64,000 bases of DNA from Magallana gigas (Eukaryota). Positions 1 through 64,000 of this stretch are shown piece by piece; the stretch's first letter is position 1; each line of letters starts with the position of its first letter. Both the position numbers and the translations under genes were made by a program. The stretch is from contig NC_088855.1 of assembly GCF_963853765.1 (NCBI RefSeq), forward strand, positions 50,096,001 through 50,160,000. The letters run 5' to 3'. The notes under the pieces were generated by a model that did not search any database, had not been told where the DNA came from, and saw nothing but the letters and a program-made list of their open reading frames with translations.

Positions 1-476
1 TCATTGTAAATCAGCACCAAGTTTTATATGATATGAATAACATCTGGATACTTTTCCATTAATACAATGTTGTGCAATAGTATTGGATATTTTAACAATC
101 TTACTTATGAAATGAAAATAGCAAACCCAACAGCAATTGTTTTACAGCGCAACAGACGTTTTTCTATTTATATGTCGCAACTTAGTTTTAACTCAATATA
201 TGTATTTTACAAGGTAAACTATTTTGTGAAACTAATAAGTGTATCAATTAATCGAGTTTAAAGCTACTGAGTTTTATATCATCATAGCTATCCCTCAAAT
301 TTTAAGAGGTTCGATCATATTTCCCTTTTATACCTTTTCTAATGATATCGATTACCAAATGATAACCAAATGGTGTAAAAAATTATAGCCAATGTAATTG
401 TGCAGTATTGCAAGAAAGTGTTGTCCTTTCATTAAATAAAATCGCTATGTTGATTTATAATATTCATTTTTTCCAG

Positions 477-15302
<14,826 letters not shown>

Positions 15303-15399
15303 ATTGAATGCAGCTTTAAAAACGTGTACAATATTTCTTTCAGAAAGCATTATGAAGTACACACAATAGTAAATGTTTTAAGGGGTCTGGGCAGTCAAC

Positions 15400-15718
15400 A
15401 TGTTACACTCATTAGTACAAGTGTTGCGATGTTAATAAGATATTTTACCATTGTTTTCTTGGTCGTTAAAATCCGTAGCTTACCCAAAGATAGCAATGCT
15501 GTCCCGCCTTCTTTATCGCAAACACTTAATAATGATCGCAAAGTCTGTAATGCTTCAAATACAAAAAAGCAACCTAGTAGCTGTTTCTCGTATACAACTA
15601 ACTGCGGGACATACGATGCAACGCAGCCCTTTTATCTGAACCTCGTGAGGTATTGTCTCATTATTTTAGAAATAATACAACGGGACAAGCAAGACCTAAT
15701 AAGACCAGTAACAAATGA
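15400..15718 (+). pseudogene. Orphan, frameshifted inverted paralog of the last exon of the four-TM gene at 17683-21213
   Basis: TLISTSVAMLIRYFTIVFLVVKIRSLPKDS vs SLIITTIAMLFKSSIIVHLMGKIRSLPEDS, with an exact shared aaaatccgtagctt. DATQP is followed by LSEPREV only after a 1-nt shift near 15630. No upstream exons are available because the ABCC gene ends at 15302. Confidence 0.65.
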
Positions 15719-17682
15719 TTCGTTTGAAGAAGAGTCTATCATCGTTATGCAGAGTTCATGCTACTAAATTATACAGATTATCGACTGACTACTATATTGT
15801 ATTATCCATCAGGTGAGGATGTTGATAATCGAGTGAAACCCTTTTTTATGGGAGACACAGGACATGCACTGATTACGTGACTATCATTGCAATGATGCTT
15901 TGATGCGCTAACTCTATTATTGCAGGTATACTACTAATGTATACTATTGTAGTGAAATGCTAAATAAAAAAATTATCAAATTAGACATGTAGTAGAGGGA
16001 AACAGATTTTACTTTCAAAAGAGACGCGCTTATGAAATACATGTACATTAATAATACATCTTCGTTGTAAAAAATAAATAAAATTACCGTTTCCTTTAAA
16101 AAGAATTCAAAACAGTTGCAGTCTTTTGTTTTCAATTCATAATGCCAGTAAAGTTGCATATTGAAACCCTTCCATTTATACTAGTGAACATGTATGGTCC
16201 CATTACCGACTCCCCAGAATTGTCTCTGTTTTATTACTGTTTTACGAAATACTATGTTATATACTTATTTTCTGTACCAATACCATGTATATGTGAAATT
16301 GTAAAAGAGTTTCAATAAAAGTTACATATTGCATCAGCAAATGCATTGTTGTCTATTATATAACAACTTTTCCCATATAAACCTCACAGTTTGTTTCAAA
16401 AATATTCTTAAGGTCTACCATCTCATTGCTATCAGTTCTGCAACTTTGAAGAATTTTAAAGGTTTGCTCGATTACAATCATATATTTCATTGATTCACTT
16501 GTGAACGGGAAAGGAATGTGTACCTGTGGTGAAGTCCAACGTTTTGAACTCCGACATATTGGTGCCATCTTCTGAAACCCACAGCCAGTCTCGCATAGGA
16601 CTACTGTTGGTTTTGCATTTATGGTCATTGATAATATTATTTTGCATTGTTGAATTTAAATTACCATTGATTTTGTAAAAATGTAATTTTTGCCCTCTCC
16701 GCTGCCCATACTACAGACTGCAAACCCACTCATTGAAGTTCTACCGAGGAGGAAACGATCTATAGGCTTCAATTTTAAGAGATAATGTTAGGAAAGGATC
16801 ATTTTTTGAAATTGTTGATAGATGCAATGCGATTGATAAAATTTTCATCAGTGTGAAAGTGGAAAATGGCGTGAAATTATTAATGAGAACAATTAATATG
16901 AAGGGAGTTGGGTCGCGGTCATTTTTTTAAAGTTATTTTTTTTTTACATCAAATGAAATAACTGCAAGCTTTTGGAAGTAAAATTGTATAATTAATATAC
17001 AGCAGTTCTAAAACAAATTAAACATGAATTTCGAAATATAGACATAACTTTATTCTCCGAGTAAAGACAAAAATTATTTGAATATATGAAGCTTAAAATA
17101 ATAGGCTATTATCTTAACAACCAACTTGAAATCATGATAAAAAGAACAGATACACGTGGCAAGAAAATGACATAACAAAAGCGATCAAAGTAAAGATGCA
17201 ACAACTTATCTTTATAAACCTAATTCATTTCAAAACATTTACCTTGTAACGGTTCCTATTTTATGATGAAATTGAGTTCTTTATAAAAATCCGATTGGAT
17301 AACATTCTCTTACAGAAATCACAAAGATTATTAATAGATCAAAATCGTACTCTTTTGTAAATGTGCTTAAATTTGCTTATTCGTGATAAAGTCAATAGAC
17401 AGAGACAATTATGCAAGTTGTCTTTCGAGATATATACACTTAATTTACTTAAATTAAATATGAATTTGTCATACTTCCGTTGTTGGACGGAGCCATTCGT
17501 CAAACCATAGATACATAACATCATTAATACAACATTCTCAGTTGTCGGACTTTCGTCAAAGGCCAAGCACAGTTTTATATAAGTGTGAGCTTGTACGGTC
17601 TCTAGAATTGTATCCACTTAGGGTCGAACCTTTCGTCAAAAGATAAGTCTCTAAGCTATACCATTTGTGGAGTAATTGTGGA

Positions 17683-20600
17683 TCATGGTTGGTCGGATCT
17701 TTCGTCAAACGGGTTGTAATGTGCCGGGCCATTCGGTAATGGCCGCTCCATTGTGTTATTTCCATGGTAATTTGGGAACACTTCTCGGGGTTCAGAAAGA
17801 AGGGGTTGCGTTGCGTCGGATGACCCATAATACACTGGGGTTGGCGTTGTAGAACGAGAACCGGGTCGTCGTGTTGTGGTTGTAGTGTAAGGGTTATTTT
17901 GAGTACTCGCTACGTTACTGAGTGATTGATACGGAGGGGGAAGAGTTTCGTTGTTGACAGGCGAGTCCTCGGGCAAGCTACGGATTTTGCCCATTAAATG
18001 GACGATGATGGATGATTTGAACAACATTGCGATAGTTGTGATTATCAAAGAATACGGGGTCTTTACATTTGATACAACATGAACAGGATCGAATACGTCA
18101 ATACTGCTGGTGACAATCGTCTTCTTTGCCAGGAGATAAATGGTCACGTATTCAGCGATGACCGTAAACATTATGAAAACTGCAAAATACAAAAACTTAC
18201 AAGTTATGAGTATCAAAATGATTACTTGTAAATAAAACTCAACACTTATATAAAGGCATTTGAAACTACATGTACATACACGAGCCTGTCATAAGAAACA
18301 GAGGTAACACATATTCCAGCACGTTTTTCGTAGTATTAACTCTGTTTCTTCTGGTTGCGCACTTTGTTGTGATGAATGCAAAGAAATTAAGGATGACCGC
18401 AAAACCAACGTTGAACTCCGCTGCAATGTACCTTGGATATAAATCATCTCCTAAACAAATAGAAGAGGGAAATAACTATATATGATAATAGTCAAATGTG
18501 GCCCCTAAAATTCGCCATTTTTTAAAATTCTTTCAGGTACATTAAATTGTGGTGTTACTTTTTTTTTTAGAATAGTTTATATTTTTTCGAATGGGAAATA
18601 TAGAGCTACTCTTTGAACAAGAACGGAATTTTTGTTAATTATAAGTACTGGAGAGATACATCTTAAACGGATAAGTGAAAATATTTTGTTTGTTCAAGCA
18701 ATTACTCAATTTTTTTTAAAAAGAAAAACTGCTTGAAAACAAGCCGTTTTATGCTAAAAATGCGAAGAAAATTGTGGGAAATGGTTAACTTTATGATGTC
18801 ATATTTTTAAATTGTTGGCACAAAATGAAAATTATGAAAAAACTTCAAATGAATTACAGTCATTTAAGGGGGGGGGGGGGGGCATTATAGGCTCAAACCA
18901 TATAAATAGCCCTTTTACAAATAAACTATCCGTAATAAACAAAACTGTGAAGCGAAAATCTCGTCAGTTTTACATGCTACTGTATATACGCATAATGGCC
19001 TATTGAAAAAAAATATTTACATTTCTTTTTAGACACGTAGGTTCAATTAAGAAATATAATTATTTTTGCAGTCGGTTATGTTAAGGCCCTGTCACACCAA
19101 GTTGCGTCCCCACGGCGTGTTCACGGCTTTGTGAAATTCATGGAATCGCCGTAGGATCGCAAGGAAAATTCAGAAAAAATGTACAGTTTTATTTGAAAAT
19201 TTTACAAGTGGAGATGTCACGGCGTCTTGGTGGCGACCGAGGATTTCTTACGGAGCTCCCACGGCGTGTAACTGCGTTTCCACAGAGTTCTACTTCGCGA
19301 TTGACTGCGCTCTCGCTGAGTCTCCGCCGAGCGCTCATGACGTGCTAGGAGTTTTTACCGCGCGTCCACGGCGTGCTCTGCGCGCTGACTGCACATACAC
19401 ACACGTTCTTTACTTCTTGGAAGGTTAATATTAATTTGTACACCCGTATGGGAAACGAAAAAGAATTTATAACTAGTAAATAAATGATTAAAAAATTGTT
19501 TTGTTCATAAATTATGAAAAGGTACATTGTAATTGAAACGTAACTACTTCTAAACAATTTGTGAAGGACTAGGACAAAGCTCTTAGTAGTCAGGTCTAAA
19601 AAAAAGATCCGTTATTAGTTGTTAGAAAACATAGAAAAGATGTAAAAACATCAGAACCAAATGGCATGAATTCCATCTACGTCCATTGATAGGTCATGGA
19701 ATATTAGCAAATGCTACTTTTTCAGACATAGTCATCTACATCCAGTTGAATAATTGCTACATCGCCTGCTATTGTACAACAGCCATTGTTCGAGGTTTCG
19801 TGTTCTTGATGACAGCGCACTAGAAACGCCGTGGGAGCGCGTAGAAACGCAGAAGAAACGTCAAGAGAACACGATGAACGCAGCAACGACTCTTTTGGGT
19901 CGCTGTGTGAACGCAGCCAAATGAAAAACAACTTGTTCAAACGCTGTGGATGCGCAGTGAGAGCGCGATAGAGACGCAGTGAGATCTTAAAGGACTCCGT
20001 GAGGTCTCCGTGCAAGCGCAGTTGACTTATCACTGCGTCTACGCTGCGATTAGCTGCGTTCCTTGAGCGCGCCAACGGAGCTCTCGTGGCGCTGTTGGAG
20101 ACCTTACGGCGCTGTCACGGCGACCTCACTACGCTTCTACGGCGTGTTTAACAGAACGCAGAGTCATGGCGCGTACTTTGTGCATGTTCAAATTGCGCGC
20201 CGTTGCATGGCGTTCTTAAATGTTCAAGGCGATCCCACCGCGACGGACAAAGATGTCGTTGCTTTGTTACGGCGCTGTAGGAGACATTTACCTTGCGTTT
20301 ACCTTGGCGTTTAACATTATTTAAGGCTCCGGTGTGACAGGGGTTTAAAACAACACTGTGTTGAATTTTCTGTTTAGGCCGGGAATATTGTGCACAAGAA
20401 AAAGTATATTTACAGCATTCCACGGTGATTTCCGTGCCTTATTGTACAGAGATATATTTAGGATCAGTACTTAGCGATATTGTTGATTGAGATCAATGTA
20501 GCCTTTTCCCGCCTTATATAACCCTTGTATCACATACACGCCACGTGTTTTGCTCCTAATCTCGCGCTAGATAACGCGACAAGCTTTCACAACCATCTGT

Positions 20601-21213
20601 CTATGTACGTGTTATCTAGGGTGGCTCTGCAGGTAATAAATAAATTTGCAATAGCAAATGTACCTGTTGACATAAAAAGTATATCTGAATGTAAACATAT
20701 CAATTGCAAGAATAGTATTAAACACTGTAATGAATGGCTTCTTCACATGGACAACTGATATCAGTAATTTAGTCATTACATAAAACAAATGCTGGAATAT
20801 AAAAAAGCTCTGAGTACTTCTGTTCCCTAACAATACGTGCGATAAGCCAGTGCTAGTAGTCTTTAATATGTCCCAGTCGACATGGCCATTGCTCATATCA
20901 TTCTGAATACTTATATAGAGGCTGGGAGATTAACATTACATACAGATACAAATAGAGTAATGGTGATCATGCATTTGTAATGATCAAATTAAACGAATAA
21001 CAAACCTTGGTAAGAGTGGTTGAACGAGTCTTCATAGAACGTGTTAGCTAAACAGCCATCCCTCGTACATTTCATGTAGTAAAAGAGTCCGTAGTTTGTG
21101 CTGTTTGTGCCATAAGTCAAACTCTCCTGGACGATCCTGACCCATCCAGGGGACAGAATTCCTGCCAGGAAGATCAGCGCCTCGACTAGGGTGAAAACAG
21201 TCAGACACGACAT
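17683..21213 (-). CDS. Uncharacterised four-TM claudin/PMP22-like membrane protein, 291 aa, 3 exons
   Basis: Exons 21213-21006, 18450-18280 (absent from the ORF track), 18179-17683, all joins phase 1. TM1 ends ILSPGW. The first loop has YGLFYYMKC-x4-C, resembling the claudin W-GLW-C-C motif. Three more hydrophobic segments follow, then a Pro/Thr-rich tail with PPPY and NPF. Confidence 0.75.
19085..20344. mobile_element. Non-autonomous TIR element, PIF/Harbinger-like, GC-rich
   Basis: ttaa|GGCCCTGTCACACC ... GGTGTGACAGGGGT|ttaa. Many CACGGCG/GGCGT subterminal motifs; no transposase-like ORF. Lies in intron 1 of the four-TM gene. Confidence 0.65.
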
Positions 21214-21655
21214 CCTGGTGAAGAACAATATGCGCACTCTACGTTATCAATTCCGATAATTTGTACTTTCTGTTTTAACCTAAGGTGCATCGCATTTGCC
21301 AGAGTTGTAAAAAATTACTGATTCAAAAAAAAACCGCACTGATTTAATGTAAGTGTAAGAGACTTTATCGATTAAAAAAAAGCATACAGTGTCGGTGATT
21401 TTGCTATGGATTGGATGTCCCCACTTATATAGACTCTTACAACTTTAATGCGCATGGTTTTAAAGTGTTTTGTTAAGCCATGTCAAATAAAAATTAATTT
21501 TAATTGAATAGTTATCGTGATTTATCCATTAATTATCAAATAAATTTCAAAGTGAAACACGACATTTCCGGAAACGGATTGTGAAAGTCTAGCTTTTTGT
21601 CCAGAGTGGGGTCGACTCTTTACTGGGTTTGTGTGATGGGGTAATAATAAGTTTC

Positions 21656-23879
21656 TATGGTGGCATATCTCTGCCCCTTGTGTGCAAGTTATTTTTCTAT
21701 CAAATATGTCGACATGCAATATGAATATGTTGACATGCAAGATAATTATGTCAACATGCAACATAATTATGTTGACGTGCAAGAAAATTGCAATCAGATA
21801 AGAATTATACAAAATATCAAAAAATATCAAATATCGCTCACCTGTGACATCCAAGATGCTAGATGCTACCTTTTTATGTCGACATGCAACTTATTTATGT
21901 CATCATGCAACTTATTTATGTCGACATGCAACTTATTTATGTCGACATGCAACTTACTTATGTTGACATGCGAGATGAATATGTTGACATGCAACTTAGT
22001 TATGTTAACATGCGAGATAAATATGTTGACATACAACTCACAAGTTGTATGTCTACATAACAAAGTTGCATGTCCACATAAATATGTTGCATGTCAACAT
22101 ATTTAACTTGCATGTTAACATAACTAAGTTGCATGTCGACATAACTAAGTTGCATGTCGACATAAAGAAGTTGCATGTTAACATAAATAAGTTGCATGTT
22201 GACATCAATAGGTAGCGTATCTAGCATCTTTGATGTCACATGTAGGCGATATTTGAGGTTTTTTTATAATTCTTACTTGATTGTAGTTATCTTGCATGTC
22301 AACATAGTTATGTTGCATGTTGACATAACTACCTTGCATGTCAACATATTTATCTTGCATGTCGACATAATTAATACCGAGCGCAGCGAAAGGCGGGCGA
22401 AGCCCGCCTCGCGAAGCGAGGATTAATGGTAACACGTATATATAAGAAAATCAGTGAAAAATGAAAGTTGAATCAGGGGTACTAAGGCCAAAAAAAAATT
22501 CTTCCAGCCCTGGGCGCCGCCATATTGGCAGCCATTTTGTTTTTAAAAAGTTAGTTCGATCATTGATTGACTGGTACTTATCGATGTTTATTGCCCCTAA
22601 ACTCGATTAAATAAGTTCCAGTGTTTCAATAGAAGTTAATTTGAATTAAAAGAAATTATAAAGGAAACCAGATAAGTTTCAATAGTGCTTAAATCAAGAA
22701 ACACGACTTGTTCTATGTATGTCTTATCAAATTATCAGATGGAAAATAAAAACATTAACGCCAAGAAACTGATCTTTTAGATACTGAACAAAATATGCAA
22801 TTTTATTACAGCGGTATTCATATGAATTAAATTGAAGAACATTAAAAGAAGAAATAGAAAAATTCGGAACTCTACGTAACTCTCTTCGGCTATTTCCGAA
22901 GACAAACTTGAACGTCTGAAATATGACGTCATAATGTAGACTGAGCACGCGACGTTTAGTTTAACTTTGACGAATGGTATGAGTAGGCAACCATGCAGGC
23001 GGATCTTACTGTGTGCGTTTTGAATAGATTTCATCATACAAAAATCAAACTGCATAATGTTAAATCTGCGCTCGGTCCAACGGTCACACCGTTTACATAT
23101 TACCGAGCGCAGCGAGAGGCGGGCGAAGCCCGCCTCGCGAAGCGAGGATTAATGGTAACACGTATATATAAGAAAATCAGTGAAAAATGGATGTTGAATC
23201 AGGGGTACTATGGCCAAAAAAAAATTCTTCCAGCCCTGGGCGCCGCCATATTGGCAGCCATTTTGTTTTTAAAAAGTTAGTTCGATCATTGATTGACCGG
23301 TACTTATCGATGTTTATTGCCCCTAAACTTGATTAAATAAGTTCCAGTGTTTCAATAGAAGTTTATTTGAATTAAAAGAAATTAAAAAGGAAACCAGATA
23401 AGTTTCAATAGCGCTTCAATCAAGAAACACGACTTGTTCCATGTATGTCCTATCAAATTATCAGATGGAAAATAAAAACATTAACGTCAAGGAACTGATC
23501 TTTTAGATACTGAACAAAGTATGCAATTTTATTACAGCGGCATTCATATGAATTAAATTGATAAACAATAAAAGAAGAAATAAAAAAAATCCGGAACTCT
23601 ACGTAACTCTCTTCTGCTATTTCCGAAGACAAAACTTGAACGTTTAACGTCTGAAATATGACGTCATAATGTAGACTGAGCACGCGACGTTTAGTTTAAC
23701 TTTGACGAATGGTATGAGTAGGCAACCATGCAGGCGGATCCTACTGTGTGCGTTTTAAATAGATTTTATCATACATAAATCAAACTACACTGTGTTAAAT
23801 CTGCGCTCGGTCCAACGGTCCCACCGTTTACATATTAGAAAAATAACTTGCACGCAAGGGGCAGAGATATGCCACCATA
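21656..23879. mobile_element. IS3EU-like foldback element with 21-bp minisatellite arms, interrupted by a HINE dimer
   Basis: 44-bp TIR TATGGTGGCATATCTCTGCCCCTTG.GTGCAAGTTATTTTTCTA. 6-bp TSD AGTTTC on both flanks. 21-bp units (ttatgtcgacatgcaacttat) switch orientation near 22040. Confidence 0.8.
22375..23835 (+). mobile_element. Head-to-tail dimer of a Helentron-associated element (HINE), ~726 + ~735 bp
   Basis: Copies start TACCGAGCGCAG at 22375 and 23101. Each ends with the subterminal inverted repeat CTGCGCTCGGT plus hairpin AACGGTC.CACCGTT. No TSD. Confidence 0.8.
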
Positions 23880-23989
23880 AGTTTCCACAGTTTATAATTT
23901 TTTTTCACCTATTGGCATAGGGAAATCTAATCCAGGACTAATTTTCCTATACTATAGGTTGGCATGAGGGGGAAGGGGGTTTATGTGTT

Positions 23990-24207
23990 CTGCGTTTTAC
24001 AAAAGAACTTGCGACTTACGACCAAATTAATGAATGTTTATTAATCACGAACTAATCAATGTTTTATTGTAATATTTGTTTTAAATATAATTATGGAAAT
24101 CAAAATAGTTGTAAATAAATGGTTTGATATAAGTTTTGTTTATTAAAAACCGTTCCATGAGATGAAAATATTTACCACTTTGTCGTAAGTTCTTTTGTAA
24201 AACGCAG
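23990..24207. mobile_element. Short TIR MITE remnant
   Basis: tgcgttttacaaaagaacttgcgac / gtcgtaagttcttttgtaaaacgca inverted repeat. Confidence 0.5.
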
Positions 24208-24785
24208 TCCAGGTACGTAACATGTGTTTATAAGGGGCCAGACTCATCCAAAAAAAATCTTGACAAGCAAAAAAAAAATGTTCATGCGAATCATGAAAAA
24301 CCTACAATGGGGGAATATACCCAGAACCTCAATTTACCTTTAATTTCTTTATTTTCACTTCGATTTCTTTGCGTTAACCCCCACCCCTCCACCAATGACA
24401 TTTCGCTCATAAAATCTTGTTCTTTTTTTTTCTTCCTTTAATGGAATGTACTCGAGTGTTAAAACACTCAAGTGACTTTGGATTTCTCTAAATAAATAAT
24501 AAATCGTTAGTGATTCGATTTCTTATTATGTATTATGCTAATGTTCAGTACAATAATGAATTTCAGTTATGTTTCCAAATTCAGATCTTCATGGCAAATT
24601 GTGGTCCCAAAATTACATATTCATGCAAAACTTTGACACGCCCAAACCCTTTTTTGAAAATTCTTGTAATTCTGAGTCGTGTGAAAGTAAAGGGTTTTTT
24701 TTTCATTGTTTTAAAGTCAAAATTCTTATTTCTGTTTTTAAAAAAAATATGACAATAATCCGTTGCATGTTGGTTAGTGCATCAT

Positions 24786-24834
24786 ACTTCCGGAATCTTA
24801 CCTTTTACGTTCGGATTTTACACTTTCCGGAAGT
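24786..24834. promoter_or_regulatory. ETS/GABP-type motifs in the FTSJ3 promoter/5' region
   Basis: ACTTCCGG at 24786-24793 and CCGGAAGT at 24827-24834, 75-125 bp upstream of the ATG. Typical of housekeeping promoters. Confidence 0.5.
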
Positions 24835-24909
24835 GTGTTAAGAAAAACAGATGCACATGTGTCTGACAATTTTTTTTAGACTAGGTCAGTAGGTGGTAAG
24901 TAATTCATA

Positions 24910-27900
24910 ATGGGGAAGAAATCAAAGACAGGAAAGTCCCGGAAGGATAAGTTCTATCACCTAGCTAAAGAGACAGGTATTTTCTTTTAATATAATCATG
25001 TCAATTTAGCCTAGTTTACCAAAATCAAGTGATTTAAAACATGAGAGCAGTACAGTCTATGTTGGTTGATATTTTTTCTCTCTTCAGGTTATAGGGCAAG
25101 ATCTGCATTCAAGTTGATTCAGCTGAATAGAAAGTTTGAGTTTCTTCAAAAAGCAAGAGTTGTAATCGATCTGTGTGCTGCACCAGGAGGATGGTTGCAG
25201 GTGGTGGCAGAGAACACACCCGTGTCCAGTGTTATACTTGGTACGTTCATAGGTTTGAGGGGGGAGTGATTGTACATGTTCATTGACTTTGATGGTTGAT
25301 AACCCCCTTTGATGTATCCTGTATTGTTTTAAAATATTGTATTTTATGAAAGGTAGATATGAAATTTTTTTCATTAGATTTATATAATTTATATTTTTTA
25401 TGATAGTGGATGATATTAAAGGAAAGTTTTTTTTTTTTAAATGAGGTGTGGTATGAGAATGTTTTTTAAATGAAAAGAATATAAGAGTGATTTTAACTGA
25501 ACTCCTTGTCATTTGTCACTAGGTGTTGATCTGGTTCCAATTCGCCCTATTGGAAATGTCAAGACATTGGTGGACGACATTACCACAGATAAATGTAGAC
25601 AGGTATGCTGAAATGATTGTTTTATTTCTCATTCATTTATTAAAATTTAAAAAAACCCTGGTTTTTTAGTTTAATTTATCTTACTTGCTTCAAGGACTTG
25701 AAAAAAGAGCTCCACACTTGGAAAGCTGATGTAGTTCTCAATGATGGTGCACCTAATGTGGGGAAAAATTGGTTGCATGATGCTTTCCAGCAAGGTAATG
25801 TCAAGTTAATTTCCTGCTTAATGTGAATTATACATATATGTGTTCATTTAGATTATATAATTCAGTATAACTGACATAATTACCTGTCTGTTAAGTGTTT
25901 GCATCATATTACAGCCCAGTTGGCACTACAGGCATTAAAGCTGGCCACAGAATTTCTGAAGAAAGGGGGATGGTTTGTCACAAAAGTGTTCCGCTCTAAA
26001 GACTACAACTCGTTAATGTGGGTTTTCCAACAGTTGTTTAAACATGTCCATGCTACAAAACCACAGGCTTCCCGTAATGAGTCAGCTGAGATCTTTGTTG
26101 TTTGTGAGAAATTCTTGGCACCTGATAAAATTGATCCAAAATTTTTGGATCCAAAGTATGTTTTCAAGGATGTAGAAGAGGAACCAAAAACAGGCATTAA
26201 TCTCATTCATCCTGAGAAAAGGACAAGGTATTTCATGACAAAAATATATGAAATATTCATTCTTTTAATCAGTGTTTGTTAACTGGGTTTTCCAACGGAA
26301 AAATCCGGTTATTAAAATGGTGAAAATGGCGGGCGGGCGGCTGCCAAAAAGGTACCCTCATTGTACGGATAACTCCTCCTACAGTTTTCAAGATAGGAAG
26401 TTGTTCTTTTGCAGATCAATTGTACATATATCAGAGTTGTGCATATTGCTAGGATTTTGATTTCCAATAATTTATCGAAAAAATACCAGCTTTTGAACTT
26501 AGTCATTTTTTGGCAAAATATTGCATATAGGGTACCCTCATTGTACGGATAACTCCTCCTACAGTTCTCAAGATAGGAAGTTGTTCTTTTGCAGATCAAT
26601 TGTACATATATCACAGGTGTGCATTTTGCTAGGATTTCGATTTCTGATAATTTATCGAAAATATACCAGCTTTTGAACTTAGTCATTTTTTTGCAAAATA
26701 TTGCATATAGGATACCCTCATTGTACGGATAACTCCTCCTACAGTTCTCAAGATATGAAGTTGTTCTTTTGCATATTAATTGTACATATATCACAGGTGT
26801 GCATATTGCTAGGATTTTGATTTCTGATAATTTATCGAAAAAATACCAGCTTTTGAACTTAGTCATTTTTTGGCAAAATATTGCATATAGGGTACCCTCA
26901 TTGTACGGATAACTCCTCCTACAGTTCTCAAAATAGGAAGTTGTTCTTTTGCAGATCAATTGTACATATATCAGAGGTGTGCATATTGCTAGGATTTTGA
27001 TTTCCGATAATTTATGAAAAAAAATACCAGCTTTTGAACTTTGTCATTTTTTGGCAAAATGTTGCATATACATGTACATGTAGGGTACTCCATTTCACTG
27101 GATAAGGGTTGACATGGATTATGGATACAGTTTACATAAAAGAAAACCCGGTTTGCTGTCACATTGACAGCTTTTCACTTGTTTTGTTTTGACACCAATA
27201 TGACTTTCAGTGTGGGTAAAGATTTAAATGGTTAAATAAACATGAGGAAGCTTTTTTTTTTCAAATGGTATTATGAATTTTTTCATTGTTTAAAAATATT
27301 TTTCATTAATTACAGGCAAAGAGAGGGATACCCAGAGGGAGACTATACCCTGTTTCACAGCTTGAAGGCATCAGAATTCATCAACAGCGACAACTACCTT
27401 AATTTACTGGCTCAAAGAAATGAGGTAAGATGTTTTTAGTCTTTAGAACTTTTTGCATTTTGTTTGGTGTATGAAAAACTCTATGGAGATTTAATATCAT
27501 TGATCAGACCACCCTTTGATCAACATTTTGGTTAGAAAAGAAGATTGTTTTATTCATAACAGTGTTTAAGTTGATATGAATGGTGTGATGTACCTGTATG
27601 TTGTCTACTGCAGTCGGACACATGATGTAAATTAACTGTTTAAATATACAAAAAATAGTACATGTCAGTTATTCTTTTATTGTTGTAATTGTAGGTAATT
27701 CTTGATCTGCCAGAAATAGCTAACCACAAAGAAACCACAACAGAACTGAAAGAATGTCTAAAGGATATCAAGGTTCTGGGCAAGAGGGAGATCAGGTATA
27801 ATTATATGTGTTATCCTTAATTTGTTGAAACTACCGGTATTTAAAATTAAGGTGTGTGGGTGTATCATATTCCTTCCGCTCAGGACCCCAGCACTGTATA

Positions 27901-30900
27901 GTGCCCCCCTTAAGTTCACTAACGCCTCTATACCTACCTCATATTTTATTGCATGTGATCAAAAGGACAATTATGATACAACATGGATTTTTCAGAGATG
28001 CAAATGTATCCTAAAAATGATAATGTATTGGTATCTTCCATAAAATCATTAAAGCTCGAGGATCTTCTAAAATAGTGTAAAGTTTTAACTTTTCATTAGT
28101 GTACGATTCAGGACAGTGTGTTTCACATCAAATGAAACCTTAATTAAAAAAATGAATTTATGCGATGCATTTAAAAAGTTTGAAACATGGTACATTTCAG
28201 TGGACTGTGGATAAATCAAAACTCCTTTTTTGTAGAAATGTGATAAGTTGGAGGAAGAAGTTGAAGGCAGACCTTGCCACTGCAAAAGCTCCACCAGAAT
28301 CAGCAAAACAGTAAGACATTCATCATTTAATGAACTTTTTAACATGAATTAGTATGTAGCTTCAATATGTTAAAAATAATGAAGCATCGACAAACGATTT
28401 TCATTTCTTTTTTTCATTGTTTGGACTAATTTGTAATCATGTTTAAAAAATGAAAATGACTAATTGATGACAGGGAGGTGGAAGAAGACAGTGAAGATGA
28501 AGAGGCTCAGCTTGATGAAAAGTTAGCTGAGCTGAAGGAAGAAGAACAGAAGGCCCTCAAAAGGTAAGACGAAGCAGTGTGCCAGGGATGGGGTCGATTA
28601 CTTTCAAAAGTAATCGATTAAATTACAATTACTTTGGTTTTTAAAAGTAATCGATTACAGGCTAATTACATCCATTTTAAAAAGTAATTGATTACATTAG
28701 ATTACTTTTCCTGATTGTAATCGCGATTACTTGTGATTACTTTAGATTACATTATTTTTTTTTTATTTTTTCATAATTTAAATTTTTCATTTTAAAAAAA
28801 ACAGTGCATTTTTTACAGGACTCTTTATTCTGGTATCATTGTAATTTGTTGCATTATTTACTATTTGAAGTAGTTTTTGCATTCCCCGATATGTATGCAG
28901 AACAGTATCTACATTTTGGCTTTTACCCGATGATGGTTGATCATCAGAAAACTCAAAATGTTGTACAGCAGACATCTTTCTCTAAACAAAGTCCAACTAA
29001 AAGTGACCCTTTAAATAATTTTCCCAATTAAATAATGTGAACTGTTTTCTAATGCGCCTAATAGCAAGGACTGTTGAATAGCAAACTCATTGTATTGTGA
29101 CTTGACATGAATTTAAACATGCCCAAGGGCAATAAAGGAATACTGGCCAACTTTAAGACTGAACCTTATTCACTAAATATAAGATCCAATGAATAATGAT
29201 TTAATTTCAACCTATTGAATTTTGTCATCAGGGATGGGGTCGATTACTTTCAAAAGTAATCGATTAAATTACAATTACTTTGGGTTTTAAAAGTAATCGT
29301 TTACAGGCTAATTACATCCATTTTTTAAAGTAATCGATTACATTAGATTACTTTTCATCATTGTAATCATGATTACTTGTGATTACTTTAGATTACATTA
29401 TTTGTTTTTCAGTTTTTTCATAGTTTAAATGTTTCATTTAAAAAAACAGTGCATTTTATTACAGGACTCTTTATTCTGGTATCAGTGTAATTTGTTGCAT
29501 TATTTACAAGCCTTTTCATTGCATTTTATCATCATTAACATTTGAAATGTAGAGTCATTTAGCATGCATCTATCTGGTCTGAAGATCAGAAATAAAATAA
29601 GCACAGTATGTGAACTGTTTTCTAATGCGCTTAAAAGCAAGGACTGTTGAAAAGCTAACTCATTGTATCGTGACTGGACATGAATTTAAACATGCCCAAG
29701 GGCAATAAAGGAATACTGGCCAACTTTAAGACTGAACCTTATTCACAAAATATAAGATCCAATGAATAATGATTTCAACCTATTGAATTTTGCCATTGTA
29801 ATCATAAAAGTTATCACAAATTAATCATGATTACAGGACTTTTTCACAGAGTAATCATTTAAATTACGATAACTTGTAATCAGAAAAATGGATGATTACT
29901 GATTACTCATGATTACTCAGCAACCTGTAATCGATTACAGCTGATTATGGTTTCTTATTATGATTACCCCATCCCTGTTTGCCATTGTAATCATAAAAGT
30001 AATAAAAAATTAATCATGATTACATGACTTTCACAGAGTAATCGATTAAATTACGATGACTTGTAATCAGAAAAATGGATGATTACTGATTACTCATGAT
30101 TACTCAGCAACCTGTAATCGATTACAGCTGATTACAATTACTGATTATGATTACCCCATCCCTGCAGTGTGCATGGATCTCCACACAACATGTCATTTAT
30201 GTCTAAATGAATCATAAGCTGTGGTGCTTCATCTTGAAATTGATACCAAACCTGTAAGTTTTCTGTATATGTTTAAAGGAAACTGAAGAAAGTGAGAAGA
30301 GAGAAGGTCAAGTTAAGGCATAAAATGGATCTTAAGATGGTCATTCCAGGGGACATACAGGACTTCTCAGATGATGTCGGTCTCTTCAATCTGAACAAGA
30401 TCAAAAACAAATCAGTAAGTTCCTTTACAGTCTTTGTTATAATCATATCAGCTGAGGGCAAAAGAGTCATGATTGGATGTTTGTAACACATGATGATGTT
30501 AATTAATAGCAACTGGACAGTGTGGAAAAAGGGGACTCCCAGGAGGCGGATGAACTGGCAATGGAAGAAGAGGAAGAAGTGGATAGAGTTATCATGAAGA
30601 TGAAGTCATATGACAGGAACAGCAAAGATCATTTGGATGACCTTGACCCATATTCTGATGAGGAGGGTGAGGAGGAACCAGAGTTTATGTATGATTCAGC
30701 TGAGGACGACATGTAAGTCAGACTTGTAAATGGAATGAAAACTTGGCAAAAAATTGCATTTTTAACGGTTTTACGTATATAATAGAATGTAAAGGGAGAT
30801 TTTCAATAACGGGGTGATGAATGATGTCACAAAGGATAACTGGAAGTTAACTTTGTTACTGTAACCTCTTTTCAGATTAAAAAGCATTTTAAAGAAATTA

Positions 30901-33900
30901 GATCCAAGACATTTTTATATGCATGATTGCAATTAAAATGTTACAAAGAATGCATTCTATATCTAGTAAATGTAATAAAAGTTTGATCATGTATATTCGA
31001 AATGATGTCTATTACTTATCTGTTTCTGCAAATTTCTGCTAAAAAGAATTTTTAAAAATGTTTTTTTGCCAACAATCAAGTATGATTATTAGATCTTGAC
31101 CACTGCTGGGTAATGGATGGCCATTGAACATTTTATGTGTTTTGTTGCAGAGAATTTGAAGATGAGGAGGAGGAGGGGAATCCCCTAGTGGTCAGTCTAC
31201 AGGACAAAGATAGCATGGTCAAAAACCGATCCAAGGCCTGGTTTAGTAAGGTAAAGCACTGTACATGTACTGTACGTGTCTAGTAAGCTATTACAAGCAG
31301 GGTGAATTTTATTATTTAGAGTGTTAGGTTATACACATGTATTTGCTTTTGGTATGTGAATGTAAGTTTTATCAAACCCATCACAAATCTAGTAAAAATC
31401 AACAATTTTAAATATGAGTATGCTTTTATATCCTTCCCATAACCCCTCACTCTTTTTGTAAAAAAATGTTTAATGTTTTAGAGAACTTTGCTGTTGATAC
31501 ACTGGTTATCTTAAAAAGTAGTTGACCGATTGATTTTTAGGACAAGGGTCAATGTACTCTAGATACAATATGACAATAATTAATACTGTAAGAAATAATG
31601 AACTAGCTAGTCTATCAGTTTTAAGACTTGATGGATTGCCCATGACTTTGATGGTCATCTAATTCCTTGGCCAATTTGTTTACTCATAAACATTGATGTC
31701 ATATCTTGTCATCTAAAATAAACATGACTGCATACCAGATCTTTTTACATTATGAGAATGTATATTCACTTTGGGACACCATTGAATACATGTATTTACT
31801 TCTAACTGTAGGCGTCATTTGCTGGGATTGAAGATGATGAAGATGAAGACATGGAAATTCAAACTATGGCAGCTAATTATAAGAAAAAAGGAGGGAAAAT
31901 TGCTGGTCAGTTTTGGATTATTTATTCACAAAACTATAAAAACACTGTTGTTTCTTGGGATTTTTAAAACATCATTGATGAGGTTTGTATGAAGCAATAA
32001 TACAAATTCATGCTTGATGACGTCACTCATAGTACAGTACTGTAGATTCCTAATTAAACGCAAGGAATAAATATCCGCGTAAAATCGCGAGAAGCTCATT
32101 CAAGCATCCTTCACAGATTTTAAGATCTCACCATTATTTTCTGAGAGTTTAAAACTATAAGAAATAAGGAGAAAATTTCCAATTCGCGATTTTATATTCT
32201 CGTGATTTGATACAAACCAGCGGGATCGCGGCAGTCTTCACTACAATTTTTTTTCAGCACATGCCCTTTGGGCATGTAGACCCATCATTTAAACCCAGCT
32301 CATTCCAATTTTTACATGCCCAACTCAAAATTCTTATATTTACCGGTACATGTATGGTGCAACCAAAATAAATAAAGGTTTTATATCAATTTTATTGTAT
32401 TAGGGACAATGTTTCAAATTTTTTACACCATGCACAAGACATCAGATTGTTTTCCGAGTCATACACTAGCCATGGCCTGTCTTTCTGCCATTGGTGCTGA
32501 AACTTTCCGACACGTTTTTGTTCATAATTCACTTTAGAGTCACTTGCTGGTCGTTTGACCGGTTTAGCTTATTTCAAAAGTAGTATCATGACAGCCCAAT
32601 CATGACTACACGTGGCGTCGATGTACGTCTCGTAAATTAGCAAACATATATACAATAGGTTTAACTAAACATTTCAATGATTACTATTGATGCTTATTTG
32701 ACAAGTCTTACTGAGAATGTAGACTGCACAAAGCAAGTTACGCAAATAACTTGGGTACGATGAAAGAAATGGCAAGTTACTGTTAACATATTGTACATTA
32801 ACAGAAAATTTAAACATGCCCTCCGGGCATGTAATTTGGCAATTTTTACATGCCCGCCTGAAAATTTATCAGGCCAGGGGTATCGGACTCCCAGGTTATT
32901 TCGAAGACTGTCACGGAAGTAAGTACTCGCGTAATATAAGGAATTTACAGTATTTTGTGTTTTATTTAACTAATTGATCACTATTTTTTTCCAGATGATG
33001 ATGACAGTGGGGTTTCAGATGACAACTTTGAATCTGATGATGATATGGATGATAAAATGGGTTCTGATGGTTCCAGTGATGCTGAAAGTGAAGATGGAGA
33101 AGATGATAATGACGATGATGATTCTTCATCAGATAGTGATTATGACATTAATGAAATCAAACAAAACAGTCAAAAAGACAAGACTTCAACAAAGGCAGGA
33201 TTTGAAGTTGTGCCTAAAGGTAATATTTAAATTCTACACTTAATTGTTTGGTTGAATTTCTATAGTCCAAGAATGTATGACAATATTATTTAACATTAAC
33301 TAGACTTTGACCCATGCGTGCATTCGAAACTCTAGGGATTTTTTTATTAAATGCACCAAGTTAGAGTTATCTCCCTTATTTTCTTTGACGAACAGAATAT
33401 ATAGAAAATTTTCAATAAAAGTTTACACGTATTTGTATTATTGTTTCTGAGTTTATCCATGCAAATATGATATTGTGGAAACATGGACTAAAGAGACTCC
33501 CATGATTTAGCGTGAATGTAATGCGCATGCGCAAGATTGTAAAATCCAGATGATTTCCAGTTTTTTTAAAGGAATTTTCGTTGATTATTAATTAGCGAAG
33601 CTTGATTGAGAAAAAATAAAAACAAATTGGTAATCTTCAAATACCAATGATGTTTAAAATATAGAAAACAAAAGACAGTACTCATGCGATTTCTCGGTAT
33701 TAAAGCCCAAAAATTTGAGTCTATTATTTTAATATAGTAGTATAGATATAAAGTAAAGTTGTGCAAAATGTTCACTGAGGCACAGATCTTTATTTTCCTG
33801 TAAGCTCTGAGGAAAAATGTTAGTGTAAGAAGTTTTAAGTTTTAACCCATTCATGATTTACCAATGAAGGGGGTGGTGAAAATTTATGACTTTTGTGGGC

Positions 33901-35883
33901 ACCCTTTATTTGCATAATGTCTTCTTGAATATTGAAATGTTTCTATGTGTACATTTTGTATACACATGTATACATAACATCATGGTCTGAAAGGTTTAGA
34001 TAATGATCAAAATCCAGTCTATAAGTACAAACTGTGAATAACCTGTGTGAACCAGCACATACTGATGGAATTTAATTATTTTTCTTTGGATTTGATATGG
34101 CACAATTATAAATTTATATTTTAGTTTTTATGAAAATCTTCAAATTAAATTGATGAATTGTCTTTGGTTACAGAATAGAATACAAAGTATGCTAAACAAA
34201 AACTACTAATTAATCGGTTTGCTTGTATTTGATATATTGAATTGAAAACGTTAAATTTACATGGCTCCAGATGAAAACCTCCCCAGACTTGATGCTGCCG
34301 GCATGGCTATTGGTTCCCAGATGGTTCAGTCCAGGAAAAGGAAAAGGGAGATAATGGAGGGAGGATACCACAGGTAATGCACTAATAAACACCTGAATGG
34401 ACTAGATAAACTCTGCAATTTGCAGGAAAGTTGTATGTTTTCATGTATAGTTTAATAAAGTAAAGTATTTTCAAAATTTTTAGCATTAAAGAGTCATATT
34501 TACCTTTAGGAGACAAAAAGCAGTCTTGAAAAAAAAGTTAATGGGAGTGTGAACTTAAATTATCACATTTTTAATACATGCAAGAGTTCTTTAAAGATTT
34601 GATCACAATGATGCTAACCAAGTTCATGTGATTATATGCTTGACATTAAAAGGGAAGAGAGAATACTGTATGTACTTATATCAACATTCTATGTACTCGT
34701 ATTAATGTTGTTGCCTTTTTAAAGGTTTATGTTTAATGATGATAACCTTCCTGATTGGTTTCGTCAAGATGAATCCAAGCACTGCAGAGTGACGCTTCCA
34801 GTGACAAAGGTACTTGGATGTTAGCATGCTTTGATATTTAACACACTGTATATTAGAAAGTTTCGCTTTGTGAGATTTTGTAAAGATAGGTAAAAGATAA
34901 ACATTGTACCAATTTTTGAATTTTGCTCTTTTTGAAAATCAAAATCAATAACAAAATATCCATAACCTTCTTCTCTATCCGGAGATGATTATGACAAAGT
35001 AAAAATTGATGCAAGTTTTCCCTCTTTAAAATAGTACATCATCATCAAAATCATTTCAATTCCAAATTATGCAATATGAGTTTAAAACACACATCATTTA
35101 TCATTCTTTCTATAAATTGAGTTATTTCATTATGCAGGGAGAAATAGAAGAATATAAAATGAAAATGAAAGCACTAAATGCACGACCAATTAAAAAGATA
35201 GCTGAAGCTAAAGCCCGCAAGAAGCGAAAGGTTGGTTGGTTTTCTGAAATTTGATACATATTTCAGCATTTTAATTATCATATTCAATAACAGAAATATT
35301 TTGTGAACTAAATCATGCATGTACCTATGGTTTGTTTTAACATTTTAGGAGGTGAAAAAACTGGAACGAGTTAGAAAAAAGGCGGAGGCTATTTCTGATA
35401 CAGCTGATGTAGCAGATCGTGATAAATGGATGCAAATTAAACAGTAGGTTTTAGAAAAGGCTGATTTTTAAATTGTATGGCCAAATAGACTCTGATGTTT
35501 TTAATATTATTGACAGTTGAGCTACTTCTAATATTTTTGTATTTTCAAACGAGTTATAAGTCTTTGCTGAAATGAAAAGAGTTTTATTTTCTATGTAGTG
35601 TACTTATTTTTTTTTTTGCAAAGCACAATAAACATGTTGAATATCTTTCAGAATTTACAAAAAGGCAGGCTTACTGTCCAAGAAGAAGAAGGAAATAACT
35701 TATGTAGTGGCCAAGAAAGGGACAGGGAAAAGAGTGAGGCGCCCCCAAGGGGTACAGGGGCCCTTTAAGGTGGTAGACCCCCGGATGAAGAAAGACAACT
35801 TCAAAGACAAGAAGTCTGCTAAAAACAGGGGAAAGAAAGGGAAAGCTAAAGGGGGCAAGAGAATGGGCAAAAATAAAAGATAG
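24910..35883 (+). CDS. FTSJ3: pre-rRNA 2'-O-ribose methyltransferase FTSJ3/Spb1, 817 aa, 19 coding exons
   Basis: Exons 24910-24976, 25088-25240, 25523-25602, 25695-25794, 25915-26227, 27316-27424, 27695-27795, 28236-28310, 28474-28563, 30279-30414, 30510-30712, 31151-31250, 31812-31905, 32995-33219, 34271-34373, 34725-34809, 35138-35230, 35349-35443, 35652-35883, all phase-consistent. Motifs [97 protein letters not shown]. Confidence 0.97.
26277..27186 (+). mobile_element. Helentron-type (HINE) element carrying a central satellite array, in FTSJ3 intron 5
   Basis: 5' subTIR AACTGGGTTTTC (26281-26292), GGCG microsatellite, tandem array, 3' subTIR GAAAACCCGGTT (27142-27153), hairpin GCTGTCACATTGACAGC (27155-27171), T-rich end. 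Confidence 0.8.
26351..27090. repeat. 180-bp tandem repeat, 4 near-identical monomers plus a partial
   Basis: taccctcattgtacggataactcc recurs at 26353, 26533, 26713 and 26893 (exact 180-bp period). Confidence 0.92.
28583..30164. mobile_element. hAT-type non-autonomous element (outer copy)
   Basis: Termini CAGGGATGGGGT...ACCCCATCCCTG. Perfect 8-bp TSD CAGTGTGC at 28575-28582 and 30165-30172. GTAATCGATTAC subterminal motifs. Confidence 0.88.
29229..29977. mobile_element. Second copy of the same hAT family nested inside the first
   Basis: Same termini. Flanking 8-mers TTTGTCAT (29221-29228) and TTTGCCAT (29978-29985). Confidence 0.85.
32038..32952. mobile_element. Tc1/mariner-like MITE interrupted by a second TIR element (32232-32910)
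   Basis: Outer TACTGTAGATTCC...GGAATTTACAGTA. Inner CAGTCTTC...GAAGACTG flanked by tcgcgg/tcacgg. Confidence 0.55.
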
Positions 35884-36635
35884 TTGTAATATACTTGAAG
35901 TTTTTGTTGTTGGTTGAACTAAGCTACATGTAAGATTACACAAAGGTATATACACAATAGTTATTGTAAAACCTCTAGGGAGAGGGTAAAAAAGTTAGTC
36001 GTGTTGTCATGCAAAGTGTTGGAAGATTTTGTGTGTGGTGTAGGGGTGATTTTTTTGGTGAGGCCATCAGTTAATTGATTTTTCACATTTGTGAAATAAC
36101 AAAAAAACTTATACATGTACAAGAATTCGGTATTGGGGTGAAGATCTACTAATGAAAGATGCCTACAGGTTTATGAAATCAAGGATATAAATTCTTTTAA
36201 TAATGCTCTATAACAAGAGCTTTCTTTGGGTTTTTTTTTTAAATCGAACTTTATTTATTTTACAACGATTGATAAGCAAGTTCTACAACTTATATTAATA
36301 TCTGTCGTTGGCACGGATGTTAGCGCGAGGGGGTCATTGGTGTGGGAAGAACCCACTTTCTTCCTTGTTAGGGTGTACAAGGGCTTAAAATTTAAGTAAA
36401 CACAAAGCAAAATCTTGTTTTTAACTGTCAGTTTCATATAACTTAAAGGAAATAAGTAACAAATCTTGAGTTTTGTCCTTTTTTTACTAATAAAACATAT
36501 TTATTGGGTACAGTCTCGTTTTCTACATAATTCCTTTAAAGCTGTATAGAACAGGAAAAAGAAATCAATTACATGTATCGTAATGGTTCTAGCACCAAGG
36601 AGACACTAGAATCATTTACCAGATCTTGACTTTAA

Positions 36636-36825
36636 GGTGGTATGGGACACTATAAGTCATGAGTTCGAATCCCGGTAGGACTTTTATAATTATTACCTTT
36701 CCAAAAAAAATGTTAAAACACATCTTTTGGTCAAATATTGTAAGATTTGAAAATTCTAAATTCTACTTTGATTATAATGTACTTTTATCCACATTGATAT
36801 CGACAGGTGCCACATGCATACCACC
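36636..36825 (+). mobile_element. Internally deleted Kolobok-like MITE, same family as 7946-8255
   Basis: ttaa|GGTGGTATG...CATACCACC|ttag. Shared internal sequence (tacctttccaaaa, aaatattgtaa.atttgaaaatt) and B box gagttcgaatccc. Confidence 0.65.
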
Positions 36826-37459
36826 TTAGAAGATTTTGAACGTCAATGTTTTTTCAGACGATCGAGCTAACATTTTGTCTATATTGATATAACTTGAAAA
36901 TGTACAGTATTTTCCGACTTTATTTGCAGTTACAAACAGACTTGCTAAAATGACGCATTTATTACGCTGTACTTCAGAGAAGACAATTATAAGAGTGACC
37001 CTACGATTTAGATATGCCAAAAAATGTTAATTTTATACGGTTTTCCATTTTAAAAAGGTTGCGTTCCCCTGAAATAAATGTTGAAGACTTCTTACATTTT
37101 GACTAAAGACATTACGCCACAATTTGACATTTCCGGGTCGAAACTAATCTTTATTTTTTATTTATTTATAATAAAGACATAGAAATAAATAAAATTGCTC
37201 TGTTCTTCACGGGATATTTCAAATAATCTGAAGAATTATCCCAGTTGGTACCTGCAAATATAGAGAAAACGATTGAGCTTTGTAGATTCATACTTTTTCA
37301 GTACAGCTGAACTACATGTATCAATTACTTATTTTTGGTCTAAAATTAATTTTATTAATCTGTAATTATTTTCACACAAAACATGAAAGAAATCGAGGGT
37401 GGTTGAACACACGCTATATTCTTCGCGCATGTGTAAAATGTACATGATGGAAAAAGAGA

Positions 37460-38001
37460 TTACCGCCATTTCTTGCCGTAAGACCGTGTTCGACAAACCC
37501 CGACTTCTCCCTGGGGGATTTCTCTCAGCCCCGTCCCCACACAGGTAAGTCCAGGAAGGCAGGGGCAGGTGAATCTGTGACCAACGTGGCAGCCTACCAA
37601 TTTTCATAAGAAAATGGTTATTGACCATTACTTTCCAATTTCCCTCCAAATCATTCGATGTGAAGATAATTGACATTATAGACGTACCTTGATTTAGACC
37701 CCCGTAACGCGTGCATCTGCCGCCGGAATTGCCACAACTGGCGAGGGATCGCTTGCCCCTGAGCGGCTTAACACAGCAGTGGAGTTCGGGACAATCGCTG
37801 TCATCATTACAACAGGTGTCCGAACTCTACACGACAGCAGAGATTGAATAATTTTTAAAAAATCTAAATGACAAATTCAGCCTATTTTTTTTTTTTTGGC
37901 TAGAAAATAGCAATGAAGAGTACAAAAGAATTTTTTTTTCTTACCTCCCCAACTTGCAAAATCGCTACGATCAAAACGACCGAACATAACAGGACATTCA
38001 T
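37460..38001 (-). CDS. Secreted cysteine-rich prokineticin/colipase-fold peptide precursor A, 109 aa, 3 exons
   Basis: Exons 38001-37945, 37826-37688, 37593-37460 with canonical GT-AG, phases 0 and 1. Protein: MNVLLCSVVLIVAILQVGESSDTCCNDDSDCPELHCCVKPLRGKRSLASCGNSGGRCTRYGGLNQGCHVGHRFTCPCLPGLTCVGTGLREIPQGEVGVCRTRSYGKKWR. Signal peptide, 12 Cys in the mature part, CPCLPGLTC prokineticin-type motif. Confidence 0.88.
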
Positions 38002-38474
38002 GTTTCTTATCGACTTCTGCTCTAATCAGACTTAACATGTTCTTCGGATTTTATTATTTTGACCTGGGAATTTTGATGCACTGTATAATTAATGTTTTCC
38101 TTGTTCTTGTAAAATGTCTTGCTTGGTAACCCTCATGAATAACCAAAAGTTGGTATAATAAGATTTAGCCAGTTTTAAGCGCGGTTCTATACATTGTATG
38201 CAAATGGTAAGCTTTATACTGGGCCGGGGAACCACCTTGTCTCTACCTTTGCATTCTGTTTTTTCATTGGCAATATAATCAAATATTTACATTTTCAACT
38301 GTCTTTGTCTGTGTTAACATTACGAATCAATTTTGAAGCTAAAAATTTTAATAAAATAATGAGCGACAAAAAATGGGCGTGTCTCATAGCATAACCGACA
38401 AACGGTATTGGCTGCGCCGCGTAGTAATACATAGCATGTTCGCGAAAAAATGGTGGTTTTAAAATGTTGTTTAA

Positions 38475-38804
38475 GGTGGCTCACTACACATTGAAATTTT
38501 TTCTCAAATCAGCAGAAAATTACTTGATTATGATAGATATCATAATGGATAAGAAGTTTTCAAGCCAAGTAGGCAAATTTGGATGAAAAATTACATTTTC
38601 GAAAATTTAATTCAGTAAACATCAGCAAAAGCACTAGGCGGATTCGAACTCTGGTATGCAGTTCAGAAGCCCAATACTTTAACCACTTAGGTACGACGAT
38701 ATACTACCGAATCGAAAGATATGAACAATTTAACAAAGCATTTAAATCGCCATCTTGTGACGTTGTCTTAAAAAGTATAAGTCTGGGTGTAGTGAGAGAG
38801 TACC
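38475..38804. mobile_element. Kolobok-like MITE with internal tRNA-like segment on the minus strand
   Basis: TTAA at 38471-38474 and 38805-38808. TIR GGTGGCTCACTACAC / GTGTAGTGAGAGAGTACC. Reverse-strand A box tacctaagtgg and B box agttcgaatcc at 38631-38694. Confidence 0.65.
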
Positions 38805-38868
38805 TTAAAGTGTACTAATTGGAAATAATATATATATATATAAATAAATCTGGATTTGACCATGCCCC

Positions 38869-38957
38869 CACAGGGGCCAAGCCCGTTTTAACATTAATTT
38901 CAATGTAACCATTATGGTTGCATTGAAATTAATGTTAAAACAGGCTTGGCCCCTGTG
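38869..38957. mobile_element. 89-bp fully palindromic MITE (CA..TG ends, 8-bp TSD; P- or hAT-like)
   Basis: cacaggggccaagcc.gttttaacattaatttcaatg / cattgaaattaatgttaaaac.ggcttggcccctgtg. TSD CATGCCCC at 38861-38868 and 38958-38965. Confidence 0.8.
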
Positions 38958-39009
38958 CATGCCCCGACCAAAATTATCACGTACCTCATACTAGTAATAC
39001 TAAAAGAAT

Positions 39010-39710
39010 GATTCCTCATTCCTGTTATTATTGTGTAATATTGCACCATAGTTCTTTTACATAAAAAAATTTGTAGTTATAATTCTATGTAAAATTTGAT
39101 ATTGAAGCCAGTTGAGTTTACTTTTTTGGACCGCTTTAAAACAGAGACAGTAGATTTTAATCCATTCTAAATCGGTGAAATTTTCTCCAAGATCTCTCCA
39201 TCTAATTGATGATGTTATCGGTTCTTTTTTTTTCAATTAAAATGTTATACATTTCCTTACATCCTTTTGTATCCCTATAAAAAAGATAAATAGAGTTCGG
39301 AATTTTAGGTCCATATTCTTTGCTCATATCTGTATTATCTATGTGTTTTTTTACTAAAGAAAGTGGTACAAATCATTTTCCAATTTTTTTATCAGTTTGT
39401 TTCTGGATTGGGTAGACTTAATATTAAGTGATTTAATTTTGGTATAATTAATGATTTTATTATTTTAAGTCTCCCTATCGGTGTTAGCTTTTTATGTTTC
39501 CATTGGTTCATTATTTTATTGATTTCTGATAATTTAGGAGAATAGTTTAGCTCGGACATTTCTTCAAGATTAATTGAAAATTTAATTCCGAGAAGGTCAA
39601 ATGCTGTGTTCCAGTCTAACTTCCATTGAGTATGGTGAAAAACATCTTTAGAAAAAAAAATTTCGCCTAAAAATTTTGACTATCAACAAGAATGGTAGTC
39701 ATGGCAATAG
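39010..39710 (-). mobile_element. Degenerate LINE (Tx1/L1-like) ORF2 fragment
   Basis: Minus-strand translations FDLLGIKFSINLEEMSELNYSPKL, YLFYRDTKGCKEMYNIL and WIKIYCLCFKAVQKSKLNWLQYQILHRIITT resemble post-RT regions of Tx1-type LINEs. Stops, frameshifts and an internal deletion are present. Confidence 0.6.
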
Positions 39711-40226
39711 ACTAAGATCGAATTAATGAGGGTAAATTAAAATAAAAAGAAATTACAAGAATTGGATCAGAAACTGCAGAAGAAAAAGTAAGTTTTCCGA
39801 ATCCACACAGGTCGAAACGTTTATTTTTATTGGTATATACACATAATGATTGTATGTATACTCTAATTGATATCTTTTCCGCCCAGATATATATAACTCC
39901 TACATATGTAAATGTATACAACCAGAGTTTTGGAAATTGGCTTAACAGGGTCTAATGTCTATTTTGCAGTATATATTCTATTTATGTTAATGAAGTTTTT
40001 CCAAAATCTCCCCCAAATATAGATAGAAAAGAAGAGGGGGGGGGGTACTGATGTGATTGTCCGAAGGCTGGGAGTTTGAGATGTTTGTGGTGTGACAAAA
40101 TTTAAAAATGAGAAATCAGTGGGTTTTGGTATGTCGTTATATTTATTTCAAAGATTGCTTTGCATTTGAATATGAATATTCTTCTTCGTATATGCAGATT
40201 CCTAAAACAAAATAGAAATAAAATAA

Positions 40227-40359
40227 NNNNNNNNNNNNNNNNNNNNNNNNNNNNNNNNNNNNNNNNNNNNNNNNNNNNNNNNNNNNNNNNNNNNNNNNNN
40301 NNNNNNNNNNNNNNNNNNNNNNNNNNNNNNNNNNNNNNNNNNNNNNNNNNNNNNNNNNN
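40227..40359. other. Assembly gap (N run)
   Basis: 133 consecutive N. Confidence 0.99.
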
Positions 40360-40601
40360 AAGTAGACGTTTTTACAGTCCTTATTCAGAATTTAAAAAAA
40401 CCCAAAAAAACTGGTATTTAAATTCTTATGTAGAAAACATGCGCGGATCCAGATTTTTTTTTTATTTTTTTTTTTTTTGGGGGGGGGGGGGGTTAAAATA
40501 ATCTAATTCTGTATCATTTAGCTGTCATTTCAGTTCATCAAGCTATGAACGTCCGGTGATCCCGAATGAATTTCAAAAAGTACTGTGTACCTTTTGACTT
40601 C

Positions 40602-42265
40602 TTATCCATAATGGTATCTCTGGCAAACTCCAATCTCCCCCTGGGGAAACTCGAATTCCCCTGTCCCAACGCATGTCAAGCCTGACAAACAAGGGCATGT
40701 GACATGGTGACCCACATGGCATTCTGTGGTGAGAAAATTATAAAATTATAAAAAAAAAAAACAACCCAAAAAACATATATACATACAGTTCAAAATGATA
40801 ACAGCAATACATAAATTGTATATACACATTAACATGAACGTCTTGTGTTACTCAAAAGTTGCAGTTTTAGCTCACCTGAGCTGAAAACTCCAGTGAGCTT
40901 TGCTGTCGTCTGTCTGCCCGTAAACTTTTTACATTCTCAACTTCTTCTCAAAAACTGCTTGACCAATTTCAACCAAACTTGGCACAAAGCACCCTTGGCC
41001 GAAGGGGATTTATAGTTAAAAATCAAGTATCAAGAGGGGATAATTAGCAGAGACATAGATGTCTTAATTATAACTATACTGATATTATATATATAGCAGA
41101 CCTATTTTGTTTTGTTGTGTTCTTACTTTCCCCGGGAGCGCCAAATCGGGTGCAGGTCCCACTTCCACATCCGATGGCTCGTCTGCCTCTCACTGGGCGA
41201 ACACAGCAGTAATATTGTGGACAATCATTGTCACTGTCACAACATTGCCCCTGTAAAAACCATCGTAACGCATATAAATCAAAACAATTATAAGCATAGA
41301 ACTTTCTTGAACATTTGAATATCCATGCACGTACAGATGTAATCCATTTGCCTCATAGACTGCGATATTTGGAATAATTATGGGAAAATAAAAGAAAAAT
41401 CATAGGATATATTGCCGTAACTTTTCATCAGTTTTCAAAAGTAGAAGGAGTCCGACATCACCTCAATGAATACGTGTGTGTGTGTGGAGGGGGGGTTAAA
41501 TTCTTCAACCAAGATTTACACTTATCATAAAATTGGGTCAGATTTCTGATAAATCGTTCTATATTTTTTTTAAAGACCCGTAACACAATTAACAATGAGG
41601 GGGCTTCCCTCCATTTTTCTCAGCAACCCCAATACTATATATCCTTAGTTCCTATAACTGTTTGTGAGCTTTCGACTCTTTTTTTTTTTAATATCGTGTT
41701 CATTGTAATTACCTGGTACTATATTGTATACACCACACAAGTTTTTTGTGATTATTAATTTTGAATATGCAATGATTTCTTTCCATTTAATTAACCCCGG
41801 TGTAATGTCATTGATTATATTAATTAGTAATTCTCGCAATCAAAACAGTACCGAGTTTTAGTCAACCACACACTATACATGTTTAGTTGAACATCTGTTG
41901 CATAAATCTGTGAACTCAATGCCTGTGTGCACTGTAGATATTACTGGTTATTTAAATAATAGTAAAGACTGTAAATCAATCACTATAATGTCGATATAAA
42001 CCGGTATGTACAAGTTATCATTAGCAGAAGGAAAAGTCAACCATATAAATTAAAGAATAATCTAAAAAATCACGTTATTTTTGTTCAACCTGAAAATTAG
42101 CACCTGTTTATACTGTATGATTTCGATCATAGTTTATTTAACAAAAAAATGTGCGAAATAATAATAATAATAAAGGAACATAATATCAATGGAAACTTTT
42201 ACCTGGATGCAGTCGAATTCCAGCACCACAAATAGAAGAACCAGACCGCATGCTAGCAGGTTCAT
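40602..42265 (-). CDS. Secreted cysteine-rich prokineticin/colipase-fold peptide precursor B, 102 aa, 3 exons
   Basis: Exons 42265-42203, 41250-41127, 40723-40602, same phases as copy A. Protein: MNLLACGLVLLFVVLEFDCIQGQCCDSDNDCPQYYCCVRPVRGRRAIGCGSGTCTRFGAPGEKCHVGHHVTCPCLSGLTCVGTGEFEFPQGEIGVCQRYHYG. TATA-like run ~30 bp upstream of the ATG (42295-42302). Confidence 0.88.
40866..41040 (+). mobile_element. Truncated 5' end of an oyster Helitron-N2/CvA (pearl)-like HINE
   Basis: ttttagctcacctgagctgaaaactccagtgagcttt...gtcgtctgtctg...caaccaaacttggcacaaagca, recognised from memory of this common oyster family. Lies in intron 2 of peptide B. Confidence 0.65.
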
Positions 42266-44252
42266 GTTAACACAGTACATGTACTACCTGACGTATATAT
42301 AGAGTAAATCTATGAATAATGGATCCTAGGATTTTGATCATATAAAGTCAATTATGGAATTTCCCCAATACGCAAATGTCAATTGCAATTGGCCACATTA
42401 CAGTAAATGTATTCCAGAGTGAAATATATACAATTTTAAAAAAGGTAGATAAAAACCAATCTATTTACTGCTATATATACACGTACATTTTTAAGACCCA
42501 CAAAATTCCATAAATTCATTAATTCAAAGCAACATATAAGTTCCTAATTCTTTGAGGAAATTACACTACCTGTGAATTTAATTACCGAGAATATTAATTG
42601 GATAAAATTATTTTTCAAACAACACGCCTCTCCCCATTATAAACAAAGAAGACATATGTCTTTGCCTGGAAGAACTGCAGAACTGTAACTCTTCGGAACA
42701 TGCATACCGTAGGTGTTTAGTTTACGGTGAACAAAAAATGAGATTTTTTTTTTTACTTATTAATTAACCCAATTTGTTAAAACATCGTGCTAGTTTTAGG
42801 ACTTATTAACCTAATTTTATGGAAGTATTTGATACAAACACACGTTCTTGAAGTGTCTATTTTGGCGGGGTTTTTTTATCAAGAAAACACTACGGCCTTA
42901 TTATAAAGTATTTTAAAGATGATTTTTGTAACTATTTAAAATCTGTATGTTGTCCTTAACCTAGGGAAATTATGTTATATTGAATTATTTAGAAATGAAG
43001 AAATTTTTTTTGAGAGTCATTATCGATGATCATTCAGGTCGGACGCGATCAAATCCAATAAAGGGCGAAGGGCTTTATGATATATTTTTCACGCTCCGAC
43101 CGTAATGATATCTTATAATATTCAAAAGAATGATTCCTTTCTACTTATATTTTTTAATTTTCTGCGATTGTTTGAATAAATATCAATTAAAGTATATGCA
43201 TTATAATGTTATCTTTTTTATTTCGCATAATTATACAAACCCCGCTTGGGCCCCAACAATATGTCATTTGCGTCATTGGACTATACCTTACAAATTTTTA
43301 TTTGTAGCGTTATCCCTGACAGATATACTGGAAATGCTAATAATATTGAACCATTAACGGTTATCAAGTATAAAATGTTTTCAAAACAAGCTTGTGTGCC
43401 CACAAACTCTTAGAATATTGGTTACCAACGAAACAATTCATGGATATATAAAAAATCCCAGCATTTTTTTTTTTTCCCACTTTCCTCACTTGAAAGGCAC
43501 TCCAGATCTAGTTGCATGTATTTTGTTCCAAACAAACAAATTCCGATGCATTTATTGTTTATACATGTATCTGACTTGCTTAGAATTACTTTCATAACCT
43601 AATTTTTTTAGACCACGTGTCTCAAGAAAGTCCATGAAGCAATATACGGTAATGTTTAAGGAATCTTATTACATATTTTCTTAATTGCCAATAAATTAAT
43701 GCTGTGCAAATAAATACATGTATATTAAAATGAATCATTACAAAAAATTCAAGTTGCTTTAAAGAATTCTTATCAGATAAAAGACAATCATACTTTGTGG
43801 TATTGTATACCTGTTATTTGATTTTATATTACACTATTTTCATAATGTTTTATTAACTTAATAGAATTTCAGTTTACTTTACATTGGTAAAATTTGCAAC
43901 ATGCAAAACATATTCATACACATTTGAATTTATTACTATTGTCAGTCAACCGTTTCATGAAAATCACAGAATGAATCTAGGGTAAAATTTTAGTTACCCG
44001 TAACGTATAAATCTATAAATAGAATATATATATATGTACTTATATAAAAAAAAAATGCTGCATACATGCAGTAGCACATTACTCTCATATACATAAATGA
44101 TAGATTATGTTTCCATTATTTAGGAAAATAATGCATTCAATCCTCATTCATATTCATATACAAAACAATTTGTTTCATTTTCGCAAGACATTCTTTTTAT
44201 AATAGGTCATGTTTCAAACACTAACACTATAGTTAACACAGACAGCAGGGCT

Positions 44253-47200
44253 TCAGTCAAACCTAGAAATGTCTCTACCAAACAGAATGGTCTTGGTCCA
44301 GTCCATGGGGACCTGCATCCTCAGCCGCCAGCTTCCCAGCTTAGTCAGGTAAGCCGATCGCCAAAGAAACCAGGAAGATATTCCTGTAATTATCAATTCA
44401 CAACACAATGAATGCATATGTATAAAATCAAGAATTCCACATTACTTGGTATTCTACTCTTTCACCCCCCCCCCCCCCAAAAAAAAAACAAAACAAAAAA
44501 CCATAATATAGTACTGCAGATTCCTAATCAATCCCAAGGAATTAATATCCACAAAAAATTCCTTAAAAAAACATCTCGAATTTTAATTCAATTTAAATCT
44601 TGCTTTTTTGGGGGGGACATATGTATGAGTCTCGCGTAAAATAAGGAAATCTACAGTATGTATGAATCAAGAACTATATTTTACAAATATTATGGAGAAC
44701 TATTAAAGCATTGTAAAATTAATATTCTGATAAATTTTCATCTACTTTCCTCTTATGAATTTAACCTTGGTCATAAACAGACTTAAAACTCAGGTACAAG
44801 TATGAAATCCAAGAACAAACTAAGTGCATGTACTTGCTTATGTCCAGTTTGTATCCCAACTAATTGGGTTACTACATGTATAATCTAAACACAATTAAAG
44901 CCAGTTGAAAGTGATTACCGGTGGTTCCAACCTGTTCAGTTTAAAAAGCTACAAATCCAAAACTTTAAGAGGACAAAATTTCTTATAGTTACATGTAAAT
45001 AAAAAACATAAATGGCTTTAACATTCTTTCATCTTAGATTCTAAACAGTTATTGGTTGTTTTCAATGTGCCTGGATTGTGAATAATTGTTCCTGTAGTGC
45101 ATACCCTGCATTTTTATTTTTGGAATGTCCGACACTCCCTGGTAGCGTCCAATATAAGCCAACATTCCTTTGCTCTGGAAAGTAAACTCCTTTTCAGCCT
45201 TTCCACAAAAAAGATTGGCTAAATACTCTCCTTGTCTTTCAGCAACCTAATCAATGTGAAATATAAACAATTAAACATGGTACCAGAGAGAACCTGACTT
45301 TAGTTATATATTCTTATTTCTATGAAACTTATCATATCAAGCAAAACTTGTTACATTGTAATAAAATTGTATTAAAAATTCCTACGTACATATAGCTGTC
45401 AAAATAGACCCAAAATACTGGTGGACAAAAACGGAATTGTGATATATATCTGATTCTTTTTCTACTCTCTTTTTTTAATGCCATCTACTGAAAAGTACAG
45501 TGAACTTTTCCCATAATGAATTATTTCTATGACAATTTGTGCATTAATAAATCATTAAATGTCAAAAGTCCAAAAACATATGTTTCATAAGATCACAGAG
45601 GGTCTTTCACTCATTACAAAGGAATGTGCCAAAAACATCAACAAAGTTAACTTCTTTTAGAAGATGAAAAATCTAGAGTAAACATTTAAACTGCAATTCA
45701 AATTTATTTCATTCAATCAGATATGTAATCAAGTATGAGCCTGTGTGAACAGGACCCCTGTTTGGATGTTACCTGTGCTATACAAGGTAGAGGGTTGTCT
45801 CTGATGTCTGCACAATCTCCAAGGGCATACACATTATTTGTTGGATCTCCAATTACATGTAGATTTTTATCTGTAAGAATCTGCAACATAATATTTCATT
45901 TCAGTTTAGGGGGGTTAGATCCTGCAATCCTTCGACCTTTTAGACTATTCCTATGTGTATGAGGGGTTGTATAATTCTTGAACATGTACCTGTCCATTTC
46001 TGTTCTTGTCCACCCCCAGAGACTTGACAAACTGGGTGGGTGATAGCCCTGTGCTCCACACCACTAATCCACAGGGCAGGTCCTCTCCATTGCTCAGTTT
46101 CACGCAGTCCGATGTCACCTCTTTAAAGACAGTTACAGTCATTGCATACCTTAAAGGTCGACTTATATTAAAAGTACAAACTGAGGAATAAGGAATACAG
46201 AGTAAAAGTTTATATATATACATGTGTATCAAAGAAAACTGTTTATGAAAAATTACGTGTAACAGATGACTTGACAAGCTGAAAACGCTCCCGCTGTTTT
46301 ATCTTATTTTCTGCATATTTTCTCAAACTTTCATCGAAGGAGGATAAAATCTGATTGGATTCCACTAATGTCACATGAACTTGGTCTTTTCTCTGATGAT
46401 AAACTCTGGCAACATCCTAAAATGAAATAAAACCTATCATTAAAAAGTTCTACTTTGTTCGTAACAACAATAAATTCCCTTTTTTTCTCTCTATATATGT
46501 ACATGAATGTCAAATCCCAGATGGACTATGTGAATGTTTACTTCAACTTCAAGAGTAGAGAAGTTATCTTTTGTCCTCTTTGGTTATGGTACATTCATAT
46601 CTAAATATACAGTATCCAGCACATGCGCAGATAATGACCACTAATTTACAGAATCAAAATATCCAAAATCTGTTTCATACCTGTTCAATCCAATCGTACA
46701 GCTCCGCACCAAATTCCACTCCTGTGGGTCCACCCCCAACAATCACAAAGTTCAGTAACTGTTTTCTTTCACTTTCACTTAACCCTGGATGAAGTGAAAG
46801 CTCAATATTACGTATAATCCTACTTCGGATTTTCCTTGCATCTGGTATATCCTTAAAAAAGCATATGTAAAAAAATGCTGAAGATCAAATTTTACACATT
46901 TCAAAGACATCCACATCAAGCTACAAAAAAATAACCCAACTATAAAGCACCTGTTACCTTGAGGAAAAAGGCATGTTCCTCCACTCCAGGGACATTGAAA
47001 GTATTGCTGCGAGCCCCTACGGCGATGACAAGTTTGTCAAAGTTGACTGTGTATCCCAGCTGGGGCTGAAGCACACTCTCGCAATGGAGAACCTGATTCT
47101 TCATGTCCAACTGAGTGGCATACGACAGATGAAAATCTCCAGTCTGTCGGAAAGTGGTGTTCCTGACTGGTTCAATGATGGACCTTCAGGGAGAAACAAA

Positions 47201-47924
47201 TATTGATGAAACTAGAAAGTTACAAGTATGGAATTCTATGGAAATCATACATTTGCGAATTTATTTTTCTTTGCTCTAACACATCCTTGGGCAAATATGT
47301 TTTGTTTTCTCTACACAAGCAAGTAGGTACATGTACTTCAAATCCTGTAAGCATTGGTATATAAATCAACTGGGCTCCAAACAGTCAGCAAACAAATTTA
47401 CTATAATAGTAAATAGATCTATGTAGAGATATTAATAGTCCATATATCAATGTCACTAACTGTAACTGACAGTGCTGATCTTTGTATAAATGTATTTACA
47501 AAGTTTCCATTACTTGGATATAATAAGATTAACAAAAAGTAGTTCTAAACTAGGAGTAAAATATATATTATAATCATAATGATTGATGAATATCATTGAT
47601 ACATACATGATGAAGATATAACAGTTATTACATATTAAACACCTGAAGTGGGTCGAATATTTTTGCTAAAAAGTTTAATCAATACCTGAACTCTACAGTT
47701 CCAACAGTTGTGCTTGCCAACATTGGAGTAAACAGAAAATAATTCCTTGGACTAATTACCACCACATCGAACAATTTTTTATCAATATTCCTGAGCAGAC
47801 TGTATCCTCCCCATCCTGTCCCTAGAATTACTAGTTTCTTTCTTCCTGTCTGGGTGGCAAATGTTTTGGAAAGCAATCCTGATTTTAATGGGAAACACTT
47901 CCTTAGACTAGACAAATGGGACAT
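44253..47924 (-). CDS. Type II (alternative, rotenone-insensitive) NADH:quinone oxidoreductase, mitochondrial, Ndi1/Nde1/plant NDA-like, 435 aa, 8 exons
   Basis: Exons 47924-47686, 47183-46958, 46851-46681, 46416-46257, 46120-45990, 45880-45773, 45246-45105, 44383-44253, phase-consistent. Basic, acid-free presequence. FAD motif ILGTGWGG; [28 protein letters not shown]; NADH motif [15 protein letters not shown]; VYALGDCA; quinone motif AQVAERQG; C-terminal [33 protein letters not shown]. Confidence 0.93.
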
Positions 47925-48147
47925 CTTCTCTTGGCTTACACTGAATTTGATTCACTGTATGGTTCGTTTTTCAATAAAACACTCTCTCAGTTTTCATTCA
48001 CAGTACCAGTAAAATGAATATACAGTTTGCAATCATTGGTAACAAGAACTGTTCACAAATCTCGATATTATCAATATTGGAAACATATAGCACCTTTTTC
48101 ATGTGTTCATCTGTAAAGAGAATAAAATTTCTATGAGATTTAATATC

Positions 48148-48720
<573 letters not shown>

Positions 48721-49247
48721 CTATAAAACATTTACCGGTACTTATAACTGGAATCTTGGATAATGACCTTTACCTGATCTAGACAAGATGTAGAATTTTA
48801 GGACGACTAGTATGTAAATTAATCATGCCTAACTTTGTTTCTTAAAAGTAATACAATAAAGGTAAGTTTGACACCAGTACAATCAAAATATTTAACCAAA
48901 TAAAACAATGTCAAGAGGTGATGATAATGATCAAATAGCATGTCAGATTAGGGTGATGACATAGTTGATGATGACTGAATAGATTTATTCATGATTTTTT
49001 TTGAATTGGAATATATTCAGCTACAAATGGATAGATAATATTTGAACTGATCGGCTAAGGCATATGCTTACACCTTCCAGAGATCAATTTTTGTTAAAAC
49101 AAAATGAATTTGTCGGCTAAAACTGGTATCTGAATTTTTTTAACAACTGATAAATTGATTAAAAAAATAAAAAATCATGTAGACATTTAAAAACGATTTC
49201 TTAGAAAAAGATAGCATTGTAGAATTTTGAAAAGGTAAAGGACTTAC

Positions 49248-49680
49248 CTGTTGCAATACTTTGTAATATTTTGCCAGTAGACTGTAGAGTCAAGTTCAAA
49301 TATATTGCAAAATATCTCATCGGGATCGGCCTTCAAAATGCAATCAGAAAAGTTTACTTCAACCTATTCGTTTGTTACAAAACAGATGCACAAAACAATC
49401 TGAAACTTTGAATAACATTAAAGCTTAACATAAATAAAATTTTAAGGCTAGCATGAAGACCAATTAAGAAACGGATACATGTACGACTTAACAACTATTA
49501 CCACTAAAGTTATGACGTCACGCATTTTTCAGCATAAGCAAAATTTACTGACGTTACACACACAGAAAGGCAGAGGGAATATCAAACTTTACCTGTTGAC
49601 AGCATGGATAATTAAATATCTCATTTCTTGTTGATTTTCAGAAGATAACTTCCTGCACAATGAATACATTTGTCGTAAGT
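49248..49680. promoter_or_regulatory. Putative bidirectional promoter and non-coding first exons (ADAT2 minus / zinc-finger gene plus)
   Basis: Minus-strand donors at 49247 and 49592, plus-strand donor GTAAGT at 49676, palindromic CRE TGACGTCA at 49513-49520. Confidence 0.5.
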
Positions 49681-50022
49681 ACCTACCTTGATGCCACATA
49701 AAGAGAATGTCATTGTGTCATATATTTAAAATTTTACGCCCGAAGTTCCAAAAAACCCTTGCCACCTCAGTTTTAGTGACCATTATGCATTATGAAAACT
49801 AGTTGTGAAATAAATGTACTTATTCATACAAGTTGTATGCTATACAAGAAGACCATGTCTCTTTGGAGAAGTTGAGAGGCACAGCCTTCAGTCTCATTCA
49901 TCAACATGATTCAAGTTTATGAATATGGATGACGGATTGACTGTCAACTTTTAAAAAGAGAATTTCTGGCCTGTTACTTGTTTGCAAAATTGATCTAACG
50001 AGTCTGTTTTTTTTTCTTGTAC

Positions 50023-53000
50023 ATGAAGACTCATCCAAGTGTAAGAATAAAAGGCACAGAAAACAACTATAATCCTGTCAGATGTATGGACCACAGATGC
50101 CAGGATAGTTCTGTTCACATGCACTGCCCTTTTTGTGTGAAGAGAGATTTTTATCATGATCCTGTCATACTCAAAGCTCATTTTCGTGTAAAGCATGTTG
50201 ATAAAGGAATAGATTTTGCAGGTTTGAAGGCTTTTGATATTGCAATTTGAAAGTCATTTCAAAGAAATGAATAAAGATAACAGATGATGACTTGATTATA
50301 TTTAACTTACAGGGCTTAAAATTTTGAGATGCTGTGACCACTGTGATATTGTTGGTATCATCAAAGGAGAAAAGAAATTTAAAGGTGCTCACTGGCACTG
50401 CTACAAGTGTAGAAATGGTTTCAATAGAAGGGATGAAGCCATAAAGCACTACAAAACCCATTTTAGAAATCCACAAACCACGTTTCAAATCCAAATAGCT
50501 CAGGTATGTTTCTCAATAAAACTATCTCTCCTTCTTATCTCAATGACTCTATCGAACTCTTAAGTTGTCTACAGTGTATCTAAAATTGCATCTGATCATA
50601 GATTTATGATTTTCAATTTCATAAACAAATTACAACACAATGTATTTATAAAACAATTAAACATGAGATCCCTTTAACATATTGGTTATTTTGATTTTTT
50701 ATTTTTTTTTCGTGGAACATCATCACTCTCAAGATTCATGTAGCTATATCAATTTATTTTCGTCTGACAGGAAATCAACAATCCATGTTCTTACCCAGAT
50801 GACTCTATGGAGCCAAATGAACTCTCAATCCATCCTGTCCTCACACAAGCTGTTATGTCCACCAGCCTAGCAGACAATGGCTACAAATGTATGTCTTCAT
50901 GTGTCTATAAATATAAATTTTTATGTATATAAATGCATTACTTTAATATGGCTTTGAAACATAAGTGATGAAATTTGATTGATGGTTTTTTTTTATGAAT
51001 TCAACAATTTTTATAAAAAGCTGCTTGGGCCAATTTATTTTACATGTACTGTATCAATAGATTTCCATTCAAACAATTATCTTACAAATTAAGTTATGGA
51101 CTATATCCCACTTACACCAGCAGAATCAACCTCCTTTCCAAGATATGAATATTCAAAGTAAATAGAAATAATTTCTAAATGGGAACCAAAAAAAAAAAAC
51201 AAAGCAAATACAGTGGAATCATCATTGTTTGTCAGAAACCAATGTTCGTGGCTTTCGTGGGTAACCCTTGCCAATGAATTTACATCCCCATGAACCTTAA
51301 TATATACACAATCACTTTTGAAAGATCTGTTAAAACTATCCTGATTACATGACCAAAGAAGTTACGTCCCAACGAACCAGGAAAATTTTGGCTACCCACG
51401 AACATTGATCCCCAAGATTAAAAATGATTCTACAGTACATAATGGACATGTTTTGAAAAGGGAACCATTTGATTTTGTCCCCTAACTGATTAGGTTTATT
51501 CAACTCGCATATTTATATGCATCGATTGTAAACAAACCAAACTTCCAAAAGATAAGTAAAAAAATGTACATGGGTTTATTTTTGATTAGCCTAAACATTT
51601 TTGAAATCTTATTTCCTTTTTTATAGCAATTGTCAAAGACGTTATACAGTCATACCTACCTTGAACTTTAGGGCAAATCTTAATAAGGGGCAAAATAGCA
51701 CATTACCCTTTAAGTTTGTTTTGTAAACAAATTTTGTATATCATTTTCCCATTAAGATATGGCTTTATTGACCAGTCAACTACTGCAATGCCTATTGTTA
51801 TACACACATAAAGCAAAACAATTGTTTAAAAGCTTACATAAATTTTGAAATAAAATCGGACCAAGCAGTTTTAAGAAATACTTTGTAAATTAATGAATAT
51901 GTTTGATTAACTGATGGTAATATCTGATCAATGCTTTCAAAAAAAGACAGAATACTTTGAGATCTAAATGACCGGTGAATTACTTATACAAATCATGATA
52001 CTATCTTTATATTTGTATAAATTACCTTTATGACTATATATTATATGCACACTGTTCATATGTTTTGACATACTGATGTACATTTGCCCGGCTGTTACAA
52101 GTTCATGTATGTGTATGGACTATTTTTATATGTTGAATCTATTATTTAGGCATATCTATCTAATATCTGTAATCTTGTATGCCCTCTGGGCCCAAAATTG
52201 GAAATAAACTATTATTATTATTATTATTATTATATGTTTTGAACATTAAGTTGTGGGGTAATTTTTATGTGTAAAATGATATTTTAGCTCTTCTGAACCC
52301 ACCATCAACCCAGGTTAGCCTGACAAATGGGAAGTCTCCTGATGGTACTGTACAAGTGTCTGTGGCAGCCAACGAGACTGTAGATTCCTCCGAAAATGCT
52401 CAAACTCACATCATGATCATTCATGAGGACACTGGTGATAACGAAGATGGAAATACATACACCACCCAGATCATCTCCAGTGAGGTATCATACAATTATA
52501 TATATATATGTATACATATTGCATAGGCTGTGCATATGTGTAACTGAAACGGCTGCTCTTTATTATTCCGGTCATATTATCACATTGAAAAATGTAGAGT
52601 ACCGTATGCTGATTTTTATTCAACAGTTATCATTGAAATAACTTGCTCATCTCTGAGCACTGCAAATCATCAACAATTCTGCATGCAACAGTTATTGATG
52701 GTTTATTGTGTTCTTAGGATGTAGGTATTGAGGAAGAGAAAGAACATGCTGTTCATCAGAACTCAAACAACCAGATAGAGGAAATGCAGCAGAAATATGA
52801 AAAGTTACAGGAAGACAAACATCATATGGAGGCTCATCTGAAGTTAGTGATAGAGAACCTGCAGTCAGAGGTAAGCAAAAGTTGGATGTGTTTATATGCT
52901 TAGGTTGTTATAGAAATGGTTAAAAGATGACTAGCACATCTATTACAGATAAAGTAACAGTATGATTAAAGGGGTATATTTTTTTTATTTACATTTTGTA

Positions 53001-54900
53001 TATAGATTGATGTATATTAAGTGTTAATAATAATACAGTTGATGTTTCATATGTTGCACACTTATTAATTAAACTTTAGGTTGATTCAGAGCATTCCAAA
53101 TGATTGCATACGAGGGTCAATAAAAAAATACAAAGACTTTTTCCATAGCTTTGTTATTTAACGTCATATTATTACTAAATATTTAGTAAACATAATTATG
53201 CAATTGTTTCAAACAATTTGAAATCAAGAAAGTTCATATATTCCTTTATTTCTGAGAATTATTTAGAACCTAATCCTGCAAAAAATGAGGTCACGGCGCA
53301 CGGTCAAACTTTGTGTGAACAATAAAGCATATTATGTTGAAAGTAATATCTCCATAAACTGGTCATAAAACCAACGGAAATTGAAACCTAAAATCAAAAA
53401 TTGTCATGACAAGCCATGTGCAAAATAATGACGGAGTATATAGATTTGTTGAACAGACATACATGAGTCCTCCTTAAAATTGACCAAAAGCATTGACATC
53501 GCCGGACGTCACGGCGCAACGAAAAGTATAAATAGTAATGTATGCATCTAACTCGGGCAAAAGCTGATAAAAACTGTGAAAATGCTCAATGGTGGAAAAA
53601 TAGGTTAAAAATTATTTGCACATTTGTGTTTAACTCTCAACACATTTTGTGGGGTTGTGGTAAATGTATTTTGAACATCAAACAATACGAAATATAGTAG
53701 AATATCTATTAATATTTGATCAAAAAATAAACGTCATCTGACATTCAGAGATTTCTTAACTGTAAACGAAGAGACATGCATTGAAAAATAAGGAAACTTT
53801 GAGGAACTAACCTATGATTTTTTAACAAATTTGATGACAAGTGAAATATTGCCGATTTAAATTGAATGGTAAAATGCACAAAAGACTCAGAGAGACATAA
53901 AGATTGGATATTTTTATTAACTGTGCGTGCGTCATCTTGACGTTATGTATTCAATGTTACCGTGCACCGTTGTGACAAAACATGTTGATTTAAAAATCGG
54001 GTAACAAAAATACCTTTACATCATTTGGAATGAAACTTTGTATATCGATAATATAAGTATTGTTGCATTAATTAATCTGTTAGTTATGACTTTACTGAAA
54101 AATATATAACAGACAGCCACACTGTCTTCTTATTTTTTTTATTGACCCTTGTACATGTATATATACAGTGTAGTTGAAAAATAAGGAAAATTCATGAAGC
54201 AATCTAAATATTCATGATAAATGTATTATCCCCACAAAACACTTGAAATACTCTTTATGAAAATTACGATATATAATGTAATTTCAATGGTTGTAAAGTA
54301 GTCATTATTCTTTTGATTAGTATGTTACATATTTCAGTTTCTGATATTTCATTACAGATAAAAGACTTGAAAGAAAAGTTGCATAAAAGTAAGCAGCGAG
54401 AACAAGAGCTGATGGAACAAATAAGTGTGCCACTAGATAAAAATATAGAAAATCTTATGAAGCAGTTAGAAACTCAGCATAGGGATCTGTTATATCAACA
54501 GCTATTATGTATAAAACGGGAATATAAGTTACACACCATTACCTGTCCTGAAGAGTCCACGGTCCCATTACAACACACGGACAGTGGCACTGATAAAGCT
54601 ACTGCAAGTAACACCCAACTGTTCACTGTCAGCCAGACTTTTGACAACTCTCCTGATCAGGAGGAAGATGAGGCAGATACTGTGGCGATTGGTGCTCAAG
54701 AAAATGATGACTCAATAAAGTTAGCTGAAAATTCTGTTGAATCTGCCAATGTAGTATGCATCAATTATAATTCCCTTCCTATTGATTCTGCTGGAAACTT
54801 TCAGGTTACTCATCATTTAACACCCCAGGATGAGGAATGTGGTGGTGGTGAGGTGGGAGTGGATGGTGCACCCCCTCCCAAACGCTTCAAGCCAGAGTAG
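50023..54900 (+). CDS. Uncharacterised C2H2-like zinc-finger/coiled-coil nuclear protein, ~466 aa, 6 coding exons
   Basis: Exons 50023-50221, 50313-50503, 50771-50888, 52288-52484, 52718-52870, 54358-54900, phase-consistent. HMHCPFC-x12-H-x4-H and HWHCYKC-x12-H-x3-H; coiled coil; C-terminal NLS-like PPPKRFKP. Start codon uncertain. Confidence 0.8.
51209..51437. mobile_element. Tc1/mariner-like MITE
   Basis: TACAGTGGAATCAT ... ATGATTCTACAGTA inverted termini; resembles 10953-11153. Confidence 0.55.
53111..54151. mobile_element. Mariner/Tc1-type non-autonomous element, ~1.04 kb
   Basis: ta|CGAGGGTCAATAAAAAAA ... TTTTTTTATTGACCCTTG|ta, TA TSD. Confidence 0.75.
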
Positions 54901-57157
54901 ACAGTAATCTGTGCCACACAGTAAAGTCAATGTCTGTTGTTGAAGTACGGTAGTAACTTTGTGTTTAGATTTTAAATTATTACTTATGAAAAAAGGAAAT
55001 ATGGTATTGAGGTGTATATATTAGATCTACCAAAGGTAATGTATCTACTGTATTAGCAGGAATTAAAGGGGGTTTTATCATGTTTTCAAAATCACCTTAG
55101 GCATGTATGCAGCAGATATTGTGAAATAATAACTGTTAAAACCAATAAAGCTCTTATCAAAGATAATTAATTTAAGATATCCCAGGCATATTTTAAAGGG
55201 ATTGCTGTGCACCATTTGTTTGACTTCATGAGTGCCCATTGCTCATTCTTAGTAATGAACATGTTTTCATATTTATGACTAAAATTAGGGACCTATAAAC
55301 TAACAAGGAAGAATAATTGTGATATTAGTCTTAACTTTTATGAATGAGAAATTTATTGATGGTGATGATTTTGGCCAATAATAGCACCCAAAATAATTAA
55401 AGCAATATGAGCTGCAATTTTTATGTTAAAATTTCTTTTTACGAAAAGTGTTATTTTCTACTAAATCGACAAAAATATCATGATTTTTAAAGTTCCGTTA
55501 GCCATATTTTTATTGGAAAAGCCGTAAAGAAGTCTTAAATGAAGCAAAATTGAATTATTGTCGTCCCGTACAAAAATTGATCTGCTATATATTCCTTAGA
55601 AGAAAAATCTTTCTTTTGACGAAAATTAATGATTCTTTCAAACCTTTTTTATCATAAGAGTTTAATTTACATGCAAACTTATCATACTAGCAGGTTTTTA
55701 CAGCAAAATAAAATTCTAAAAGATACAGCTCTTATTGCTTTAACTGAAAAAAATGTTCGGCAGATATGAGCTGATTTAAACTCTTTTGAAAATGTGATTA
55801 AACCCCCTAATTCAATTCTATTCTCTATAAATGAAAGTCATGTTTTATCTTTCATGGTTCAGCTACAGAATTTCGTTTTAAAAAATTCTTGCCACATTAA
55901 ACTCCTTGAACATCATACACCTTTATAACTGGAAAAGACGTGCATTGTATATGGATTAAGCAATGTGTAGGCAATATGTTTAATTGCAGTTAGCTGGATA
56001 AAATTTAGCAGCAGCAGAGTTCAGATGTTGTTTGTTGAAAGAATTGATTGTGTATTATGAATGTATGAATTAATAAAATGAAATCATACAAGTATCTTTT
56101 GACTCTTTTTGGAAAAAAAAAAAATCAGTTATTTTTACAGGTAAATATGAATGATATGAATGAAAGTAACAAGTATCTTTTATATCTTTTAATAAATTTG
56201 ATTTTGATTCAAACTAAAAAAATAAAAAAGGTCATAGACCACATTGAGACCAGGTGAAAATCAATTAAGTCCCAAAAATGTGTTGTCAGAAACCCATGAT
56301 TAATAGAGAGGAACATGTCTGGTTTCAAAGGATGTCAAAATGATGCAAAAAGCAAAACTTGCTAACTCTGTAGCAAAACTACTATTTACAGAGAAATATT
56401 CGCCAGTTTTATTTTCGTCCTCATTGCCAGCAAATGAATTTAAGACTGGGCGATTTTACCGGCGTCTCAAATAATCTCTCTTTAAACACATCTGTGTCTG
56501 GGCGAATTCAAAATGGGGCGAAACTCTTTACAAGTGTAGAAGGACGAAAATTACACGGGTCGAAAATAACCCAGTATACAATATATCCTGGAGAAGACAC
56601 TGAAAACAAACATTTGTCCATGTTTTAACTCTTTATTCTACCCGACTGATGACTTTAATGGCAGCACAATGACACGAGATTCTTATCTACCGGTAATTGG
56701 ATAAATATGAACAACATAGAACGCATACTGTACACGTCTCATTAAGGTTGTGGGTCTGTAGAGAAGCTTGCTATCACACTAACGGTACATTCAAGTGCAT
56801 AAAGTTGTACCAGCTTGAGTGTCTATTCAACATTATATCAGTGCATTTGTTCATTTCTAATATTGCTTGTGCAGAATATGAAAGTGTCTATCTTTCTTGT
56901 ATGCAATTAAAAAACTAATTTTCTCTTTGATGTCACTGAATGATATTTAATGAAGCAGCCATTGCTGATATTTATTGTCTATTTAAAGGTAATCATATTT
57001 CCACAAAAGTTGGTATATATGTATCTGTACATGTAAATAATCATATATCCAATGTCTATTGTTCTGTACAAACATAAATCTCTCATTCACAATGTTGAGT
57101 TTGTAACCAGATTTCATTCCTCGTTGATACACTCATCCTGCAGTCCTTCACTAACAC

Positions 57158-60100
57158 TCAGCTGGCATCAATAATGAGGTCAGAATCATAATCCTCCTTG
57201 TTCGTATCATTGGCTGTTTCACTGAAAATGTCCAGAAAAAATCTGAGTATTAGAACATGAATGCCAAACCAGCAGGCAACTTTAGTATTGCATAGAATGT
57301 TGTGCAAGGGCTACACATCACAAATCAGTATAACTTGTGTTTTAGAGTGTGAAGAAGATCCACTTAAGATGAGCATAGCCAACAACAAAAATTATAATGT
57401 TTATTTTCTCAAACTCAATTATTATTATTACATAATGCCATAAGGTCAAATGCTGGTGCATTTTAATTTATTTCAATAAACTTGATCTGTAATGTCATTA
57501 TCAATGTTCAGCTGTACGATTCAAATTGGATATACTAGTATACACATTGTCATGACAGACAAATGGATGAGCAATATTTTATAATCTGACTACCTCATGT
57601 CATGGTATATTAATTCCATTGTCTTCAAAAAGCTATCAGTCATACATATTTAGAATACAAACCTGTCTGGATTAGAATTGTCATTGCTGAATATTTCCAT
57701 TGGTAACATGGCCGGAGCTTTCTCAATCTTGAATGAATGTTGTCTGGATTCCAAATGCCTTTCCAGTTCCTCCCTCGTCATGTGACTTTCAGCTTTCTCT
57801 GCTTTTGACTTTGCTGGGAGAAAAAAAAGTTAATATATATATACTATACAGATTTTCAACTCTCTCTCTCTTTCTCTCAATATTCTCAAAATGATTTACA
57901 TCGCATATAGAATTGTACCTCTTGATTTTTTTGTGCTTGGTCTGGAGCGCTTTTTGGTTGGCTCTGCACTTGTTCCCTGAAATTTAAGGTAAAAAAATAC
58001 ATGTACAAACCATACATAGCTCATATACCAGTACCTGTAATTACAAATGTACATGCAAACATTTTAACTGTAACATTAATATTGACTGGTTAGTTTAAAT
58101 TGAGATTGGTTCATAGATATATGAATAAGCAAGACGCCGATGGGCCCGTTGCCCACCCATGTGAAATTTAATAAAAGTCAATTTTGTATTTCTATACTAT
58201 TTCATTAAACTGTGAATTTCCATTGTGGCCATACCCTAGTTCTGCAAGGTCATGATTTAAATGAATTGGAATCTTTAACATTGAAATAAAAAAGCATTAA
58301 TATTTCTTTAATTGTTTTAACTTGAATGAGTTCTAATTCAATTGTTCCTCAAGATACTGATTTTCACTTCATCAGGAAATTTACATTGTAATACATGTAT
58401 GACATTTAGTTATAGCATTGCTGTTCTTGAGAAGAAAACAGTTTTCTTCCTATATATTTATTATAAAAACTAAGAAGTGGGCCCTCTTGGGGCTCCATTA
58501 AAGTTTTATGCTCTGATCAAATTCAAATTTACAGTATATCAAATTAGAATATACGTATATGTGTAGCATAGTACATGTATCACAAATTGCAGAATTGTAG
58601 TTTTTGAGAAATAGATTTTCCCCTTCAAAGTTATTGTTGATTTTTACCCAGTTTCGCCAACTTCTGTACAATGTTCAATAGTATTTGGCTCTCTAGTTGT
58701 TGATAAGGGAAACTATGGAAAAAATTACCCTAAAGGTGTGGTTACACGATGCAATTTTTCATCAAATTTTTTTGACTTGCTCAGTTAAGTCGATTGGAGT
58801 TGATTGTTGAGGTGGACACAGGATATAATTTTGCAATTGATTTTCAAGTTATTAAATATTATCATTGTATGGGGAAAAAGTCATTGTGACATCACAATTC
58901 TCACCAGAGAGTCGACTGAAAAGTGGATACACTTCTTAGGTGTGTTCAACTTCAACAGAGCAAGCACTTGCCAAAATTCTCTATACCCGCAACACAAATT
59001 TTGGCGAGTGCGTAAGCTCACTCTGTTGAACACGCCTCTAATGTTCACTTGACTTTCAATCAACTTTCAGACTTTGCTTTTGACTTAGTTGGTCACACTG
59101 TAAGATTTTAGTCATAAGTGTATCGGATGAGAAAATTGGATGCAAAATTGCATCGTGTGACTGCACTTAAACAGACAACAACGCTTATAAAAATTGAGCT
59201 TATAGTATGTGTATGAAGAATTTATTAAAACTCACTGCAGCTTGAAACAAACCAGCCATGCCAATATTTCCAAATATGGTTGAAGCTTCAGATCCAAATG
59301 GTAACTGTGACTGGCCAGGGCTCATTTTTCTTCTAAGTATTAAAAAATAGTTCTAAATGTAACCCGCCAAAATAAAAAGATTCATTTGGAATAATTTTAT
59401 CATATTTTCTTCCATAGAAGGCTTTAAAATGATTAATTATAGAAATACATGTAAACAAAGAAACATTGATTACTTTTTTCCAGACGTATGTCCATCTGCC
59501 TCACTGTCACTGGATGCTGTCACATCAGAATCACCTGAAGAGTCTTCCACTTTTTCATACTGCAACAAACGATCCAAGAGAAAACTGCAAAGGAACCAAA
59601 AAAAGGTATAATACATGTACAAACTATTCTATTTATTATTAAGTTAGCTAGAGCTTGTTTCAAAAACTGACAATTTTCCCACTTGGTGAAATTCGATGTT
59701 TACGTCAGTCACTTGCTAGACTCAGTCAGTCACTTCACCAGCATCAAAGACATGCTGCCATCATTCCTTGATTATTCTAATACATGTATATTTGAAATTA
59801 CCGTATATCAGGTTTTTTCGGCGAATCAGAGCCTAGAACGGTATATAAAATTTACGCGAATCAAATTTTCACTATTTCAAAATCGCATTGAAAATATAAT
59901 ACAGGATTGTTTAAATCTGTGAGTTAAGAGGGGAAACATATCTAAATTGTCGCTCTTTGTAATGAAAAATTCGGACAATGAAACCATTTACACGATTTCC
60001 TTAATGGGAAATAATTACTGATAGTTATTTTCAGAGACACAAACAGTCATAGATAAATAGATCATGTACCGTTACATATACCAGTAGCTCATGTATAATT

Positions 60101-62407
60101 AGACATCTGTTTATGCAAGGAAAGCGACCGTTTTAATTACCTTTTAAATGGATTATCAAATAAACAATGAGGCTTACAAATCTATTATCTGGTGCTTGTC
60201 CTCCGATCCCGCAATTTGTACCTCTAACTAAACTACCTGAACATAGTTCACCGTACTTTTACTTACCTGTTTATCTTATCAGGAAAGAGAGAACTCTTTT
60301 ACAAAAACAAAATTTTGTATCAAATTTACGCTGATTTATTTTCTGCGATTCGGAAATCATTGCAAACAAAGCGGAAATTGGATACACGCGGAAAAAACCT
60401 GATATACGGGTATTCTTACATTTTGAATGACTATATGTAAATGTAAGTCGATATACGGGTATTCTTATATTTTGAATGACTTTATGTAAATGTATGTCAA
60501 TATCAAACAGAGGGAGAGAGAGAGAGAGTTTGCTAGACTATTAAATTAAATGAAGTAAGGCTTAATTAATCAGATTTATAGACACCTTAATTCTTTTTTT
60601 TTAAATCTTTACTTTTGATGTTATAGTTACAAATTTTACATATTAAAACTGAACTACATGGTATCTATAGAATAAACATTACCTTTTGTCTCGAGAGACC
60701 TTTAATAATTTTCTTTGAGCTTTCCTTAATTCTTCCAAAAAGCATTCTTGTTCCTAGAGGAAATAAAAGATAAATTCATTAATAAAGAAACATGAATATG
60801 TATTACATTGTATTTTATTCATTCTCTTAAGAATGTCATGTCAATGATGATTTCTCTATGTATTTTCATTTTATAAATTTCATTTGTTCTTTCCTTGTTA
60901 CAAAAATGACAAAAAGTGACAGAAATGGAATTCTCAAACAGAGTAATGCAAGTTAGTGGCCAGAGCTATTCATTAGCTTGTATGTTTAAACATTATTATT
61001 CATTCTTCAATGCCATAACTGATGCCAGAACAACATTTCAGCTAATGTTACACAATACTACCGTATAAGTAATACTGAACGCAGTGAGAGCCTCTTGAAG
61101 CAAGACTCAATGGTAACATGTATATATATATATACATCTAACAGCTAAAAAATTTTCTTTCAGCTCATGGGAATTCTTGAAATCACTTTCACTCAGCTTG
61201 GATGTTTCCAAAGACATATACTTATGAAATATGATGTCATAATTGTAGACTGAGCATGTGGCATTTACCGTACTTAAAATTTGGCTGATGAATTGAATAT
61301 AGGCAGTTATAAGATTAATTACTAGTAATCACAAATTGTACTTTCAATACATATATAGCATAAAATATAAAATGAACAACCTTGCAAAATATCAACAAAA
61401 CAGTCTGACGTGAATTGGCGACTTCACTGTTCTTATAACCATAAGATATCGCTCACACCAAAACCCCTCAATGTTGTGTGCAATGCAAAAGTGAGCAAAT
61501 TGATACCCGGTAATAACCAGAGACATAAATAACAGAGATTGGCAACTGATAGAAATCTCGCGGTCCCTATTGTAAAGTCTTCCCAGTGTAAATCAGTATA
61601 TCAATTATATCGAAATATAAACAGATAAACCCTATTACCAAACATTTAAAATATAATACTTTCATGAGTTAATGTCTTATAAACAATATTAAAAGAGGAG
61701 TTTTAGGAGGCAGTTGGCCACCCGTCATCCATATTTCGCTGATGTTTTATGGCTGGCCAATATATTTTCTATATATTCACCTTATATTTCAATTTTTTGT
61801 TTCAATAAAACGTCTAAAACCTATGCACATTTATCATAAAAACAATATACTTTTGGTTTAAGATCATTATCTTAGTTTACTAATATGTAAAGTTCTCAAT
61901 CAGCAGTCAAAGTAAGGTTGGTCCCGTAACATATTTCAACAACAAAACACGCTAATGGCGGAGTTGCCAATCTCTGTTATTTATGTCTCTGATAATAACT
62001 TACATAAACAAGAAGTTTTAGCTTCTTTTTTAATGTCTTGTACTTTTGTTTGTAATCTATTTGATGCTCTCCTGCAATGTGTGCATCTAGAAAAAATGAA
62101 ATAGGAAATGGTTAAAACATGTTCTAACATGCAGACAACGCGGACATGGATGGAACGCCTAAAGAAGTAACAAACAGTTTATGTCATTCATTTACGTCTC
62201 TGCATTAGGCCTTAGCATTATTAGTTTCGGGGGTTTTTTTTCACTCTCAAGTCTTAGTCTGAACAAGTCAATGATCACTGAAAATGTTTGACATCCGACT
62301 GATTTCCTCAATTTATTTATTTTTTGCAAAATATAATAGCATAGAAGATAAAAAGCAAAATTAAATACTACGAAATATAGAATCAAACCACCTGCAAGTG
62401 GCATCAT
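57158..62407 (-). CDS. INO80E: INO80 complex subunit E, 216 aa, 8 coding exons
   Basis: Exons 62407-62392, 62086-62004, 60753-60683, 59584-59474, 59332-59236, 57976-57919, 57813-57663, 57221-57158. [53 protein letters not shown] and C-terminal DLIID match INO80E. The gene is largely missed by the ORF track. Confidence 0.92.
58734..59167. mobile_element. TIR MITE, Harbinger-like
   Basis: acacgatgcaatttt / aaaattgcatcgtgt inverted repeat with TAA-like flanks. Confidence 0.55.
59801..60410. mobile_element. pogo/Tc1-like MITE
   Basis: ta|CCGTATATCAGGTTTTTTC ... GAAAAAACCTGATATACGG(G)|ta. Confidence 0.65.
61518..61991. mobile_element. hAT-like MITE next to the INO80E exon 2 donor
   Basis: 29-bp perfect TIR CAGAGACATAAATAACAGAGATTGGCAAC; flanks GTAATAAC / ATAATAAC (7 of 8 match). 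Confidence 0.7.
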
Positions 62408-62510
62408 TGTCAGTAGTTCACAAGAAGGCCTTTATTTTCAACAGGAAGTTGTGTTCTTCTGAGTTGTACGTCACCAACATTTGTGCTCTCTTTTACTTCC
62501 GGCCGTCGAT
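62408..62510. promoter_or_regulatory. Compact bidirectional promoter (INO80E/RPL6) with 5'TOP first exon
   Basis: ETS motifs CAGGAAGT (~62442) and ACTTCCGG (~62495). Pyrimidine tract ctctcttttacttcc from ~62486, followed by donor GTGAGT at 62511. Confidence 0.7.
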
Positions 62511-62859
62511 GTGAGTGAACGAAAATTGTTGATAATATTGGAAAATCCGTCAAATATCTTAGCAATCATGTCTGGATTTTCTTTAATCTAAATAAAAATG
62601 CATTGATTAATCATTATTCTACAAAGGGCCATTGTTAATTTGCTTATAGTAACTTGTTATTGATAGATAATTGTGGTTAAAAACAAACGTGGAACCACTA
62701 CATGTATATCCTAAATTTATAATGATGGACATCGACAGTTCATACAATTTTTAACACAACACAATGTTATTAGAACTAGAATTTGCCTTATCGGAATTTT
62801 TTCTGTTACCTAGTTGTATGCTGCCCCTTTTCAATTATTCACCTTGTCTCGATTTTCAG

Positions 62860-63469
62860 ATGGGACCGAAAGCCGAGACTAAAGCAGCTAAGCCAAAGGC
62901 TGCGGCTGCTAAGCCTGCTGCCAAGAAACAGACCCAAGCACGTTTGGTCAAGAAAACCATTGGTGGAGACAAAAATGGTGGACACAGGCTTGTCAGAAAA
63001 ACACGAATGGTAAGGTATTTCAATTCAAATATGATCTATGAAATTCTTCACAAATCAGTGGTATCTGATTGATGTGTAAAGAAATGGGATAAATAATAAA
63101 TGGGTTCGAACCCCTGCTCTCTAAATTGCTAGTCAGGTGCTCTACCAACTGGAGCTAGTAGACACCAGCCATCAAATGAGTCTGAATGTCAGTCACAAAT
63201 GCCCGAAAGATAGCAATTGAATGTGAATGATTATTTATCAATCTGATTTATTATCTGTAAATACAAACTCAATACAAATGATAGTTTATAGTTCAAGGAT
63301 TTATTAAATGTATGTCTTGCTTTTTCAGTCCCGTTATTACCCTACAGAAGACAAGCCAAGAAAGTTGAGGTCAAGGAAGACAGCTTTTTCCAAGCACAAG
63401 CACAGCTTGAGGTCATCAATTACCCCAGGAACTGTTCTTATCCTAGTGGCTGGTCGTCACAAGGGAAAG
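62860..63469 (+). CDS. RPL6: 60S ribosomal protein L6 (eL6), first two coding exons; gene continues past the window
   Basis: Exons 62860-63009 and 63329-63469. [42 protein letters not shown]. Confidence 0.95.
63101..63172 (-). mobile_element. tRNA-derived SINE head fragment in an RPL6 intron
   Basis: The reverse strand reads tagctccagttggtagagc (A box) ... ggttcgaaccc (B box); no complete acceptor stem. Confidence 0.55.
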
Positions 63470-64000
63470 GTAAATTTTCACATCATGTTCAAGTTATTTG
63501 AATATTCTTGTTGACAAACCTCTTCACTAGTCAAAGGTAACGATCCATTAATGGTGAATGGAGAAAAACAGTGGATCGTTATTCTTGACTAGTAAAGATG
63601 TTTGACAAAAGTTGGACTGTATCGTCAAAATGTATTGGGTCTTTATCCATCCATTTTTTGTCTAGTACAGTCTATTTTCAAGAGACCCATTCACAATAAC
63701 TGCAATACTGCTCTTTTGCAGGGCAAATTGATATACTTTGCCAAAGTTTTAGTAGGTAGATAATTAAATGATTTAAATGAAACAATTGAAATTACATCCT
63801 ATTTCACCAAACTATGTCATTTTGCACTACAAAAAGAGCAGTATCGCAGTGATAGTGAAGGAGTCTACAGTTTGAAGCACTCATAAAATGCAATTCAGGA
63901 GTTTCTCTATACTTTTGAACCAATGAAATTCTGATATTGGTGGTTCTGGACTGCGTTTAAGATCGTAGCAGCTATCTTTGCTGCTAGTTATCTAGGTATA

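Follow-up and report, generated by a model that had tools for sequence, protein, structure and literature searches.

Two tandem, expressed oyster genes for prokineticin-type proteins with a predicted colipase fold

Two neighbouring spliced genes, here named copy A and copy B, lie on the minus strand of the 64-kb stretch of the Magallana gigas genome that was analysed (the window), and encode proteins of 102 and 113 aa, respectively. We consider it probable (about 0.85) that they are tandem expressed paralogs that each encode one prokineticin-type (colipase-fold) domain behind a signal peptide, and that their products are secreted ligands or effectors of the astakine kind. The two copies arose by an ancient duplication and, within the secreted prokineticin/astakine-like proteins of Lophotrochozoa, make up a subfamily restricted to oysters. 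Prokineticin-like peptides occur widely in Lophotrochozoa (PMC6425005). The features of the two genes, in window coordinates, are as follows.

42203–42265, minus strand: coding part of copy A exon 1; ATG at 42265, 21 codons, predicted signal peptide, phase 0 donor
41127–41250, minus strand: copy A exon 2; N-terminal domain half GQCC...APGE, phase 1 donor
41244–41242 and 41169–41167, minus strand: extra Cys codons in copy A exon 2, with RGRR at 41190–41179
40591–40723, minus strand: copy A exon 3; C-terminal domain half KCHVGH...YHYG
40607–40605 and 40604–40602, minus strand: terminal Gly codon and stop TAA of copy A, followed by 11 nt of 3′UTR before the donor
40202–40590, minus strand: copy A 3′UTR intron, GT..AG; true length uncertain, as it holds the assembly gap at 40227–40359
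40124–40201, minus strand: copy A exon 4; 3′UTR only, AATAAA at 40147–40142, RNA contig end at 40124
37945–38001, minus strand: copy B exon 1; ATG at 38001, 19 codons, predicted signal peptide, phase 0 donor
37688–37826, minus strand: copy B exon 2; SSDTCC...GLNQ, phase 1 donor
37814–37812 and 37736–37734, minus strand: extra Cys codons in copy B exon 2, with RGKR at 37760–37749
37464–37593, minus strand: copy B exon 3; GCHVGH...SYGKKW and the first two bases of an Arg codon
37236–37251, minus strand: coding part of copy B exon 4; rest of the Arg codon, YQLG, stop TAA at 37238–37236

Both copies are expressed and spliced. Four GT-AG junctions are supported by RNA contigs of two or three studies, and raw poly(A) reads have the orientation expected of minus-strand RNA. 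In copy A, junction 42203/41250 is present in X1, X2 and X7 RNA contigs and one X21 read, and junction 41127/40723 in X1 and X7 RNA contigs and three raw X21 reads. The X1 and X7 contigs also carry the 3′UTR splice from 40591 to 40201 (40200/40590 with the cut at +1). A second in-frame ATG is found at 42280, five codons upstream of the ATG at 42265. In copy B, junction 37688/37593 is present in X2 and X7 RNA contigs, while the junction between exons 1 and 2 was not found in the mapped RNA contigs and raw reads. The RNA runs contain 50–88% of eight sampled words from the exon 1 region, the public gene models agree with it, and the N-terminus that it encodes is identical in the public entries P0007 and P0008.

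The original prediction had placed two three-exon genes here. Its exons 1 to 3 and the intron phases common to both copies (0, then 1) were recovered, and the RNA contigs add a fourth exon to each gene. This changes the C-terminus of copy B. Position 37464 joins 37251, with GT at 37463–37462 and AG at 37253–37252, and a loose end at 37461 in the X2 and X7 contigs matches 37219–37248. The GT donor overlaps the TAA that had been taken as the stop codon of copy B, so that the protein ends not in YGKKWR but in ...SYGKKWRYQLG, matching the public 113-aa protein; the YG-stop proposed for copy A is correct. The 3′UTR of copy B runs on past the stop codon, and AATAAA-rich sequence is found near 37165.

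The genes had been described as hidden, which is true of a prokaryote-style ORF list. RefSeq and UniProt nonetheless already annotate them, with prokineticin-type names, and the family itself is known. Copy B differs only by C20S from M. gigas A0A8W8KDR9/XP_011418328 (RefSeq LOC105321655, 'AVIToxin-VAR1') and likewise from the public entry P0007, and copy A corresponds to A0A8W8KG71, with three differences; both are "Prokineticin domain-containing protein" in UniProt. The substituted codon 20 of copy B (37826–37824) specifies Ser in the window and Cys in the public M. gigas, Crassostrea angulata, Crassostrea virginica and Ostrea edulis sequences; either residue would be compatible with the −1 position of a signal peptide. 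Relatives include a 'toxin MIT1-like' protein and LOC111133230 in C. virginica, a 'prokineticin-1-like' protein in O. edulis and LOC128189741 in C. angulata. Oyster prokineticins were published in 2021, with five Cragi-prokineticins and CgAstakine in C. gigas (PMC8398477). Among the accessions given for the Cragi-prokineticins (XM_011448103, XM_011458732, XP_011448815 and two XR_ entries), no visible match to XP_011418328 was found.

A genome search returned only these two copies. The gene order ADAT2-NDH2-A-B-Spb1 is common to M. gigas and C. virginica, where the genes are collinear. Over the mature region, pN/pS is 0.112/0.745 among copy A orthologs, 0.177/0.571 among copy B orthologs and 0.27/0.79 between the two paralogs. 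Both copies are under strong purifying selection, and the proposal that they are intact tandem paralogs is supported.

Cysteine spacing is exactly as predicted, with CC-x5-C-x4-CC-x11/12-C-x4/6-C-x9-C-x7-CPC-x5-C-x15-C in both copies. When six oyster sequences were aligned, the ten-Cys framework (C-x5-C-x4-CC-...-C-x9-C-...-CPC-x5-C-...-C) was complete and invariant in all six, as were two extra Cys, one directly before the first framework Cys and the other four to five residues after an R-G-[KR]-R loop. Besides the 12 Cys, the invariant residues are R42, G43, R45 and a YG pair near the C-terminus that is terminal except in copy B of M. gigas and C. angulata. The basic site and C-terminal Gly that had been pointed out are conserved in 6/6 sequences. 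YGKK, one form of the proposed amidation signal, is restricted to copy B of M. gigas and C. angulata and so is not a conserved signal. As the two extra Cys are jointly present in the oyster proteins and jointly absent in 10-Cys relatives, they most likely form a sixth disulfide, in addition to the five expected from the colipase-fold connectivity C1-C4, C2-C5, C3-C7, C6-C9 and C8-C10 (PMC9918498). Purifying selection, the invariant R-G-[KR]-R, the extra Cys pair and the terminal Gly argue for function, though they do not in themselves demonstrate cleavage or amidation.

At the N-termini, hydrophobic cores of 13–15 residues follow the Met, with small residues at plausible −1/−3 positions in both copies. 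The predicted mature N-termini are (G)QCCDSD for copy A and S(S)DTCCNDD for copy B. A possible Gln start had been assigned to a "copy B"; the copy that may have it is the upstream one (ATG at 42265), our copy A. The AVITGA hexapeptide that would follow the signal peptide is absent from both copies, and the claim that the oyster proteins lack an AVIT N-terminus and have two additional Cys is supported.

The Pfam Prokineticin model (PF06607) gives scores of 13–14 bits, below the gathering score of 21.6, with 14.4 bits (E 0.048) for copy A exon 3 and 13.3 bits (E 0.11, profile positions 4–88) for the full-length O. edulis ortholog P0005. The Pfam check that had been suggested therefore yields a sub-threshold signal only. 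When a profile of the family was used to query the PDB, the top matches were Bv8 (E 0.011) and MIT1 (E 0.04), both weak, and colipase and the Dickkopf C-terminal domain were much weaker (E 2–9). In the Atlas, the closest clusters are molluscan colipase/aranetoxin-like ones and arthropod Prokineticin ones.

The AlphaFold models point to the same relatives. For copy B (pLDDT 73), the top Foldseek match was MIT1 (E 1.3e-3, probability 1.0), and VIA-align gave MIT1 at Z 7.9 (rmsd 3.2 over 68 aa, 31% identity), followed by colipase (7.3), Dkk1-C (7.1) and Bv8 (5.5). For copy A (pLDDT 79), a Foldseek-independent search of 48,161 chains was made with the model, and the best four were colipase (Z 7.6), Dkk1-C (7.5), Bv8 (5.7, 38% identity) and an MIT-like spider toxin (5.2). 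The top ranks in the three structure searches were thus MIT1, colipase, Dkk1-C and Bv8, with Z up to 7.9, where 7–8 is 'middling' on the tool's own scale and the alignments behind the models have only eight rows. Copies A and B are accordingly predicted to have the colipase/MIT1 fold, in line with the original prediction.

The proteins would enter the ER, lose the signal peptide, fold into a disulfide-locked colipase fold and then leave the cell to act outside it as ligands or effectors of the astakine kind. A furin-type convertase could cut at R-G-[KR]-R to leave a two-chain form held by disulfides, and the exposed Gly residues would be candidates for amidation. C-terminal amidation is plausible, at a little under even odds, and cleavage at R-G-[KR]-R is plausible but slightly more doubtful.

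The possibility that the genes are chance open frames, pseudogenes or the product of a mis-join can be ruled out. The gap at 40227–40359 does lie between the coding parts of copies A and B, and copy B exon 1 lacks an RNA junction to exon 2. However, the gap is within the 3′UTR intron of copy A, no reading frame crosses it, and splicing bridges it in two RNA contigs from two studies. Spliced RNA for both copies from several studies, the identical gene order in C. virginica and the strong purifying selection on both copies are likewise incompatible with an artefact. A further reading, the one originally proposed, takes the proteins for prohormones that are cut at R-G-[KR]-R into a disulfide-linked two-chain form, amidated to give a C-terminal Tyr-amide or Leu-amide and, once basic residues are trimmed, an Arg-amide on the N-chain, and endowed with neuropeptide or hormone activity. 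R-X-[KR]-R with Ser or Ala after it conforms to the furin consensus, and it is invariant in 6/6 oyster sequences while its flanks vary. The Gly preceding the dibasic pair is likewise invariant and reappears in distant 10-Cys relatives (RPIGKRQ, QPIGRRQ, PLRGKRA). Every ortholog ends in Gly although the encoding exon differs (exon 3 for copy A; exon 4 for copy B, with YQLG in M. gigas and IYG in C. virginica), and amidated peptides have been seen by MS in C. gigas (PMC8398477). The Cragi-prokineticins, which may or may not include copies A and B, are however expressed mainly in the digestive gland and not in ganglia (PMC8398477). The basic loop has the lowest in-domain pLDDT (56–61), which is compatible with exposure but may be plain model uncertainty, and YGKK is limited to copy B of two species. 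Vertebrate prokineticins have a similar basic stretch at the same place (SRNIRF in Bv8) and, to our knowledge, no cleavage has been reported there, so R-G-[KR]-R may instead be structural or a binding surface. On balance, we regard the full prohormone scheme as unlikely.

The same loop could be the reactive site of a canonical (Laskowski-type) serine-protease inhibitor, digestive or immune, aimed at trypsin-like or furin-like proteases and made more rigid by the extra disulfide that follows it, and would then not be a processing site. The precedent is the spider digestive protein NcTI, which has an MIT1-like colipase fold, inhibits trypsin at ~30 nM and is proposed to use a basic residue on an exposed loop as its reactive site (PMC9918498). 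In oysters, prokineticin transcripts have been reported mainly from the digestive gland (PMC8398477), and R-G-[KR]-R is an invariant loop with Cys on its flanks. Against this, NcTI is a single fold relative whose reactive site comes from docking only, and the conserved terminal Gly is left unexplained; we consider an inhibitor role rather improbable. An antimicrobial or toxin-like defence effector, as opposed to a signalling ligand, is more improbable still. Sub-threshold Pfam matches to the antimicrobial knottin tachystatin A are weak, the C-terminal half of the models aligns with knottin-type toxins and antimicrobial peptides at Z 3–4, and the stretch just before the basic loop differs between alleles. 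The public names 'toxin MIT1-like' and 'AVIToxin-VAR1' are automatic similarity labels, only two copies are present in the genome, and pN/pS of about 0.15–0.3, without a surplus of replacement changes, speaks against an effector engaged in an arms race.

The reading of copies A and B as secreted, astakine-kind proteins places them among several known systems. Colipase and the Dickkopf C-terminal domain have the same predicted fold (Z 6.7–7.6 over 61–73 residues), but Dkk proteins carry a further domain at the N-terminus. MIT-like atracotoxins and NcTI, which are arthropod proteins with five disulfides and no convertase motif, resemble the oyster copies by predicted fold (U33-theraphotoxin, Z 5.0–5.2); NcTI further resembles them in a basic residue on a probably exposed loop and possibly in expression in a digestive organ. 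The vertebrate prokineticins and other AVIT proteins (PK1, PK2/Bv8, mamba MIT1) are likewise secreted single domains with the 10-Cys framework C-x5-C-x4-CC...CPC-x5-C, a C-x-[PR]-x-G-x-x-G-E-x-C-H stretch and a CPC[LS/LP]GL[TA]C motif. Relative to these, the oyster proteins have no AVITGA, an extra Cys just before the first framework Cys (in a profile alignment), a second after the basic loop, a C6-C7 loop of x7 rather than x17, a last loop of x15 rather than x9, a furin-type R-G-[KR]-R and a terminal Gly, and score below the Pfam threshold. The AVITGA N-terminus is essential for prokineticin receptor binding, and no prokineticin receptor orthologs have been reported in protostomes (PMC8398477). 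As this receptor-activating N-terminus is absent, copies A and B most likely cannot act like vertebrate prokineticins.

Closer parallels are found among invertebrates. Astakines, including CgAstakine, also carry a prokineticin domain, are secreted and lack an AVIT N-terminus. CgAstakine of C. gigas is described, in the accounts of Li et al. 2016 given in PMC8398477 and PMC9797820, as promoting haemocyte production; it is the only tested oyster member of a family whose function in molluscs is barely known. Its qPCR primers (PMC9797820) map to C9:17.52 Mb, on another chromosome and outside the window, and orthology with copy A or B was rejected on this basis. The gene there, a distant paralog, has a 10-Cys single-exon domain, no G-[KR]-R and a long C-terminal tail. 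A cluster at C3:38.27–38.30 Mb in M. gigas encodes proteins with 10 Cys that are only ~50% identical to copies A and B over short stretches, but their G-[KR]-R likewise follows the CC doublet, and their genes share with copies A and B the position of an intron, immediately ahead of the Cys with which the second domain half begins.

Reconstruction from the raw window letters bore out the predicted tandem pair of minus-strand genes, but the three-exon models had to be corrected, as each gene has a fourth exon. The exons are:

Copy A (start ATG at 42265)
42265-42203, minus strand, exon 1, rebuilt from the raw window letters
41250-41127, minus strand, exon 2, rebuilt from the raw window letters
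40723-40591, minus strand, exon 3, with the stop codon TAA at 40604-40602
from 40201, minus strand, exon 4, non-coding

Copy B (start ATG at 38001)
38001-37945, minus strand, exon 1, rebuilt from the raw window letters
37826-37688, minus strand, exon 2, rebuilt from the raw window letters
37593-37464, minus strand, exon 3, rebuilt from the raw window letters
from 37251, minus strand, exon 4, with the stop codon TAA at 37238-37236

The product of copy A is 102 aa and ends in ...CQRYHYG, and that of copy B is 113 aa and ends in ...CRTRSYGKKWRYQLG. Intron phases are identical in the two copies (0, then 1), and the Cys spacing originally described is exact in both. The TAA first taken as the copy B stop is split by a splice. 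Contigs from two RNA runs contain the 37688/37593 junction and both depart from the window sequence at 37461; as the unaligned letters of both agree exactly with 37219-37248, which an AG at 37253-37252 precedes, the true donor is the GT at 37463-37462. The corrected 113-aa protein differs from a public M. gigas protein at residue 20 only. Near that residue, at the intron 1/exon 2 boundary (37824-37829), two substitutions 3 nt apart distinguish the window from another M. gigas contig (P0001), changing the acceptor from cag to tag, with AG kept, and codon 20 from TGT (Cys) to AGT (Ser).

Junctions of both genes were found in RNA contigs. All three copy A junctions (42203/41250, 41127/40723 and 40591/40201) are present in contigs from up to three RNA runs, and raw poly(A) reads cross 41127/40723 (three reads) and 42203/41250 (one read). 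The first mates lie on the plus strand, as expected of minus-strand RNA in the usual stranded library. One contig (X2 record 10) keeps copy A intron 2. The exon 1/2 junction of copy B was not seen among the aligned RNA contigs and reads; 50-88% of eight sampled words from the exon 1 region occur in several RNA-labelled runs, and the join is supported indirectly, by this word content and by public gene models. An in-frame ATG with a weaker context (T at -3) is found five codons upstream of the annotated copy A start, at 42278-42280, and RNA contigs extend past it; either ATG (42265 or 42280) may serve as the start codon.

The N run at 40227-40359 falls within the last intron of copy A (40202-40590, GT..AG), which lies in the 3'UTR, 11 nt past the stop codon; the gap thus interrupts no reading frame. 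In each of two studies an RNA contig (X1 record 2, 444 nt; X7 record 14, 185 nt) joins 40591 to 40201, which places both flanks of the gap in a single transcript and in the same orientation. The order ADAT2-like deaminase, NDH-2, copy A, copy B, Spb1/FtsJ is collinear with a gap-free C. virginica chromosome. Only the length of the last copy A intron is made uncertain by the gap.

Repeats and decayed ORF fragments lie between the coding exons. Between the genes, 38869-38957 is a near-perfect palindrome with 44-nt arms that are 95% complementary and 1 nt apart. It has no Rfam match, it lies in a stretch of very high RNA contig depth (hundreds to thousands), where numerous contigs continue into unrelated sequence at both ends; it looks like a high-copy, MITE-like hairpin element. 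A repeat in copy A intron 2 (40865-41029), where RNA contig depth sums to 32,607 in run X1, is probably a high-copy transcribed element outside the gene proper, and a similar sequence precedes copy A in C. virginica (L013 about 9570-9880). Decayed ORF fragments at 39057-39660 resemble the tail of a non-LTR retrotransposon protein and are spanned by a 1.4-kb RNA contig with many differences and a 514-letter replacement. Scans of 36000-43000 for tRNAs and Rfam families were empty.

The genes had been described as hidden, which applies only to a prokaryote-style ORF list, as both have public entries. Copy B is RefSeq XP_011418328 (LOC105321655), most recently named "AVIToxin-VAR1", and UniProt A0A8W8KDR9, a "Prokineticin domain-containing protein". 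For M. gigas copy A, our searches returned no RefSeq protein and only UniProt A0A8W8KG71, which differs at three residues, all just before the basic loop. For this reason, and because the true C-terminus of copy B lies in a fourth exon, the present models bear on annotation. In codons 34-40 (41197-41214) the window encodes YYCCVRP and the UniProt entry YNCCVHS, and a contig from run X1 differs from the window at 41198, 41199 and 41214, making this a locally variable patch adjoining the fixed RGRR motif. Annotated orthologs are found in C. virginica ("toxin MIT1-like", 102 aa, and LOC111133230, 103 aa), C. angulata (LOC128189741, 113 aa) and O. edulis ("prokineticin-1-like", 104 aa). Prokineticin-like peptides have been reported throughout Lophotrochozoa (PMC6425005), and five Cragi-prokineticins were described in 2021 (PMC8398477). 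Literature searches turned up no mention of the locus names, accessions or peptide strings; copy A or B may be one of these five.

The predicted prokineticin/colipase fold holds, the top structural matches to the predicted models being MIT1, colipase, Dkk1-C and Bv8. The spliced products were represented by public proteins identical or nearly identical to them (P0007, P0010). The AlphaFold models have pLDDT values of 73 (copy B type) and 79 (copy A type), with strands in a like order. Foldseek placed MIT1 first (E 1.3e-3), then Dkk1-C and colipase, and VIA-align of the copy B model gave Z scores of 7.9 for MIT1, 7.3 for colipase, 7.1 for Dkk1-C and 5.5 for Bv8. The copy A model, compared without Foldseek with 48,161 chains, scored 7.6 with colipase, 7.5 with Dkk1-C, 5.7 with Bv8 and 5.2 with an MIT-like spider toxin, lower matches scoring about 4. 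When a profile of six oyster proteins was run against all PDB sequences, Bv8 (E 0.011) and MIT1 (E 0.04) came first and colipases lower; a language-model Atlas search indicated the same superfamily. Pfam matches of single exons and one full-length ortholog (Prokineticin, Colipase_C, tachystatin) were all sub-threshold. The fold is thus supported for both copies, as far as predicted models and shallow alignments allow. A phmmer search of 1.84 billion representatives with copy B exon 2 returned five matches, namely three read-through ORFs on genomic contigs, the O. edulis ortholog and a three-domain relative (P0004). The six-sequence profile found no relatives outside oysters and one P0004 domain retrieved fragments only.

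Mature-region pN/pS between M. gigas-type and C. virginica orthologs is 0.112/0.745 for copy A and 0.177/0.571 for copy B, and 0.27/0.79 between the paralogs; pN and pS are given instead of omega because dS is saturated. Saturated synonymous sites with few replacement changes point to an old duplication under purifying selection. A tree with the P0004 domains as outgroup did not resolve, all forks being weak and the outgroup branches very long; it separates only the A orthologs from the B orthologs plus O. edulis and gives no date for the duplication relative to Ostrea. All six oyster sequences share the 12 Cys, the R-G-x-R of the basic loop, CHVGH, CPCL.GLTCVGTG, PQGE.G and a YG pair near the C-terminus. 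Of the extra Cys pair (Cys24 and Cys49 in copy A, Cys24 and Cys50 in copy B), both members are present in the oyster subfamily and both absent from 10-Cys relatives, a joint pattern that fits a sixth disulfide, though it counts as one evolutionary event only. A further Cys near the end of the signal peptide varies (at copy B residue 20 this genome has Ser where others have Cys; at copy A residue 19 it has Cys where C. virginica has Arg) and so is probably removed with the signal peptide. Copies A and B are real, intact, expressed and conserved.

The proposed convertase site, R-G-[KR]-R with Ser or Ala next, agrees with the furin consensus and lies in the loop that both models predict with the lowest confidence (pLDDT 56-61). 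Vertebrate prokineticins have a basic stretch at the same place, which tells against processing, and the loop may instead be the reactive site of a protease inhibitor, as has likewise been proposed for a spider MIT1-like trypsin inhibitor (PMC9918498). We regard furin-type cleavage as a rather doubtful candidate. The proposed C-terminal amidation, a candidate falling somewhat short of an even chance, is favoured by a terminal Gly present in every sequence and encoded in three ways: YG-stop in exon 3 (copy A and also O. edulis, judging by the end of its protein), YQLG-stop in exon 4 (M. gigas copy B) and IYG-stop in exon 4 (C. virginica copy B, annotated model). Three encodings of one residue argue for selection on it. 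Against amidation, YGKK is lineage-specific. The Gly before the dibasic pair would also become an amidation donor after trimming, a point absent from the original prediction. In copy A-type exon 3 of P0011 and P0012 (metagenome/Logan contigs from other oyster material) the sequence continues as ...HYGWWIKWRED at the point where, in the C. virginica genome, YG is followed by a TGA stop; the read-through reflects either a polymorphic stop or another species.

Taken together, the processing account is put forward as a hypothesis. Its fullest form, to which we assign a probability of roughly 0.15, is a furin-cut, two-chain oyster hormone of prokineticin fold, amidated at up to two or three ends. 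An oyster-specific sixth disulfide would staple the chains, the N-chain would carry an Arg-amide and the C-terminus a Tyr- or Leu-amide, and a WRYQL-amide pentapeptide would additionally be released from M. gigas copy B. If true, no earlier member of the colipase-fold superfamily would have been both processed and amidated, and the pair would give a handle on signalling by protostome prokineticin-like ligands in the absence of AVIT and of prokineticin receptors.

Receptors and functions of mollusc prokineticin/astakine-like proteins are still poorly understood. The pair forms a clean, conserved two-gene subfamily with three features under selection (the extra Cys pair, the invariant furin-type loop and a terminal Gly kept via different exon usage), and is a convenient test of whether protostome colipase-fold ligands are matured proteolytically or amidated, or are instead protease inhibitors. 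Otherwise, copies A and B are ordinary members of a known, already annotated family, and their structural novelties are modest.

Within this genome the 12-Cys pattern is confined to copies A and B. Relatives with 10 Cys cluster at C3:38.27-38.30 Mb, and a further relative is found on C6. At C3:38265000-38301000 there are five second-half exons and two or three first-half exons, one with an early stop. In the C3 cluster an intron lies at the same position as in copies A and B, ahead of the second half of the domain, and the CC doublet is likewise followed by a G-[KR]-R motif, which in the cluster reads RPIGKRQ or QPIGRRQ. CgAstakine, whose function has been tested, is encoded by another gene. 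The primers published for it (PMC9797820) map to C9:17.52 Mb, where the qPCR primer locus (C9:17519049-17522066) contains a 10-Cys domain in a single exon, with a tail rich in Thr, Glu and His, and the 10-Cys domain that they flank, unlike copies A and B, is without the G-[KR]-R motif.
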